DNA of 64,000 nt from an uncultured Eisenbergiella sp. (lineage in GTDB: Bacteria; Bacillota; Clostridia; Lachnospirales; Lachnospiraceae): positions 2,954-66,953 of the forward strand of contig CAUWLJ010000004.1 in the NCBI GenBank assembly GCA_963559585.1. Direction: 5' to 3'. Positions 1-64,000 of this stretch are shown piece by piece (position 1 is the stretch's first letter; each line of letters opens with the position of its first letter). The notes under the pieces are model-generated. The model saw only the letters and a program-made list of their open reading frames with translations. It was not told the DNA's origin and ran no database searches. A program made the translations under genes and the position numbers.

Positions 1-331
1 TGGGAACCAAAATGTCATCCGCCATCAGGCGGGTTGCTTCATCCCCTGTCCTTTCCCTCTGCAAAAGTGCTCCCTTTACAGAGCTTCCGGGCAGATAATA
101 CGAGGCATTTTCCGGATCATACTCCTGATATTCTCCGTATTGGTAAAACGGATAAACCACTTTGGCAGGCTTTCTGTCTTGTACCTGCATTTCAGACTTT
201 TCAGGCTTCCCAGGTTCTTCAATGAACGGCTCCCTGGCAAACTCATCTATTCCCGGATAGAGCGCCTGGCCTGAACGCGGTGAAAGAATCAGGCTGGATA
301 ATACTTTTATCTGATACACAGCTTTTTTCAT
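1..331 (-). CDS. CRISPR type III RAMP (Cas7 group, Csm5-like), 5' part only, runs off window edge
   Basis: Not in ORF track. Hand translation from ATG 331 after a GGAAGGAG RBS: MKKAVYQIKVLSSLILSPRSGQALYPG...YYLPGSSVKGALL; LPGSSxKGA is the RAMP signature; position after csm4 fits csm5. Confidence 0.75.
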   Translation of the reverse strand, partial: MKKAVYQIKVLSSLILSPRSGQALYPGIDEFAREPFIEEPGKPEKSEMQVQDRKPAKVVYPFYQYGEYQEYDPENASYYLPGSSVKGALLQRERTGDEATRLMADDILVP

Positions 332-374
332 ACAGGCTCCTTCCCGTGTTTTTTCGGATACTTCTTATCTTCTG

Positions 375-1343
375 CTATAGTATAGGGTACAGAAATGCAC
401 TGCCAAACACGATGTCTCTGTTTGCATAGAAGGGAGAACGTATGCACTTTCCTGCCTGCTCTATTCCCTTCTGCAGGACGATCACGCTGCCGCAGTCAAT
501 AAAGCTGATAAACTGCTTTTGACAGCTCCATCCTCCCATCACGGAAAACGGGCGGCGCTCCGAGGTAAAAAGCCTGAGGGTGGAACGTGAAAAATTGATC
601 TGATCAGGCAGCAGCATCCCCATATTTAAGTACCGGCTGGCCTGAGGAAGCCGGATTTCCTCCATTCCTTCCACAAGGAACTGGTTCAGCCCCTGGGATG
701 CTCTTTTTCCCAAAATAAGCGTGGCGCCATCCCGCTGAAGCTTCCCAAGCAGCTTCAGAAGATCATCTGTGGTTTCACCTTCGTCCCCCTGGAAATAGAA
801 GCAGAATTCTGACACGCCGCCTGCCTCCTGCTTCCCATTCCTGTCCAGCCTTACCTCCTGCAGTTGTAATGTAGGAACGGTATACAGCCTGGCTTCCAGG
901 CCCTCCATGCCGTAAAGAGTACTTTCTATGGATGCCCTAAGCTGCTGTGCATCCGTTTTTTTCACATATGGAAAAATTGAACTCTCCCAGCCGGGCTTTC
1001 CCATTTCCATGATACTTTTCAGCCCCTGCTTACCTATATAATCCCTTTTCTTCAATTCTGCGCGCCGTTCCTTCAGGCTGACTTCCTCGTCGCCCTCCCT
1101 GCTCCCCTCCCTGACCAGCCTGTCCGAGGCATAGTCCAGAGGCATAGGAAAATAGTCCAGAGGAAATACGTTGGACAGTGCCAGATGAACTCTTTTTTCC
1201 AGAACGGCTTTTACCATTTCTGACGCTTTTTCGTCCCCTCTGCTTTCCGCATATTTCGTTGTCAGCGCCCCGAATATTTTCTGGGAATCCGGGAGCTGTG
1301 TGATTCCCCCGGCGGAGCTGAGCATAATTTTATAATTTCTCAC
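375..1343 (-). CDS. csm4: CRISPR type III Cas5-group RAMP (Csm4-like)
   Basis: GTG start at 1343 overlapping csm3 end; MRNYKIML...LPDSQKIFGAL, SNVFP and C-terminal DCGSV...IVFGSAFLYPIL resemble Csm4; operon position. Confidence 0.7.
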   Translation of the reverse strand: MRNYKIMLSSAGGITQLPDSQKIFGALTTKYAESRGDEKASEMVKAVLEKRVHLALSNVFPLDYFPMPLDYASDRLVREGSREGDEEVSLKERRAELKKRDYIGKQGLKSIMEMGKPGWESSIFPYVKKTDAQQLRASIESTLYGMEGLEARLYTVPTLQLQEVRLDRNGKQEAGGVSEFCFYFQGDEGETTDDLLKLLGKLQRDGATLILGKRASQGLNQFLVEGMEEIRLPQASRYLNMGMLLPDQINFSRSTLRLFTSERRPFSVMGGWSCQKQFISFIDCGSVIVLQKGIEQAGKCIRSPFYANRDIVFGSAFLYPIL

Positions 1344-2067
1344 CTTCCTGTCCCTCACCTTCCACAACCGTTACTTCTATTCTCCCATATCCGCGGCTTT
1401 TGGAATTTCCCAGCCGGTAAGCGCCGTTGTTAAATTTCTTCAAGTTAAAAATGATGTATTCTCTGCACGCTTTTACCGCCTTTTCATCAAATGGAGGATT
1501 GGTGAAACGATACAGCTCTACCTCTCCCTCAAACACAAGCCCGCCTCTGGCCGCCTTGTAGGTTCTGGGATTCGATCGAAGCTCCGATCCCGTCTGGCTG
1601 ATCGCGGTCTTGGTATCAATGGAAAAGCACTTCTTCCGATCCCGATACTCTTTTCTCAATCTGAGATCATGAAACAATAGCTTTGGGGTGTTGTTAAATT
1701 CCCGGATGCCAAACAGGTATGCCGCAGAAGCCTCCCTAACCGCGCCCTCATACCGTTTGCCGATTCGTTCCAGTTCCTGTTCCCGTCCCTCTCTGTTCAG
1801 CATACTGCTGATCCTGTCCCAGTTTGCATTCCTTTCATTCTCAAGCTCCTCCTGATACCAGCGGGCGATCTCTTTTCCCTCTCTGCTGTCGTCGCCGCTC
1901 ACGATACTGCGCAGGGCTCCTTTCAGGGAAGAAGCCGGGATACAGGGAAATCCCTCCTCATCCACCGCTGTCCACAGGTCGATCCCTCCTATTTCAAAGG
2001 GCATGGGAGAGCCTCCGATGAAAAGATTGGAAAGAGTCTTAACTCTTATTTCGATTACGTTTCTCAT
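1330..2067 (-). CDS. csm3: CRISPR type III Cas7 backbone RAMP Csm3
   Basis: Likely start MRNVIEIRVKTLSNLFIGG (ATG 2067); EIGGID with conserved catalytic-position Asp, IPASSLKGALRS, G-rich loop LGNSKSRGYGRI. Confidence 0.85.
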   Translation of the reverse strand: MRNVIEIRVKTLSNLFIGGSPMPFEIGGIDLWTAVDEEGFPCIPASSLKGALRSIVSGDDSREGKEIARWYQEELENERNANWDRISSMLNREGREQELERIGKRYEGAVREASAAYLFGIREFNNTPKLLFHDLRLRKEYRDRKKCFSIDTKTAISQTGSELRSNPRTYKAARGGLVFEGEVELYRFTNPPFDEKAVKACREYIIFNLKKFNNGAYRLGNSKSRGYGRIEVTVVEGEGQEGEKL

Positions 2068-4189
2068 GCTTTCTGCCCTCCTTCTGAAATGTGCTTTTTG
2101 GTGAACTGCCCTTCCTGTTCCCCTTCTTTTTGGAAGCATCCTCTTTCAGATACTCCATTTTTTTCTCATTGTACTCATAAAGCAGCATCAGGGCGTCCAC
2201 ATAATCCTCGCTCCACAGGCCGGACTGCTCTGCAAGCTTCAAAAACCTTTCCCGGTCGAAAAACAGACGGTTCGGCAGTTTTCCCTCTTTTTCCCGTCTA
2301 TCGTTTAAATCCTTTACATTCTGCTTTTCTTCGTCCGTGGAAGGATTCCGGGCTTCTATGATGTCGGCCGCTCTGTCATACCCCACGCTCCTCATACGGA
2401 AAAATGTGGATTTATCCAGCACAAGACGTTTGTATCCACCCCTCCGCAAGTCTTTTCTGTACAGATGGTCGATCAAAACCTCTCTCAGCTCCTTACCCGC
2501 GCCATTTTCATCCCAATTTCCACATTTCTCATATAAATAGTTCTCCGGGCCGCTGAACAGATACTGCTTGACCTCATCTTTCCTGTTGTCTGCCGCTGTC
2601 CCCTCTCCGTAGATTCGGAAACGGACGTCGCTGAAAAGAAGCAGCAACCGCAGATAGCGTTCAAACTGCTGCTTTGTTTCATTCTTTATGCAGATCTTTG
2701 TTACCCCTCCTTCTCTTCTGAACAGCCTCCGGATCAGCATCATGTTCAGGGCCAGCTCCGACTCCCGCACCTCCCGGTCGGCATCTCCCAGATACCGGGG
2801 CAGCAGATGATACAGGATATGGTTCATATACCGTATATCGCTCTTTTCTTTATCATCTCCCCTTTCCTCCGCCGCAATGTCCTCCAGCAGTGTATAGAAG
2901 AAATTCGGCCTTCCCAGCAGTTCGCTGCATCTGCCCTTTCTGCTTCTGATATAATTGAGGAATTTTACATCATTCTTGAAAAATTCCCAGATCAGTTCAT
3001 TCTCCTCTTCCTCTTTAATTGCCGCCTTTTCCCGGCAGCTGCTGCAGCGGCATCCTCTCTTTCCGCAGGCGGCTCCCAATTCCGCCTTTGCCGCCTTCAT
3101 CCGGTCATATTCCACACTCACAAAGGGCAGTCCGCCCACGCAGATCTTCATATCCCCGGCAAATGGCTTCAAAGCCTTCGGAATCGTTTTGGCCTTGGCA
3201 CGCTTTAACTGCTCCTCCACCATTTCCATATAATAGCGGACGGGCTGCCTGTTAAACGTAATATCCACTCCGATGCTGACTCCCAGCTTCAGGCCATTCC
3301 CATCCTTCCTGATCCTGCAGTTCACCTTCTCCATGATCCTGCTGCATACCTGAACGCCGCTGAGCAGATCCTCCACTGCCACGGCAAAGAAAATGTCGTC
3401 CCCCGCAATATAAAAGGGAAACAGCCATCCCTTCTTATTTTCAGGAGCAATCTGCTCCGGGGCAGTCTGCTCCGGGGCACACGCCATCGCCGCCCTGTGC
3501 AGTCCCTCTATGGAGATTTCCTCATTCAAAATCTCACTGATCCTTCTGTATTCTTCATAATCACGGATATTTTGGAATATGGTTCCCATCCCATCCAGAT
3601 CCGCCTTTATCACCGCAATGCGGAAGCGGTTCTTTCTCCCGCCTTCATCGCCTTCCTGCGGCCCCAGTGCATTGATGTCACCGGCAAACTGCGGGAAATC
3701 CCAGTCTTTCTTTTCTCTGCCGGTTTTCTTCACAGGCTGAAAGGAAAACAGCATGTCTCTGTGCCTTTCCAGAATTCTGTTCCAGTTCTCCGTCCGCTTC
3801 AGTTCCTTTTTGGCCTTCTGAATCATATCGATTTTTCTGTCCGATCCTTCGGAGGAAAAATATACCCAGCGGATCAGCTTCTGTCCGTTTGACATCCGAT
3901 AACAGGATTCAAACAGCATGTCAAGCTTACATTCCAGTTCTTTCTTCTGCAGAGCTGAACGAAAAATATAAACGCCGGAGCATTTCAGAAGAATCCCATC
4001 CTCCTCCACGAAAAATGCCTTCTCCACATCCTCAAAAAAATCTTTGGAAATCTGAACGGACGAATCCATAATATCTCTAAGCGTGGCTTCCTCCGTCTGT
4101 TTCTCCTGCACATGGGAATGTATTACCTCCGTCAGAAATGTCTGAATCTTGTCCACGGACAGCGCAACGATCCATTCCGTCATGCTCAT
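2039..4189 (-). CDS. cas10: Cas10 large subunit, no HD domain, AGDD palm motif, C-terminal extension
   Basis: Starts at Palm1-like SVDKIQTFL...TLRDIMDSS; Palm2 IAVIKADLDGMG and FYIAGDDIFF; followed by RAMP genes. Confidence 0.85.
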   Translation of the reverse strand: MSMTEWIVALSVDKIQTFLTEVIHSHVQEKQTEEATLRDIMDSSVQISKDFFEDVEKAFFVEEDGILLKCSGVYIFRSALQKKELECKLDMLFESCYRMSNGQKLIRWVYFSSEGSDRKIDMIQKAKKELKRTENWNRILERHRDMLFSFQPVKKTGREKKDWDFPQFAGDINALGPQEGDEGGRKNRFRIAVIKADLDGMGTIFQNIRDYEEYRRISEILNEEISIEGLHRAAMACAPEQTAPEQIAPENKKGWLFPFYIAGDDIFFAVAVEDLLSGVQVCSRIMEKVNCRIRKDGNGLKLGVSIGVDITFNRQPVRYYMEMVEEQLKRAKAKTIPKALKPFAGDMKICVGGLPFVSVEYDRMKAAKAELGAACGKRGCRCSSCREKAAIKEEEENELIWEFFKNDVKFLNYIRSRKGRCSELLGRPNFFYTLLEDIAAEERGDDKEKSDIRYMNHILYHLLPRYLGDADREVRESELALNMMLIRRLFRREGGVTKICIKNETKQQFERYLRLLLLFSDVRFRIYGEGTAADNRKDEVKQYLFSGPENYLYEKCGNWDENGAGKELREVLIDHLYRKDLRRGGYKRLVLDKSTFFRMRSVGYDRAADIIEARNPSTDEEKQNVKDLNDRREKEGKLPNRLFFDRERFLKLAEQSGLWSEDYVDALMLLYEYNEKKMEYLKEDASKKKGNRKGSSPKSTFQKEGRKHEKRNRNKS

Positions 4190-5178
4190 CCCCCCTTTCC
4201 TTCTTTCTCTTTTTCTTCTTTCTCTTTTTCCTCCTCCTTTTTCGTCTCTTTCCGTCTTCCATTTTGATTGAACATCTCCGCATATGCGATATGCGGAAAC
4301 AGCATGGGATTGTTGATCAGCATGAGAACCTGATTCAACTGAAAATTGAATGTAAGCAGGGAAAGCTCTGATCCGCCCTGTTGCACGATGTAGTCCTCCA
4401 GCTTCCTGGCCTTCACCCCTTGTTTTTCAACAGCCTCTTTCCCACCTTCAGATACCTCTTTCTTTCCATCCTCCTGCTCCGTCTGCTTCAGTTCATCCTT
4501 TGCATGGTTCAGGGAATAGTACCAGTCATATAGATTCTTCCTGGCATTATTCCATGTTATTTTCAGTCTGCCCTCCTTTTTGGCCTCGATCACAATGTCC
4601 AGCTTAGCTATGACTTTGGGGGACGGATTTTTGTCTCCCTCCATGAAGCACAAAAGACACAGCGGACGTGTTGCGCTCTGTGTGTTCACACTTTGCTTCT
4701 CTCCGCACGCGATAAATGCAGCCATTCTCGCATAAGACCGGTTTGAAGTCTGCAAGCTCTGTATACTGTCAATCCATTTTTCAATATCGGAATCTTTGAT
4801 AGAGTGGCTCTTACATTCTATAACCGCTGCTACCGCCTCAATGGGAATGAATTTCATCTTCCCCGCTCTGAAAATATAAGGCGTGTAGGTCTCGTCAAAA
4901 ATCGCCAGATCTACTTCCTTGGAAACCTTTCCATTTGAATCAATAATAAACACCGACTGTTCTATGCAGAACTTGCGCGGCAGCAGATTGGCAAACATTT
5001 CTCTCCATATCTGCTCCCTGTTATGCCCGCTCGTCCCTCCATGGGGAACGGTAAAAGAAAGCTGACTGGTAATCACCCTTTCCATCTGCCTGTAGTTTTC
5101 TTTTATATCCCATATCGCATTTTGATCGTCTGGATTCTGCGAATATTGGATTTCCTTATCCTGTGTATTTTCTCTCAT
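4186..5178 (-). CDS. nucC: NucC-like (DUF6602) cyclic-oligonucleotide-activated PD-(D/E)xK endonuclease
   Basis: HGGTSGHNREQIW...LLPRKF...IIDSNGKVSKEVDLAIFDETYTPYIF...IPIEAVAAVIECKS follows the NucC N-terminal pattern with D-x30-ExK; likely ATG 5178; stop overlaps cas10 ATG (ATGA). Confidence 0.8.
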   Translation of the reverse strand: MRENTQDKEIQYSQNPDDQNAIWDIKENYRQMERVITSQLSFTVPHGGTSGHNREQIWREMFANLLPRKFCIEQSVFIIDSNGKVSKEVDLAIFDETYTPYIFRAGKMKFIPIEAVAAVIECKSHSIKDSDIEKWIDSIQSLQTSNRSYARMAAFIACGEKQSVNTQSATRPLCLLCFMEGDKNPSPKVIAKLDIVIEAKKEGRLKITWNNARKNLYDWYYSLNHAKDELKQTEQEDGKKEVSEGGKEAVEKQGVKARKLEDYIVQQGGSELSLLTFNFQLNQVLMLINNPMLFPHIAYAEMFNQNGRRKETKKEEEKEKEEKEKEGKGG

Positions 5179-5256
5179 TTTTAACTCCCTGCCGGAGCGC
5201 TTTCTGCTCCGGCTGCGGTGAGAAAACACGCATGTGATTTCTCACCTGCGATACTC

Positions 5257-5321
5257 ACAGTTTTGTGACGCTCCGCACAAAACTGTTGATTGGAAATAAG
5301 CCATCAGGCTTATTTTCAATC
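5257..5321. repeat. Two adjacent inverted repeats in the cas6-nucC spacer
   Basis: ACAGTTTTGTG(5257-67)/CACAAAACTGT(5276-86) perfect 11 bp; GATTGGAAATAAGCC(5288-5302)-ATCA-GGCTTATTTTCAATC(5307-21) 15 bp with 1 mismatch. Confidence 0.85.
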
Positions 5322-5402
5322 TCCCTCCATTTTAAACACGCTCTACCCGTCAGTTTCCGGCGCATATGCGTTTCACCGGCTGTAATTTCTTTTTTCAAAA
5401 AT

Positions 5403-6284
5403 TCAAAAAAAGTATACCTGTATCCTTCCCATTCCAAATGTGGTATTCCGCCCCACATGCAAAACCTGGGCGGCATACAGCCAGGGGACAAACGGTGTCA
5501 GATCGCCCTCATACGCCAATTCTCCCAGAAGGCCGCTGAAATCCATTTTTTCACCCAGGCGGTTGGAATACCGCTCCAGCCGTTTCAGGCGCAGCTCCTC
5601 CCTCGTCATTCTGATCTGTTCCGCAAGCCGCTGCAGCCTGGCAGCCTCCTCCTGATCCGTCCAGCCTCCGTAACGCTCCGTCATGGCCGCTGTCCGCGTG
5701 GTAATATTCCTGATCAGCGTGGGAAAGGGAATACTGGTCACCAGCTGTCCCTTACGCCGGATCCTGAGAGGAGTAACCAGTCTCACCACAGCCCCGGCAG
5801 CCTGGGGCAGCCTGCGGCAGGGCAGTTCCACCGGGCGCAGACCTGCCGGATACGCCTGCCCCTCCCGCCAGATCATCCTGCCGTCCTCGCCGTGCGCAAT
5901 CTGAAGCAGACCAAACGGCGCTCTCTGCGCCCCCAGACCGTATTCCCCGATCCGCCCAAAAGCCGTTATCAAAGCCTGCGCATACTGGATTCCTCTGCCA
6001 AAAAGCAGAAAATCAAAGTCCAGAATTTCTCCCTGCTCCACCATGGTTTTTACTCCGCAGGCCCTGGGCGGAACGATCACATAAGGCTTTCCCACATCCT
6101 GCTCCCCACCTCCCTTCTTTCCATTTTCATACAAAAAATGATACGCCTCCCGGTCGATTTCTCTCAGTGCCTGTCCCGTCACGCCCCGCAGAGTGGATCC
6201 CAGATAGGGCGGAAGCTCTGTATATTTCAAAGAAATAAGGGAAACTCTAAGAGGCAGATATACCATATGAAATAACGTCTGCAT
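5403..6284 (-). CDS. cas6: CRISPR pre-crRNA processing endoribonuclease Cas6
   Basis: YLGSTLRGVTG near N-terminus, RRKGQL, C-terminal G-rich loop HVGRNTTFGMGRI. Confidence 0.9.
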   Translation of the reverse strand: MQTLFHMVYLPLRVSLISLKYTELPPYLGSTLRGVTGQALREIDREAYHFLYENGKKGGGEQDVGKPYVIVPPRACGVKTMVEQGEILDFDFLLFGRGIQYAQALITAFGRIGEYGLGAQRAPFGLLQIAHGEDGRMIWREGQAYPAGLRPVELPCRRLPQAAGAVVRLVTPLRIRRKGQLVTSIPFPTLIRNITTRTAAMTERYGGWTDQEEAARLQRLAEQIRMTREELRLKRLERYSNRLGEKMDFSGLLGELAYEGDLTPFVPWLYAAQVLHVGRNTTFGMGRIQVYFF

Positions 6285-6404
6285 CTTTTTAACCGTCCTT
6301 TTTCTTTATTTTAACATGGGAAATAATGGGAACTCAATGACAGATGTAGGGATTGTTACGGTAACGCCGCAGGAATCCTTCCCGATTATCCAGAAATTCC
6401 ACCC

Positions 6405-6433
6405 TTGACGCTCCCGCCCATGTAACATATAAT
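6405..6433 (+). promoter_or_regulatory. SigA-type promoter of pflB
   Basis: TTGACG(6405-10)-17 bp-TATAAT(6428-33); a cre/LacI-like site ATAGAAACGATTCCT follows at 6447-6461 (weak). Confidence 0.8.
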
Positions 6434-6541
6434 ACTTTTGCAAGAGATAGAAACGATTCCTGTTTTTATCTTTAAAAGGTACAATTTAACAATTTCATCT
6501 ATGTTGACATTTGCCCCTATGCGGCAGACAGGAGGACAATC

Positions 6542-8593
6542 TTGAGAACAGAATGGAATGGTTTTATCGGCGGTAACTGGGAGAAAGAAGTCGATGTACG
6601 CGACTTTATCCAGAAAAATTACCACCCTTATGACGGGGACGAGGAGTTTCTTGCTCCCCCTACACAGAATACTCTGGCGCTCTGGGATCAGGTTCTGGAG
6701 CTGAGCCGGAAGGAACGGGAGGCGGGCGGCGTGCTGGATATGGATACCAGCGTGATCTCCACCATCACCTCCCATGGCCCCGGTTATCTGGACAAGTCCA
6801 AAGAAACTATCGTGGGCGTGCAGACGGATGCGCCCTTCAAGCGTTCCCTTCAGCCCTACGGAGGAATCCGTATGGCGCAGAAGGCCTGCGCGGACAACGG
6901 ATACACTCTGGATCCCGAGGTGGAGAAGTTTTTTACCACCCACAGAAAAACACACAACGCGGGCGTGTTTGACGCCTACACCCCTGAAATGCGGGCCTGC
7001 CGCAGCGCCCATATCATTACAGGGCTTCCTGACGCCTACGGCCGGGGACGTATCATCGGCGACTACAGAAGGATTGCTCTCTATGGAATCGACCGTCTGA
7101 TCGAGGATAAGGAAGCTCAGAAGGCTTCCACCGGCGGCATCATGACCGATGATGTGATCCGCCTGCGGGAGGAGCTTTCCGAGCAGATCGGCGCGCTGAA
7201 GCAGATGGCGCAGATGGCCGCCTCCTACGGCTGCGATATTTCCAGACCTGCCTCCAATGTGCAGGAAGCCATACAGGCCACCTACTTCGGCTATCTGTCC
7301 GCAGTGAAGGAGCAGAACGGCGCAGCCATGTCCCTGGGCCGCACCTCCACCTTCCTTGACATTTATGCGGAGCGCGACCTGGCGCTGGGTACTTTTACAG
7401 AGGAACAGATCCAGGAATTTGTGGATCATTTTATTATGAAGCTGAGGATCATCAAGTTTGCCCGTACTCCTGAGTACAACGACCTGTTCTCCGGCGATCC
7501 TGTATGGGTAACGGAATCCCTGGCAGGCGTGGGCGTGGACGGACGCCATATGGCAACCAAAATGTCCTTCCGCTATCTGCACACCCTGACCAACCTGGGG
7601 CCTTCCCCGGAGCCCAACCTGACCGTTCTGTGGTCCACCAGGCTTCCTGAGGGCTTTAAGCGTTACTGCGCGAAGATGTCCATTCAGACCTCTTCCATCC
7701 AGTATGAAAACGATGATCTGATGCGTGTCACCCACGGCGACGATTATGGAATTGCCTGCTGTGTATCCTCCATGCGGATCGGCAAGGAAATGCAGTTCTT
7801 CGGCGCACGGGCCAACCTGGCCAAGTGCCTGCTCTACGCCCTGAACGGCGGCGTGGACGAAAAGACGAAGAAGCAGATCGGCCCCAAATACCGGAAGTAT
7901 GAAGGCGACGTGCTGGAATACGACAAGGTGGTGGACGCCTTTGACGATATGATGGAATGGCTGGCGGGCGTATATGTGAACACCCTGAACGTTATCCACT
8001 ATATGCACGACAAATACTGCTATGAAAAGGCGCAGATGGCGCTGCATGACAGAGATGTGCGCCGCTATTTTGCAACGGGAATCGCGGGACTGTCCGTTGT
8101 GGCCGATTCCCTTTCCGCCATCAAATACGCCAAAGTGGAGCCCATCCGGGATGAGGACGGTATTATCGTAGACTTCAAGACCACCGGGGAGTTCCCCAAA
8201 TACGGAAACGATGACGACCGGGTGGACGAAATTGCCAGAGAGCTGGTATCCAAGTTCATGACCATGGTGAGAAGGCATCACACCTACCGTGACAGCTTCC
8301 CCACCACCTCCGTGCTGACGATCACCTCTAACGTGGTGTACGGCAAAGCCACCGGGGCTACGCCGGACGGACGCAAGGCTGGCGTGCCTTTTGCTCCCGG
8401 AGCCAATCCCATGCACGGCAGAGACACCCATGGGGCTGTAGCCTCCTTATCCTCCGTCTCCAAGCTGCCCTTCCGCGACGCCCAGGACGGTATTTCCAAT
8501 ACCTTCACCATCATTCCCGGCGCGCTTGGCAAGGATGACGCTGTGTTTGCAGGAGACATTGAAATCGACCTGGATTTGAATGACGGAGAATAA
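6542..8593 (+). CDS. pflB: Pyruvate formate-lyase large subunit lacking the C-terminal glycyl-radical domain
   Basis: TTG start after AGGAGG; [17 protein letters not shown], catalytic IACCVS Cys pair, [25 protein letters not shown], then a short acidic tail and stop; no RVSGY. Confidence 0.95.
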
Positions 8594-8697
8594 TCGCTAT
8601 ATTCGCCGGCAGGCTTATAAACAGTAACCACGAATCCCTCACAGCAGGCCGGGAGGCCGCGGATCCGCCCCTCCCGCCCGCCTAAAGGAGAACGCCC

Positions 8698-8934
8698 ATG
8701 GAACAGAAGAAAACAAACAGCATGCCGTCTCATGACGGCAGGATAGATGACCTGATCCGTATGCTGGATTCAGGCACGATGCAGGGTGTGGGGCACATCA
8801 ACGTATCCTGCAGCGCCCCAAATGTCTGCGGCAGAGAGGTGCAGACCTTAGGATGCCCCGACTGTTCGGCAGCACCCCTGGCCTGCAGCGTCCCCACCCT
8901 GCATGAGGGACTTGACCGGCCGGAAAATGAATGA
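8698..8934 (+). CDS. 78-aa Cys-rich partial paralog of the PFL glycyl-radical domain N-terminus
   Basis: AAAGGAG RBS; RIDDLIRMLDSGTMQGVGHINV aligns without gaps to [22 protein letters not shown] of the next gene (9 identities in 22); no RVSGY; 5 Cys in tail. Confidence 0.7.
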   Translation: MEQKKTNSMPSHDGRIDDLIRMLDSGTMQGVGHINVSCSAPNVCGREVQTLGCPDCSAAPLACSVPTLHEGLDRPENE

Positions 8935-8940
8935 CACTTC

Positions 8941-8998
8941 ATATCGGTATGCACGGTCAAAAACATGCGGGCATGGTTTTGACCGAACAAACCGATAT
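8941..8998. other. Long imperfect hairpin between the small ORF and the glycyl-radical gene
   Basis: ATATCGGT..CGGTCAAAA..CATGC-GG-GCATG..TTTTGACCG..ACCGATAT nested inverted repeats. Confidence 0.75.
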
Positions 8999-9043
8999 GG
9001 CTGAGCTGTTACAATCAGATTAGACGAAAGGAAGAATAAGACT

Positions 9044-9286
9044 ATGGAAGCAAATAGAGCGCAGATCGACAACCTGGTATCCCTGCTTGACGGCTATGCC
9101 GAAAAGGGCGGCCACCATCTGAATGTGAACGTGCTGAACCGCGACACCCTGCTGGATGCGCAGAAGCACCCGGAGAAATATCCCCAGCTTACCATCCGCG
9201 TATCCGGCTATGCGGTGAATTTTATCAAGCTGACCCCTCAGCAGCAGGCTGACGTGATTTCCCGTACCTTCCACGAAGCTCTGTAA
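9044..9286 (+). CDS. grcA: Stand-alone glycyl-radical domain (GrcA/YfiD-like), equal to the missing C-terminus of PflB
   Basis: [37 protein letters not shown]...[12 protein letters not shown]; AAAGGA RBS. Confidence 0.9.
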
Positions 9287-9290
9287 AAAA

Positions 9291-9370
9291 GTGTGCGTCT
9301 TGACGCACACCCGCGCCGGGCGCGATTGCCGTCAGGCAATATCTGCCTTCCGCGCGAGTGCGCATCCACA
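9291..9370. repeat. 80-bp structured interspersed repeat, copy 1
   Basis: 73/80 identical by hand alignment to 12178-12257; internal hairpins GTGTGCGTC-TT-GACGCACAC and ATTGCC-GTCA-GGCAAT. Confidence 0.9.
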
Positions 9371-9381
9371 GCGGAGCGTCC

Positions 9382-9469
9382 TTTTTTATACAATAGGAAA
9401 GGCACTTTCCTATTGTATAAAAAAAGAACAGCCCCGGCAGGTTTACCCATCCTGCCCGGGGCTGTTCTT
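9382..9469. terminator. Perfect 20-bp inverted repeat with A/T tails plus a second GC-rich hairpin between grcA and pflA
   Basis: TTTTTTATACAATAGGAAAG-GCA-CTTTCCTATTGTATAAAAAA (9382-9424); AAGAACAGCCCCGGCAGG..CCTGCCCGGGGCTGTTCTT (9424-9469). Confidence 0.7.
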
Positions 9470-9570
9470 CCCTCACGGGATGGAAGCCGCCGGAGCCGGC
9501 TGACGCAAAATAACAGGCTGTCCGGCCTGGATTTTCTATATTCCAAATATTTTCAGGAAGGAGACTGACT

Positions 9571-10362
9571 ATGCTGGGAAACATACATTCTATTGAAACC
9601 TTTGGCACCGTGGACGGCCCCGGCGTCAGATTCGTCGTTTTTCTGCAGGGCTGCCCCATGCGCTGCGCCTACTGCCACAATCCGGATACCTGGGAGATAA
9701 ATGCGGGAACGCCCACCGCACCGAAGGAGCTGATGGAGGCCTTCGACCGGAACCGCAGCTTCTACAAGGACGGCGGAATCACCGTGACCGGAGGAGAGCC
9801 CCTGCTTCAGCTCGACTTCCTTCTGGAGTTTTTTACCCTGGCCAAAGCAGAAGGAATCCACACCTGCATTGATTCCTCCGGTATTCCCTTCAACCCATCG
9901 GATAAAGACTGGATGAGGAAGCTCGACCTTCTCCTTTCCATGACAGATCTGGTCATGCTGGACATTAAGCACATCGACCCGAAACGCCACAGGGAACTGA
10001 CCGGATGCCCCAACGACAACATTCTTCTTTTTGCCCACTATCTGGACAGGAAAAAAATTCCCGTGTGGATCCGGCATGTGGTGGTTCCCACTGTCACCGA
10101 TGACGAAGCCTGCCTCTACCGTCTGGGCTGGTTCATCGGCGGACTGAGCAACCTGAAAGCATTGGATATTCTTCCCTACCATACCATGGGAGTCGCCAAA
10201 TACCAAAAGCTGGGGATCCCTTACCGCCTGGAGGGCATTCCCGCCATGGAACGTCCTGCCCTGCTGCTGAAAAAGCAGACCGTATTGAAGGGGATCAGAG
10301 ATCGGAGAAGGGAAAAGGAAGCAGACAGAAGCGGCAAACCCAGGAAACCGGGACGAAGGTAA
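9571..10362 (+). CDS. pflA: Pyruvate formate-lyase activating enzyme (radical SAM)
   Basis: IHSIETFGTVDGPGVRFVVFLQGCPMRCAYCHNPDTW (CxxxCxxC), GGITVTGGEPLLQ. Confidence 0.95.
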   Translation: MLGNIHSIETFGTVDGPGVRFVVFLQGCPMRCAYCHNPDTWEINAGTPTAPKELMEAFDRNRSFYKDGGITVTGGEPLLQLDFLLEFFTLAKAEGIHTCIDSSGIPFNPSDKDWMRKLDLLLSMTDLVMLDIKHIDPKRHRELTGCPNDNILLFAHYLDRKKIPVWIRHVVVPTVTDDEACLYRLGWFIGGLSNLKALDILPYHTMGVAKYQKLGIPYRLEGIPAMERPALLLKKQTVLKGIRDRRREKEADRSGKPRKPGRR

Positions 10363-10403
10363 GACAGCCTCTGCCCCGGCCATGCACCGCCCTGTATGGT
10401 TTA

Positions 10404-11333
10404 TCACGCCGCCCCGCGCCCCTTCCGGCCGCAGGCCTCGTCAAATTCCCTCAGCCTCCGTTTGGCTTCCTCACTCAGGTTTTTCGGCACATCAATCTGT
10501 ATCGTCACATACTGGTCGCCCCGCTGTGAAGCGTTCTGCATAGATACAACACCCTTGCCCTTCAGGCGGATTCTGGTACCGGACTGTGTGCCGGGGCGTA
10601 TACGGCAGGCTACTCTGCCCGAAAGAGTTTCCACCACCGCCTCCCCTCCCAGAACCGCTGTTGAGAAGGGAATGCGGGCCGTGGTAAAAAGATCCATCCC
10701 CTTTCTCTCAAAACCAGGGCGGGAGCCGACCTGTACCTGAATCAGCAGATCCCCTGGCCGGCCGCCTCCTCTCCCCGGCTGGCCCCTGCCGCGCAGCCGG
10801 ATCGTCTTGCCCGTATCTATCCCTGCCGGAATATGCACCTTCAGAGACTGCCGTTCCCCCCTTTCATCTGTTAGATGGATCAGCTTGTCACAGCCTGATA
10901 TGGCTTCGTCAAAGCCGATCCTGATCTCTGCATGCAGATCAGCCCCCTCACCCTGAGGCATATCCCACCCGAATCCTCCTCCGGATCCGCCAAAGCCAAA
11001 GCTTCCTCCGAAAATATCCCTCAGAATATCATCCATGTCCGATTCTGTAAAATGATATTCCCTTCTTTCTGTGCCAGAGCCTGCAGAGCCCTGCCCGCCG
11101 GTATCGTCAAAGGCGGAAAATCCATACCGGTCATAGAGCTTTCTCTTCTCAGGATCACTGAGAATGGCATATGCCTCTGTAGCCTCCTTAAAACGCTCCT
11201 CCGCCTGCGCATTTCCCGCATTGCTGTCCGGGTGGTACTGTTTCGCCAGCCTCCGGTATGCCTTCTTTATCATACCGATGTCAGCGGTGCGCGGGACTCC
11301 AAGGACTTCGTAGCAGTCTCTCTTTGCGTCCAT
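10404..11333 (-). CDS. Class B J-domain protein (CbpA/DnaJ-like, no zinc finger)
   Basis: YEVLGV...[12 protein letters not shown]-domain; C-terminal DnaJ substrate-binding repeats; no CxxCxGxG; start 11333 chosen from GGAGG spacing. Confidence 0.9.
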
Positions 11334-11517
11334 ACCCATACCTCCACAAAATATATTGATAATAATTGACCCCGCAGGCAAGGCCTGCAGGGTCTTATTT
11401 CAGATGACGGAGTTTCTTTTAAAGCCCTCGCCCGCCATTCCATTTGCAGCTGTTCAGCGGCGCTGGCCGTCCAAAGCCTTGTCAGGGCTTCCGATGCGGC
11501 ACAGTGCCTTCCGCTTA

Positions 11518-11976
11518 TCACTCAATGGGGATAAAGCGGTTGTTTTCCTCCACTGCCTTCTTTTCTTCCTTAGGAAGGGAGAATTTCAGGATCCCGCTTT
11601 CATATCTGGGATGAATGTCCTGCTCCGTCACATGCTCTCCTACATAGAAGCTGCGGCTCATGCTGCCGGCGTACCGCTCCTGTCTCACGTATCTGCCCTT
11701 CTTGTTTTCCGTGTCCTTGTCCAGTCCCTTTGAGGCTGTGATCGTCAGATAGCCGTCGTGCAGCTGAAGCTGGATCTCGTCCTTGCTGAAGCCGGGCAGA
11801 TCCATGTCGACCTCATAGCCGTTTTCCGTCTCACGCACATCGGTCTTCATCATATTCTTCGCATGCTTTCCGTACAGCACTCTGTCCACATCCGGAAAAT
11901 CCTCAAAGGCTGGAAATGCAAATCCATTCATAAAATCATCAAACAGGTTTTCTCCAAAAATACTGGGTCTTAACAT
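11518..11976 (-). CDS. Hsp20/alpha-crystallin small heat-shock protein
   Basis: MKTDVRE...DLPGFSKDEI...RQERYAGSMSRSF...YESGILKFSLPK. Confidence 0.95.
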   Translation of the reverse strand: MLRPSIFGENLFDDFMNGFAFPAFEDFPDVDRVLYGKHAKNMMKTDVRETENGYEVDMDLPGFSKDEIQLQLHDGYLTITASKGLDKDTENKKGRYVRQERYAGSMSRSFYVGEHVTEQDIHPRYESGILKFSLPKEEKKAVEENNRFIPIE

Positions 11977-12098
11977 AAGTCATCTCTCCTTTCGCAAAAT
12001 GAAACCGTATCTTCGCATTGCCAGGAAATCTGGTATGTTGTGTTCTGAATCAGAGAATCCGGAAGCTTCTTTGTTTCCTTTTCCTTTGTTCTATTCGT

Positions 12099-12141
12099 AA
12101 TATAACACATATAATCAGCACTGTCAAGTACTGAGTGCTAA
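12099..12141 (-). promoter_or_regulatory. SigA promoter of hsp20 overlapped by a CIRCE (HrcA operator)
   Basis: Minus strand TTAGCACTC-N9-CAGTGCTGA (12141-12115) vs CIRCE TTAGCACTC-N9-GAGTGCTAA; TTGACA(12127-22)-17-TATATT(12104-12099). Confidence 0.85.
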
Positions 12142-12177
12142 TTTTTTTAAATATTCAAACATGTTCTAAATAAAACA

Positions 12178-12257
12178 GTGTGCGTCTTGAGACTCACCCG
12201 CGCCGAGCGCGATTGCCGTCAGGCAATATCTGCCTCTCGCGCGAATGCGCATCCACA
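12178..12257. repeat. 80-bp structured interspersed repeat, copy 2
   Basis: Same orientation as 9291-9370, 7 differences. Confidence 0.9.
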
Positions 12258-12265
12258 AGGTTCCC

Positions 12266-15200
12266 TCAGAAGCCCTCTGTCAGGCTCCCATTCTGTGTCC
12301 TTTTCATTCTTCCCTGCTCCACTGCCCTGCATACCACCTGGCTCATGCGGCCCGTAATCGCACTCCCTGCCCTGGCAAATCCCAGCTTCTGGGCAGCTGC
12401 ACGGTTCAGCTCCTCCTCCGGAAGGCTGATCTGCTCCTCCAGAACCTCCAGCATGGCGTTCCGTATTTCCTGAAAGGGAATGTCCTCTATGCCGCGCCGC
12501 CCGCCATCCCCGTCCTCCACCCGGTAAACAGCATATTCCTCCGGCTCCTGTCCAGGGCTCCAGAGAAAGCTTCTTCCTCCCTCCTGCGTAACACTGTGGC
12601 TCACGCCGGCAAGAGCCTGGTCAAAAATACGCTCCACTCTGGCTCCGGCTCTGGAGATTCCCCAGGCGCCCAGCACTTTTTTCAGAAGAAGGCGGCGGCT
12701 GATGGGAGCCTCCTTTTCCAGAATCTCCCTGATTGTCTGTATGATCCGCTGCTGCATATCGGAACGGTAAAAGTCGTCAGCCGTACCCAGTACAGAAAGC
12801 GGTGCATCTATATAGGAAAGAGCACGGACAGGAGCATACTCCTTCTGCCCCGTCTTTTCCAGCGGCAAAATACTGGGCGGCAGGATGCCGGCCGTGGAAA
12901 GAAGGCGGCCGCTTTCCTTCCCGGCATGCTTTTCCCTCCTCCCTTCTTTTCCTTCTTCCGCTTCCCTGAGCGCCCGTCTCACCTTCTCCGCCACAGCGGC
13001 CGGGTCGTCCAGCCAGTCCAGCGTCCAAAGCCGCAGAAGCCTCCATCCCAGCCCCTCCAGCACCGCAGGCTGAAGCAGGAAACGGTCATGGGAGGTAACG
13101 GCCGCCAGACAGCTTCTCCCATCCAGAAGGATTCCCAAAAGGCAGGTATCCCTCCGGGCGGGATCGACCACGCCGATGTCCACCCGGAGCCGGGAGACAC
13201 CGATACTGCATCGTGTTTCATATCCCATGCCTTCAACAGCCTGGGCCATCTCCCTGATCAGGCCATCCGTCTGCTTTTCTTCGGGCTCCTCCGTTTTGGG
13301 AAGGGCAGCCTGGCCCACAGCGGCATATTCCAGAAAACCTTTTAGTCCGGCCACTCCTTCTGAGCGGGTACGGGACAGATCCATCTGCTCCGGCCTGAGC
13401 GCCGAGTAAATCAGCATGGATTTTCTGGCACGGGAAATTGCCACATTCAGCCGCCTCCATCCTCCTTCCCGGTTCAGCGGCCCAAAATTCATGGAAATCC
13501 TCCCCTTCTCATCCGGGCCGTAACCGATAGAAAACAGGATAACATCTCTTTCGTCACCCTGCACGTTCTCCAGATTCTTCACAAAAACAGGTTCTTCCCT
13601 CTCTCTGTCCCATTCCTCCAGCTCAGGAGCTTTTCTGAATTCCTCCTGGAGCAGATCCTCAATCAGATTCCGCTGTGCGGAGCCGAACGTCACCACGCCG
13701 CAGCTTTCCTCCCGCAGTCGTTCATCCCGAAGACGGCGGACAAGCTCTGCCACTACAGCCTCCGCCTCTCCCCTGTTCTGGCGGCTCCCGCCCTTCTCAT
13801 AGCAGCCCTCCACAGGGATCAGCCGCACTGCCTGTGCCTGATCACAGGGGGAGGGGAACGTATAAAGCCTGTTTTCATAATACCTTCTGTTGCTGTAGGC
13901 AATCAGGCTTTCATGGCGTGAGCGGTAATGCCACTTCAGATATTTCTGCGGCATGGAAATGGTCAGGCAGTCCTCCAGCAGGCTTTCCAGCTCTTCTCCT
14001 TCTTCCTCCTCTCCCTCCGGCCTGTTGGCAGAGAAAAACCGGGTAGGCGGAAGCTGTCTGGGATCTCCCACCACCACCACATTTCTGCCCCTGGCAATCG
14101 CTCCCACGGCCTCGCTGGTGGGAAGCTGGGAAGCCTCGTCAAAAATCACCAGATCGAACAGCGGAAAAGAAGGGTCAAGGTACTGCGCCACGGAGATCGG
14201 GCTCATCAGCATACAGGGGCAAAGCCGTTTCAGCAGATTGGGAATCTGACGGAACAGGCGGCGCAGCGATATACGGCGGCCATTGCTCCGTATGGCCTTC
14301 TGCAGAATTCCCATTTCTGAGGAAGCGCAGCCAGGCGTTCCGGAAACGGGAACCCTGGAGGACAGTCTGGCAGACAGCTCCTGAAGGGTCAGTCCCTGAA
14401 ATTCCTCCATAATCCGGCTATACTGGGCAATGATGCTGTCATACTGTTTTCCCTGGAAATCAGCCAGAGCAGGATCCTCCTCTATCGTCTGAAGCAAAAG
14501 GGCATAGCTCAGGCCGCAGCGATAAGCCGGTTCCAGCTCCACAGGCTTTACGGCTCCCGACCGAAAGGCCTCACTCACATTGGACAGCCCCTCTCCACGC
14601 AGCCTGGAATCGATCTGGTTGAAGGCTGCCATATCCCTCAGTTCTGAAATATGGGCAAGACAGAGGTTCAGTACAGCCTCCAGCTTCTGCGGCCAGCCAG
14701 GGCGGGCAGAGGACTTTTCCCCGCCTTCTCTCCTTTCGCCCGTTCCGCCTATCTCCCATTCCAAAAAGGAGATCTCATACCTTCCTGCCAGATCGTCTGC
14801 CATCCGGCAGAAGGCTTCCAGACGGTCTGCGGCCTCTGCCAGTCCCAGGCTGTTTTCTGCAGAGCCAAATCCCTCTCCCCTTTCCACAATCCGGTATCCC
14901 TCCGGGAGCCTCTGACACAGACAGTGCAGTCTGTCCGTCTTTTCCAGTGCCGCCTCCAGCAGCTGCCAGTCCGTTAACGTCCCCTGATACAGCCCGCCCA
15001 GCAGAAAAACCAACTGCCCCGGCACTTCCTCCAACAGCCTTTTCTGGCCGTCTGCCAGCTCCAGCTCCTCATAGATGGCAGGCAGACTTTCCTTCGTCAC
15101 CCTGTCGGGCGTTTTGGCATACGCGCGCAGCTCCTTTACCAGCAGGCGTTGTCCCACCCACCGCATGACCGGCCAGCTTTCCCCGCTTTTCTTCCAATCC

Positions 15201-17203
15201 TGCTGTGCCTGACGGACGGGATAGGAAAAAACGGATTCCTCAAAATCCTCCCGCAGACGGGCGCAGCGCTGCCCATACTCTTTTCCGGTAACGATCAGGC
15301 TTCGGATCTCCTCCCTCACCGTCTCGTAGTGGGGCGCCTGGAGCAGGGCGGACAGAAGGGGCGCAGGAAAGCGGAGCGCAGATACCAGCTCCAGCAGGGT
15401 ATGGACAGAAGCTTCATCCTCCGTCCGATACTCCGCCCAGGCCTCCAGCAGCTCCAGATCACGCCCAGCCTGTCCGCAGGCGGACAGAAGCTTCTTCATA
15501 TCGGCGGCCATTCCGTCCCGTATTTCCAGGGAGTATTCCCTGCATCCTATCCCGCGCAGAGGATGAATCCGGTAATCCCCGACTGCCTCCGCCGCCGTCC
15601 TGTATCGGAAGATCAATTCGTCCCAGGCATCCAGGCGTTCCCTTCCGATGTGGAATAGCCCGCCCCCACAGACCACATCCCGGCGGCCGCAGTGAACCGC
15701 TTCCTCCTGAGAAGCGCATCCTGCCGCAGATCTTTTTTCCAGAAACGACAGCTTCCCTTTATAGGCTTCATACCGTTTATAGGTCTCAATCATTTCATAC
15801 AGGGACATACCGCATTCCCGCCTGCGGTGCATGGCGTCCACGATATGCCCCAGGCTGCTCCGCAGGCGTTCCAGCTTCTCTGCAGTCTCCCCATATTTTT
15901 CAGGCGGCTGCGTCCTGCCCAGCTCCAGAACCCTGTTCAGCTCCCTGAGCACCGTGGTTTTATTCGTTTTATTGGAATGCAGCTCCAGACAGAAGGGATC
16001 CAGCCCGATCTGGGACAGCCTTTTACGCACTACGTTCAGCGCGGCCATCTTTTCTGCCACGAAAAGCACGCTCTGGCCATGGTAGAGCGCGTTTGCAATC
16101 ATGTTGGCAATGGTCTGGGATTTTCCGGTTCCCGGAGGGCCGTGCAGGACGAAGCTCTGCCCCTTTGCCGCCGTACAGACAGCCGCAAGCTGAGAGGCAT
16201 CGGCACTTAGCGGAACGACTGTGTCCTTCACCGAAATCTCCTGCTCCAGCTTCTCCTCCTCCACCATTTCGCCCATGGCAGTCCAGTCCATCTCCCCCCG
16301 AAGCAGGCCGGAAACTACCGGGCTTCGCTCCAGCTCCTCCCCCCGGCTGTGAATGTCGTTCCACATCACAAACTGCCCGAAGGAAAAAAGACCAAGAAAG
16401 GCGATCTCCTCCACCTCCCACCGTTTCCTGTCCCCAACCGCCCGGCGGACAGTCTGAAAAATCAGGGACAGATCCAGGCCATGCTCATCCTCAGGCAGAG
16501 GATCCAGGCCGGTGATGGAAACGCCATACTCCTGCCGCAGATATTCCAGCAGGGTAATATTGACCTGCGCCTCCTCCTGGCGGCTTCTGATCAGATACCT
16601 CTGCCCTCTGATCCGCTTCACCAGCTCCACCGGAACCAGAACCAGCGGCGCATAGCGGGCACGCTCCGCCCGGTCATCCTCAAACCAGCGCAGGAAACCC
16701 AGCGCCAGGTAAAGGGTATTTGTGCCATTCTCCTCCATACTCATCCTGGCTGAACGGTACAGCTCCTTTAAATGCTTCTCCAGCTCCGCTTCCTCCAGAA
16801 AAGTACGGAGTCTCCCTTTTTCAAGAGCCTCCCGGGCCGCCTCTGCCATCTGTCCCCCGTTCTCCCGGTCTGTGCGGATTTCCTTTGCCTGCGCTGGCTG
16901 TGTCCATCCGGGCAGCGCCTCCAGAATAAGAAGCTCCCTCCCCTGCGCCAGTGCATCCTCCAATCCGGTCAGCTCTGCCGCCATGAGCTGGAGCGCCTTT
17001 TGGGTCACACGAAAATTCAAAAGGGTATTGCGCAGACTGAAATCCAACAGCTCCCGCTCCCACAGCCGGCGGCGGGAAAAGCCGCTTTTCCCATCCCCGG
17101 CAGCGCTCTGAACCGCTGCGCCTGCCTGCCCCTTTGTGCCTGCCTCCTTCTCTGTATCTGCTCTCATCTCTGCTCCTGCCTGCTCCCGCAAAACTCTCTC
17201 CAT
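12266..17203 (-). CDS. DUF4011 + SF1 (Upf1/DNA2-like) helicase + Vsr-like + DUF3320-type large protein (Hhe-like defence candidate)
   Basis: WERELLDFSLRNTLLNF (DUF4011), GPPGTGKSQTIAN, DEASQ, GDPRQLPPT, HYRSRHESLI, NVQGDERD, RRLNVAISRAR, then DIGVVDP..LLGILLDG..LGWRLLRLWTLDW; start 17203 or 17167. Confidence 0.85.
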   Translation of the reverse strand: MERVLREQAGAEMRADTEKEAGTKGQAGAAVQSAAGDGKSGFSRRRLWERELLDFSLRNTLLNFRVTQKALQLMAAELTGLEDALAQGRELLILEALPGWTQPAQAKEIRTDRENGGQMAEAAREALEKGRLRTFLEEAELEKHLKELYRSARMSMEENGTNTLYLALGFLRWFEDDRAERARYAPLVLVPVELVKRIRGQRYLIRSRQEEAQVNITLLEYLRQEYGVSITGLDPLPEDEHGLDLSLIFQTVRRAVGDRKRWEVEEIAFLGLFSFGQFVMWNDIHSRGEELERSPVVSGLLRGEMDWTAMGEMVEEEKLEQEISVKDTVVPLSADASQLAAVCTAAKGQSFVLHGPPGTGKSQTIANMIANALYHGQSVLFVAEKMAALNVVRKRLSQIGLDPFCLELHSNKTNKTTVLRELNRVLELGRTQPPEKYGETAEKLERLRSSLGHIVDAMHRRRECGMSLYEMIETYKRYEAYKGKLSFLEKRSAAGCASQEEAVHCGRRDVVCGGGLFHIGRERLDAWDELIFRYRTAAEAVGDYRIHPLRGIGCREYSLEIRDGMAADMKKLLSACGQAGRDLELLEAWAEYRTEDEASVHTLLELVSALRFPAPLLSALLQAPHYETVREEIRSLIVTGKEYGQRCARLREDFEESVFSYPVRQAQQDWKKSGESWPVMRWVGQRLLVKELRAYAKTPDRVTKESLPAIYEELELADGQKRLLEEVPGQLVFLLGGLYQGTLTDWQLLEAALEKTDRLHCLCQRLPEGYRIVERGEGFGSAENSLGLAEAADRLEAFCRMADDLAGRYEISFLEWEIGGTGERREGGEKSSARPGWPQKLEAVLNLCLAHISELRDMAAFNQIDSRLRGEGLSNVSEAFRSGAVKPVELEPAYRCGLSYALLLQTIEEDPALADFQGKQYDSIIAQYSRIMEEFQGLTLQELSARLSSRVPVSGTPGCASSEMGILQKAIRSNGRRISLRRLFRQIPNLLKRLCPCMLMSPISVAQYLDPSFPLFDLVIFDEASQLPTSEAVGAIARGRNVVVVGDPRQLPPTRFFSANRPEGEEEEGEELESLLEDCLTISMPQKYLKWHYRSRHESLIAYSNRRYYENRLYTFPSPCDQAQAVRLIPVEGCYEKGGSRQNRGEAEAVVAELVRRLRDERLREESCGVVTFGSAQRNLIEDLLQEEFRKAPELEEWDREREEPVFVKNLENVQGDERDVILFSIGYGPDEKGRISMNFGPLNREGGWRRLNVAISRARKSMLIYSALRPEQMDLSRTRSEGVAGLKGFLEYAAVGQAALPKTEEPEEKQTDGLIREMAQAVEGMGYETRCSIGVSRLRVDIGVVDPARRDTCLLGILLDGRSCLAAVTSHDRFLLQPAVLEGLGWRLLRLWTLDWLDDPAAVAEKVRRALREAEEGKEGRREKHAGKESGRLLSTAGILPPSILPLEKTGQKEYAPVRALSYIDAPLSVLGTADDFYRSDMQQRIIQTIREILEKEAPISRRLLLKKVLGAWGISRAGARVERIFDQALAGVSHSVTQEGGRSFLWSPGQEPEEYAVYRVEDGDGGRRGIEDIPFQEIRNAMLEVLEEQISLPEEELNRAAAQKLGFARAGSAITGRMSQVVCRAVEQGRMKRTQNGSLTEGF

Positions 17204-17413
17204 GCTCTGCTCCTGTCCACGCACTGTTATGTACTTTTTTTGAAAAGATATGCTTACCTGCCTGCCGAAGTTCTTTGACCTCCGGTTCCTCTGCTTTCAT
17301 TATAGCGAAAATTCAGGCAGATACAATTTCTATTTCTCTCTGATGTGCTGTGTGCTATACTTTCATTACTATTTGCTTCCACATAAAATAAACGCTGAAA
17401 AGGATAGCTGTAT

Positions 17414-18097
17414 ATGCAGAAAATTATGATTATTGAGGATGAGCCTGCCGTCCGTCAGGAGCTTGCTCTCCTGCTTCAAAACGAAGGCTGGCAGGCCATC
17501 CCCGTAGAGCATTTCCACGATATTCCCGGACAGGCGGCTTCACTCAGACCCGACCTGATTCTGCTGGATCTGAATCTGCCGGAAAAGGATGGTTTTACCC
17601 TGTGTGCCCAGCTGCGCAACAGGAAAAATACACCCATTATTTTCGTCACCGGCCGCGAAAGCGCCATGGACGAGCTTCATGCCCTGAGCCTGGGCGGGGA
17701 CGATTATATCACCAAGCCCTACAACATCCCTCTCCTTCTGGCCCGTATCAGAGCTGTCCTCCGCCGGAGCACGACACAGGCTGCGCCGGATGTGATGCTG
17801 GTAAACGGGCTGGCTCTGGATCTGGCAAAAGGGATCATCACCAATACAGACCGCCTGTCTGCAGATGCGGCCCAGACCGAACTGACCCGCAATGAGCTTC
17901 GGATCCTGGCTCACCTGATGAACCATCCGGGGCAGATCGTTTCCAGGGCCGATCTGATTGAGACGCTCTGGAACAGCCATATCTATATCGATGACAACAC
18001 GCTGAGTGTGAATATGACGCGCCTGCGGGCTAAGCTGGCAGATCTGGGACTGCCGGACTACATCAGAACCCGTCGTGGGCTGGGGTATCAGATATGA
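17414..18097 (+). CDS. OmpR-family response regulator (BceR/GraR-like)
   Basis: IMIIEDE, LILLDLNLP, GGDDYITKP, IRTRRGLGY. Confidence 0.92.
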   Translation: MQKIMIIEDEPAVRQELALLLQNEGWQAIPVEHFHDIPGQAASLRPDLILLDLNLPEKDGFTLCAQLRNRKNTPIIFVTGRESAMDELHALSLGGDDYITKPYNIPLLLARIRAVLRRSTTQAAPDVMLVNGLALDLAKGIITNTDRLSADAAQTELTRNELRILAHLMNHPGQIVSRADLIETLWNSHIYIDDNTLSVNMTRLRAKLADLGLPDYIRTRRGLGYQI

Positions 18098-19137
18098 AAA
18101 TTCATGAATATATCTCCGACCATATGAGGGAGCTGATGCTTCCTCCGGGCTTCTTTGCAGCCTCCGCTGTTTTTCTGCTGGTTACAGGCACACAGGGGAG
18201 TGTTCTTGCTCTTCTTGCGCTCATCTGGCTGCTTTTTTTCCTAAGTATGCACGCCAGACGTTACTGGAAGCAGCGCTCCCGTCTGAAGGAGCTGGAAAAT
18301 ATCATGGACAGGCTGGAACAGAAATACCTGTTTATAGAATGCCTCTCCGGAAAAGACGGCTGCACAGTACACGGCTGCGGAAATACGCTTTCTGCTTCCG
18401 TCAGGTATTACGAACGCAGGCTTTTCCACCTTCTCCGCCAGGCATCCGCCTCCATGACCGGAGCAGTATCGGAGGCCCAGGCTTCCTCCAGAGATTATCG
18501 GGAATATATTGAAAGCTGGGTGCACGAGGTGAAAGCCCCCATCACTGCAGCACAGCTGATCTGCCGCAGCGCTTCCCCCGATGTACGTCGGCGCATGGAA
18601 GGGGAGCTTGCCCGGATCAGCGCTCATGTGGAACGTGCCCTGTACTATGCCAGGGCTGAAAATCCGGAAAAGGATTTTCTGATCCGCCGCATTTCTCTGC
18701 AACAGGTGATGGAGGAGGCCATCGGACAGCATCAGACGCTTCTGATCCAGAGCGGTATGCAGATCGAAATGGAAAGTCTGGATTATCCGGTATACACCGA
18801 CGGCAAATGGCTGTGCTTCATTCTGGGCCAACTCCTGCAGAATGCTGTCCACTATCGCAGCAGCCACCCCGTCCTTACCCTTTCTGCCTCCAAAACAGAG
18901 AATCAGGTGAGCCTGACCGTCTCTGACAACGGAATTGGAATTCCCGCCCATGAACTCCCCAGGATTTTTGAGCGCGGATTTACGGGAAGTAACGGCAGGA
19001 CGCGGGGCGGCTCCACCGGAATGGGACTGTATCTGTGCCGCAGGATGGCCAGTTTCCTCCAAATAGAGCTTTCAGCCAGCTCCCGGCCTGACAGCGGAAC
19101 CTCCATCCTCCTTACCTTTCCTTCCAATCAATCCTGA
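18094..19137 (+). CDS. Intramembrane-sensing histidine kinase (BceS-like)
   Basis: Two close N-terminal TM helices, WVHEVKAP H-box, QLLQNAVHY, SDNGIGIP, GFTGSNGR..STGMGLYL; ATGA overlap with regulator. Confidence 0.9.
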   Translation: MKIHEYISDHMRELMLPPGFFAASAVFLLVTGTQGSVLALLALIWLLFFLSMHARRYWKQRSRLKELENIMDRLEQKYLFIECLSGKDGCTVHGCGNTLSASVRYYERRLFHLLRQASASMTGAVSEAQASSRDYREYIESWVHEVKAPITAAQLICRSASPDVRRRMEGELARISAHVERALYYARAENPEKDFLIRRISLQQVMEEAIGQHQTLLIQSGMQIEMESLDYPVYTDGKWLCFILGQLLQNAVHYRSSHPVLTLSASKTENQVSLTVSDNGIGIPAHELPRIFERGFTGSNGRTRGGSTGMGLYLCRRMASFLQIELSASSRPDSGTSILLTFPSNQS

Positions 19138-19173
19138 CAACCGCCCCTATTGGCTGAACCGGTACGGGAAATC

Positions 19174-19237
19174 TTTCAAAAATGTAACCTGAAACAGGGC
19201 AGATTCGATACCAGAGCTGCCTTTTTTTATCTATAAT
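19174..19237 (+). promoter_or_regulatory. Putative BceR-type binding site and -10 box upstream of the ABC ATPase
   Basis: TTTCA-AAAA-TGTAA (19174-87) vs Bce-type consensus TNACA-N4-TGTAA; TATAAT at 19232-37 with no good -35. Confidence 0.5.
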
Positions 19238-19255
19238 ATGGAAAATAACAGTTCA

Positions 19256-19308
19256 GGAGCGTGTTTGAAAATCCATTCCCGTTATATGGCAGTTTCCAGA
19301 TACACTCC
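19256..19308. repeat. Short imperfect-palindromic interspersed element
   Basis: GGAGCGTGTTTGAAAAT...TTTCCAGATACACTCC; 22 bp (19260-81) identical to 33862-83. Confidence 0.7.
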
Positions 19309-19346
19309 AACGCCGGACTGCTGTCATAAAAAGGGGGTTTTTACTC

Positions 19347-20099
19347 GTGCTTCATCTTGAAAATGTGGAAAAATACTATGGAAGTCAAAGCCATGTTACC
19401 AAAGCCGTAGACCGGGTCAGTTTCGATGTCCAGGACGGAGAGTTCATTGCCATCATGGGAGCCTCCGGCAGCGGTAAGACCACTCTTTTAAACTGTATCT
19501 CCACCATAGACACGGCGAGCGCCGGAAAGATCCTTCTGGATGGAGAGGATGTGACAGCGCTTGCTCCGGACGAGCTGGCACGTTTCCGCCGGGAGCGCCT
19601 TGGTTTTGTTTTTCAGGATTCCAATCTGCTGGACACACTCACGCTGGAGGAAAATATCGGTCTGGCGCTCGCCATTCGTCATGGGGATCCTAAAACCGTG
19701 CAGAAACAGGTGCGGGAAATGGCAGAGCTTCTTGAAATCGCCGATGTGCTGGAGCAATTCCCCTATCAGGTTTCCGGCGGGCAGAAACAGCGGGCGGCCT
19801 GTGCCAGGGCCATGGTGGCCGGGCAGTCACTGATCCTTGCAGATGAACCCACCGGGGCGCTGGATTCCAGAGCCGCCCGGAAACTTATGGAGCTGTTGGA
19901 GCGGATCAATCAGGAACGGAAGGCCACCATTCTGATGGTAACCCATGATGCCTACAGCGCAAGCTTCGCCTCCCGTGTCCTTTTCCTCAAGGACGGCAGG
20001 CTGTTTAACGAGCTGCTCCGCATAAACCGGAAGCGCTCTGTGCTTTATCATGAAATTCTGGACGTGCTTTCCCTGTTGGGAGGTGAACAATATGATTAA
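19347..20099 (+). CDS. ABC transporter ATP-binding protein (BceA-like)
   Basis: GASGSGKTT, VSGGQKQR, ILADEPTGALD, VTHD. Confidence 0.93.
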   Translation: MLHLENVEKYYGSQSHVTKAVDRVSFDVQDGEFIAIMGASGSGKTTLLNCISTIDTASAGKILLDGEDVTALAPDELARFRRERLGFVFQDSNLLDTLTLEENIGLALAIRHGDPKTVQKQVREMAELLEIADVLEQFPYQVSGGQKQRAACARAMVAGQSLILADEPTGALDSRAARKLMELLERINQERKATILMVTHDAYSASFASRVLFLKDGRLFNELLRINRKRSVLYHEILDVLSLLGGEQYD

Positions 20100-22107
20100 C
20101 TCAATTTCCCACTCCGATAACAGACGCCCTCGTTCTCCTTTCTGCCGAAGGGAAGGCTGCTGTATAACCCTGTCTGCCCTTTCTCTCAGAAACGCCAGGC
20201 GGCAGGCCCATGATTATCTGGTCTATTTCGCCACCATCCTGATGGCCGCTGCGCTGATCTATGCCTTTGACAGCCTGATTTTTTCCCAGGAGATCCGCAC
20301 CCTGTCTGAGCTGCTGGACAGACTCCCCCTTGTGATCGGCCTCTCCAGCATCGTCGTCCTGGCTATCATCGGCTGGATGGTATACTACACGCTTCGTTTC
20401 ATGCTCACCAAACGGGCTCGGGAATTTGGCACGTATATCCTGATCGGCCTGGAAAACCGGGAGGTTTCCCGCCTGTTCCTTCTGGAAAACATGATAGTGG
20501 GAGGAGCTGCCCTGGTTCTTGGCATCCTGGCCGGGAATCTGCTTTTTCAGGTTCTCCGCGCCCTTCTTCTGTCCATGTTCGACACATCCTATACCCTCAG
20601 CTTATCCCTTTCCATGGAAGCAGCGGGGCTGACCCTTCTCAGCTTCCTGCTGATCTATCTGCCCGCCCTGCTGTGCTGTACCCGGTCCATCCGCCGTATG
20701 TCCATCCATGATTTCCTGTCCATGGACAGACAGAATGACGAGGCTGTAATCCGCCGCGGTTCTACACGTCGCAGAATCTTTCTTTTCTCGCCCATCCTGG
20801 GCGCAGGAGGCTTTCTCATGCTGCTCACCAGAAGTCTCTTCCCCGGTATTCTGGGAGCCGCCATGCTGATCCTTTTCCTGTACGGCTTTTTCATCAGCTT
20901 TTCCTCCGGCGTGCCCGCCTGGTTTGACAGGCATCCCCATCAAAAATATAAGGGGCTGGCCCTGCCTCTTTTCCGTTCCCTGTCTGCAAAGCTTGCTGCC
21001 ACAGGAATCGTCATGGCCACCGTTTCCCTTCTCCTGACTGCCACCTTCCTCACAGAAGGGAGTGGGATACTGTTCCACATCCTGCTGCAGTACCGGGCAG
21101 AACAGACCACCTGCTTTGACCTGTTCCTCTCCTCACAGGAGCGGGGATGGGACAATTTTCAGGACTACCAGGCCTGCATCGACAGCCGCCTTTCTGTCCG
21201 CTCCTCCCATCGGTATGCCGTCTATGAAGGGGACAATCTTCAGATCACCAATTATGTGATCTCCCAGGAGGACTACTGGCAGTATTTCCCTGCGGATATT
21301 ATAATGAAAAAAAGCGACTATGATACTCTCCGTGCCATGCTGGGATACCCGGAGGCTTCCCTGGAGGAGGGCCATTTCCTGATACACTGTCTCCCCTATC
21401 TGGAAAAAAGCCTGTCCGCCTACACAGAACCGATTACGGTGGGCGGCCGGACGCTCCTTCCCCAGAGCGTATACACAGAATCCTTTACCCAGACCCTCTG
21501 GGATGGAAATGGACGCGGCTTTCTCATCGTTGTTTCTGACGAAGCCGTTTCCGGCCTTCCTATAAGCCGCCGTATGCTCGCCCTGCTCACTCAGGAGCCC
21601 CTCACGGAGACGGACTATGACGCCCTGTGCCGCATACGTGACGCCAAAGCCGGGAGCCCCGGCCACGATACCCTTTTCAGCCTCACCAAGGAAAGGCTGG
21701 AAGCCGCAGGCACAGGCGCCCTGCTGGTCTTTCCGCTTATCTATCTGGCTCTGGTGCTCACGATGGTTTCCTCCACCATCCTCACCATTCAGCAGCTTGC
21801 AGAAACCTCCCGTATGAAGGCCCAATTTTCCCTTCTTCACAAGCTGGGCACGGAGCCTGTGGAAATGCGGCGGACTCTGCGCAGACAATTCCTTCTTTTC
21901 TATGGCATGCCAGCGCTCCCGCCTCTGCTGATCGGTACCGGCTTCGTCCTTTCCCTGGGGAACTCCTTTGATCCAGGCGTGTTCACCGGAACCGGCGAGC
22001 TGGTGCAGATCACCGCCTGTATCGCGGGGATTTTCCTGACAGCCTATCTGTTGTACGCATGGCTGGCGTATGAGAGCATGAGAAAGGACGTGATACCGGA
22101 AGGGTGA
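20092..22107 (+). CDS. ABC transporter permease (BceB/FtsX-like)
   Basis: ATG 20092 after GGAGGTG; KRAREFGTYILIG, many TM helices around a large extracytoplasmic loop. Confidence 0.88.
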   Translation: MINSISHSDNRRPRSPFCRREGCCITLSALSLRNARRQAHDYLVYFATILMAAALIYAFDSLIFSQEIRTLSELLDRLPLVIGLSSIVVLAIIGWMVYYTLRFMLTKRAREFGTYILIGLENREVSRLFLLENMIVGGAALVLGILAGNLLFQVLRALLLSMFDTSYTLSLSLSMEAAGLTLLSFLLIYLPALLCCTRSIRRMSIHDFLSMDRQNDEAVIRRGSTRRRIFLFSPILGAGGFLMLLTRSLFPGILGAAMLILFLYGFFISFSSGVPAWFDRHPHQKYKGLALPLFRSLSAKLAATGIVMATVSLLLTATFLTEGSGILFHILLQYRAEQTTCFDLFLSSQERGWDNFQDYQACIDSRLSVRSSHRYAVYEGDNLQITNYVISQEDYWQYFPADIIMKKSDYDTLRAMLGYPEASLEEGHFLIHCLPYLEKSLSAYTEPITVGGRTLLPQSVYTESFTQTLWDGNGRGFLIVVSDEAVSGLPISRRMLALLTQEPLTETDYDALCRIRDAKAGSPGHDTLFSLTKERLEAAGTGALLVFPLIYLALVLTMVSSTILTIQQLAETSRMKAQFSLLHKLGTEPVEMRRTLRRQFLLFYGMPALPPLLIGTGFVLSLGNSFDPGVFTGTGELVQITACIAGIFLTAYLLYAWLAYESMRKDVIPEG

Positions 22108-22123
22108 AGGGGAGACAGCCTCG

Positions 22124-22251
22124 TTACTGTTCACAGCAGCCGCTCCAGGCTTCTTAAATTTCTTCCCGCTCCCGCAGGGACAGGAAGGATTGGGATAAAC
22201 CTTTTTCCTGAGCGCAGGACTTCCAGCCCCTTCTTCTGTCCCATCCTTCAT
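22124..22251 (-). pseudogene. Remnant of a SEC-C motif tail disrupted by an 11-bp insertion
   Basis: KKVYPNPSCPCGSGKKFKK, then CCTGGAGCGGC (22149-22139); deleting it restores TGC TGT GAA CAG TAA = CCEQ-stop. Confidence 0.65.
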
Positions 22252-22414
22252 TCCCTGTACGGGCGTCCTCAGAGCAAATAACGGCTTCGGCTGATCGTCC
22301 GTATCACGGGCAGCCCTCCCCGATATACGTTCATTCCGCCACGCTCTCTCCTGCTCCTCCTGACACTCGCTGCCTGAGACTGCTGCGGGCAGTCATTCTC
22401 AGACCTGCTCTTAC

Positions 22415-22458
22415 GGCAGAAAAGGGTATCCCGAACCTCCGGTATACCCCTTTCTGCC
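22415..22458 (-). terminator. Hairpin downstream of kdgK
   Basis: GGCAGAAAAGGGTAT...ATACCCCTTTCTGCC inverted repeat. Confidence 0.6.
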
Positions 22459-22503
22459 TGTATCATTCTTCCTGCATCTCACTTTCATGCAGTATTTCAC
22501 TGC

Positions 22504-23601
22504 CTATCTCTGCACTCTCGCTCCTGCACCGCCCATAATGGCTTCCACTTCCTTCCGGCTTGCCATGGTGGTGTCGCCGGGCGTGGTCATAGCCAGCGCG
22601 CCGTGGGCCGCGCCGTAGTTCACGGCAATTCCTGCGTCCCCTGTGGTCATCAGGCCGTAGATCAGGCCGGAAGCGAAGGAATCTCCACCGCCCACACGAT
22701 CCATGATCTCAAGGCCCTTGTAATCCTTTGCCTTATAGATCTCGCCGTCCGCCCAGCAGATGGCGCTCCAGTCGTTCACGGTAGCGGTCTTTACCTCGCG
22801 CAGGGTGGTGGCCACCGCCTTGAAGTTGGGGTAAGCCTTTGCCGCCTCGTTGATCATCTTCTTGTAGCCGTCCAGGTTCAGTTCCTTCAGATCGGCGTCG
22901 TTGCCCTCGATCTCAAAGCCCAGGCATGCGGTGAAGTCCTCTTCGTTTCCGATCATCACGTCCACGTACTTTGCGATCTCCTTATTTACCTCCTGAGCCT
23001 TAGCCTGTCCGCCGATGGCGCTCCACATGGAGGGGCGGTAGTTCAGGTCGTAGGATACCACCGTGCCGTACTTCTTGGCGGTCTTGATCGCAGCCAGGAC
23101 GGTCTCGCAGGACTGCTCGGACAGAGCCGCATAGATTCCGCCTGTGTGAAGCCATCTCACACCCAGCTCACCGAAAATATAGTCAAAATCGAAGTCCTCG
23201 GGCGTGGCCTTGGAGATTGCGGTGTTCGCCCTGTCGGAACAGCCCACCGCACCGCGGATGCCGAAGCCTCTCTCTGTAAAGTTCAGTCCATTACGGCAGA
23301 TCCTTCCGATCCCGTCGGTCTTCATCCATTTGATCAGGCTGGTGTCCACGCCGCCCTGCAGGATGAAATCCTCCATCAGCATGCCCACTTCATTATCCGC
23401 AAAAGCAGTGATCACACCGGTTTTCAGGCCGAAGCATCTGCGCAGGCCGCGAACCACGTTGTACTCTCCGCCGCCCTCCCATGCGCGGAAGGAGCGCGCC
23501 GTGCGGATCCTGCCCTCGCCGGGATCCAGACGGAGCATGACCTCCCCCAGGGATACCGCATCAAATTTACATTCCTCTGCCGGTCTTAATTTCAGATCCA
23601 T
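22504..23601 (-). CDS. kdgK: PfkB-family sugar kinase, 2-keto-3-deoxygluconate kinase
   Basis: LGEVMLRL, GGGEYNV, YDLNYRPSMW, DRVGGGDSFASG; hexuronate context. Confidence 0.85.
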   Translation of the reverse strand: MDLKLRPAEECKFDAVSLGEVMLRLDPGEGRIRTARSFRAWEGGGEYNVVRGLRRCFGLKTGVITAFADNEVGMLMEDFILQGGVDTSLIKWMKTDGIGRICRNGLNFTERGFGIRGAVGCSDRANTAISKATPEDFDFDYIFGELGVRWLHTGGIYAALSEQSCETVLAAIKTAKKYGTVVSYDLNYRPSMWSAIGGQAKAQEVNKEIAKYVDVMIGNEEDFTACLGFEIEGNDADLKELNLDGYKKMINEAAKAYPNFKAVATTLREVKTATVNDWSAICWADGEIYKAKDYKGLEIMDRVGGGDSFASGLIYGLMTTGDAGIAVNYGAAHGALAMTTPGDTTMASRKEVEAIMGGAGARVQR

Positions 23602-23667
23602 TTCATTCCTCTCCTCTCTTTCTTTCCGCAGGATGCAGGGTCAGGCAGTCACCGCTTTCCGGCCCTT

Positions 23668-25161
23668 TCACGCCAGGCAGCCTCTCATCAGCTCATAAGC
23701 GCCCTGTTCCCCGATCACCTTCAGATTCTCCGACACGGCTTCACACAGGCCGGGAATCCGGGTCAGATCCTCTCCCCAGAAGTCCGTATTTCCCAGCGCC
23801 GCCTGTGTGAGCGCCTCCGCATCGTCATCCTTGTGTTTATTATAAAACTCCAGGACGTTCCTGTCATCCATTATTTTATATTCCTCATTCCCGCGCACCC
23901 CGAAAAATCCATTTTCATCCAGGCGCACGCCTCTGTAAAAAGCAAGGTAGAAGGCGAGGGAGGCGGTGAGGCAGGCGGGCAGTGCTCCAAGCTTCTCCAC
24001 GTAGCCCTTCAGGGAGGGAAGCACCCTGGCTTTCCACTTGGAGGTGGAATTTAAGGCAATGGACAAAAGCTCATGGTCGATGAAAGGATTGTTGAAGCGG
24101 TCGGTCACCGCAGCCGCAAACTCCAGGCACTCCTGCTCCGGCAGGCTGAGGGTGGGAATGATTTCCTCGTAGATGGCCCGGTTCATGAAGCCGCAGATCA
24201 CCTCGTCCTTCATGCAGTCCCGCACGATGTCCTGCCCTGCCAGATAGGCCCCCAGAACCATGGAAGTATGCGCACCGTTCAGGATCCTCACCTTGCGCTG
24301 CTTGTAGGGCTTATGATCGTCGGTGATCAGCACCGGAAGCCCGGCCTGCGCAAAGGGCAGCTCCTCTTTCAGGCTTTCCGGCCCCTCAATCACCCAGAAA
24401 CCGAAGATCTCCCCGGTGTCGATCACATTGTCCTCATACCCCAGCTCCCGGCACAGCGCCCCGGCCTCTCTCGCCGGATAGCCGGTGACGATCCGATCCA
24501 CCAGGGTGGAGCAGAAAATGTTTTCCCTCCGGATCCAGCCGATGAAATCCTCCCCCAGCTCCCACTGTCTGGCGTACTGAAGCACGCACTTCTCCAGCTC
24601 CTTTCCGTTGTCGTCGATCAGCTCGCAGGAAAGAATGATGAAGCCCTTTCCCTGCTCCCCGCCGAAGGCCTGATACCTGGCGTACAGGAACTGGGTCAGC
24701 TTGCCCGGATAGCTGTCCGCCGGGCGGTCTGTAAATTGGCAGGCAGGGTCATAATGGATTCCCGCCTCCGTGGTGTTGCAGGCGATGAAGCGCAGCTCCG
24801 GGTTTTTTGCACATTCCATGTAGGTCTCGTATTCCACGTAGGGATTCAGGCACCGGCTCACGCTGGAAATCACCCTTTTCTCATTCACCGCTTTTCCGTT
24901 CTCGCTCCCCCGCAGAAAGAGGGTATACAGCCCCTCCTGCTCATTGATGAACTCCCGGATCCTGTCTCCTCCCCTGATGGGCTGCACCAGTACCACCTTG
25001 GAACGAAAATCTGCATTTTCATTCATCCTATCAATAAAATAATCCACAAACGCCCGCAGGAAATTCCCTTCCCCAAACTGAAGCACCCGCTCCGGGGCCT
25101 CCTGCAGCAAAAATCCTTCATAGCCCTGTTCTTTCAGGGTGTCATAGCTTAATTTCTTCAT
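23668..25161 (-). CDS. uxaB: Tagaturonate reductase (altronate oxidoreductase)
   Basis: PERVLQFGEGNFLRAF, CNTTEAGI, LVDRIVTGYP, KVRILNGAHT; start MKKLSY at 25161. Confidence 0.92.
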   Translation of the reverse strand: MKKLSYDTLKEQGYEGFLLQEAPERVLQFGEGNFLRAFVDYFIDRMNENADFRSKVVLVQPIRGGDRIREFINEQEGLYTLFLRGSENGKAVNEKRVISSVSRCLNPYVEYETYMECAKNPELRFIACNTTEAGIHYDPACQFTDRPADSYPGKLTQFLYARYQAFGGEQGKGFIILSCELIDDNGKELEKCVLQYARQWELGEDFIGWIRRENIFCSTLVDRIVTGYPAREAGALCRELGYEDNVIDTGEIFGFWVIEGPESLKEELPFAQAGLPVLITDDHKPYKQRKVRILNGAHTSMVLGAYLAGQDIVRDCMKDEVICGFMNRAIYEEIIPTLSLPEQECLEFAAAVTDRFNNPFIDHELLSIALNSTSKWKARVLPSLKGYVEKLGALPACLTASLAFYLAFYRGVRLDENGFFGVRGNEEYKIMDDRNVLEFYNKHKDDDAEALTQAALGNTDFWGEDLTRIPGLCEAVSENLKVIGEQGAYELMRGCLA

Positions 25162-25310
25162 ATATGCCTCCTTACCGGAGCGTTCCTGGCTTTGGCCGCG
25201 GCAGGAAAACACGCATCTGTTTTCCCGCCTGTGATCCTCACAGCTTTGTGATGCTTCGCTCCAAAGCCTTCCCCGCCCCTTTCACTGCGCCTGCGGCGCA
25301 GGCTTCAGAC

Positions 25311-25430
25311 TTTATCCGGCTGCTTCCGGTTTTATCCCGTCACTTTCCGCTTTATCCTGTCACTTCCGGCTTTATCCTGTCACTTCCGGTTTTATCCTGT
25401 CACTTCCGGTTTTATAATGTCACTCCCTGC
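25311..25430. repeat. 20-bp tandem repeat (6 units) at the uxaA 3' end
   Basis: Units TTTATCCTGTCACTTCCGGT at 25311, 25331, 25351, 25371, 25391, 25411; last unit contains the uxaA stop. Confidence 0.92.
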
Positions 25431-26914
25431 TTAAAAATGGCCATATCGTGGAACCCGGCCTCCTCCGACTTCACCAGCCTGCCGGACGCCACCTCCGTCA
25501 CGTACCGAAACAGCTCCCTGCCCAGCTCCTCCAGCCTTCCGTCCTTTACCAGGCTGCCGCAGTCAAAATCGATCCAGTTCCTTTTGTGCTCATACAGCAG
25601 CGAATTGCTGGAAATCTTCACCGTGGGGACAGGGCAGGCAAAGGGTGTCCCCCGTCCCGTAGTAAACAGCACGATATGGGCGCCGGAGGCCGCCAGCGCC
25701 GTGGAGGCCACCAGGTCGTTTCCCGGCGCACTGAGCAGGTTCAGTCCCTTCACCCTCACAGGCTCCCCGTATCCCAGCACGCCTCTCACCGGAGCCGAAC
25801 CGGATTTCTGGGTGCAGCCCAGAGATTTATCCTCCAGGGTGGAGATCCCGCCCTCCTTGTTTCCGGGAGAGGGGTTTTCATAGATCGTCTGGCCGTGGCT
25901 GCGGAAATAGTCCTTAAAATCGTTGATCAGGGCCACCGTCTTTTCAAACAGCTCCTCATTCTCACAGCGGTTCATGAGCAGCGTCTCCGCGCCGAACATT
26001 TCCGGCACCTCGGTAAGGATGGTGGTTCCCCCCTGACGGATGAGCAGATCTGAAAAAACGCCCACCGCAGGGTTTGCCGTAATGCCGGACAGCCCGTCGG
26101 AGCCGCCGCATTTCATACCAATCACCAGTTCGCTGCATGGGATCTCCTCCCTCTGAAAAGAACCCGCATACCCGGCAAGCTCCTCCACCAGGCGCACACC
26201 GTCCCCGATCTCATCCTCTGACTCCTGGCAGACCAGAAATCGCACCCGTCTCTCATCATAGTCCCCTATATACTGCTTCAGAGTGGAGATATTGCTATTC
26301 TCACAGCCAAGCCCCAGCACCAGCACGCCTCCTGCATTGGGATGGTTCACCAGATCGGCCAGGATGCGCCGTGTGTTTTCCTGATCCTCTCCCATCTGGG
26401 AGCAGCCATAAGGGTGCGGGAAAGAGGCCACCGCGTCGATGCTTCCCTGCGCCAGCTCCTGGGTACGCTTTTCAATGGCGGAGGCCACATTGTTCACGCA
26501 GCCCACCGTGGGAATGATCCAGATCTCATTACGCACCCCCACTCTGCCGTCCGGCCTTTTGTAGCCCAGGAAGGTGCGGGGGAGACTGGAGACGGATTCT
26601 GCCCCTTCCTTCCCTGCCCGCTTCGGTTCATAGGCATATTCCAGCGTATCCCCCAGGCCTGTTTTCAGGTTGTGGGTGTGGATCCATTCTCCCGGTTCGA
26701 TCCGGCACCGGGCACTGCCGATAGGAGCACCGTATTTGATCACCTTCTCCCCGGACTCAATCCTCCGCAGGGCGAACTTGTGTCCCTGGGGGATTTCTCC
26801 ACGCAGGACGATCCCGCCGTCCTCCCCTTCTATACGGATCACACGCCCGGCCTCCAATGTCCTCAGAGCCACCGCCACATTGTCGTCAGGATGTATTTTC
26901 AGAAAATCCTGCAT
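25412..26914 (-). CDS. uxaA: Altronate dehydratase (SAF domain + UxaA)
   Basis: MQDFLKIHPDDNVAVAL, GHKFAL, KCGGSDGLSGITANP, FTTGRGTP; ATG 26914 after GGGAGG. Confidence 0.93.
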   Translation of the reverse strand: MQDFLKIHPDDNVAVALRTLEAGRVIRIEGEDGGIVLRGEIPQGHKFALRRIESGEKVIKYGAPIGSARCRIEPGEWIHTHNLKTGLGDTLEYAYEPKRAGKEGAESVSSLPRTFLGYKRPDGRVGVRNEIWIIPTVGCVNNVASAIEKRTQELAQGSIDAVASFPHPYGCSQMGEDQENTRRILADLVNHPNAGGVLVLGLGCENSNISTLKQYIGDYDERRVRFLVCQESEDEIGDGVRLVEELAGYAGSFQREEIPCSELVIGMKCGGSDGLSGITANPAVGVFSDLLIRQGGTTILTEVPEMFGAETLLMNRCENEELFEKTVALINDFKDYFRSHGQTIYENPSPGNKEGGISTLEDKSLGCTQKSGSAPVRGVLGYGEPVRVKGLNLLSAPGNDLVASTALAASGAHIVLFTTGRGTPFACPVPTVKISSNSLLYEHKRNWIDFDCGSLVKDGRLEELGRELFRYVTEVASGRLVKSEEAGFHDMAIFKQGVTL

Positions 26915-27045
26915 GATGCAGATCCTCCCTTCTTTCTGCCGGATGACGGAAGCAATTTTCCGTACCGATTCAACCCGCGCCACCAGGCAGCAGGCTGCTT
27001 GAGCCAAACGCCCCTTTGAGCCTTCTGTCACTGTGCATCTTGGAA

Positions 27046-27091
27046 TGTAAGTGCTTACATTTAAAATACCCCACCCTCACATTCCAGTCAA
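27046..27091 (-). promoter_or_regulatory. uxaA promoter with a LacI-type operator over the start site
   Basis: TTGACT(27091-86)-17-TATTTT(27068-63); palindrome TGTAAGTGCTTACA at 27046-59. Confidence 0.75.
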
Positions 27092-27195
27092 CAGTCTTTT
27101 CATGAAAAAATCTTTTTCATCAGCCATAACCAAAAAACATCCTGAATCTTTGTACATTTTTTCCCGGCTGTTTTGCTTGTAATTGACCTTCTCTA

Positions 27196-27227
27196 TGTTA
27201 TAATCAGCTTATATGTAAGGGCTTACA
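27196..27227 (+). promoter_or_regulatory. LacI regulator promoter (extended -10) and second operator
   Basis: TGTTATAAT 27196-27204; TGTAAGGGCTTACA 27214-27. Confidence 0.7.
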
Positions 27228-27251
27228 CCGGAAGGGAGGAGAGCAGAAGGC

Positions 27252-28238
27252 ATGAATATATACGACATTGCCAGGCTGGCGGGCGTATCCATTGCCACGG
27301 TTTCCAGGGTGGTGAACGACAGCCCCAAGGTCAGCGACCGGACGAAGGCCAGAGTGCACGAGATCATGGAGCAGTACCACTATACGCCCAACGTATTCGC
27401 CCGGGGGCTGGGGCTGAACTCCATGAAGACCGTGGGAATCATCTGCCCGGATGTGGCCGACACCTATATGGCCAGGGCCGTCTCCTACCTGGAAAAGAAT
27501 CTCCGGGGCTACGGCTACGACTGCATCCTCTATTGCAGCGGCTACGACACGGAGGACAAACAGCAGGCCATAGAGCTTATTTTAAAGAAGAAAATCGATG
27601 CGCTGATTCTGGTGGGCTCCAATTATGTAGATGAGGGACTGGATTTTTTCCCGCAGGAATCAGAACCCATCCCCGTCTTTCTGGTCAACGGCCATGTGGC
27701 AGACGAGAGGGTCTACTGCGTCATGGCCGACGACTACCAGGCCGTGTACGATGTGACGGATGAACTGCTCTTCGAGGGACGGCGGCGCATCCTTTTTCTG
27801 GCAAACGCCGACACCTTCAGCGCCCGGCGCAAGCAGGCAGGCTATGAGGCCGCGCTGGCAGAGCACCAGGTGGAGGCAGACCCCAGGCTCCTTCTTTTCT
27901 CTGAAAACGAGGTGGGGGCCACGCGGGATCTTCTGCTGCGCCAGAGGGATCTGGACTTCGACAGCATAATCGCTTCCGAGGACACTCTCGCCATAGGCGC
28001 GCTCAAATATGCCCGCGCCCGGGGGCTGCGCGTACCGGAGGAGCTTGCCATCATCGGCTACAACAACTCCCAGACCGCCATCTGCTGTGAGCCGGAATTA
28101 AGCTCCGTGGACAACCGGGTGGAGGCTCTGTGCCGGACAGCCATCGACTCCCTGATGGCTGTTCTGAACGGGGAAAAAGTGGAACAGAAGCAGGTGCTCA
28201 GGTGCCACCTGATCAGGCGCGGCACCACGGATTTCTAA
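27252..28238 (+). CDS. LacI-family transcriptional regulator
   Basis: MNIYDIARLAGVSIATVSRVVN HTH, YTPNVFARGL, sugar-binding domain. Confidence 0.95.
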   Translation: MNIYDIARLAGVSIATVSRVVNDSPKVSDRTKARVHEIMEQYHYTPNVFARGLGLNSMKTVGIICPDVADTYMARAVSYLEKNLRGYGYDCILYCSGYDTEDKQQAIELILKKKIDALILVGSNYVDEGLDFFPQESEPIPVFLVNGHVADERVYCVMADDYQAVYDVTDELLFEGRRRILFLANADTFSARRKQAGYEAALAEHQVEADPRLLLFSENEVGATRDLLLRQRDLDFDSIIASEDTLAIGALKYARARGLRVPEELAIIGYNNSQTAICCEPELSSVDNRVEALCRTAIDSLMAVLNGEKVEQKQVLRCHLIRRGTTDF

Positions 28239-28343
28239 AGCCCGTTTTTGAAAAAGCCTAAACTTACGCTGCAGGAATGGCTGCCCGGCCCGCTGCCCGC
28301 GGGAATAAAAATAAATCAAAAAAGAACAAGGAGGATACTTCAC

Positions 28344-29759
28344 ATGAAGGAATTTATGGACGGGAACTTTTTATTAAGCTCCGGTACGGCTCAGGAGCTG
28401 TATCACGATTTTGCGGCCAAAATGCCCATTCTGGACTATCACTGCCACATCAATCCCCAGGAAATCGCGGAGGACCGCCAGTTTGACAACATCACCCAGG
28501 TATGGCTGGGGGGTGATCACTACAAGTGGAGGCAGATGCGCTCCAACGGAGTGGATGAGGCCTATATCACAGGCGACGCGCCCGACAGGGAGAAATTTCA
28601 GAAATGGGCGGAAACCCTGGAAAAAGCCATCGGCAACCCGCTTTACCACTGGAGCCACCTGGAGTTGCAGCGCTTCTTCGGCTACCATGGCGTGCTGAAC
28701 AGCAAAACCGCAGAGGAGGTGTGGCAGCTCTGCAATGAGAAATTGAAGCAGCCCTCCATGAGCGTGCGTAATCTGATCCGGCAGTCCAACGTAACCCTGC
28801 TGTGCACCACGGACGATCCCGTGGACGATCTGAAATGGCACAAGATCATCCGGGAGGATCCCACCTTCGAGGTTCAGGTGCTTCCCGCCTGGAGGCCCGA
28901 CAAGGCCATGAATCTGGAAAAACCGGACTACACCGACTATCTGGAGAAGCTTTCTCAGGTTTCCGGCATTGCGATACGCACCTTCGCAGATCTGAAAACG
29001 GCCCTTTCCGTGCGGATGGACTATTTCAACGCTGCCGGCTGCTGCGTATCCGATCACGGCGTCAGCTATGTGATGTACCAGCCTGCTTCCGATGAGGAGG
29101 TGGAGGCCATTTTTGCCAGACGGCTGGCCGGAGAGCCGGTAACGGAGGCGGAGGCCGCCAGGTTCAAAACCGCCTTCCTCCTTTTCCTGGGAGCCAAATA
29201 CAGGGAATACAACTGGGTGATGCAGCTCCATTACGGCTGTAAGCGTGACAACAATAAGGCAATGTACCGCAGACTTGGGCCCGATACCGGCTTCGACTGC
29301 ATCAGCAATTACACCCCGGGCGGGGAGCTCACCGACTTCCTGAACGCGGTAAACGAACAGGGCGGCCTTCCCAAAACCATCCTTTACAGCCTGAATCCCG
29401 GCGACGACGAGCTGATCGGCTCCGTGATCGGCTGTTTCCAGGACGGCAGTGCGGCAGGCAAGATCCAGCATGGTTCCGCCTGGTGGTTCAACGACAACAA
29501 GACCGGCATGATCAGGCAGATGACTGCTCTGGCCAACCTGGGGCTGCTGGGCAATTTCATCGGGATGCTCACCGACTCCAGAAGCTTCCTCTCCTATCCC
29601 AGACATGAATACTTCAGGCGGATCCTGTGCGAGCTTATCGGCGGATGGGTGGAAAACGGGGAATATCCCAGGGATATAGAAGCCCTGGAAGGTATCGTGA
29701 AGGGAATCTCCTATAACAATGCTGTGAAGTATTTTGGATTTGATCTGGAAATGAAATAG
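28344..29759 (+). CDS. uxaC: Uronate (glucuronate/galacturonate) isomerase
   Basis: PILDYHCHI, WLGGDHYKWR, CTTDDP, GSAWWFND, LTDSRSFLSYPRHEYFRR; ATG 28344 after GGAGG. Confidence 0.95.
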   Translation: MKEFMDGNFLLSSGTAQELYHDFAAKMPILDYHCHINPQEIAEDRQFDNITQVWLGGDHYKWRQMRSNGVDEAYITGDAPDREKFQKWAETLEKAIGNPLYHWSHLELQRFFGYHGVLNSKTAEEVWQLCNEKLKQPSMSVRNLIRQSNVTLLCTTDDPVDDLKWHKIIREDPTFEVQVLPAWRPDKAMNLEKPDYTDYLEKLSQVSGIAIRTFADLKTALSVRMDYFNAAGCCVSDHGVSYVMYQPASDEEVEAIFARRLAGEPVTEAEAARFKTAFLLFLGAKYREYNWVMQLHYGCKRDNNKAMYRRLGPDTGFDCISNYTPGGELTDFLNAVNEQGGLPKTILYSLNPGDDELIGSVIGCFQDGSAAGKIQHGSAWWFNDNKTGMIRQMTALANLGLLGNFIGMLTDSRSFLSYPRHEYFRRILCELIGGWVENGEYPRDIEALEGIVKGISYNNAVKYFGFDLEMK

Positions 29760-29815
29760 AATGGATTTGAATGCGGCGCGCCGACCCTGAGTGGGCGCGC
29801 CGTCTTTGTGCCCTC

Positions 29816-31483
29816 TCACATCAACGGCGCAATCAGCCTCAGAAACCGCCCGCTGAGCTTGACAGACAGCTTCTCCCTCCTGCAGATCTCCGGTGTGATC
29901 TCACGGCATTGGCTCAGCGTGGCCTGGAAATCCGCCTCCACATCTCCCACAGCATCCATCCCGGCGAACAGCACCGCACACTCATAATGCAGATACAGGC
30001 TGCGGTAATCCAGATTGATGGTTCCCACCACCGCCCGGTCGTCGTCGCTCACAAAGCTCTTGGCATGGACAAAGCCCGGCTGAAACTGATAGATCTTTAC
30101 CCCCGCCTCCAGCAGCTCCGGATAAAAGGTCTTGGCCACCACAAAGGCATACCACTTATCCGGGATCCCCGGCATGATGATCTTCACATCGATCCCCCGC
30201 CCGGCCGCATAGGTGAGGGCCGTCACCATCTCATTGTCCAGAATCAGGTAAGGGGTCATGATGTGCACATATCTTTTGGCAGAATACAGAATATCCATGT
30301 ACACAGATTCCCCGATATTCTCATTATCCATAGGGCTGTCCCCATAGGGAATCACGAAGCCCTCCGTGGTACAGTCCGGGGGCTGGATGCCGTCCGCAGG
30401 CGGAGCACCGCCGGGCCGCCGGTTATCGGCTGTGTCCTGTGCATCATTTAATGTCCGGGCAGATTCCCGGCTATCCAGCCTGGGATAATAACGGGACACG
30501 TCGATCTCCGCCGTTTCCTCCTTCAGCTTCCAGGTCTGCCAGGCCTGCAGGAACATGGAGGTAAAGCTTCTGACCGCCTCTCCCTCCAAAAGCACCGCCG
30601 TATCCTTCCAGTAACCGTAACGCACCTCCGCGTTGATGTAGGCATCCTCCAGATTGATCCCTCCGGTAAACGCGGTGTGTCCGTCGATCACCGTGATCTT
30701 CCGGTGATCCCTGTTGTTCTGCACCGTGGAAAGGACAGGTTCGATCTGATTGAAAACCCTGCACTGGATCCCCATAGCGCGCAGAGTGTCCGCATAATGA
30801 TAGGGCATACGGAAGGAGCAGGTACCGTCATACATAAAACGCACCTCCACGCCCTCCGCCGCCTTTCTGGACAGCACCTCCAACAGGGTGTTCCACATAC
30901 CGCAGTCCTCGAAGGAGAAATATTCCATGAAAATGAAGGATTCCGCCGTCTCCAGCCGTTCCAGCATTACCTCAAACATGGCCTCCCCGGAGGGAAAATA
31001 GCGCACTTTGGTATTCTGGTACACCGGAAAATGACCGCGCTGATACAGATACCGGGACAGATTGGCCAGCCCCGCATCCTTCTGCTGCAGTCTCTCAAAA
31101 ACCTCCGCCTTCTGGCAGTCCTGGGCGGTAAGCCCCTTTTCCAGCTTGTTCTGCCGGTAATAAACCAGCCTTCTCCCCAGCTGATAATCCAGAAACAGAT
31201 ATAAAAAGATACCGAACACCGGAAGAAGGGTGACCGGAAGCATCCAGGCCAGCTTGTAGCTGGGATTGCCCTTCCGGTTCACGATCACAAGGATCGCCAC
31301 CAGGTTCAAAAGCAGCATACCGCCGTAGGTATAGGGCAGAAAGCTGCGCAGCCTGCCAAAAATGCCCAGCAGATAGAAAAGCTGAAGGAGCAGCAGCAGG
31401 ACAATGATGGCCGTCCGGCTGAAAAGAACGCGCTTTACCTTTCTTTTTCCTTTTTGAACCAGTCTGGTGGGATCAGATGCCAT
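29816..31483 (-). CDS. cls: Cardiolipin synthase
   Basis: N-terminal TMs, two PLD motifs RDHRKITVIDG..TGGIN and VHAKSFVSDD..GTINLD. Confidence 0.92.
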   Translation of the reverse strand: MASDPTRLVQKGKRKVKRVLFSRTAIIVLLLLLQLFYLLGIFGRLRSFLPYTYGGMLLLNLVAILVIVNRKGNPSYKLAWMLPVTLLPVFGIFLYLFLDYQLGRRLVYYRQNKLEKGLTAQDCQKAEVFERLQQKDAGLANLSRYLYQRGHFPVYQNTKVRYFPSGEAMFEVMLERLETAESFIFMEYFSFEDCGMWNTLLEVLSRKAAEGVEVRFMYDGTCSFRMPYHYADTLRAMGIQCRVFNQIEPVLSTVQNNRDHRKITVIDGHTAFTGGINLEDAYINAEVRYGYWKDTAVLLEGEAVRSFTSMFLQAWQTWKLKEETAEIDVSRYYPRLDSRESARTLNDAQDTADNRRPGGAPPADGIQPPDCTTEGFVIPYGDSPMDNENIGESVYMDILYSAKRYVHIMTPYLILDNEMVTALTYAAGRGIDVKIIMPGIPDKWYAFVVAKTFYPELLEAGVKIYQFQPGFVHAKSFVSDDDRAVVGTINLDYRSLYLHYECAVLFAGMDAVGDVEADFQATLSQCREITPEICRREKLSVKLSGRFLRLIAPLM

Positions 31484-31524
31484 ATCAGAAACTCCTTTTC
31501 CTGTTTTTCTTTGGTATGCTTCTA

Positions 31525-33741
31525 TTATATCTGCGCAACGGAATGCTCTGTTCCATTCCCTCTCCGCCTGGGCCTTCTCCTGCGCCGTTTCTTTGCAGGC
31601 GTCTGCTCTGCACCGCTTTCTTCCCGGCCGCTCTGATCTTCCTGAGCGCTCCGGCCCTCCTGGGTTTTCCGGCTATCCTGGCTTCCCCGGCCTCTCCGGT
31701 TTCTCCGGTTCTTTTTTCCTCTCCGCTCGGCCTGTCCTTCACCATCTTCCTGCCCGGCGCGTCCCGGGGGCTTCATCCTCCCGGCTGACAGACTGCGCTT
31801 TTCCCGGCGCATCTCCTCATAGCAGCGGTCGCACATCCTGGAGGATACCCCGAGAGGAAGCAGAGCGCCGCAGAACTGACACTTGCGGATATACTCCTTT
31901 TTATCCTTGGACAGGTAGAGCATGATCGTTTCTTCCGTTTTGGCCCGCTCCTGATCCAGACGCTCCAGGTCGATCTCCTTACCCAGCCGCACGGAAAACT
32001 GGTAATACAGATCCAGCATTTTATAGAAGGTCTCGTACCGCATCAGCCCCTTGTCGGTGCACATGATCAGGGAGGGGAAATGCAGGGATACATCTGCCGT
32101 ATAGGTTTTGCAGTAATACAGCCACAGCTCCACAATATCCCTGTTCTTGATGTCGATGGAGCAGGTAAGCATGCGGTACAGCATGTGCTTGTCCTCGAAG
32201 CCGTCGATCTCCTTCCGGTCGCGGTAGGCCTTTTCATAAAGGAACAGTACCTCCTCAATGCTGATCTTCTCAAAAGGAGGCTCCGTCTCCACAGATTTCC
32301 AGATTTTCAGGATGGCGTCCAGCGGTTCATCCATATCCAGAAGCACCTGGGGAAAGCCCAGGCTCACATGATCCACATCCGGCTCGATCTGGTCAAAACG
32401 CTCTCTGATAAAGGCAAGCTCCTCCTCGCCCACCGCGCTCACATAGCCCGTATCGTAGAGTCCAAAGCGCCCGGCCCGGCCTGCAATCTGCCTGATCTCA
32501 GCCGTTTTCAGCGGCCTGGTGCTCTTTCCGTCGAATTTATCCGTCTGGACGAATACGATCCGTCTCACAGGCAGGTTCAATCCCATACCGATGGCGTCCG
32601 TGGACACTACCACCTTCGTCTCCTTCCGGGCAAACAGGCCGATCTGCCTGCGGCGGATCTCAGGCGGCAGGCTTCCATAGATCACGCTGGCCTTCACACC
32701 GTTTCTCTCCAGACGCCCTGCAATGTCCAGCACCGCCCTCTTGGTGAAAACGATCAGCGCGTCCCCGTCCTGTACATCCTCCGGGAACACAAACGGCTCC
32801 TGTTCACAGAAAAGCCTGGTTTTTCTCTCGTACCGGTTGATCTCATAGGTATCCCCGCACAGGCCGATCAGATGGGTCACTACCTTTTCCGCCGCCGGGC
32901 TCATACATACATGGATCTCCTGCGCCTGCACGCCCAGGATCGCCCTCGTCCAGGAATGCCCCCTGTCGGGATCCGCAATCATCTGAGCCTCATCGATCAC
33001 CGCCACATCATACTTAAGGTCAATATCCAGCATTTCCACGGTGGAGGAAATGATCCGGCTGTTTTCCTCGTAAATGCGCTCCTCCCCGGTGAGCATGGTG
33101 CAGGGGAGCCCCGCCTCCTTCATCTTTTCATACACTTCAAGGGCCAGGAGGCGCAGAGGCCCCAGGTATACCCCGTTCTGCGCCTCCCGCAGCCGTTCCA
33201 GGGCGTGGTAGGTCTTTCCGCAGTTGGTGGGGCCGATGTGGAGTACGAAACGGCGCTGCATCTGGAGCGCCTGTGGGAACTCCATCTCAGGCCTGGTGGG
33301 AACGCGGCCGATGATCTCATTCTTAACGCCAAAATCCGCATGATTTTTCACCAGATTCCTGAGCGTCTTGCCGCAGATCTCAAAGGGCTTCTCATCCCGC
33401 AGGAAATCCAGGAACCGGGCGGTAATCATCTCCTGATCCTCCGGCGCCACCCCTGCCAGATCCAGCCGTACCAGCTCTCCCATCATCAGATCCCTGATCT
33501 TCATGACGGCAATCTGATTATCCTCCCGGAACGCAAAATATGCCAGGTTCCGGATCTGGCGGTGATATTCCTCCAGATGCGCCTGACTGAGCTTCCCGGT
33601 TTTTTTCTGCATTTCCTCCAGAAGGCTGTCGATCCTGCGCTCGTAGGTTTTCTTTCCTTCGTTGTTCTTTTTCTTCAGCTTCTTTGCACAGTCTCTGTAC
33701 TGGGCAAAATAAAACTGTACCAGTTTTTCCTTCTGTACCAT
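31525..33741 (-). CDS. Suv3-like SF2 helicase with C-terminal CxxC-CxxC and basic tail
   Basis: HIGPTNCGKTY, YLGPLRLLA, IDEAQM, STDAIGMGLN, QIAGRAGR; CQFCG..MCDRC; RRRRRPRRR tail. Confidence 0.85.
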   Translation of the reverse strand: MVQKEKLVQFYFAQYRDCAKKLKKKNNEGKKTYERRIDSLLEEMQKKTGKLSQAHLEEYHRQIRNLAYFAFREDNQIAVMKIRDLMMGELVRLDLAGVAPEDQEMITARFLDFLRDEKPFEICGKTLRNLVKNHADFGVKNEIIGRVPTRPEMEFPQALQMQRRFVLHIGPTNCGKTYHALERLREAQNGVYLGPLRLLALEVYEKMKEAGLPCTMLTGEERIYEENSRIISSTVEMLDIDLKYDVAVIDEAQMIADPDRGHSWTRAILGVQAQEIHVCMSPAAEKVVTHLIGLCGDTYEINRYERKTRLFCEQEPFVFPEDVQDGDALIVFTKRAVLDIAGRLERNGVKASVIYGSLPPEIRRRQIGLFARKETKVVVSTDAIGMGLNLPVRRIVFVQTDKFDGKSTRPLKTAEIRQIAGRAGRFGLYDTGYVSAVGEEELAFIRERFDQIEPDVDHVSLGFPQVLLDMDEPLDAILKIWKSVETEPPFEKISIEEVLFLYEKAYRDRKEIDGFEDKHMLYRMLTCSIDIKNRDIVELWLYYCKTYTADVSLHFPSLIMCTDKGLMRYETFYKMLDLYYQFSVRLGKEIDLERLDQERAKTEETIMLYLSKDKKEYIRKCQFCGALLPLGVSSRMCDRCYEEMRREKRSLSAGRMKPPGRAGQEDGEGQAERRGKKNRRNRRGRGSQDSRKTQEGRSAQEDQSGREESGAEQTPAKKRRRRRPRRRGNGTEHSVAQI

Positions 33742-33861
33742 GGGTTGTTTTCCGTTTCTTACATTGTAGAAAAGAAGGCAATCCGCGCGCCATACGCCTC
33801 ATGCCTTCTTCTTCACCCTTTCTGCTGCCGCCGAAATTCAGGTCTCCCTGCCGGGCCGGAA

Positions 33862-33883
33862 CGTGTTTGAAAATCCATTCCCG
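33862..33883. repeat. 22-bp copy of the element at 19260-19281
   Basis: CGTGTTTGAAAATCCATTCCCG identical at both sites. Confidence 0.75.
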
Positions 33884-33897
33884 CGCTCCGGATCCTC

Positions 33898-35244
33898 TTA
33901 CAGCCTTTTCAGCAGTTCTTCTCTCTGCGCCTCATAGCCGGGCTTTCCGAGAAGGGCGAACATATTCTTCTTGTAGCTCTCCACGCCGGGCTGGTTGAAG
34001 GGATTCACCCCGAGAAGGTATCCGCTCACACCGCAGGCAAACTCGAAGAAGTAGAAAAGCTGTCCAAGATAAAATTCGTTTGCTTCAGGAACGTTGACCA
34101 TCAGGTTGGGAACCTGTCCGTCCGTATGCGCCAGAATGGTTCCGTTCATCGCGCTCTTGTTGACGAAGTCAACGGTCTTTCCCGCCAGATAGTTCAGGCC
34201 GTCCAGATCCACGGGCTCCTCGCCGATGATGATCTCCTCCCTGGAAGTCTCCAGATTGATCACCGTCTCAAACATGATGCGGGCTCCGTCCTGAATGAAC
34301 TGTCCCATGGAATGCAGGTCAGTGGTCAGATCCACGCTGGCAGGGAAGATACCCTTCTGATCCTTGCCCTCGCTCTCGCCGTAGAGCTGCTTCCACCACT
34401 CGGATACGAAGTGAACGCTGGGCTCGTAGTTAGCCAGGATCTCAACGGTTTTTCCTTTTCTTAAAAGGATGTTGCGGATGGCGGCATATTTCAGGGCGTC
34501 ATTGTCCTCAAAGGCTGCCTCCAGCGCTTTCTTCCGTCCATCTGCCGCTCCCTCCATCAGCTTGTCGATGTCTGCGCCGCTCACTGCGATGGGCAGAAGT
34601 CCCACTGCGGTCAGAACGGAGAAACGTCCTCCCACGTCATCGGGAACCACAAAGCTCTCATAGCCCTCCTCTGTGGCAAGCCCCTTCAGGGATCCTCTTG
34701 CACGGTCGGTGGTAGCGTAGATCCTCCTGGACGCTTCCTCCTTGCCGTACTTCTTCTCCATCATTTCCTTAAACACACGGAACGCAATGGCAGGCTCTGT
34801 GGTGGTGCCGGACTTGGAGATCATGTTGATGGAGAAATCCCTGTCACCGATCACGTCGATCAGATGCTTAATGTAGGTGGAGCTGATGGAATTACCCACA
34901 AAGTAGATCTCAGGGGTCTTTCTCACTTCTTTGCTCACACTGTTGTAGAAGCTGTGTCTTAAAAACTCAATGGCCGCCCTCGCCCCCAGATAAGAACCGC
35001 CGATTCCGATTACCAGCAGAACCTCGGAATCGCTCTGGATTTTGGCTGCCGCCTTCTTGATCCTGTCGAACTCTTCCTTATCATAATCTACGGGCAGATC
35101 GATCCATCCCAGGAAATCGCTGCCTGCTCCGGTTTTGGACACCAGCAGTTCCCTGGCGTCACATGTCAGCTTTTTCATAAATTCCACTTCATGCTCACTG
35201 ATAAAGGGAGCGGCCTTGGAATAATCAAAAGTCACTTTGCTCAT
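33898..35244 (-). CDS. pgi: Glucose-6-phosphate isomerase
   Basis: [48 protein letters not shown]; start MSKVTF 35244. Confidence 0.96.
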
Positions 35245-35524
35245 CTTTCCTCCTATTCTGCCGCGTCTGCGGCACTGAAATTCACAGGAATTTTTTGTGC
35301 AGGCGCACAAAATGTCATAAAATCCGTTCTTAGTGTAGCAAAGTATTTTCCCGTTTTCAAGCCTTTTTCTCCCGCGTGCACTGCGGCTTATTTCTCCCAT
35401 ATGCGCCGCTGTCGTTTTCTTCAACATGCGCCGCCGCTGTTTTCACCAGCATGTACCGCGGCCGCTGGGCAGCCGCCTCCTATGCAGCCAGAGTTCACCC
35501 CGTGCCCGCTGGACGACCGGCCGC

Positions 35525-36229
35525 CTATGCAAAGAATTCCTTCAGCAGTTCTTCCAGCTCCTTCTCCTGCTTCTTGGTAAAGACCTGTTCCTCCGTGCAT
35601 TTCTCCACGCTGGATGCGCCAGTCCCTGCCATACCCCTGCCTTCCTCCGGCCTGGCCTGGGTTTTCATGGCGAATGCTGCTCTGATCTCCTGGTCAGCCG
35701 CCTCCGTCTCCTCCAGCACAGACAGGCGGGGGGCCATGTGGTTCTCCAGAAAATCTGTCAGGCTGATCTTCAGCATCTCCTTCTTCCCATCCAGATCCAC
35801 CATACCGGAAACACTGAAATACACGTACAGTCCCAGAAAGCTCATCAGATAAAAGGGAATGATTTCTCCGATGGAGCTGCCCCGGGCCAGGGCGCGGCAG
35901 GCCCCCAGCCCGGCAGCTACGATGGAAAGAAGCATGAGCTGGCCTGAAAGATGGCCCAGGCCCTCCACTCTGAATCTTCCAATCTGCAATCTTCCCACAA
36001 ACTTGTCCACAAAGACGGGAATGTTGGGAACGCCATCGTTCAGCTTATAGCAGTTTCGGAATTTCGTCTTACACTGCTTCAAAAGCCGGTTTTCCGTCAC
36101 AGACATGTTCTCCGTCTCCCGGATGAGGGAATTGAGAAAAATTCCTGTAATAAACCTGCATAATATGCTCAATAATAGCAATATAATGGTCGTAGCCACC
36201 AGTTCTTTATTCTCCGCAAGTGAAGTCAT
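35525..36229 (-). CDS. Hypothetical membrane protein (3 predicted TM helices)
   Basis: ATG 36229 after GGAGGA; hydrophobic stretches near residues 10-30 and 85-130; acidic C-terminus. Confidence 0.7.
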   Translation of the reverse strand: MTSLAENKELVATTIILLLLSILCRFITGIFLNSLIRETENMSVTENRLLKQCKTKFRNCYKLNDGVPNIPVFVDKFVGRLQIGRFRVEGLGHLSGQLMLLSIVAAGLGACRALARGSSIGEIIPFYLMSFLGLYVYFSVSGMVDLDGKKEMLKISLTDFLENHMAPRLSVLEETEAADQEIRAAFAMKTQARPEEGRGMAGTGASSVEKCTEEQVFTKKQEKELEELLKEFFA

Positions 36230-36574
36230 ACTATCCTCCGATCCGCTGTCCGCGCAGCCTGTGCCTGTGGGCAGAGAGCTTCCCCTGTACAGAAACGGCC
36301 CTCTGCGTGCTTCGTAACCTGTATTATAGAATCTGGCCCAGGCTCCTACAATACCGGATGGACATGATTTCCTCATGAAATTATGCCATTTTCCGTCAAA
36401 AAAGGAGGGCAGCTGAACTTTATTTTGAAAAGGCTGGCAACAAATGACGATATTTGCTATAATATAAAGTTGAATGTAACAGTTCGTGATAAGACTGGAT
36501 TGTCACGGCCGAATTTACTGACTCAGAAAATTCTCCGAGAGATACAGCCGCCTGTGCGGCAGAAAGAGGGTAGT

Positions 36575-36823
36575 ATGAAATACAAAACCAAAGGTACCTG
36601 CTCCAGCTCCATTGAAATAGAACTGGACGGTGATGTAATCAAATCCGTTTCCTTTACCGGAGGCTGCAACGGCAACCTTCAGGGAATCTCCAGACTTGTG
36701 GAGGGCATGAAGGCCCGGGATGCCATCACCCGGCTAAAAGGGATCAGATGCGGCTTCAAGCCCACCTCATGTCCTGACCAGCTTGCGCTTGCTCTGGAAT
36801 CCATTATGGAAGATCAGCAATAA
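36575..36823 (+). CDS. TIGR03905-type stand-alone TSCPD domain protein
   Basis: MKYKTKGTCS...GGCNGNLQGI...GIRCG..TSCPDQL; ATG 36575 after GAGGG. Confidence 0.9.
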   Translation: MKYKTKGTCSSSIEIELDGDVIKSVSFTGGCNGNLQGISRLVEGMKARDAITRLKGIRCGFKPTSCPDQLALALESIMEDQQ

Positions 36824-36843
36824 AAAATCCGGGGGATTCATCC

Positions 36844-37914
36844 ATGTCAAAAAAAATCGTACTTACCGGCGGAGGCACCGCCGGTCATATTACACCGAAC
36901 ATTGCCCTGCTGCCCCTCCTTGCCAAGCTGGGCTATGAGGTTTCTTATATCGGTTCCTATCAGGGAATGGAGAAGAAACTGATAGGGGATTATGACATCC
37001 CCTATTACGGAATCGCAACCGGTAAATTCCGCCGATATTTTGATCTGAAGAATTTCACTGATCCCTTCCGTGTGGTGAAGGGTTATGGAGAAGCCCGCCG
37101 TATCCTGAAGGAGCTTCGACCCAGCGTTGTTTTTTCCAAGGGCGGCTTCGTATCCGTTCCGGTGGTGCGTGCAGCGGCTTCCCTCAGAATCCCCTGTGTG
37201 ATCCATGAATCCGATATGACCCCCGGCCTTGCCAACAAGCTGTGTATTCCTGCCGCCCGCAAGGTCTGCTGCAATTTCCCGGAAACCATGCAGTCCCTTC
37301 CGGCAGATAAGGCCGTTCTTACCGGCTCCCCCATCCGGGAGGAGCTCTCGCACGGAAGCAAATCGGCCGGGCTGCAGCTGTGCCATTTCACGGCAGGCAA
37401 GCCCGTTCTCATGGTTATCGGAGGATCTCTGGGCGCCGCCTCCATCAATCAGGCTGTCAGGGAAGCGCTGCCGCAGCTGTTGGAGGATTTTCAGGTGGTT
37501 CACATCTGCGGCAACGATAAGATCGACAATCTGCTGTTAAACCGGCCCGGATACGTCCAGTTTGAATATCTGAAGGGAGAGCTGAAGGACGTCTTTGCCA
37601 TGGCCGACATCGTGGTATCCAGAGCCGGAGCCAACGCCATCTGCGAGCTTCTGGCTCTGAAGAAGCCCAATCTGCTGATCCCTCTCTCCGCCGGAAGCAG
37701 AGGCGATCAGATCCTCAATGCCCGTTCCTTTGAATCACAGGGCTTCAGCATGGTACTGGATGAGGACTATCTGAGCCCTGATCTGCTCACAGAGAAGGTA
37801 CGGGAGCTGTATTCCAACAGACAGTCTTACATCAAGGCCATGAGCTCCAGCCAGCAGATGAATGCTTCCAAAACCATCGTGGAGCTGTTGGACGGAATTG
37901 CTTCCAAAAGCTGA
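36844..37914 (+). CDS. murG: Undecaprenyl-PP-MurNAc-pentapeptide GlcNAc transferase
   Basis: LTGGGTAGHI, KGGFVSVP, HESD, GGSLGA, SRAGAN, RGDQILNA. Confidence 0.93.
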   Translation: MSKKIVLTGGGTAGHITPNIALLPLLAKLGYEVSYIGSYQGMEKKLIGDYDIPYYGIATGKFRRYFDLKNFTDPFRVVKGYGEARRILKELRPSVVFSKGGFVSVPVVRAAASLRIPCVIHESDMTPGLANKLCIPAARKVCCNFPETMQSLPADKAVLTGSPIREELSHGSKSAGLQLCHFTAGKPVLMVIGGSLGAASINQAVREALPQLLEDFQVVHICGNDKIDNLLLNRPGYVQFEYLKGELKDVFAMADIVVSRAGANAICELLALKKPNLLIPLSAGSRGDQILNARSFESQGFSMVLDEDYLSPDLLTEKVRELYSNRQSYIKAMSSSQQMNASKTIVELLDGIASKS

Positions 37915-38022
37915 TAGAGACATACGGCTGTGAAAAGCCCCAATCCTCTTATCCCGTATACAAAAAATGGCCGGTTCATGATATGCTGCCTCCAAGCAGG
38001 ACACTCATTCCGGCCGCTTCTT

Positions 38023-38439
38023 TTATTCTTCGCCGCAGATTATCTTCCTGATCTCCTCCAGCTCCTCCTGATCAGGGCTCATGGGATTCCATCCGATCGT
38101 CTGGCCATCCTCCTCATAACGGGGAATCAGATGAAGATGAAAGTGGGATACTGTCTGGCCTGCACAGGCTCCGTTGTTCTGCACCAGATTGAAGCCCTGG
38201 CAGCCCAGCCGCTCCGTCATCTGTACTGCCATTCTTTTAGCCAGCTTCATCACTTCACCGCATTTCTCCTCCGGCAGCTCATACAGATTGGAGTAATGCT
38301 CCTTGGGCATGATCAGAGCATGTCCCTTACACGCAGGCCCCAGGTCCAGGATTACCCGGTAATTTTCATCCTCATAAATGGTCTTGGACGGAATCTCTCC
38401 GTTTGCAAGCTTACAGAAAATACAGTTTTCTTCTCTCAT
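38023..38439 (-). CDS. HIT-family nucleotide hydrolase
   Basis: CIFCK, GHALIMPKEH, QTVSHFHLHLIPR; start MREEN 38439. Confidence 0.93.
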   Translation of the reverse strand: MREENCIFCKLANGEIPSKTIYEDENYRVILDLGPACKGHALIMPKEHYSNLYELPEEKCGEVMKLAKRMAVQMTERLGCQGFNLVQNNGACAGQTVSHFHLHLIPRYEEDGQTIGWNPMSPDQEELEEIRKIICGEE

Positions 38440-38524
38440 ATCTGTCTCCTTCCTCTTTTTTATGAAAAGCCCCTCTTTCAGAAGCATGCTTTTAGGGAAA
38501 TGTTTCCTGCTAAAAGCCTTTCTC

Positions 38525-39157
38525 TTACCTGTATCTCTCTTTCTGCCTCCCCAGATGGCAAAGCAGAAAGGCCAGCAGAAAACCGCTGAGCAGACCGCCC
38601 AAATGGGCCGCATTGTTCACACGTACACTCTGGAAGCCGGAATACAGAGACAAAAGGATCATCAGCATCATCCTTTGCAGAGAAATACCCACTCCCCTTC
38701 CCTGTCTGGCAATCACCAGATACAAGAGGCCTCCGATTAAGCCAAATACCGCGCCGCTTGCGCCAATCGACTCATAGTAACAGCCGGTAAGGGACTCATA
38801 TACCGCCGACAGAAGATTCCCACAGATCCCCGATGCAAAAAAGAGAACCAGGTATCTTGCCTTCCCCACCGATTTCTCCACCAGCTCTCCGCCAAAATAC
38901 AGAAGAATCATGTTATTTACCAGATGAGTAATGTCAGCATGGAGAAAGATGGAGGTCACCAAACGGTAATATTCCCCTCCTCTCTGCAAATACAGCACAC
39001 TGAAAGCGCCCTCTCCGTACAGCCATTCCCCCCAGATATGACAGGCTGCAAATACGATCACACATACGGCTGTCAGAATCGCACTGCACCAGGGGATTTC
39101 CTTCAGCCGTTCCCTTCTGTTTTCATAGAAGTCCTGTCGCCCCATCATCATTCCCAT
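38525..39157 (-). CDS. Rhomboid intramembrane serine protease
   Basis: YYRL, FLHADITHLVNN, GASGAVFG, AAHLGG; start among several ATGs 39145-39157; promoter TTGACA(39221-16)-17-TAATCT. Confidence 0.9.
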   Translation of the reverse strand: MGMMMGRQDFYENRRERLKEIPWCSAILTAVCVIVFAACHIWGEWLYGEGAFSVLYLQRGGEYYRLVTSIFLHADITHLVNNMILLYFGGELVEKSVGKARYLVLFFASGICGNLLSAVYESLTGCYYESIGASGAVFGLIGGLLYLVIARQGRGVGISLQRMMLMILLSLYSGFQSVRVNNAAHLGGLLSGFLLAFLLCHLGRQKERYR

Positions 39158-39279
39158 TCCTGTTCTTACTGCTTTTCCCAACAATTATAATCAGATTAGC
39201 ACTTCACTTCTCTGTTGTCAATTCCCGTCATGCGGCCGCGCAATGCAGTGCTCAGGCCGCGCTGCTGCTGTGCGGCTGC

Positions 39280-40845
39280 TTATGTGGTATACTGCATTCT
39301 CACATCCCCCAGGCGAATCTCGTCCCCGGTCTCCAAAGCTACCGTTTCCTCCGGCTCCAGACGGATATCATTCACGTATGTACCATTTGTGGAATTCATA
39401 TCCATCAGCACCGTTTTTCCATCCATTTCGCTAAATCGGGCATGAATCCTGCTTACCGAAGCGTCAGGAATCAGAAGCTGTACTCTTCCCTTCATTTTTC
39501 CGGCCAGAGCCGGAAGCTCTCCCAGAGAATATTCCTTCTCCTTACCCCCCACCTGTCCGATCAGCCTGGGCTGTTCCTCCTTTTTCCACATCTCTGATTC
39601 CTCTGCTTCTTTGCATATGCTTCCCAGGTAAACGGTGGGACCTCCAAATCCATCCTCGTCAGCTTCTTCATATTCTCCCCAAAGGGGCGGCTCCTTCTCC
39701 ACCTCCCTTTCCTCCTGTCCCGGCTCCGCGTCCGGCTCCCGCTCCCCTGTAACCAGCCACAGAAAAATCAGGAAGGAAAGTCCATCTGCTGCCAGCGCCG
39801 CAAACAGAATAATCTTCTGCTGCCCTGACGGAGCCAGATACCAGATCAGAGCACACAGCCCAAGGAAAAAAAGCGCAGACAGAACCAGCCCTGTCATGCT
39901 TCCCTTCTTTGACCTTTTCTCTCTGCTTCTGTGCCGTTCCTCCTCCCCTTCATCCTCAATCTCATCCTCCTCCTGCCATTCCTCGTCCTCATAATCTTTA
40001 TACAGCCCTTCCTGTTCCCGTCCTCCGGAATGTTCCCATTCCTCCAGATAGGCCCTGCCCTTCCTGGCCATGTCTGCCGTTCTCTCCGGCTCCGGCTTTC
40101 CGCTCATGTCTCTGACCGATCCGTTTCTTCCGTCTCTTCGGCATTCATAGGTTCCCTCCTGATCGGTAAGCAGTATATTTTCCGGCTTTGAAAGCATACT
40201 GTTTCCATATACGCTTCCCTGCCGCAGGCCTCCCTCCTGTGCTTCTGCCTCTCTCCTTTTTCCGGCAAAGCTATCCTCCTGTACTCCCCGTTCCAGACAG
40301 GCACGGAAGCTTCCTATCGTGAAGCTTTTGGCCTTGGCCATTCGATAAAACTGGTAGGCCGCGCTCATCGCCTCCTTTTCTCTGTGATCCACATGCTCAA
40401 GGAAAAATTCAGTCAGCAGCCGGTAGATCTCCGCCTCCGATTCCTTCCCTGAGGACATGGGATCATACAGAAAAAAAAGCTGCTCCGACTCCAGATCCAT
40501 ATAAATATATTCAGGATCCAGCACCAGACCGTTTTCTTCCAGCAGATATTCTGCTATGCTGTCCTGTACCTGAACCAGATTATCCACCATTCCTCTGAGG
40601 GCCTGAAAACGGATCTGCTCCGACAGATACAGCTGTGCCAGAGACTGCTTGGAGCTGATGTCATAATACAGGCTTGTCTTTCCCTCCAGGCGGCGCTCAC
40701 TGCTGGCCAGAAGTCCCGGTATCCGGTTTCTGAGAATCATTTTATATTGATAACTGTTCTGATACTCCTTCGGTATTTCCTCCAGCACCAGATAGCTGTG
40801 GCTTAATTCCCGTTTATACGAAGGTTTTTTCATTTTCACCTCCAT
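39280..40845 (-). CDS. DUF6382-type N-terminal domain, TM hairpin, C-terminal FHA domain
   Basis: FHA motifs SVSRIHARF and DMNSTNGTYVN; two TMs; last gene of Tad operon. Confidence 0.85.
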   Translation of the reverse strand: MEVKMKKPSYKRELSHSYLVLEEIPKEYQNSYQYKMILRNRIPGLLASSERRLEGKTSLYYDISSKQSLAQLYLSEQIRFQALRGMVDNLVQVQDSIAEYLLEENGLVLDPEYIYMDLESEQLFFLYDPMSSGKESEAEIYRLLTEFFLEHVDHREKEAMSAAYQFYRMAKAKSFTIGSFRACLERGVQEDSFAGKRREAEAQEGGLRQGSVYGNSMLSKPENILLTDQEGTYECRRDGRNGSVRDMSGKPEPERTADMARKGRAYLEEWEHSGGREQEGLYKDYEDEEWQEEDEIEDEGEEERHRSREKRSKKGSMTGLVLSALFFLGLCALIWYLAPSGQQKIILFAALAADGLSFLIFLWLVTGEREPDAEPGQEEREVEKEPPLWGEYEEADEDGFGGPTVYLGSICKEAEESEMWKKEEQPRLIGQVGGKEKEYSLGELPALAGKMKGRVQLLIPDASVSRIHARFSEMDGKTVLMDMNSTNGTYVNDIRLEPEETVALETGDEIRLGDVRMQYTT

Positions 40846-41296
40846 GTGGAAGCGCTTTTGTCCCGTCCTCTATCCCCTCCTCCAGCTTCCGCATTCCCCT
40901 GATAAATCCGGCCGCATCCCTGATCTGTGCTTTCCCTTTCGCCTCTATCTGCCACGCCCCTTCTTTTAAAGGAAGCAGATGCAGGGACGGAAGAGAAAGC
41001 TGTGCCTCCAGCTCCACCGTAACGGCCAGGGGAGTGACCGATATTTCCGTTTCCAGCTCCCTCACAGGAATGACCGCCTCCTGAAGAAGCCTTTCCAGTT
41101 CCCTTCCGGCCACGTTTTTTCTGTCCCCCTCCAGTATCAGACTGGCTCGCAGGGCAGCTATGTAGGCGGCCTGATTCAGAAAGGAAACCGTATATAAATA
41201 GAAGGAAAGCAGCATCAGTAATGCAGTCAAAAATACTGCTGCAGGGACGAGAAAGCTGGCCTCCAGCGTCATATACCCTTTTCGTTCCGATCTCAT
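40814..41296 (-). CDS. TadE-like minor pilin
   Basis: KG|YMTLEAS class III signal with E+5. Confidence 0.8.
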   Translation of the reverse strand: MRSERKGYMTLEASFLVPAAVFLTALLMLLSFYLYTVSFLNQAAYIAALRASLILEGDRKNVAGRELERLLQEAVIPVRELETEISVTPLAVTVELEAQLSLPSLHLLPLKEGAWQIEAKGKAQIRDAAGFIRGMRKLEEGIEDGTKALPHGGENEKTFV

Positions 41297-41330
41297 TGCG
41301 CCTCCTGTCTGCCGCAGCTCTGTGCGGCTT

Positions 41331-41774
41331 TCATCTATGAATACCTGTACGCACCCAAAAAATCACCACCGCTGCCAGGAAAAATGGGGCAAAGGGAATC
41401 TGTGTGCTCCGTGTCCCCTTCCGGCTTACGAGCAGATACACTGCCACCGCAAATGTGAGCAGACAGGCCGTAAAAATCTCTGCTGCGCATAGCTGCCACT
41501 GATGAAGCAGCCCCACCGGCAGAGCCATCAGTCCGTCCGCCGTCCCCATTTTATCTTCCGTCATCCGGCTGTAAAGCAGCATAACCGCCCCCGGAATCAG
41601 CCCCGAAAGAAAGTCCCCCCAGCCCAGGCCTCCCGCCGCCACCTCTGACAGGCAGCAGCAGACCGCCAGAACCAGTCCCGTTCCCAGCAGCCAGCATGGA
41701 ATTTTTCTGGTTCTGCAATCATGTATGCTGCAAATTCCCAGAAATCCGCACACCATTATGTTCTCCATCCACAT
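41331..41774 (-). CDS. A24-family prepilin peptidase (TadV/CpaA-like)
   Basis: HDCRTRKIP, MGTADG, IPFAPF; hydrophobic. Confidence 0.88.
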   Translation of the reverse strand: MWMENIMVCGFLGICSIHDCRTRKIPCWLLGTGLVLAVCCCLSEVAAGGLGWGDFLSGLIPGAVMLLYSRMTEDKMGTADGLMALPVGLLHQWQLCAAEIFTACLLTFAVAVYLLVSRKGTRSTQIPFAPFFLAAVVIFWVRTGIHR

Positions 41775-41855
41775 TTCTGTCTCCTTCTCCTAAGCCCTGC
41801 TCACTCAAAACGGGCTGACACATCTGTGAACTTTGTTTCCCTCTGCACCGATCCG

Positions 41856-42767
41856 TCACCCGCATCTGCTGCAGGGCGTCCGCCCTCCTGCCTCCGACAG
41901 AGGGACACAGCGCACCGTCCTTTTCAGGCCGCTGCAGGTGATCGTATTATGGTAACTGCTTCCCTCTTTTGTGATATAGACGATCCCTGTTCCCCCCGTC
42001 CGGGCGCACTTTTCACAGGGACCATACTTTCCGCCCGAAGCGTTGCGCAGCCCTTCCACCTCTGTTTCCCCAGCCACCTGAATGGACAGCGTGAGATAGG
42101 TACAGTTTCTTGCCACATGATACACACTGCCTCCTTCTGTGATGTACACATACACCTCGCCGCTGTCTCCCGGTGCACGGTGCTCCACATCATACCCCGT
42201 CCAGGCACGCATATAGCAGCAGCTTATGATCGTAGTTCCCGGATAGCCCAGTATGGGAATCACGGGCTGAACCCTGGCGGGCCTGACCAGCTGGATCAGA
42301 TTATTCTCCAAAAATTCCCCTTCTCCTGTAGCATAGGCCAGCATGGAAAGCTGTCTCCCCTGCTGGTGAAGCTGTTCCAGATTGGATATATAGGTATGAA
42401 AAAACAGAATCATGGACAGCACGTTAACGGTAAAGAACAGGAACAATGGAAGGGCAATGCAGGCCTCCGCCGTCATGGAGCCGGCAGATCTTCCGGCCAG
42501 GATTGATGGAAGCCCAAGCTTTATGCTCCAAACGGACGGAAACCCTGGCCTTATGCCGGAAATGGACTTAAGACCGCGTTCTTCGGAAAAGGAAGCAGAT
42601 CGGGACACCCTTTTTACCACACAAAATCGGGGATATAACATGATTTGATTTTTGATAAACGGGATGTGAAGTTTCTGCGTTCGGAAATCGTTGGCCTTTC
42701 TTTTGTTTCTGAATTTATTAGTTACGTAACGGATCAATCTGATCCTGCCGCATGATAAAAAGGGCAT
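41856..42767 (-). CDS. TadE-like minor pilin with two C-terminal Cys/His modules
   Basis: AG|SMTAEAC with E+5; VYITEGGSVYH..NC..CEKC and VYITKEGSSYH..TC..CSRC. Confidence 0.78.
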   Translation of the reverse strand: MPFLSCGRIRLIRYVTNKFRNKRKANDFRTQKLHIPFIKNQIMLYPRFCVVKRVSRSASFSEERGLKSISGIRPGFPSVWSIKLGLPSILAGRSAGSMTAEACIALPLFLFFTVNVLSMILFFHTYISNLEQLHQQGRQLSMLAYATGEGEFLENNLIQLVRPARVQPVIPILGYPGTTIISCCYMRAWTGYDVEHRAPGDSGEVYVYITEGGSVYHVARNCTYLTLSIQVAGETEVEGLRNASGGKYGPCEKCARTGGTGIVYITKEGSSYHNTITCSGLKRTVRCVPLSEAGGRTPCSRCG

Positions 42768-42828
42768 CCCGGTTCACTTCCTTTCCTTCCTGCCGCGCTT
42801 TCCTTCTTCTGCAGCGGCCAGATTCTCC

Positions 42829-44277
42829 TCATTCATAACGATAAGCTCTCTTGATCCTATACTGGAAGCCGTATCCGCTGGTCACCTCCGCCTCCGCCGT
42901 CATGGCGTCAATACAGCCGTCCATACGAAAGCCCTTATTGCCCGGCGTCATGCGGATGTCCGCCTCCATCACGTCCATCAGCCGCATCACCGTCACATCA
43001 TCCGACTGCAGAAAGAGAAACGCTCCAAGGTAGTCCTGATAGGACAGCCCCTCTCCCCCCTTCTGATATTCTGCCAAATGCCCACGGAAGGTGAGGAGCT
43101 GGTAGTAAGGAGTATTCCAGCTTCCATCCTCCTTCATAAGGGGAACCCGTTCCCCGTCAAACAGCATCCTCAGATCCTTTACACTCTCTGCATAGGCCCA
43201 GGCAAACAGAATCAGTACGGTAATCGGCTCCTTCAGCTCCGGCAGGGTGAGTACCAGGGAGATCAGTCCCGCTGTCTCCTCAGCCTGCGCTCTTCTGGTG
43301 CTGTCCGAGAACAGGAAAGCTGCGTTGGCCGCCTCCCGGATCAGGAGCAGCTTATTCGCTACCCTGCGCAGATTGTCCAGATCGTTTCCCTGTCCCTCCA
43401 GCAGATATTCCAACTGATAGGAAAAGGACGCAGGCTCCTTTGCTCTCCCGTAAAAACCGCATTTTTCCATCATGTAAGTCTGAAACAGACACCTGTCCAT
43501 CAGGCTCTCCGGTTCCTGCTTCCCTTCCGGGAGACCGGTACCCTCTATCCGGCCATCCCTGTGGCTCAGAAGGGAATCCACCGCAATGGGCGTGCGTGAA
43601 AGTGTCCCGGGATTGGAAACGGCAAGCGACAGGATTCCCTCCCCACGGGCCTGGTTGACCACATCAGAGGGAAGCTCCACATCCTTTCCCTCCCAGTCTG
43701 TTTCCCCTGCGTCCTCCTTCTCCTGCTGCTTCTGCAGAATCTTCTCCTTCACTTCCGCTTCTGTCTGCTCTCTCTGCGCCTCCACATCGCTGTCCAGATA
43801 CCCGGACTGCTCCAGGCGCCGGGCATTGACTGCCGCCTGGCTTAAATAGCTCATCCCCCATTTATCCAGAATATAGTCCACTGCCTGCCGCTTCAGTACA
43901 GCCCCGTTGTCATCCGGCGCTGCTGAAGCCTGAAGCAGGGTTACACTCTCCGCATTCATGGCGGTCAGATCCTTTCCAACCGGCAGATCAAACAGACGAA
44001 AGGGCTGGAAATTCATGTTCATATAGCCTCTGATATGCTCCTGCGTATTGTCATACGAAGGGCTCCCCCCATAAGAGGTGTCAATAAAGAACAGATCATA
44101 CTGCTCCAACAGCTCCCTGTGGTACTCGGCCAGCGCAGAGTCCATTGCCATGTCCATCACACATTCCGTCTGTGTCCGGATCGTGTGCATCCGCACGCCG
44201 GATATGACGGTCAGAAGGAGAGAGAGCAGTACGCCCGTAACCAGTGACAAATATACTGTTATGTATCCTTTCTGCAC
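42829..44277 (-). CDS. Large TadG-like pseudopilin (DUF5702-type)
   Basis: KG|YITVYLSL pilin-like N-terminus, AEYHRELLEQYDLF, EYLLEG..DLDN. Confidence 0.75.
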   Translation of the reverse strand: MQKGYITVYLSLVTGVLLSLLLTVISGVRMHTIRTQTECVMDMAMDSALAEYHRELLEQYDLFFIDTSYGGSPSYDNTQEHIRGYMNMNFQPFRLFDLPVGKDLTAMNAESVTLLQASAAPDDNGAVLKRQAVDYILDKWGMSYLSQAAVNARRLEQSGYLDSDVEAQREQTEAEVKEKILQKQQEKEDAGETDWEGKDVELPSDVVNQARGEGILSLAVSNPGTLSRTPIAVDSLLSHRDGRIEGTGLPEGKQEPESLMDRCLFQTYMMEKCGFYGRAKEPASFSYQLEYLLEGQGNDLDNLRRVANKLLLIREAANAAFLFSDSTRRAQAEETAGLISLVLTLPELKEPITVLILFAWAYAESVKDLRMLFDGERVPLMKEDGSWNTPYYQLLTFRGHLAEYQKGGEGLSYQDYLGAFLFLQSDDVTVMRLMDVMEADIRMTPGNKGFRMDGCIDAMTAEAEVTSGYGFQYRIKRAYRYE

Positions 44278-44297
44278 CGAACTCCCTCCCTTCCCTG

Positions 44298-44510
44298 TCA
44301 GATGGAGCCCGCCTGTGAAGTGATCTTTTTGAATATGCTGTTCACAAGGGCTGTAAGCTGATTCTTAAAAATGATGACCAGGCCGATCAAAACCACCATA
44401 ATCAGAATCACCTCCACCGTCCCCATCCCTTCCTCATCCCGAAGAAGCTTTTTCACTCTTTCTCTCATACCCACCATGCAGCTCACAGCCTTCCAGTACA
44501 TTCTTTTCAT
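44298..44510 (-). CDS. Flp (type IVb/c) major pilin
   Basis: RDEEG|MGTVEVILIMVVLIGLVIIF with E+5. Confidence 0.88.
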   Translation of the reverse strand: MKRMYWKAVSCMVGMRERVKKLLRDEEGMGTVEVILIMVVLIGLVIIFKNQLTALVNSIFKKITSQAGSI

Positions 44511-44566
44511 TGTTTCCTCCGTTCTGCCGCGTCTGCGGCTTCTTTTTTCTTTCTCTGCTTTTTTAT

Positions 44567-46018
44567 CTACATTCCGGCGAAGGAAAAGCAGGCCGGAACC
44601 ATCACCAGCACCATAACCACTGCCAGGATCATCACCATGGGAAGCAGCAGCTTTGTCCCGGCTTTTTCCCCTTCCTCCCTGGCATGTCTTTTGCGTTCCT
44701 CATAGGAACGCTCCGCCTCCTCCTGCATGGCCGCAAGCATGCCTGCGGAGCCTTTTTTCAGATTCTGCGTCAGCAGAGACGCACATTTCCGATACTGAGG
44801 CAGCCTGCAGCGAGAACCGAAATGTTCATAGGCCTGTAGCTCCGTCACACCGCTTTCCATCTCCCGGCATACCAGGAATAATTCCTCGCAAATATAGCTG
44901 TTTTTTCCATTTCCGTCCTTTTTCCGGTAATCCGATACCATTCTTGCAAAAGCCGCCCTCACCGGAAGACCGGCTCCCATCAGGAGGGTCAGCCTGCTCA
45001 CGAATTCCGGATAGGAAATCAGGAGCTGCCTGTCCCGTTCCTCCAGCCTCTTTCTGATCTCCCCGTCTGCAAAGTAAAGCTGCGCGCCGCCTGCCAGCAG
45101 GAAGGCGGCCAGGATCCACAGACTTTCCTTTCCCATCCTCTCAGACCATATGATCCTGACACCCTCCGTCTCTGCCGGAAGCAGAAACGTCTCTTTGCAG
45201 GCATCCTTCTCGTCCGCATCGCGGATCCGCTCCAGAAGCTGTCTTTGCCGGATTTCACGCTCGCTCAGGATCGGCGGACAAACCCTCACCGCAAAGTCCG
45301 TTTTCCATTCCTGGTCAAAATAGGTGAGCACTGCGGTCAGATTTACCACGATTCCCTTCTCCTTAACACCCTCATTATTCACCTGGCCGTCACTTTGGAT
45401 CAGACTGTAATCGCCGCTCTCCCACCGTATCTCAAACGGAAAGCCATCCAGCTCTCCCGGCAGGTAAAGATCACTCCTCACCTCGTCCAGGCTCTTGTTT
45501 TCACCGGCCATCTCCCCTTCCATAGCCTGTCCGGCCGCTTCCACCAGCCCCTCCAGCTCCTGCCTGGTGTATTTTTGCTCCTCCACATCAATCACAAAGC
45601 TGTCCCTCTCCTCTCCCATCTGCGCTTCCAGCTCCAGAGCTGCGGGACCTTCCCCATAGGAATTCCTATGTACGCGCCCGTCCCCGGAGAGCCGCATTTC
45701 CATTTTTCCGGTCAGATACAGAAGGGCCGAGGCTGCAAAGCCAAGGGCCAGAATGAACAGCAGCCCGCTGATCTTCTCCACCGTAAGCTGACGCAGCATC
45801 TGTCCTGACCGGGCCGGATAAAGAAGCTCCAGCTCCGACCTCCTGCGGACACGCTTCCCACTCCGCCGGACCATCTTCCGTTCCAGCCAGGAGGCCGGTT
45901 TCAGGAAGAACCTTTTGATAGTATCCGTCGTTTCCGCCCCTCTCTCCACCTTTTCCTTTCTGGAAAGAAACAGAAGCGCCAGATACAATACGGCGGCAGC
46001 CGCATATATCACCCACAT
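44567..46018 (-). CDS. tadC: TadC-like platform protein with extracytoplasmic Ig-like insert
   Basis: YPEFVSRLTLLMGAG, EKAGTKLLLPM; insert LYLPGELDGFPFEIRWESGDYSLIQSDGQV..VNLTAVLTY. Confidence 0.8.
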   Translation of the reverse strand: MWVIYAAAAVLYLALLFLSRKEKVERGAETTDTIKRFFLKPASWLERKMVRRSGKRVRRRSELELLYPARSGQMLRQLTVEKISGLLFILALGFAASALLYLTGKMEMRLSGDGRVHRNSYGEGPAALELEAQMGEERDSFVIDVEEQKYTRQELEGLVEAAGQAMEGEMAGENKSLDEVRSDLYLPGELDGFPFEIRWESGDYSLIQSDGQVNNEGVKEKGIVVNLTAVLTYFDQEWKTDFAVRVCPPILSEREIRQRQLLERIRDADEKDACKETFLLPAETEGVRIIWSERMGKESLWILAAFLLAGGAQLYFADGEIRKRLEERDRQLLISYPEFVSRLTLLMGAGLPVRAAFARMVSDYRKKDGNGKNSYICEELFLVCREMESGVTELQAYEHFGSRCRLPQYRKCASLLTQNLKKGSAGMLAAMQEEAERSYEERKRHAREEGEKAGTKLLLPMVMILAVVMVLVMVPACFSFAGM

Positions 46019-46030
46019 ATCCTTCCTCCT

Positions 46031-46843
46031 TCACACCTGTATCATCAGAATCCGCTCCGACAGCCAGACCGCCGCCAGATATACCGCCAGACAGCCCGTC
46101 ATAATCAGGATTCCCACCGGATTCCCATACAGCACATCAAAGAAGCCCCTGGAGGCTGCCTGCAAATAGGCTGCAATCAGAAAAGGCACCAGATTCATAA
46201 TCCTCTGCTCATACCTTCTGGAGGTGAGGCTGGTCTCAATTTCCCTTCTGACCTCAATCCGGTCGCTGGTCATGGCTGCGCTTCTGCGGATGATCTCGTT
46301 CATATTCCCGCCTGTTCTCTTGGCAATACCGAATACCTGGGCAAAATCCTCCACATCCGTCTGGCCGCTCCTCCTTCCCAGATCCATAAGCAGTCTTTCC
46401 AGCGGAACGCCGTTGCCGATTCCCCTTCGTATCATCTCCGCCTCCCTTACGATCAGGCTCGGCCCGCCATACAGACGCTCCATATCCCTTCCGGCTTCCA
46501 GGAAAGCATTCTCCACCGAATATCCCGCCTGAAGGCAGGCGGACACCGCCAGAATCATATCCCGAAACTGCAGGGCTAATTCCTGCCTCCTTTCCGCTCC
46601 CAGCCTGTCTGCTGTCCGTTTCAGAAAGACAGGCACCAGACCTCCCAAAGGAAGCACCGCCCACAGTGATCGATAGAACAGCCAGGCCAAAAGCCCTGCC
46701 AGCGCCAGTCCCTCCCCGGTATAGATGCCAAGCTCCTTCCAGGTAAAGCGGTATCCCCCATAATCCGGCGCGTGCTCTTTCTCCCGGTCTGCCTTCTTCT
46801 GTCTACGTGGCATCCAGTCCCGCCATTTTAAGCTTTCCCACAT
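46031..46843 (-). CDS. tadB: TadB-like platform protein
   Basis: FRDMILAVSACLQAGYSVENA, FGIAKRTGGN, RRYEQRIM. Confidence 0.85.
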   Translation of the reverse strand: MWESLKWRDWMPRRQKKADREKEHAPDYGGYRFTWKELGIYTGEGLALAGLLAWLFYRSLWAVLPLGGLVPVFLKRTADRLGAERRQELALQFRDMILAVSACLQAGYSVENAFLEAGRDMERLYGGPSLIVREAEMIRRGIGNGVPLERLLMDLGRRSGQTDVEDFAQVFGIAKRTGGNMNEIIRRSAAMTSDRIEVRREIETSLTSRRYEQRIMNLVPFLIAAYLQAASRGFFDVLYGNPVGILIMTGCLAVYLAAVWLSERILMIQV

Positions 46844-48029
46844 GGATCAGCTCCTCCCTTCTCACAAGCCTTCCTACTACCCTCTCCCCCTCCATCCTCT
46901 CCTCCTGAAAGGAAAACAGGGGGGAAAGACGAATCTGCCCATCCTCAAAATCCGCCACCTCCACAATCTCCATCACCCTCCTGCTCTTATCCCGCAGCCG
47001 GCTCAAATGAACGATAATATCAATTCCGGAAGCGATTTGTCTGCGTATGGCGGACAGTGGAATCTCCACCCCCATCAGCATCATGGTTTCCAGACGGGTC
47101 AGCATGTCCCCGGCGCTGTTGGCATGCCCCGTTGACATGGAGCCGTCGTGCCCGCAGTTCAATGCGCTCCCCACCAGATCCACCGCCTCTGCGCCCCGCA
47201 CCTCACCCACAATGATACGGTCAGGCCGCATTCGCAGAGCCGTCCTGATCAGATCGCGGATGGCGATAGGCTTACAGCCCTCCACGTTGGCATTTCTGGT
47301 TTCCAGACGCACCAGATTGGGAATCCCACGTATCTGGAGCTCTGCCGAATCCTCTATGGTAATCAGCCTCTCATCGGAGGGGATGAAAGCGGAAAGGGCA
47401 TTCAGAAAGGTGGTTTTGCCGCTGCCCGTTCCTCCGCTGATGAAAATGTTGTAACGGGCCTTTACCAGCCTTTCCAGAAAATCACAGGCTTCCTGAGTGA
47501 TGGAGCCATATTCCAGCAGCTCCCCGATTCCGATGGGCTTATCCGGAAATCTGCGGATCGTCACCACCGGGCCGTTCAGGGCCACCGGGCTGAGAACCAC
47601 ATTTACTCTGGAGCCGTCCGCCAGACGGGCGTCCACGATGGGAGAAGTCTCATTCACCACCCGATTGCAGCCCGCCACCATTTGCTGGATCACGTCCTGC
47701 AGCTTCTCCTGGGATTCAAAGCCTCCCGGCCAGGCATACAGCCTGCCCGCCCGCTCCACAAAAATCCCCTCCATGCCGTTTATCATAATCTCCGTCACCT
47801 GGCTGTCCTCAATCAGCTCCTGCAGCACATCCAGCCCTCTCAGGGCATAGAACAGCTCCTTTCCCATCCGGCTTCGCTCATTCAGGGTCAGCCGTCCCAG
47901 AAGCTCCCTGGCCCGCAGCTTTCCGGCGATGATCTCCTTAAGCTCCCCGTCCTCCACCTCTCTGGTAAAATCCATCTGAGCCAGGAGCTGCTTCTTCATC
48001 TTCTCCTTCATCTCAAGATACGTTTCCAC
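46803..48029 (-). CDS. cpaF: TadA/CpaF assembly ATPase
   Basis: SGGTGSGKTT, IEDSAEL, RPDRIIVGEVRG, GHDGSMSTGHANS. Confidence 0.95.
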   Translation of the reverse strand: METYLEMKEKMKKQLLAQMDFTREVEDGELKEIIAGKLRARELLGRLTLNERSRMGKELFYALRGLDVLQELIEDSQVTEIMINGMEGIFVERAGRLYAWPGGFESQEKLQDVIQQMVAGCNRVVNETSPIVDARLADGSRVNVVLSPVALNGPVVTIRRFPDKPIGIGELLEYGSITQEACDFLERLVKARYNIFISGGTGSGKTTFLNALSAFIPSDERLITIEDSAELQIRGIPNLVRLETRNANVEGCKPIAIRDLIRTALRMRPDRIIVGEVRGAEAVDLVGSALNCGHDGSMSTGHANSAGDMLTRLETMMLMGVEIPLSAIRRQIASGIDIIVHLSRLRDKSRRVMEIVEVADFEDGQIRLSPLFSFQEERMEGERVVGRLVRREELIHVGKLKMAGLDAT

Positions 48030-49029
48030 CCAGATCCTCCTCTATCAGCTTCTGCACCAGCCCGGCCAGCTCCCCGTGGGTCAGCTGATCCAGCCCGGGC
48101 GGAAGCTGGCGGAACAGGGGAAGCCTGCATTTTCTGGTCTTTTCCAGAACCGCGTCATAGCTCAGGCACCCCAGCAGCTCCTCATACTGCTCCTGCTTGG
48201 CCGCTGCGAAGCTGTCCTCCCTCACGATGGTGTACACTCGCCTGCAGCTTTTCAGAATATCAAACAGGCCCTGCACCGCCTCGGACAGATCCAGGAGCAC
48301 ATACTCATAGCTTCCCGCCTTCTCCAGCTCCGAAAGCAGCTCCAGCCATTCCTCCCTTTTCACCTGCAGCAGATCCAGACTGGAATAGACCGGCGGAATA
48401 ATGTCCAGTCCGTTCACCTTCTGAGCCATCCCCTCCAGGCGATAGGGAAATCTTCCGTCCTGATTGTGCAGCAGATAGATCAAATCCGACAGATCCGTCT
48501 GAAAATCCCTCTGCAGCATTCTGCCCAGACCGGAGCAGCATTCAAAATTCAGATATAATACCTTGTGTCTGCGGGCCAGAAGCTGGCCCATTGTGAAAGA
48601 AAATGTGGTTTGAAGACACCGGCCAACCGGTGAATAGATGCCGATCAGATTCATCCTGCCCTGTCCGTCCCCGCAGGCGATTGGAGGAAGAAGCCCTGTA
48701 TCTGCCGCCTCCAGAACCCTTCTCATGATCCCTTCGATGGACTGATACTTGCCGATCCGGCCGCTTCCCGGCGGCCCCTCCCCGTCCTCCGTCAGAATCA
48801 TAACCTGCTCCGCCTCCCACGGCTTCCCCTGCTCATACATGCTCTGGGAAATGAGAAGAAGCTGTACCCTGTTCTCCCCGCAGTACCGCTTCAGCGCCTC
48901 CCCATCCGAGAAGGCGGCTATCTCAAAGGGAAAGGATACCCCCTTGTCTCCGCTGCGGTTCATATAGTCCAGAAAATGACTGGCATACTCCGGCTCAGAA
49001 TCACAGACCGCCAATATACTTTTTTTCAC
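48013..49029 (-). CDS. TadZ/CpaE-like receiver + ParA/MinD-type protein, degenerate Walker A
   Basis: GTG 49029 after AGGAGG; receiver-like N-terminus; IGIYSPVGRCLQTT lacks the P-loop Lys. Confidence 0.75.
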   Translation of the reverse strand: MKKSILAVCDSEPEYASHFLDYMNRSGDKGVSFPFEIAAFSDGEALKRYCGENRVQLLLISQSMYEQGKPWEAEQVMILTEDGEGPPGSGRIGKYQSIEGIMRRVLEAADTGLLPPIACGDGQGRMNLIGIYSPVGRCLQTTFSFTMGQLLARRHKVLYLNFECCSGLGRMLQRDFQTDLSDLIYLLHNQDGRFPYRLEGMAQKVNGLDIIPPVYSSLDLLQVKREEWLELLSELEKAGSYEYVLLDLSEAVQGLFDILKSCRRVYTIVREDSFAAAKQEQYEELLGCLSYDAVLEKTRKCRLPLFRQLPPGLDQLTHGELAGLVQKLIEEDLGGNVS

Positions 49030-49321
49030 AAAATACCGCCTCCTTCTGTCATAATAAAAAGGGAAATCAAAAATACGCCTCTGCCGGCAGCCGGATAGCA
49101 AGCCCGGAGCACCGGAGTGCAGCGGATTATCTGACCCTCGCGGCGGCCGCCAAATATCCATACAGGCACGGATTCCCGGCTCGCTACCCGTGAAAATAAG
49201 GAAATGGAACCAAAATGAAAGAAAATAATGTCACACATTCAGATAAATTCAGATCACTAACAGATCGCCGATTCCGGCGTTAGGAGCTGCGGCCCTTATG
49301 ACCGCCCGTCTGATGAAACGA

Positions 49322-49350
49322 AGTATAGAACATCCCTCCCGGTTTGTCCA
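49322..49350 (-). promoter_or_regulatory. Putative SigA promoter of the Tad operon
   Basis: TGGACA(49350-45)-17-TATACT(49327-22), just downstream of the bofA terminator. Confidence 0.6.
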
Positions 49351-49410
49351 GATCATTTTCAAAAAAAATTCGTTTTTGTTAATACCTCACAAGCGGTGGA
49401 GGGCCCGTAG

Positions 49411-49457
49411 AAAAAAAGACGGGGAAAACCCTGATAAACACAGGATTTTCCCCCGTC
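49411..49457 (-). terminator. Rho-independent terminator of bofA
   Basis: GACGGGGGAAAA..TTTTCCCCGTC stem followed by T7 on the minus strand. Confidence 0.75.
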
Positions 49458-49467
49458 AAAAGCCGCC

Positions 49468-49746
49468 TCAGGCAAGCCAGATCCTACATATACTTATTCC
49501 GTACAGAAGCGCCACCCCCGGAAGTCCCAGAATGCCGGAAACCAGCACGCTCACCGCCCCGATCCCCACGCCCCAGGCAAGCCCCTGAGAAGCCAGAAAG
49601 GCGTTGATAAAATAGATTGCAGCCGTCCCCAGCCCTCCCCGCACCAGAAAGCCCAGCAGCAGCTCCGTCCTCCGGCGCAGCGCCGAGATCAGAAGCACCA
49701 GTCCGCAGGCTGCCCCTATCATGATCACTCCGCTGATTTCTTCCAT
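49468..49746 (-). CDS. bofA: Pro-sigmaK processing inhibitor BofA family
   Basis: Small TM protein, GTAAIYFIN..VGIGAVSVLVSGILGLPGVALL; ATG 49746 after GGAGG. Confidence 0.85.
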   Translation of the reverse strand: MEEISGVIMIGAACGLVLLISALRRRTELLLGFLVRGGLGTAAIYFINAFLASQGLAWGVGIGAVSVLVSGILGLPGVALLYGISICRIWLA

Positions 49747-49859
49747 TCCTGCCTCCCTTTTCCCCATCAGACTCTGCGCCAAAGGATCGCTCCCCCGGGC
49801 CCGCTTCCCGGACAGCACTCCATACAGAGAAGCAGTGCTCACGCCCGGTATTGTTCTAT

Positions 49860-49921
49860 ATTCTATGAGTGAAAAGGACGGAATATCACATGAATAAACC
49901 TTCTGTGCCCCGGATATACTG
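49860..49921. promoter_or_regulatory. Divergent SigE-like (bofA) and SigF/SigG-like (yaaL) promoters
   Basis: Minus: TGATATT(49888-82)-14-CATAGAAT(49867-60); plus: GAATA(49892-96)-15-GGATATACTG(49912-21). Confidence 0.65.
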
Positions 49922-49966
49922 TTACCAGAATAGTTCCTGCCAAAATCAGGCAAAGGAGGATGATTC

Positions 49967-50260
49967 ATGAAATTTCATTTCAGCATGAACCGGGTTGAAA
50001 ATAAGGACAAACCCCTCACCTATCAGGAAAGCCTGATGCTTGATCTGCAGAAGACCAGATGGGAACTGGAAAATGCCTATGCCGGCTTCGATTATGTAAC
50101 CGACCCGGATCTCATCGACTGCTATATATACGAACAGAATGCCGTTATGAAAAGATACCGTCACCTGCTGCAGCTGGTGGCCGGACTGACGCCGTCCGAT
50201 GCCTCCGTGCAGGAGGAGGAGGCTGCAGCAAAGGAACAGCGGGCGGCGTACACGCTCTAA
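49967..50260 (+). CDS. yaaL: YaaL/DUF2508 family protein
   Basis: ELENAYAGFDYVTDPDLIDCYIYEQNA..RYRHLL. Confidence 0.85.
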   Translation: MKFHFSMNRVENKDKPLTYQESLMLDLQKTRWELENAYAGFDYVTDPDLIDCYIYEQNAVMKRYRHLLQLVAGLTPSDASVQEEEAAAKEQRAAYTL

Positions 50261-51723
50261 AGGATACCCAGTCTCTCATACTGTTCCCGGGGCGCCTCAT
50301 TCTCCCGCATCATTTCCCTCATCCGCTGTGTGAGCCGCTCCGTCACTCCCTCATCCTGTATGGCCTGCTTCTGCTCCGGATCCTTTTCCAGATCAAACAG
50401 CAGATCCCCGTACTGATAAGCCTGGGCAGCCCCTCCCGCAGGAATCTTCATCACCCTGCTGCCCTTCATGTGGGGAAACCCCTCCGCCAGCTCTATCCTC
50501 CTAAGCTCAGACGGATAAAAGGGATCCCGCATATGACAGGGCATCAATGTATATTCATACAGCGGCCCGTTTTCCGGCCTGGCCGGAGCTTTCATATATA
50601 CGTATCTTCCATCCGTGATGTTCACATGCCCGCCAAAGATCCCAAACAAAGCGCCATCCCTGACCGGAGTGTCCTCACGGATCACAGGCGTCAGGCTCCG
50701 CCCATCCATATATTCCGGCGGCTCCACGCCAAAAAACTCCGCCAGAGTAGGCACAATGTCCACCGTCTGAGCCAGCGCATTCCTTCTCTGATTCCGGCCC
50801 TCCGGGAATCTGGGGTCATAGATAAAAAAGGGAATATGAGAGATTTCCTCATACAAAGGCTGTACATTTTTCCCCATCCACTCCTTTTCCCCCAGCATAA
50901 AACCATGATCCGTGTTTACGATCAGCATGGTATCCTTCCACAGGTCAAGCTCATCCATCACGTCCAGAAGACTGCCCAGATAATGGTCACACATACTGAG
51001 CAGAGCAGCATATTCATAGCGGATATGCCGGGTTACTTCTTCCCCGTATCTGTTTTTGCCGTAATCCGGCCAATCCATATTCTTTCCATGATAATCGTCC
51101 GGATACAGAGCCTTATAGGCCTGCTGCGTGTAAAAAGGCTCATGGGGATCAAATGCCTCTAGCTGCAAAAACCACCCGTCCTCCCCTGCATTTCTCCGAA
51201 GAAAATCGATGCCGCAGTCAAAGGTTTTCTTCTGCGGCATCTCCTCCTCCGACACAAGAAAGCTTCGATTAATCCAGTCATGTCTCCAGTTCTGGGTTTC
51301 TGTTCTTCCTGAAAGAGTGTCCGGTACCTTTGGCCATGCCACCTGTCCCATCCAGGCATCCCCCTGCTGCCCGCGGATCATCTCACAGCTGTCAAATTTG
51401 CTCAGATAGCAGCTTCCCCCGTCCTCCCAATAATGAAAATGGTCTGTGGCAATGTGGGTATAGATACCTGCCTTTTTCATTCTGGTAATCAGGGAATCGT
51501 CATAGGGCTGCATGGGCGACCAGGAGGTATGCAGAAAACCATACCTTCCGGTCTGAAGCTCACGTCTGGCAGGCATGCAGGGCAGGCTTCCTGCGTAAAA
51601 ACGGTCAAACGTCAGCGTTCTCTCTGCCAGTCGCATGAAATTGGGCATTACTGTCCAGTCACACCCATAATTGGGCAAAAAGTGCCGGTTCAAAGAATCG
51701 AACATCATCATGATCGCTTTCAT
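50257..51723 (-). CDS. Cys-type sulfatase
   Basis: MMFDSL, CMPARRELQTGR (CxPxR), FDPHEP, NTDHGF. Confidence 0.9.
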   Translation of the reverse strand: MKAIMMMFDSLNRHFLPNYGCDWTVMPNFMRLAERTLTFDRFYAGSLPCMPARRELQTGRYGFLHTSWSPMQPYDDSLITRMKKAGIYTHIATDHFHYWEDGGSCYLSKFDSCEMIRGQQGDAWMGQVAWPKVPDTLSGRTETQNWRHDWINRSFLVSEEEMPQKKTFDCGIDFLRRNAGEDGWFLQLEAFDPHEPFYTQQAYKALYPDDYHGKNMDWPDYGKNRYGEEVTRHIRYEYAALLSMCDHYLGSLLDVMDELDLWKDTMLIVNTDHGFMLGEKEWMGKNVQPLYEEISHIPFFIYDPRFPEGRNQRRNALAQTVDIVPTLAEFFGVEPPEYMDGRSLTPVIREDTPVRDGALFGIFGGHVNITDGRYVYMKAPARPENGPLYEYTLMPCHMRDPFYPSELRRIELAEGFPHMKGSRVMKIPAGGAAQAYQYGDLLFDLEKDPEQKQAIQDEGVTERLTQRMREMMRENEAPREQYERLGIL

Positions 51724-51774
51724 CTTCCATCCTCCTGGTCCGTGTTTGTCCGGCTGGCCGGCCGTTCCTCCGCA

Positions 51775-52668
51775 TCAGCCCTTCACAGAACCGATCATAA
51801 CGCCCTTCACGAAATGCTTCTGCACAAACGGATACATAACCAGAACCGGCAGGGAAGATACGATGATCACACCATATTTGATGGTTCTTGCAATCTGCTT
51901 CATCAGCTCCAGAGATTCCGGATCGGCTGAGGAGGGATCGATCATCTGCCCGCCGATCAGAATGTCTCTCATGATCAGCTGCAGAGGATAAAGCTTTGCA
52001 TCGTTTACATAAATCAGGCCGTTGAAGAAGGAGTTCCAGTGTCCTACCGCATAGTACAGCACCATAATCGCAATGATGGACTTGGACAGCGGAATCACTA
52101 CCTTTGCAAAATACTGAAACATGCCGCAGCCATCGATCTCAGCCGCTTCCTGCAGCTCGATGGGCATGGAATTGAGGAAATAAGTACGGCAGAGGATCAG
52201 ATTGAATACGGAAAAGGATCCCAGGATCATCAGCACATAAGGAGTGTCCACCAGGTGAAGTCCCTTAACGATCAGGTATGTGGGAATCAGGCCGCCGGAA
52301 AAATACTTGGTCACGATCAGCATTTTCATCACAAAGCCCCTTCCCACCATATCCTGTCTGGACAGGGCATATCCTGCGGGAATCGTGATAAACAATGCAA
52401 TCAGCGTGCCGAAAAAGGTGTACATAATCGTGTTGCGGTATCCCGTCCAGATTCTGGGATCCCTGAAAATGTATTTGTATCCCTCCATCGTGATCCCCTT
52501 GGGAACAAACAGCACCTGCCCGGATGCTACCAGGTTGGGATCACTGAACGAAGCGATCACCACAAAGTACAGGGGATAGAGGATGATCAGCGCAATAAGT
52601 GCCGTAAATGCGTATACTACAAAGGTAAAAACCGCATCCGATTTATTATTTTTTATCTTGGCTAACAT
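51775..52668 (-). CDS. Carbohydrate ABC permease (MalG-like)
   Basis: FSGGLIPTY, ELQEAAEIDG, YYAVGHWN. Confidence 0.92.
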   Translation of the reverse strand: MLAKIKNNKSDAVFTFVVYAFTALIALIILYPLYFVVIASFSDPNLVASGQVLFVPKGITMEGYKYIFRDPRIWTGYRNTIMYTFFGTLIALFITIPAGYALSRQDMVGRGFVMKMLIVTKYFSGGLIPTYLIVKGLHLVDTPYVLMILGSFSVFNLILCRTYFLNSMPIELQEAAEIDGCGMFQYFAKVVIPLSKSIIAIMVLYYAVGHWNSFFNGLIYVNDAKLYPLQLIMRDILIGGQMIDPSSADPESLELMKQIARTIKYGVIIVSSLPVLVMYPFVQKHFVKGVMIGSVKG

Positions 52669-52681
52669 TTCTTCCTCTCCT

Positions 52682-53626
52682 TTACCACAGACTTACATCC
52701 GACACACTGCGGGCGATCTTGTTCACGGCCAGCAGAAGGATCAGGTTAATGATGTTGTTGAACAGACCGATAGCCGACGAATAGCTGAACTGCCCGTTCT
52801 GAATACCGATCTTATACACGTAGGTGGAAATGATCTCCGAGTATTCCAGATTGATGCTGTTCTGCAGAAGGAATACCTTTTCAAAACCGATTTCCATGAT
52901 CTCTCCGGCTCTCATGATCAGCATGATAACCATAGTGGGCACGATGGCCGGAATATCCACATACAGCATGCGCTGGAATTTGGTGGCGCCATCTACCCGG
53001 GCAGCCTCATGCAGCTCCGGCCCGACGGAGGTGAGCATGGAGATATACAGAATGGAGCCCCATCCAATATTCTGAAGCACCCCTGACCACACGTAGATAT
53101 GGCGGAAATTCTCCGGATTCGACAGGAACGAAACCGGCTCGATTCCAAGAAGGATCAGAAACTGATTGACGATTCCATCGCTGGCCAGGAAAATCAGAAT
53201 CATACCGCAGTACACAACAGTGGAAATAAAATGGGGAGCATAGGTAATCATCTGCGCAGCCTTCTTGAACTTCGTATGAGTCACATAGTTCAGAAAAAGG
53301 GCAAATATAATCGGCATGGGAAATCCTGCTATCAGGGAATAGAGGCTTAGGCTTATCGTATTCCAGAGCAGATCCTTGAACTGATAGGATTCAAAAAAGG
53401 TGATAAAATGCTTGAAGCCCACCCAGGGACTTCCCCATATGCCGTCCATCACACTGTAATCCTTAAAGGCAAGCTGGATTCCGTACATGGGAAGATAATT
53501 GAAAATGATAATATAGATCAGCATGGGGAGAATGAACAGATAACACACCCAGCTCTTTCTCAGAAGCCGCAGAGTGCTCCTTCTGGGCTTTCTTACCCCT
53601 GCTGCTGTTTTCTTTCCTGTTGACAT
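52682..53626 (-). CDS. Carbohydrate ABC permease (MalF/LplB-like)
   Basis: YLPMYGIQLAFKDY, ELHEAARVDGA. Confidence 0.92.
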   Translation of the reverse strand: MSTGKKTAAGVRKPRRSTLRLLRKSWVCYLFILPMLIYIIIFNYLPMYGIQLAFKDYSVMDGIWGSPWVGFKHFITFFESYQFKDLLWNTISLSLYSLIAGFPMPIIFALFLNYVTHTKFKKAAQMITYAPHFISTVVYCGMILIFLASDGIVNQFLILLGIEPVSFLSNPENFRHIYVWSGVLQNIGWGSILYISMLTSVGPELHEAARVDGATKFQRMLYVDIPAIVPTMVIMLIMRAGEIMEIGFEKVFLLQNSINLEYSEIISTYVYKIGIQNGQFSYSSAIGLFNNIINLILLLAVNKIARSVSDVSLW

Positions 53627-53653
53627 AGCCTACTCCTTTATCCGGCAGAAAAC

Positions 53654-53735
53654 GTCCGGCACAGCCCCCGTTTCCGTGGGACGCCCCCCGTTTTCAGGGA
53701 ACGGGCCCCCGTTTCCGTGGAACGCTGTGCCGGAC
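53654..53735. repeat. Multibranch structured element: 12-bp terminal inverted repeat around three ~20-bp hairpin repeats
   Basis: GTCCGGCACAGC/GCTGTGCCGGAC enclosing CCCCCGTTTCCGTGGGACG, CCCCCCGTTTTCAGGGAACG, GGCCCCCGTTTCCGTGGAACG. Confidence 0.85.
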
Positions 53736-53769
53736 ATTCAGGTAAATGTTCTGTTGCGGTACGGTTCGT

Positions 53770-55419
53770 TTATTTCAGAGAATCCACAAACTCCTGGCAG
53801 AGAGCGGTATATTCATCCGTCTTTAAGCTCTTGAGCGTCTCCAGATGCTTGTTCCACTTCTCATCGTCTATTCCGTTGATGACAGAGTCTGCAATGAATT
53901 TCTGCAGATAGGTGTCTATGTCTGCGCTCAGAATCGCCCTTCTGTCAGAATTCTCCAGAGTTGCGGTTCCAACAGGGAGGCCGATCACACCGTAATCCTG
54001 CTGGTTCTGCACTGCTTCCAGCTTATAATCATGAGGATAGCCCTCCTCATATATGGTAGCCTCAGAGTACTCCTGCTTCCACAGAGCAGGCGTCTGTCCC
54101 GCAAAACTTTCTGCCGTTCTGAATTCCTGCTTGGTCTGGTAACCGCCGTTTGCCTCCAGCACTTCAGGCGTCACGTTCAGGAATTTGGGAACCTTTTCCC
54201 CGTTCTCCTCCACGATCTCATACCATACTCCTTCAGGCCCCTTGCCCCAGGAAGATGCCAGCTCCAGAGAGGAATTGATATAATCATACCAGCGAACCAG
54301 AGCCGCAGGGTTCTTACAGTTCCTGCTGATTGCAAAGCCGCCGCTTCTGGTCATATTGTTCAGTCCTACCATGGGATCTCCGTTGGGTCCTTTCAGGACA
54401 GGGATCGCCTGATAACGGCTTCCGTCTCCATTATCAGCTCCACAGGCTGACGAAGGGTTGTAGCCTGCAAATACACCGATAATATCTCCGCCGGCTCCTC
54501 TTGCGGAGTACAGATCAGCGCTTAATGTGAACGCTTCCTTGTCGATCAGTCCTTCTGCATACAGCTCATGGAACCATGCAAGGGCGTCATAATAACCCTG
54601 CTGCGCCGGGCTGAAGGTTACCTTTCCGTCCTTTGTGAACACATGATAGCCATTCTCGATCACGCCAAAGTATCCAAACATATTTTCAAGTGCATTTCCC
54701 CATCCCCATGCGTTTTCAAAGGTAAAGGGGATCTCGTCCTTCTGTCCGTTTCCATTGGGATCCTGATCCCGGAAAGCGATCAGCACTTCCTTGAACTCCT
54801 CTGTGGTAGTGGGCATTTTCAGTCCCAGCTTGTCCAGCCACTCTGTATTGATCCAATACTGGGAATCGATCACGTTCTGCAGCGCTTCGTCACCGGTGGG
54901 AAGGCAGTGAAGCTTGCCGTCCACGGAAAGAAGTCCTTCAGGATAGTCCTCTCTTGTTTCAAAATAAGCGCTGGTCACAGGCGCATACTCGGCCAGATAG
55001 TCATCCAGAGCCACAAGCTGCTCATAGTATCTGGCCATATCCACTTCCCCGATGATCGCGTCAGGCAGACCGTCTGTGCTGAACATAATATTGATCTTTT
55101 CTTTCCATCCTGACTGAGGAATCTCAATCCATTCAATATGAACGTTTGTAGCCTCCTCCGCATCGATTACGCACTGCTTCTCCGCCGCAGACTTTAAAGT
55201 ACTCTGCTGAGGCACCGCAATGGTAAAGGTCTCCTTTTCGTTTAAGATAGGAAGTCCGGTGGCATTCAGATTGCTGCTCACACTCTCCTCTGCCGCAGCT
55301 CCATCCGCGGACGCGCTCTCCTGTGTACTGTCGTTCCCTCCGCAGCCTGTCAGAACAGAGCCAAAAAGAGCTGCTGCCGTAAGGACTGCACTGATCCTTG
55401 TGAATGCTTTCCTTCTCAC
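53770..55419 (-). CDS. ABC extracellular solute-binding lipoprotein
   Basis: GTG 55419 after GGAGGG; lipobox LTGC; WINTEWLDKLGLKMPTT, DPNGNG. Confidence 0.92.
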   Translation of the reverse strand: MRRKAFTRISAVLTAAALFGSVLTGCGGNDSTQESASADGAAAEESVSSNLNATGLPILNEKETFTIAVPQQSTLKSAAEKQCVIDAEEATNVHIEWIEIPQSGWKEKINIMFSTDGLPDAIIGEVDMARYYEQLVALDDYLAEYAPVTSAYFETREDYPEGLLSVDGKLHCLPTGDEALQNVIDSQYWINTEWLDKLGLKMPTTTEEFKEVLIAFRDQDPNGNGQKDEIPFTFENAWGWGNALENMFGYFGVIENGYHVFTKDGKVTFSPAQQGYYDALAWFHELYAEGLIDKEAFTLSADLYSARGAGGDIIGVFAGYNPSSACGADNGDGSRYQAIPVLKGPNGDPMVGLNNMTRSGGFAISRNCKNPAALVRWYDYINSSLELASSWGKGPEGVWYEIVEENGEKVPKFLNVTPEVLEANGGYQTKQEFRTAESFAGQTPALWKQEYSEATIYEEGYPHDYKLEAVQNQQDYGVIGLPVGTATLENSDRRAILSADIDTYLQKFIADSVINGIDDEKWNKHLETLKSLKTDEYTALCQEFVDSLK

Positions 55420-55646
55420 AATAAATCCCTCCTGTTTGATCTTCTTTTCTTTCAACTTCCTTTTCCAGCACTGTTCTGCCTGATCCTTATGTCTGAATGG
55501 CCCGTGTTGGAAGCTGAATTAAGAATATCCTACAGGAGGGATTTTTACTATCTTTAAGTATTGAACTTCATCTTGAAATTATGCAGAAAAAGCGGTTTTA
55601 TCTCCTTTTGTTGCACTTTTTCCTTCAAATTCATCCACGCGATATG

Positions 55647-57644
55647 CTATTTTTCCTCTTTCCACATCATTTCTCTATAATTTCCGGGCGTTATGCCCTC
55701 ATACTTCTTAAACATCTCTATGAAAACTGTACTATTGGCGTACCTGAGCATCTGCGCAATTTCCGATACCTTCCTGTCGCTCTCCGTCAAAAGTGATTTC
55801 GCACGGTCAAACTTGATCTGTTCCACATAGGCAGATATGCTGATCTGCATATTCTTTTTGAAGAAGTGGCTCAGGTTGGAAACTGAGGTATCAAAATAGC
55901 CTGCCATATATTTCACGCTGAAATTATCGTCCAGGTAATGCTCGTGAATATAGGTAAGAATATCCACAATATTTCTTTTTCTGTAATCGCCCGCCTTTTC
56001 CCGGGGAGCATTTTCCGCTTTTGCCCCCCAATCCTCTCTCGACTCTGCGATCAGCGCGTCAAAAAGAGCCAGCATTTCCTCTTTTTCCGTCATCCCCGCA
56101 AAGAAGCTCTCATCCCGGCGTCCAAGGAGCCGGAGCACGTCCCAGGTGATACACAGCCCCATGGACTCTTTTCCCTCTGAGACCACCGTTTTCAGCTCGT
56201 TCAGAAGAATGCGGGTGCGGGCCGCGTCCTCCGCCTCCACAGCCTCTCCCAGGGCCTTCATCTCCTGCTCCGGATACTGATCCTCCTGGCTTCTCTCCCG
56301 GCGCAGCTTCTTCTTCGCATCCTCGTAGGACTTCCAGATACGGCTCACATCTGAAGTAATAGAACCCACCGCAAGCTGGGGGAAGCTCTCCAGGCGGCTT
56401 CCGATCTGCCCTGCCGATTCATCGGTGCATACCAGATAGACGCACAGCCCCTCCACCAGAGGAACCTCATAAGCCGTGGTGGCACTGTACGCATTCATCT
56501 GTACCCGGAACACATCGTGCAGCTCCTTATTTTCCTCCGTATCGGGAAAAACGGCAAAAAACAGATTTTTTCTGTCAATATGGATGTTGTAATTCAGGCA
56601 CCTCCTCCACAGCTCATCCAAAGGCCTGACCTCCTGGGAAAGAAGCTCGTGCAGGCACCTTTCCATGCCAAGCTGGTTCCTCTCCTCCTCCAGCACCTCA
56701 TTGGTATCCAGCAGACGCTGGAAGGAGCGGTACTTCTTACCGGACTGATACAGCGCAAGAAGCGCCCCCACTGCCAGGGAGAGCAGAAGCCACAGACCAT
56801 AAACGTTCAGCAGGCTCCATATTGTCTGCCTTAATGCCTTACGGGACAGATAAACCTGGGAAGTAAAACCATACCCCATATCCTTCCTGTTCACAAAATA
56901 ATCTTTTTCATCTGCCAGGCCGTTTCTGTCCAGGCCCTCTCCCTCCAAAAGGCGGAGATTCATCTGATAATCTGAGCAGAACAGCTTCCGGCCCTGAAAG
57001 CTGAGCGCCGTCACACTATCCGGCAGTCCGGGTATCCCGCCAAACTGTTCCATCAGTCTGCTGTCCCTGATCACATACAGGAGATAATGGATGTCGTACT
57101 CGCCCCTTTCTCCCCATGTTTTCAAAGGATAAATAAACGCCGCCCCGGTATCGCTTCCTCCATACAGCCGAACCTTCACCGCACGCATTTCCTGCTCCTG
57201 TGGCTTCGCCAACACACTCCGGTCCATCTCACAGCGGTCTGAAAAAAACAGCTCCTCCGTGAAAAGCCCCTGGGAGGAAATCACCTTTCCTTCCTCCATC
57301 ATATAGTAATAGATCCCGTCCGCAAATGGAAATGCAGCCTCCTTCTTTCTCAAATCTTCCATAATATCAATATAGAAGGAGTGAAAATTCTCCACATATC
57401 CCTTATTGTACAGCTTGCTGTAGCGGCATTCCAGGTTGTAGGCTTCCATAACCGTAAGCTGCTGTTCCAGATAATCCGTCTGCCGTTCCTGGACGGCCGC
57501 CGCCTCCTTCAGCATGTCCTCATACTGCTGTCTGTACAGGATTGCCACAATGCTGATCCCCACGATCAGCAGAGGGATCAAAAGCACCATGTTATAGGTA
57601 ATTACAAATTTCAGATAACCAATCTTTTTCTTTTCCTTGCTCAT
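55647..57644 (-). CDS. Membrane-anchored AraC-family regulator (YesS-like)
   Basis: Two TMs flanking a sensor region; C-terminal double HTH FSVKYMAGYF..FKKYEGITPGNYR; ATG 57644. Confidence 0.88.
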   Translation of the reverse strand: MSKEKKKIGYLKFVITYNMVLLIPLLIVGISIVAILYRQQYEDMLKEAAAVQERQTDYLEQQLTVMEAYNLECRYSKLYNKGYVENFHSFYIDIMEDLRKKEAAFPFADGIYYYMMEEGKVISSQGLFTEELFFSDRCEMDRSVLAKPQEQEMRAVKVRLYGGSDTGAAFIYPLKTWGERGEYDIHYLLYVIRDSRLMEQFGGIPGLPDSVTALSFQGRKLFCSDYQMNLRLLEGEGLDRNGLADEKDYFVNRKDMGYGFTSQVYLSRKALRQTIWSLLNVYGLWLLLSLAVGALLALYQSGKKYRSFQRLLDTNEVLEEERNQLGMERCLHELLSQEVRPLDELWRRCLNYNIHIDRKNLFFAVFPDTEENKELHDVFRVQMNAYSATTAYEVPLVEGLCVYLVCTDESAGQIGSRLESFPQLAVGSITSDVSRIWKSYEDAKKKLRRERSQEDQYPEQEMKALGEAVEAEDAARTRILLNELKTVVSEGKESMGLCITWDVLRLLGRRDESFFAGMTEKEEMLALFDALIAESREDWGAKAENAPREKAGDYRKRNIVDILTYIHEHYLDDNFSVKYMAGYFDTSVSNLSHFFKKNMQISISAYVEQIKFDRAKSLLTESDRKVSEIAQMLRYANSTVFIEMFKKYEGITPGNYREMMWKEEK

Positions 57645-57663
57645 TCCCCCTCCATCTGCCGGC

Positions 57664-59682
57664 TCAGAACACAAACACCGCCGCTCCGGACGCAGGCAGA
57701 TCAAAGCTGATGCTGTAAGGCCTGTAGTCGCTCGGTTTCGCACAGGCCCGCAGAGACACCGGGATCTGTGCCCCGTTTCCTCCGAATTTCCGATCATCGC
57801 TGTTCAGAACCAGGCGGTAGGATTTCCGCTTCGGCACGCCTACCACATAGCCTTTGCGCTCCACGGGCGTCATGTTCAGCACGAACAGAAGATTATTTTT
57901 ACCGTCAGAAGATTTCCTGATAAAGCTGTAGGTGCTCCGATCCGCATCGTCCGCATTGATCCATTCAAAGCCTGCCCAGTCGTTGTCGATCTCGTGCATG
58001 CAGGGATATTTCCGGTACAGATTCAGCAGAGCCTTCACATATTCCTGCATTCCCGCATTCAGCTCATCCTGCAGCAGATACCAGTCCAGCTCCCTGGCCT
58101 CGCTCCATTCCCTCTCCTGGGCAAACTCCTGTCCCATGAAAAGAAGCTTCTTGCCCTCGTGGCCGAACATATAGGTGTAGCCGGTTCGCAGATTGGCATA
58201 TTTGTCATAACGGTAACCCGGCATTTTATTGACCATGGAGCATTTCAGATGCACCACCTCATCGTGGGAGAGGGGCAGGATATAGTTCTCGGAGTTATTG
58301 TAACTCATGGCGAAGGTCATGGCGTAATGGCTGCTCTTCCTGAAATAGGGATCCAGCTTCATATACTCGCAGAAATCGTGCATCCAGCCCATGTTCCATT
58401 TGAAGGAAAAATGCAGTCCTCCCTCCTCCAGCGGCCCGGTCACCAGAGGCCAGGCGGTGGACTCCTCCGCAATGGTCATCACGCCCGGGAAGGTTCCCCG
58501 TATCACGGAATTTAAGTGTTTGAAAAACTCAATGGCCTCCAGGTTCTTGTTGCCGCCGTACTTGTTCGCCACCCATTCGCCGTCTTTTTTCCCATAATCC
58601 AGATAGAGCATGGAGGCCACCGCGTCTACCCGCAGGCCGTCCACATGGAACTCCTTGATCCAGAACAGGGCGTTGGCAATCAGGAAATTCTTCACCTCGT
58701 TCATGCCGTAATTAAAAATCTTGGTTCCCCAGTCCGGATGCTCTCCCAGCCTGGGATCGGGATGCTCAAACAGGGGCTGTCCGTCAAACTCCGCCAGTCC
58801 GTGGGCGTCCCTGGGGAAATGGGCGGGAACCCAGTCCAGAATCACGCCGATCTTATTGCGGTGCAGGGTGTTCACCAGGTAGGCAAAATCCTCCGGGGTG
58901 CCGTAGCGGGAGGTGGGCGCATAATAGCCCGTCACCTGATAGCCCCAGGAGCCGTCGAAGGGATGCTCCGCAATTCCCATCAGCTCCACATGAGTGAATT
59001 TCACTTCCTTCAGATAGGAGACCAGCCTGTCCGCAAACTCTCTGTAGTTATAAAAGCCGTCCTCCGTGCCGTCCGGATGCTTCATCCAGGAGCCGATGTG
59101 GCATTCATAAATGGCCAGGGGCTCCTTATTCATATCCTTCTGCGCCCGCGCCTCCATCCAGGCGGAATCGCTCCATCTAAGCTTTCCGATGTCTGTAGTG
59201 ACGGACGCCGTGCCGGGACGCAGCTCCGCATAGTTGGCAAAGGGATCCGCCTTGTACAGCTTTCTTCCGTCCACGGTATGGATCAGGAATTTGTACATTT
59301 CCCCGCAGCCCACTCCCGGAACGAAAAGCTCATAGATGCCGCCTGGGCCCTTGCGTTTCATCTGATCCTGCCTCTCGTCCCAGCCGTTGAAGCTGCCGAT
59401 CACATACACTTCTTCCGCGTGGGGCGCCCATACCGCAAAATACATGCCCTTCTTTCCGCGCTCCACAGAAGGGTGCGCGCCCAGCTTCTTGTAAATGTCG
59501 TAGTGTGTGCCCTGGGCGAACAGATACTCGTCCGCCTGGGAAATGAATACCCGGCTGTCCTTTGCTTTGTCTGCGCCGTTCCTGGTTCCGCAGTTCTTTT
59601 CCTGCGCTGCCTTCGGCGCCCGGTTCTGCTTCCTCTCTGTACTCCTTCCTGCTTCCGTTCCTTTTCCTGCTCTGCCTGCCAT
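57664..59682 (-). CDS. glgB: 1,4-alpha-glucan branching enzyme
   Basis: FAVWAPHA, WGYQVTGYYAP, DWVPAHFP, DGLRVDAVASM, AEEST, PLSHDEVVH; ATG 59682. Confidence 0.96.
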   Translation of the reverse strand: MAGRAGKGTEAGRSTERKQNRAPKAAQEKNCGTRNGADKAKDSRVFISQADEYLFAQGTHYDIYKKLGAHPSVERGKKGMYFAVWAPHAEEVYVIGSFNGWDERQDQMKRKGPGGIYELFVPGVGCGEMYKFLIHTVDGRKLYKADPFANYAELRPGTASVTTDIGKLRWSDSAWMEARAQKDMNKEPLAIYECHIGSWMKHPDGTEDGFYNYREFADRLVSYLKEVKFTHVELMGIAEHPFDGSWGYQVTGYYAPTSRYGTPEDFAYLVNTLHRNKIGVILDWVPAHFPRDAHGLAEFDGQPLFEHPDPRLGEHPDWGTKIFNYGMNEVKNFLIANALFWIKEFHVDGLRVDAVASMLYLDYGKKDGEWVANKYGGNKNLEAIEFFKHLNSVIRGTFPGVMTIAEESTAWPLVTGPLEEGGLHFSFKWNMGWMHDFCEYMKLDPYFRKSSHYAMTFAMSYNNSENYILPLSHDEVVHLKCSMVNKMPGYRYDKYANLRTGYTYMFGHEGKKLLFMGQEFAQEREWSEARELDWYLLQDELNAGMQEYVKALLNLYRKYPCMHEIDNDWAGFEWINADDADRSTYSFIRKSSDGKNNLLFVLNMTPVERKGYVVGVPKRKSYRLVLNSDDRKFGGNGAQIPVSLRACAKPSDYRPYSISFDLPASGAAVFVF

Positions 59683-59831
59683 AATGATCCCCCTTTCTTT
59701 ATCCCCGCATCCTGTCTCTGCCGCCGGAAGGGATCTCTGATCCATCCCCTCCTTACACGGTGGTTACCCGTAAAATGAAGCTGCCGCCCTCCGCCGTGCG
59801 AAGGACGGCGTTGCCATACCTTGTCAGTCCT

Positions 59832-62465
59832 TTATATGAAATCTCCTTCGTGCAGGATAATCATGTCGTCGTCATCGTACCTTCTGGCAAAAAGCACGTC
59901 CATGAAATGCTTCGGTGTCTTTCTGTTGGCGTGATAAATTGCCTCATCCACGATTTCCCGTACATCCTTCACTGTAACGATGTGGTCGCTGGTCTGCATA
60001 TCCTCAATGCGGGTATGAAGCGCCAGCCTTCCCAGCTCGTCAATAGCATATTCCCTTGTCCTGGCATACTGACAGCCATAAGCGGCCAGTGTGCCGTTAT
60101 CCAGCGCTTCCAGATCAAATCTGGCATTGAAGCAGGGCTCCATATCAGGATTTTCCTCCAGCAGCTTCCTGATATTTCTTCTGGTATCCATCAGGATCAC
60201 CAGAATACCCCATTTTTCCTGGTTCAGCGCATCCAGCAGCTCCTTTACACTCTCCGGCGTCATGTCTGCCGCTTCGTCGATCAGCAAAGCGCCGCCGGCC
60301 AGCTTTTCCACCAGCTCCGCCGCATTCTTTTTCGTGCCGTTTAAAGAGCTTCCCGTAATCCGGGCCAGCTTTCCTGAGAAATTGGGATCCTTGGCCTTTA
60401 CGTCCCGGATGATGCTCTTGGCAAGATCCATCACATCCGCTCCCGGATCTCCGGTCAGGATCAGATTGCCGGTGTAGGCCGCCAGGCTGAGTCTGTCCAG
60501 TGCGTACACCAGCTTCTTCATGGCTCCCTTCGTAGGCACAAAGGGCGCAAACAGCCGCTTTTCTTCCCTGCTCATGCTGCGCACCTGCTCCGGCCGGGCT
60601 TCCTTCTCTCTCTCCCTGTCCTCCGGCTCTCCTTCCGCCTTCCCCCGTTTCGGGCTTCTGCGGCGTTCCGGCTCGTTCTCAGAAAGCCCGCGGGAGGAAG
60701 CCGCACGCTCCGGGCCGGAAGTCTCCTGCAAAACGGGGCTTTTCTCCATCTGTCCGGGACGCTCCGGACTCTCCTGTTCCTCAGGCTGCTCCGGGCTTTG
60801 TTCGGTACGGCGGGCCGCCTCAGGCTGCTTCGGTGCTGCCGGCATCCTCCCAGGCTCCTCCGGTATCCCTGCCATCTGTGCAGGCTGCTCCGGGCCGGAC
60901 ACCTCCAAAGCCTCCGGCGTCTGAACAGAGGGCTCCTGTCTGGGGGGCTCCGCCTCCTCCGGCGCATTTGCAGGCAGTGCTTCTTCAGACATCTCCGCCT
61001 TTTGGACAGGCTGCTCTGAATGGGCGGCTTCCGGTATCACTGCTGCTGCCGGGGGAGAAACCGTCTGTGCCGCTGCGGCGCTTTCATCCGGCTCTGCCTC
61101 CTCCCGTTCAGGAGCCGCAGCTTTCAGTGCATTCTCAACAGCGCCTGCCGCCCAGATTTTGGTCTGTGCGGCGTTTTCTTCACTGGAAGCTCTTTCCCTG
61201 CGCTCCACAGGAATACGCTCCTCCTTCTGAAGCTGCTCCAGCATCCCCTTTCTTGAGGTCTCCTCAAAATCGCGGAACAAAGAGCCTGTCTGTTCCATCA
61301 CTCTCTGCTTCAGATCCTGACGGCGCTTCTCCTCGTTGTCCCGCTTCATGCGCTCCCATTCCTGCATGATGTCGTCTATGTTCATCTGCCCCGTGATCTG
61401 CTTCTCGATCTGGTGTGCCTCAGGCACCACCAGGCTGATCTGGCCATTGTACTCCTGGGACAGATAGCTGTCATACTGCGGACCGGATTCGTCCTGCTCC
61501 GCCTGTTCCTCTTCCTCTGTCAGTCCGGGAGCCTCCTGCGGCATCATATCCCCGGTATCCATTGTCTCGTATGTATGCTCCGGCTCCTGGTACAGCTGCT
61601 CTCTGCGGCTTTCAAAGGATACAGGCTCCGGCACGCTCTGGCCAGGCGGCATGACCTCCTTCATGCTCTCTGCCAGCTCCTTCTGGAGATTGATGGTATT
61701 GTACTTCCCCACATCCATGGGCTTAATGTGGATGTCCTCCTGCTCCTCTTTTCTCCGGGCTTCCTCCTCCACCTCATTGGGATAAGCCTGCTGCTCCGCA
61801 AAGCCCTTTGGCAGCTCCAGCATGCTCTCCGGCACATTCAGGCCCTGCTTGCGCATCATGTACACGTCAAACTTCTGCTGCTGGCTGGGGGAAAGGGGCT
61901 GATGAAGCGTTTTCAGTTCCATGGCCTTCATCACATATTTTCCCTCTCCGAACCACAGGATCAGGTCGTCGCATTCCTCCACACATTTGGTAGCAAGCCC
62001 CACACGATGATACAGGTAGGCCAGCTCATATCCCCATTTTTCCCTGTAGTCCCGCTTTTTCAGCTCCTCCAGAACGGCAATCCGTTCCTCCAGCCCCACG
62101 TCCTGGGCCTCGTACAGCTTGTACTGGAGCACATATCTGCCGCTGTCATTAGGCGCGATCTGCACGAATTCCTTATAATAAGCAATCGCCTGTACCACCT
62201 CGCCCATCCTGATGGACAGGTCGCACAGAGAATATATAATCATCCTTCCTGAAGGATGCCTTTCATTTGCCATCTCCAAAAGGAGCTTTGCATCATCGAA
62301 TCTTCTGTTTATTTTATATAGATCGCTGACCGTGCAGAGCATCATCACGCTCTTAACCCTGCTCCAGTCAATGCTGTCTGCCACCTTCACAGCCTCCGCA
62401 TATTTCTTTTGGGAAATCAGCGTCTTGATTTCCTCTGCCCGTATCTTATATTCATATTTATCCAA
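59832..62465 (-). CDS. TPR-like N-terminus, long acidic/Pro-rich linker, C-terminal degenerate AAA+ (SpoVK/CbbX-like) domain
   Basis: TTG start; helical repeats; LILTGDPGADVMD (Walker A Lys lost), LLIDE Walker B; promoter TTGACA(62540-35)-17-TAAACT(62517-12). Confidence 0.75.
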   Translation of the reverse strand: MDKYEYKIRAEEIKTLISQKKYAEAVKVADSIDWSRVKSVMMLCTVSDLYKINRRFDDAKLLLEMANERHPSGRMIIYSLCDLSIRMGEVVQAIAYYKEFVQIAPNDSGRYVLQYKLYEAQDVGLEERIAVLEELKKRDYREKWGYELAYLYHRVGLATKCVEECDDLILWFGEGKYVMKAMELKTLHQPLSPSQQQKFDVYMMRKQGLNVPESMLELPKGFAEQQAYPNEVEEEARRKEEQEDIHIKPMDVGKYNTINLQKELAESMKEVMPPGQSVPEPVSFESRREQLYQEPEHTYETMDTGDMMPQEAPGLTEEEEQAEQDESGPQYDSYLSQEYNGQISLVVPEAHQIEKQITGQMNIDDIMQEWERMKRDNEEKRRQDLKQRVMEQTGSLFRDFEETSRKGMLEQLQKEERIPVERRERASSEENAAQTKIWAAGAVENALKAAAPEREEAEPDESAAAAQTVSPPAAAVIPEAAHSEQPVQKAEMSEEALPANAPEEAEPPRQEPSVQTPEALEVSGPEQPAQMAGIPEEPGRMPAAPKQPEAARRTEQSPEQPEEQESPERPGQMEKSPVLQETSGPERAASSRGLSENEPERRRSPKRGKAEGEPEDREREKEARPEQVRSMSREEKRLFAPFVPTKGAMKKLVYALDRLSLAAYTGNLILTGDPGADVMDLAKSIIRDVKAKDPNFSGKLARITGSSLNGTKKNAAELVEKLAGGALLIDEAADMTPESVKELLDALNQEKWGILVILMDTRRNIRKLLEENPDMEPCFNARFDLEALDNGTLAAYGCQYARTREYAIDELGRLALHTRIEDMQTSDHIVTVKDVREIVDEAIYHANRKTPKHFMDVLFARRYDDDDMIILHEGDFI

Positions 62466-62656
62466 GGTGCCACCTCTGTCAGTGCTTTTTCATCCGATTT
62501 ACTATCTTTTAAGTTTACCATAGCAATAGTGGCTTGTCAAAGACAAACCACCGCCTTAACTGTGGAAAAAAAGCCAATCCGGGCCATGGAAAAATACGGA
62601 AAAGCTTCTGCGTAAAATCTTTTTGCCGTTTTTATATTTTTGAAATATTGTTTCTT

Positions 62657-63907
62657 TCAGTCAAACAATGTTACCCAGTGTTTATCGCCTGCGGCGGCAT
62701 AGCACATTTCAATCTGCTCCTTCGTGGTTTTTTCCAAAGCCAGCGGCGGAAGCTCCTCTTTTCCGAACCATCCGCACTGCAGCGTCTCAATATTTTCCCG
62801 GAATTCCCCTTCCACAGGCTCGCACAGCACGAACACCTTGCAGATGTTGAAAAGATTGGGCGGCGTGTTCCGTCTCCTGTGATCCTGCAGGGCAATCAGG
62901 CGCACCGGAGCCACCGTAATGCCCGCTTCCTCCCATACCTCCTTTACCGTGTTTCCATATACGGTCTGATCCTCATCCTGCCAGCCTCCGGGGAGCGCCC
63001 AGCGTCCGTCATTTTCCTGTACCAGAAGGATCTTTCCCTCCTCAAACACCGCCGCCCTGGTATCCAGCTTGGGCGTCTGGTATCCGCACTGCTGCCTGAA
63101 AAGTCCCTCCACTTTTCCAAAATCCTCTCCTGTCCCCCCGCTGACCATCTCAGCCGCCATCTGACGGATCCGCTCAAACCGCTCTCTATCAAAGGGATCA
63201 TGGGAGTAGGTCACTCCCGCCTGGGCGATAAACTGCAGCTCCTTCGCCCATTTCAGCCATCGTCCCCCCACATCCTCCTGCATGAAAAAGGTCTCCGTCA
63301 CCGCCGCAGGCTGAGACAAATAATAGTCGGCCCGGATATGCCTGGCGCTGGCGCAGCCCCACAGGGCCAGGGCGCCCTCCACCCCCGCATCGGCGGCACA
63401 CTGCATATCGTACACCGTATCCCCGATGTAGACCGCCTCCCCGGGATCCGCCCCCATCCGGCGCAGATACTCCCTCACCGGATCGCCCTGAGGCTTGTGC
63501 CCCCGGGTATCGTCCGCACACACGATGGTGTCAAACCAGTCCGACAGGCCAAAATGAGCCACATCCTCCTCGTATTCCGCCCTGGTTCTTGAGGTCACGA
63601 TTCCCAGATGGCACCCTCTCCTGCGAAGCTGGGTGAGCGTCTCCCAAATCCCCGGGAAAACATGGATCAGATCCCGGTACTTCGGCGTCAGGCCCAGCCA
63701 CTGCTCCATGGCAGCTTCTATTTTCTCCTCCGGCACATGCAGAAGCCTGAGCGCATCAGCCCCGGGAATTCCAAGGGTAAAAAGAAGCTCTTCCCTTTCC
63801 ATCCACCTTCCCGTCTGCTGCTTCAGCATCTCCTGCATGGAAGATAACACCGACTCCTGCGAATCCACCAGCGTTCCGTCCACATCAAAAATAAAATGTT
63901 TTTTCAT
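62657..63907 (-). CDS. HAD phosphatase fused to a Nudix hydrolase with N-terminal helical Nudix_N domain
   Basis: FIFDVDGTL, KP..YIGD; then WAKELQFIAQAG..DPFDRERF and LPGGW..KEVWEEAG. Confidence 0.9.
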   Translation of the reverse strand: MKKHFIFDVDGTLVDSQESVLSSMQEMLKQQTGRWMEREELLFTLGIPGADALRLLHVPEEKIEAAMEQWLGLTPKYRDLIHVFPGIWETLTQLRRRGCHLGIVTSRTRAEYEEDVAHFGLSDWFDTIVCADDTRGHKPQGDPVREYLRRMGADPGEAVYIGDTVYDMQCAADAGVEGALALWGCASARHIRADYYLSQPAAVTETFFMQEDVGGRWLKWAKELQFIAQAGVTYSHDPFDRERFERIRQMAAEMVSGGTGEDFGKVEGLFRQQCGYQTPKLDTRAAVFEEGKILLVQENDGRWALPGGWQDEDQTVYGNTVKEVWEEAGITVAPVRLIALQDHRRRNTPPNLFNICKVFVLCEPVEGEFRENIETLQCGWFGKEELPPLALEKTTKEQIEMCYAAAGDKHWVTLFD

Positions 63908-64000
63908 CCTTACCTCCCTGCGTAAGCGTTATGTTTCCCACCGCGGCCTGCTCCACCGGACCGGCAAACTGATTTCGCAATACGTTGATAGCGGCACAAA

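Follow-up and report, generated by a model that had tools for sequence, protein, structure and literature searches.

A probable two-chain pyruvate formate-lyase with a separately encoded radical domain in an uncultured Eisenbergiella species

The pflB locus in a 64,000-nucleotide window from an uncultured gut Eisenbergiella species probably encodes a real, obligately heteromeric pyruvate formate-lyase (PFL) with the radical domain on a separate chain, a reading to which we give a probability of about 0.82. PFL, the founding member of the glycyl radical enzymes (GREs), is a main pyruvate route in gut anaerobes. In the proposed mechanism, the 683-residue chain would provide the catalytic barrel, including Cys406/Cys407 and the arginines that bind pyruvate, but neither its last strand nor the radical loop, and the 80-residue chain would dock non-covalently at the place of Escherichia coli PflB residues 682-759. 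PflA, which is encoded next door, would make the radical on Gly55, from where it would pass over Cys407 and Cys406 to pyruvate, as in the single-chain enzyme. Assembly, activation and activity of the split enzyme, as well as any gain, for instance a cheap exchange of the small chain once oxygen has cut it, are predicted here from the sequence.

The gene for the large, catalytic subunit (6542..8593, forward strand) starts with a TTG codon preceded by AGGAGG. The encoded chain matches the Pfam PFL-like domain over positions 4-647 of 647 and the Gly_radical domain over positions 1-50 of 106, and it scores 1097.6 bits against TIGR01255 (cut-off 994.2), covering profile positions 2-665 of 744. In the alignment with E. 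coli PflB, the chain spans residues 7-680, with C406 and C407 corresponding to the E. coli Cys418/419 pair and R170 and R423 to the pyruvate-binding Arg176 and Arg435, and with Phe327, Trp333, and Phe432 conserved. The large chain has no strand beta10, no Gly loop, and no C-terminal helix. The original prediction had described a PflB that keeps its Cys-Cys site and stops after PGALGKDD plus an acidic tail, which the ORF and the alignment show to be correct to the base.

As had also been predicted, the missing segment is found on a separate gene (9044..9286, forward strand), which begins exactly 450 nt downstream of the large ORF (8594-9043) and has its own ATG, with GAAAGGAAG upstream as the Shine-Dalgarno site. 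The small ORF matches Gly_radical positions 50-106 of 106, and because both ORFs meet at position 50 of this profile, nothing is lost or duplicated between them. The alignment places the 80-residue chain at E. coli PflB residues 684-759, and phmmer places it at 682-758. Its sequence makes up the segment that the large chain lacks, with a helix, strand beta10 (HHLNVNV), the RVSGY loop with the radical glycine at G55, and the C-terminal helix, and ends in RTFHEAL. The RVSGY motif expected of a TIGR01255 protein is therefore on this 80-residue ORF, another polypeptide than the one with the active-site cysteines. NF038360 (GrcA3) recognises the small protein over positions 2-78 of its 78, with 163.8 bits where 158 is the cut-off, and NCBI gives the names GrcA or GrcA3 to the cluster mates of this protein.

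We looked for a full-length pflB elsewhere, as the original prediction had proposed, and found none in the 99%-complete genome; the split pair is its sole true PFL. The other PFL-like matches are only HypD and a PFL2-type enzyme, both with intact radical domains. The small chain thus appears to be the regular radical subunit and no spare, being the sole source of a PFL radical glycine in this genome. The activating enzyme PflA, a radical-SAM protein with the cluster motif CPMRCAYC, is encoded at 9571..10362 on the forward strand (TIGR02493, 289.5 bits with a cut-off of 231.75).

The split is conserved well beyond this genome. It is present in 14 of 16 other Eisenbergiella genomes, none of which has a fused PFL, and the 301 Lachnospiraceae genera sampled include at least 119 with it (about 40% or more), so that the conservation across the family which the original prediction had put up for checking is borne out. 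Its guess of the Lachnospiraceae was also right, the genus being Eisenbergiella. Outside the Lachnospiraceae, split PFLs were found in a few genomes of the same phylum. In the tree, all split forms fall into one clade with fused forms nested within it, so that split and fused PFLs interconvert, and this speaks for their functional equivalence. AU tests of groups named after the tree was seen reject a monophyly of the split forms only (p = 3e-5 and 0.002).

Some observations go beyond the original prediction, namely that the acidic tail is conserved, that the 450-nt spacer holds a conserved gene, and that the small protein is already known as GrcA3. The acidic tail comprises the 17 residues at the C-terminal end of the large chain (codons 8540..8590, forward strand), the motif being hydrophobic-hydrophobic-x-G-D-hydrophobic-acidic-hydrophobic-acidic-L. 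It is present in all split forms examined and absent from plain fused PFLs, and is a conserved signature of the split forms; two fused PFL forms retain tail-like linkers. Two longer homologues of the large chain (805 and 821 residues) were considered as natural fusions and turned out to be internal-duplication artefacts; apart from these two, the matches of the large-chain homologue search are all at least 84% identical.

The gene in the spacer (8698..8934, forward strand) is unnamed, has the ribosome binding site AAGGAG, and lies in a different frame from the large and small ORFs in the window. The N-terminal part of its 78-residue product (IDDLIRMLDSG..GVGHINV) is a paralog of the first helix and beta10 of the small subunit, with hhalign giving a probability of 93.9% and an E-value of 1.6e-7 for the two proteins. 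Towards the C-terminus comes the motif C..ACSVPTLHEGLD and then an acidic end; two Cys (C56 and C63) are invariant among 14 sequences, and this Cys motif is found in at least 578 species genomes. The middle ORF has a dN/dS of 0.06-0.46 overall, with 0.08-0.11 in the comparison that covered all three ORFs, and evolves under purifying selection across genera. No Pfam or NCBIfam family matched the middle protein, and its profile gave no meaningful match in the PDB. In some species, the Cys tail is fused to the large chain, and both the middle ORF and the Cys tail are absent from one lineage (L031). Read-through from the large into the middle ORF was considered and rejected, the two sharing a frame in 25 of 80 loci, which is the chance level. 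The middle protein, or its fused Cys tail, is probably a clade-specific accessory.

The AlphaFold2 structure for a read-through construct of the E. tayi large, middle, and small proteins takes the E. coli PFL fold in its large and small parts, with a TM-score of 0.94-0.95 and an rmsd of about 2 Å to 2PFL and a pLDDT of 74-87 for the small part, although the presence of fused PFLs in the alignment makes this in effect a homology model. The acidic tail and the middle protein have a pLDDT of 24-45 in the same model, too low for their placement to be interpreted, so that it speaks neither for nor against a plug or another docking site. An earlier AlphaFold2 model of the E. tayi large and middle proteins, with stops written as Gly and 74 close homologues in the alignment, has a mean pLDDT of 46.7 and is left out of account.

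E. coli GrcA/YfiD (compared through PDB IDs 1H16/2PFL and 6OWR) and phage T4 Y06I are likewise free-standing proteins with an RVSGY loop, beta10, and a C-terminal helix. Once PflA has activated it, GrcA/YfiD can provide a PFL body with the glycyl radical in trans, and it acts on cleaved PflB as a replaceable radical part (PMC13450708, PMC8683613). The small chain resembles it at the sequence level, matching 6OWR residues 68-127 with an E-value of 1.6e-25, along with PflB residues 682-758. The parallel to YfiD/GrcA drawn in the original prediction holds to this extent, and an engineered E. coli pair of tPFL(1-695) and truncYfiD(61-127) is catalytically competent, with wild-type-level activity once activated (PMC8683613). 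It breaks down in that the small protein stays below the TIGR04365 (GrcA/YfiD) cut-off, with 98.3 bits against 170 and a match to positions 66-126 only, and in that E. coli has a full-length PflB and employs GrcA only after damage, whereas this Eisenbergiella has no full-length PFL. The 80-residue chain also lacks the disordered N-terminus of ~60 residues found in GrcA and, unlike GrcA, is operon-linked to its body, which carries the acidic tail and is joined by a third gene. NF038360 is an annotation model only, and the name GrcA3 implies a spare part, while NCBI labels the partner gene plainly as "formate C-acetyltransferase".

The engineered pair has the same two-piece architecture, with the cut about 15 residues further downstream than in Eisenbergiella, whereas the natural pair has evolved together. 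Because the engineered pair binds weakly and activates poorly (PMC8683613), efficient assembly of the natural one would have to rest on clade-specific features, with the acidic tail and the middle protein as candidates. In cleaved E. coli PFL, residues 696-733 are a recognition element (PMC8683613), and the middle protein, which duplicates the helix and strand that span roughly E. coli residues 683 to 707, may resemble this element.

Two PDB entries, both titled "Formate acetyltransferase", match the large chain with about 1110-1118 bits, above E. coli PflB (992 bits). The chain of 38la has 687 residues, is aligned from residue 25, and ends in ...SLGKED, and that of 38lb has 739 residues, is aligned from residue 22, and runs on with ...ALGKSGNVMFGECD and 44 further residues. 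Neither was matched by the small-subunit query, so both chains are without the radical segment, and no small chain was found in the two entries. The 38lb tail has a looser version of the acidic-tail motif (GNVMFGECD) and no match to the Cys motif of the middle protein. Both entries are missing from our fold library, which ends at 2026-04-08.

Benzylsuccinate synthase (BSS) alpha-beta-gamma and 4-hydroxyphenylacetate decarboxylase (HPAD) likewise combine a large GRE chain with small Cys-containing accessory chains. In these enzymes, the large chain keeps the radical glycine and the accessory chains bind [4Fe-4S] clusters, whereas in Eisenbergiella the radical glycine is on the small chain. The four-cysteine cluster motif of the Fe-S small subunits of GREs (BSS beta/gamma, HPAD gamma) is not found in the middle ORF, which has two invariant Cys. 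A search for papers on a natural split PFL, GrcA3, 38la/38lb, or GrcA in Lachnospiraceae, with subscription journals mostly outside its reach, returned none that is relevant; the split layout is thus without a paper found by us, and the small protein already has its name GrcA3 from NCBI.

It is possible, and we hold it tentatively, that the split is kept by selection, with oxygen cleavage destroying only the 80-residue chain, which would be swapped for a fresh one while the large chain is reused. This cheap-oxygen-repair rationale, already offered in the original prediction, is plausible, with circumstantial support from the extra small-subunit genes. A second copy is present in 26 of the 119 split genomes, and all 10 checked, plus the one in L024, are unlinked to pflB and pflA. 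The neighbours of lone small genes are rubrerythrin together with a Fur-family regulator and Hsp20, or rubrerythrin alone, and a Crp/Fnr-type regulator lies directly upstream in 3 of 11 cases. Viral contigs in IMG/VR (70-330 kb) also carry lone GrcA3-type genes of 77-80 residues without a PFL body. E. coli GrcA works in this manner on cleaved PflB (PMC13450708, PMC8683613). However, the genome studied here has a single small-subunit gene, which shares its transcription unit with the large gene and has no obvious promoter of its own, and the genes have been re-fused in several lineages.

Somewhat unlikely in our view, a near-neutral split would mean that a stop and a restart are tolerated because the radical domain is in any case a module that docks by itself, and that lineages drift between the two states without a specific benefit. 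At least 4 changes of state are found on the 44-taxon tree, and the fused forms nest within the split clade. Several such interchanges are compatible also with near-neutral drift, which would further agree with the highly variable spacer between the large and small ORFs (21-982 nt across split loci) and with L031, where both the middle ORF and the Cys tail are missing. Drift does not readily explain why every split form examined has the acidic tail motif, why purifying selection acts on the middle gene in different genera, why the split is retained in at least 119 genera, or why extra unlinked and phage-borne small genes exist.

A more elaborate reading of the two-chain enzyme, which we consider speculative and rather unlikely, is that a large part of the Lachnospiraceae has PFL as a machine with three components. 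In it, the 80-residue chain would be a consumable radical cartridge, with stress-linked extra copies in some genomes and phage copies, and the 78-residue paralog or fused Cys tail would serve as a socket plug or recognition element. By mimicking the stump of oxygen-cleaved PflB (696-733), it would control the loading or activation of the cartridge.

It is highly improbable that the truncated PflB is a relic without activity or serves another purpose, and that the small ORF is a GrcA-type spare for another glycyl radical enzyme. The genome does have two other GREs, HypD and the PFL2-type enzyme, and NCBI uses the name "autonomous glycyl radical cofactor", but both GREs have radical domains of their own, and the small chain shares 66% identity with the PFL C-terminus, compared with 45-48% for the C-termini of these two. 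Moreover, every catalytic residue is retained in the large chain, which has a dN/dS of 0.03-0.06 against its genus relatives, and the small chain has a dN/dS of 0.013-0.016. The gene order large-small-pflA is conserved as well.

Even less probable is a single joined polypeptide made by means of an intron, intein, ribosomal bypassing, or stop-codon read-through. The large and small ORFs do share a frame in the window (9044 - 6542 = 2502), but several stops lie between them, and across 108 split loci the frame offsets of the small ORF (40/33/35) are random. All 108 small ORFs have their own ATG and an SD-like site. Spacers of 21-36 nt are too short for an intron, the Rfam search (E <= 10) yielded only hairpin-type chance matches and no intron or ribozyme, and the spacer in the window encodes a selected protein in another frame. 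An assembly error or recent pseudogene, for which the unusual layout alone would speak, is practically negligible, since the same layout recurs in hundreds of independently assembled genomes, complete ones among them, the exact small and middle proteins of the window are found on 8 and 11 independently assembled contigs (NCBI, Logan, and ENA), and all three ORFs are under strong purifying selection.

If at least 40% of Lachnospiraceae genera build PFL from separate chains, the textbook single-chain picture fails for one of the most abundant families of the human gut. A natural, co-evolved pair of body and cartridge would be a clean system for questions left by the E. coli PflB/GrcA work, such as the way in which the radical domain moves out of the barrel and back in, whether the substrate of PflA is the free domain or the docked one, and what recognises a vacant socket, and also whether the spare-part logic can be engineered into other oxygen-sensitive GREs. 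The case furthermore points to an annotation problem: the label of the body is that of any ordinary PFL, the cartridge is called a "spare", and no name has been given to the third gene.

A promoter-like site, TTGACG-17-TATAAT, lies upstream of the operon (6405..6433, forward strand) and is a consensus match only, with 11 of 12 positions. Downstream of the small gene, an inverted repeat with a perfect 23-nt stem, flanked by T and A runs (9379..9427, no strand assigned), likely ends the three-gene unit as a bidirectional intrinsic terminator. The same hairpin also gave spurious miRNA-like matches in the Rfam search.

The large chain of the pyruvate formate-lyase (PFL) is encoded at positions 6542-8593 on the plus strand (683 aa), with a TTG start 8 bases after AGGAGG, a TAA stop, and a promoter-like site, TTGACG-17-TATAAT, at 6405-6433. 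It passes the NCBIfam model TIGR01255 (formate C-acetyltransferase) with 1097.6 bits (cut-off, 994.2), covering only profile positions 2-665 of 744. Pfam assigns it to PFL-like (4-647 of 647) and to Gly_radical, of which it matches the first half (1-50 of 106); the C-terminus reads ...PGALGKDD, followed by 17 residues and the stop. The small ORF (9044-9286, plus strand, 80 aa), preceded by GAAAGGAAG, starts exactly 450 nt after the large ORF and matches the rest of Gly_radical (50-106 of 106); the profile position at which the large ORF stops matching is thus the one at which the small ORF begins. In an alignment with E. coli PflB, residues 7-680 correspond to the large chain (64% identity) and residues 684-759 to the small chain (66% identity). 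Cys418/Cys419 of E. coli correspond to C406/C407 of the large chain, Arg176 and Arg435 to R170 and R423, and Phe327, Trp333, and Phe432 are kept; the small chain keeps R-V-S-G734-Y, with the radical glycine at G55. ORF ends, domain matches, and alignment thus bear out in every detail the original prediction of a PflB that keeps its Cys-Cys active site and ends after PGALGKDD plus an acidic tail, with the radical segment as a separate gene with its own RBS 450 bp downstream. A further ORF of 78 aa with the RBS AAGGAG (8698-8934) lies between the two, and downstream of the small ORF come a perfect 23-nt hairpin flanked by runs of T and A (9379-9427) and pflA (9571-10362; TIGR02493, 289.5 bits).

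No full-length pflB is found elsewhere in the 99% complete genome, where only four PFL-like matches occur. One is the window locus itself and another is HypD (NF043068, 1312 bits), adjoining proC. The remaining two are halves of one PFL2-type enzyme, with the N-terminal 150 aa at G000:C6:67789-68235 and the rest on G000:C176; a second split gene can be rejected here, the break being an assembly gap at two contig ends. Since HypD and the PFL2-type enzyme each have a single Cys and carry a radical domain of their own, the window locus is the only true PFL.

Among 60 relatives, the stand-alone small ORF occurs in 14 of the 16 further genomes from the genus, in nine other genera of the family, and in two other families, with open frames of 80-110 aa that are 76-98% identical; more distant genomes encode fused PFLs of 741-780 aa. 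The split is likewise conserved across the Lachnospiraceae, with the stand-alone ORF in at least 119 of 301 genomes (roughly one per genus), a lower bound because the count rests on the best 150 matches, 5 of them fused. Only three more split cases came from 400 genomes sampled evenly across the phylum. Across 108 split loci, spacers of 21-982 nt (median, 302) separate the two ORFs, whose frame offset is random (40/33/35), and every small ORF has an ATG and a preceding SD-like purine run; in view of this and of an Rfam search that found no intron or ribozyme, splicing or recoding can be ruled out as the general explanation. Measured against three Eisenbergiella species, dN/dS is lower for the small chain (0.013-0.016) than for the large chain (0.03-0.06), and the exact small and middle proteins of the window are found on 8 and 11 other contigs, respectively (NCBI, Logan, and ENA). 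The split PFL with a third conserved gene is confirmed as genuine and widespread, and the sequence comparisons give good support to a radical domain supplied in trans. Two metagenome "PFL" gene calls of 805 and 821 aa (P0036 and P0039) are rejected as natural fusions, as stretches of about 100-140 residues are repeated exactly within them, and they are probably assembly artefacts.

The middle ORF is kept in most split loci with 30-75% identity. For this ORF, the least-diverged pairs whose dS is not saturated give a dN/dS of 0.06-0.08, comparisons with the window 0.08-0.11, and all pairs with defined dS 0.06-0.46. The protein has no match in Pfam, NCBIfam, or PDB sequences and carries no database name. 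Its N-terminal part (IDDLIRMLDSG..GVGHINV) is homologous to a 20-residue stretch of the small subunit (hhalign probability 93.9%, E value 1.6e-7, 27 columns), and its C-terminal part contains the motif C-x6-A-C-x-V-P-T-L-(H/M)-x-G-(L/I/M)-D, after which come acidic residues; the invariant positions include C56, A62, C63, P66, T67, L68, G71, and D73. At least 578 species-representative genomes contain the Cys motif; of the 80 motif loci listed, nearly all are labelled Lachnospiraceae or its genera (Eisenbergiella, Acetatifactor, and others). Some species lack the N-terminal part and have the Cys motif as an in-frame extension of the large-chain tail, as in ...DLSGLPSCCAPTLHEGLDREE and ...ESGCDCGPDMSCGIPNLMEGIDDNEAGN, and one lineage (L031) has neither a separate middle ORF nor a fused motif. 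The tail itself carries the motif hydrophobic-hydrophobic-x-G-D-hydrophobic-acidic-hydrophobic-acidic-L, which every split form examined has and plain fused PFLs lack.

The middle protein duplicates a helix and a strand that in the E. coli enzyme lie at about residues 683-707. As it ends shortly after a conserved Gly, it resembles the stump of an oxygen-cleaved PFL, of which residues 696-733 are the recognition element for YfiD in E. coli (PMC8683613); we regard this sequence likeness as a lead rather than a result.

For structure prediction, the E. tayi large, middle, and small proteins, whose ORFs all lie in one frame, were joined as one chain with the stops read as Gly. AlphaFold2 with an alignment of 69 rows that included fused PFLs, and hence close to homology modelling, gave a mean pLDDT of 80.8 and a pTM of 0.83. 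The large part is mostly above 85, the small part at 74-87, and the tail and middle protein at 24-45. Foldseek superposes the model on the whole of the E. coli PFL structures 2PFL, 1CM5, and 1MZO (TM score 0.94-0.95, rmsd about 2 A). The model agrees with a canonical docking of the small chain and is silent on the third protein.

Judged by homology and published E. coli work, the large chain would most likely form the ten-stranded barrel minus strand beta10, with beta10, the Gly55 loop, and the last helix contributed by the small chain. PflA would generate the radical on Gly55, from where it would move via Cys407 and Cys406 to pyruvate, making the small chain the regular radical subunit. In E. 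coli, a truncated PFL (tPFL, residues 1-695) with truncYfiD (61-127) is fully active once activated, but binding and activation are poor (PMC8683613). The natural pair presumably offsets this through co-evolved features, with the conserved tail and the third protein as the obvious candidates.

A maximum-likelihood tree built from 44 large-chain regions groups all split forms in one clade (SH-aLRT 98%), sister to a fused clade. Nested within the split clade are a four-member fused clade and two fused proteins with tail-like in-frame linkers (...KDDVLFTEDLNTEHID... and ...MLFVNDTPDVTCGCEEVTCAVD...). Trees uniting the split rows without these nested forms are rejected by AU tests (p = 3e-5 and 0.002), with groups named after the tree was seen, indicating at least four state changes. 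The fused 765-766-aa PFLs at loci L141 (genome G226) and L144 (G155), whose in-frame linkers resemble the split-form tail, in L144 with an additional Cys-rich remnant TCGCEEVTCAVD, look like secondary re-fusions of the split enzyme. Such repeated changes show that, over evolutionary time, either form of the enzyme can functionally take the place of the other; they do not tell which state is favoured, or why.

One reading is that the split makes damage to the radical domain cheap, as oxygen would cost only an exchangeable 80-aa subunit. The case for it is circumstantial. A second small-subunit gene occurs in 26 of 119 split genomes, and the extra copy is unlinked to pflB and pflA in 10 of 10 checked and in L024. 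Among the 11 lone copies examined (L121, L122, L125, L126, L129, L131, L133, L135, L137, L139, and L024), a Crp/Fnr-type regulator lies immediately upstream of three (L121, L126, and L129) and rubrerythrin adjoins two, L139 and L137, the latter also next to a Fur-family regulator and Hsp20. Lone 77-80-aa GrcA3-type genes are also found on at least eight IMG/VR contigs of 70-330 kb that lack the PFL Cys-Cys motif. Against it stand the re-fusions and the window's own genome, where the only small gene is apparently transcribed together with the large one.

The viral loci listed (L159, L170, L187, L193, L198, L206, L218, and L225, on viral contigs of 73-333 kb, all eight without the Cys-Cys motif) show the pattern MSQRVDNLVQMLDTYV.DGG.HLNVNV. 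The 127-aa GrcA homologues of T4/T5-type phages are abundant in the same IMG/VR scan, and the shorter genes look like their Firmicutes-phage counterparts.

The small protein passes NCBIfam NF038360 (GrcA3) with 163.8 bits (cut-off, 158), and NCBI names its cluster mates GrcA or GrcA3 and the large chains plain "formate C-acetyltransferase". Two recent PDB entries, 38la and 38lb, contain "Formate acetyltransferase" chains, neither with the radical segment: the 38la chain ends in ...GKED, and 38lb has a tail of about 50 residues starting ...GKSGNVMFGECD. Neither is in the fold library ending 2026-04-08, and no paper on them was found. As a spare part, a review of glycyl radical enzymes from June 2026 discusses only YfiD/GrcA; it makes no mention of a natural split and does not contain the word "truncated" (PMC13450708). 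The literature searched did not yield the term "GrcA3" or anything relevant on a natural split PFL, and the split form is apparently unpublished.

Genes for Cas6 (PF10040) and for a DUF6602 protein, both on the minus strand (4186-6284), lie immediately upstream of the PFL operon. An intergenic element of about 80 nt occurs twice in the window, with an identical 27-nt core, CGCGATTGCCGTCAGGCAATATCTGCC, at 9321-9347 and 12208-12234 on the same strand; none would be expected by chance. ORF translation alone indicates a DnaJ-like gene just downstream of pflA (10404-11381, minus strand) and an Hsp20-like gene farther on (11518-11976, minus strand), and a Pfam-confirmed Hsp20 also adjoins the lone small-subunit gene L137.
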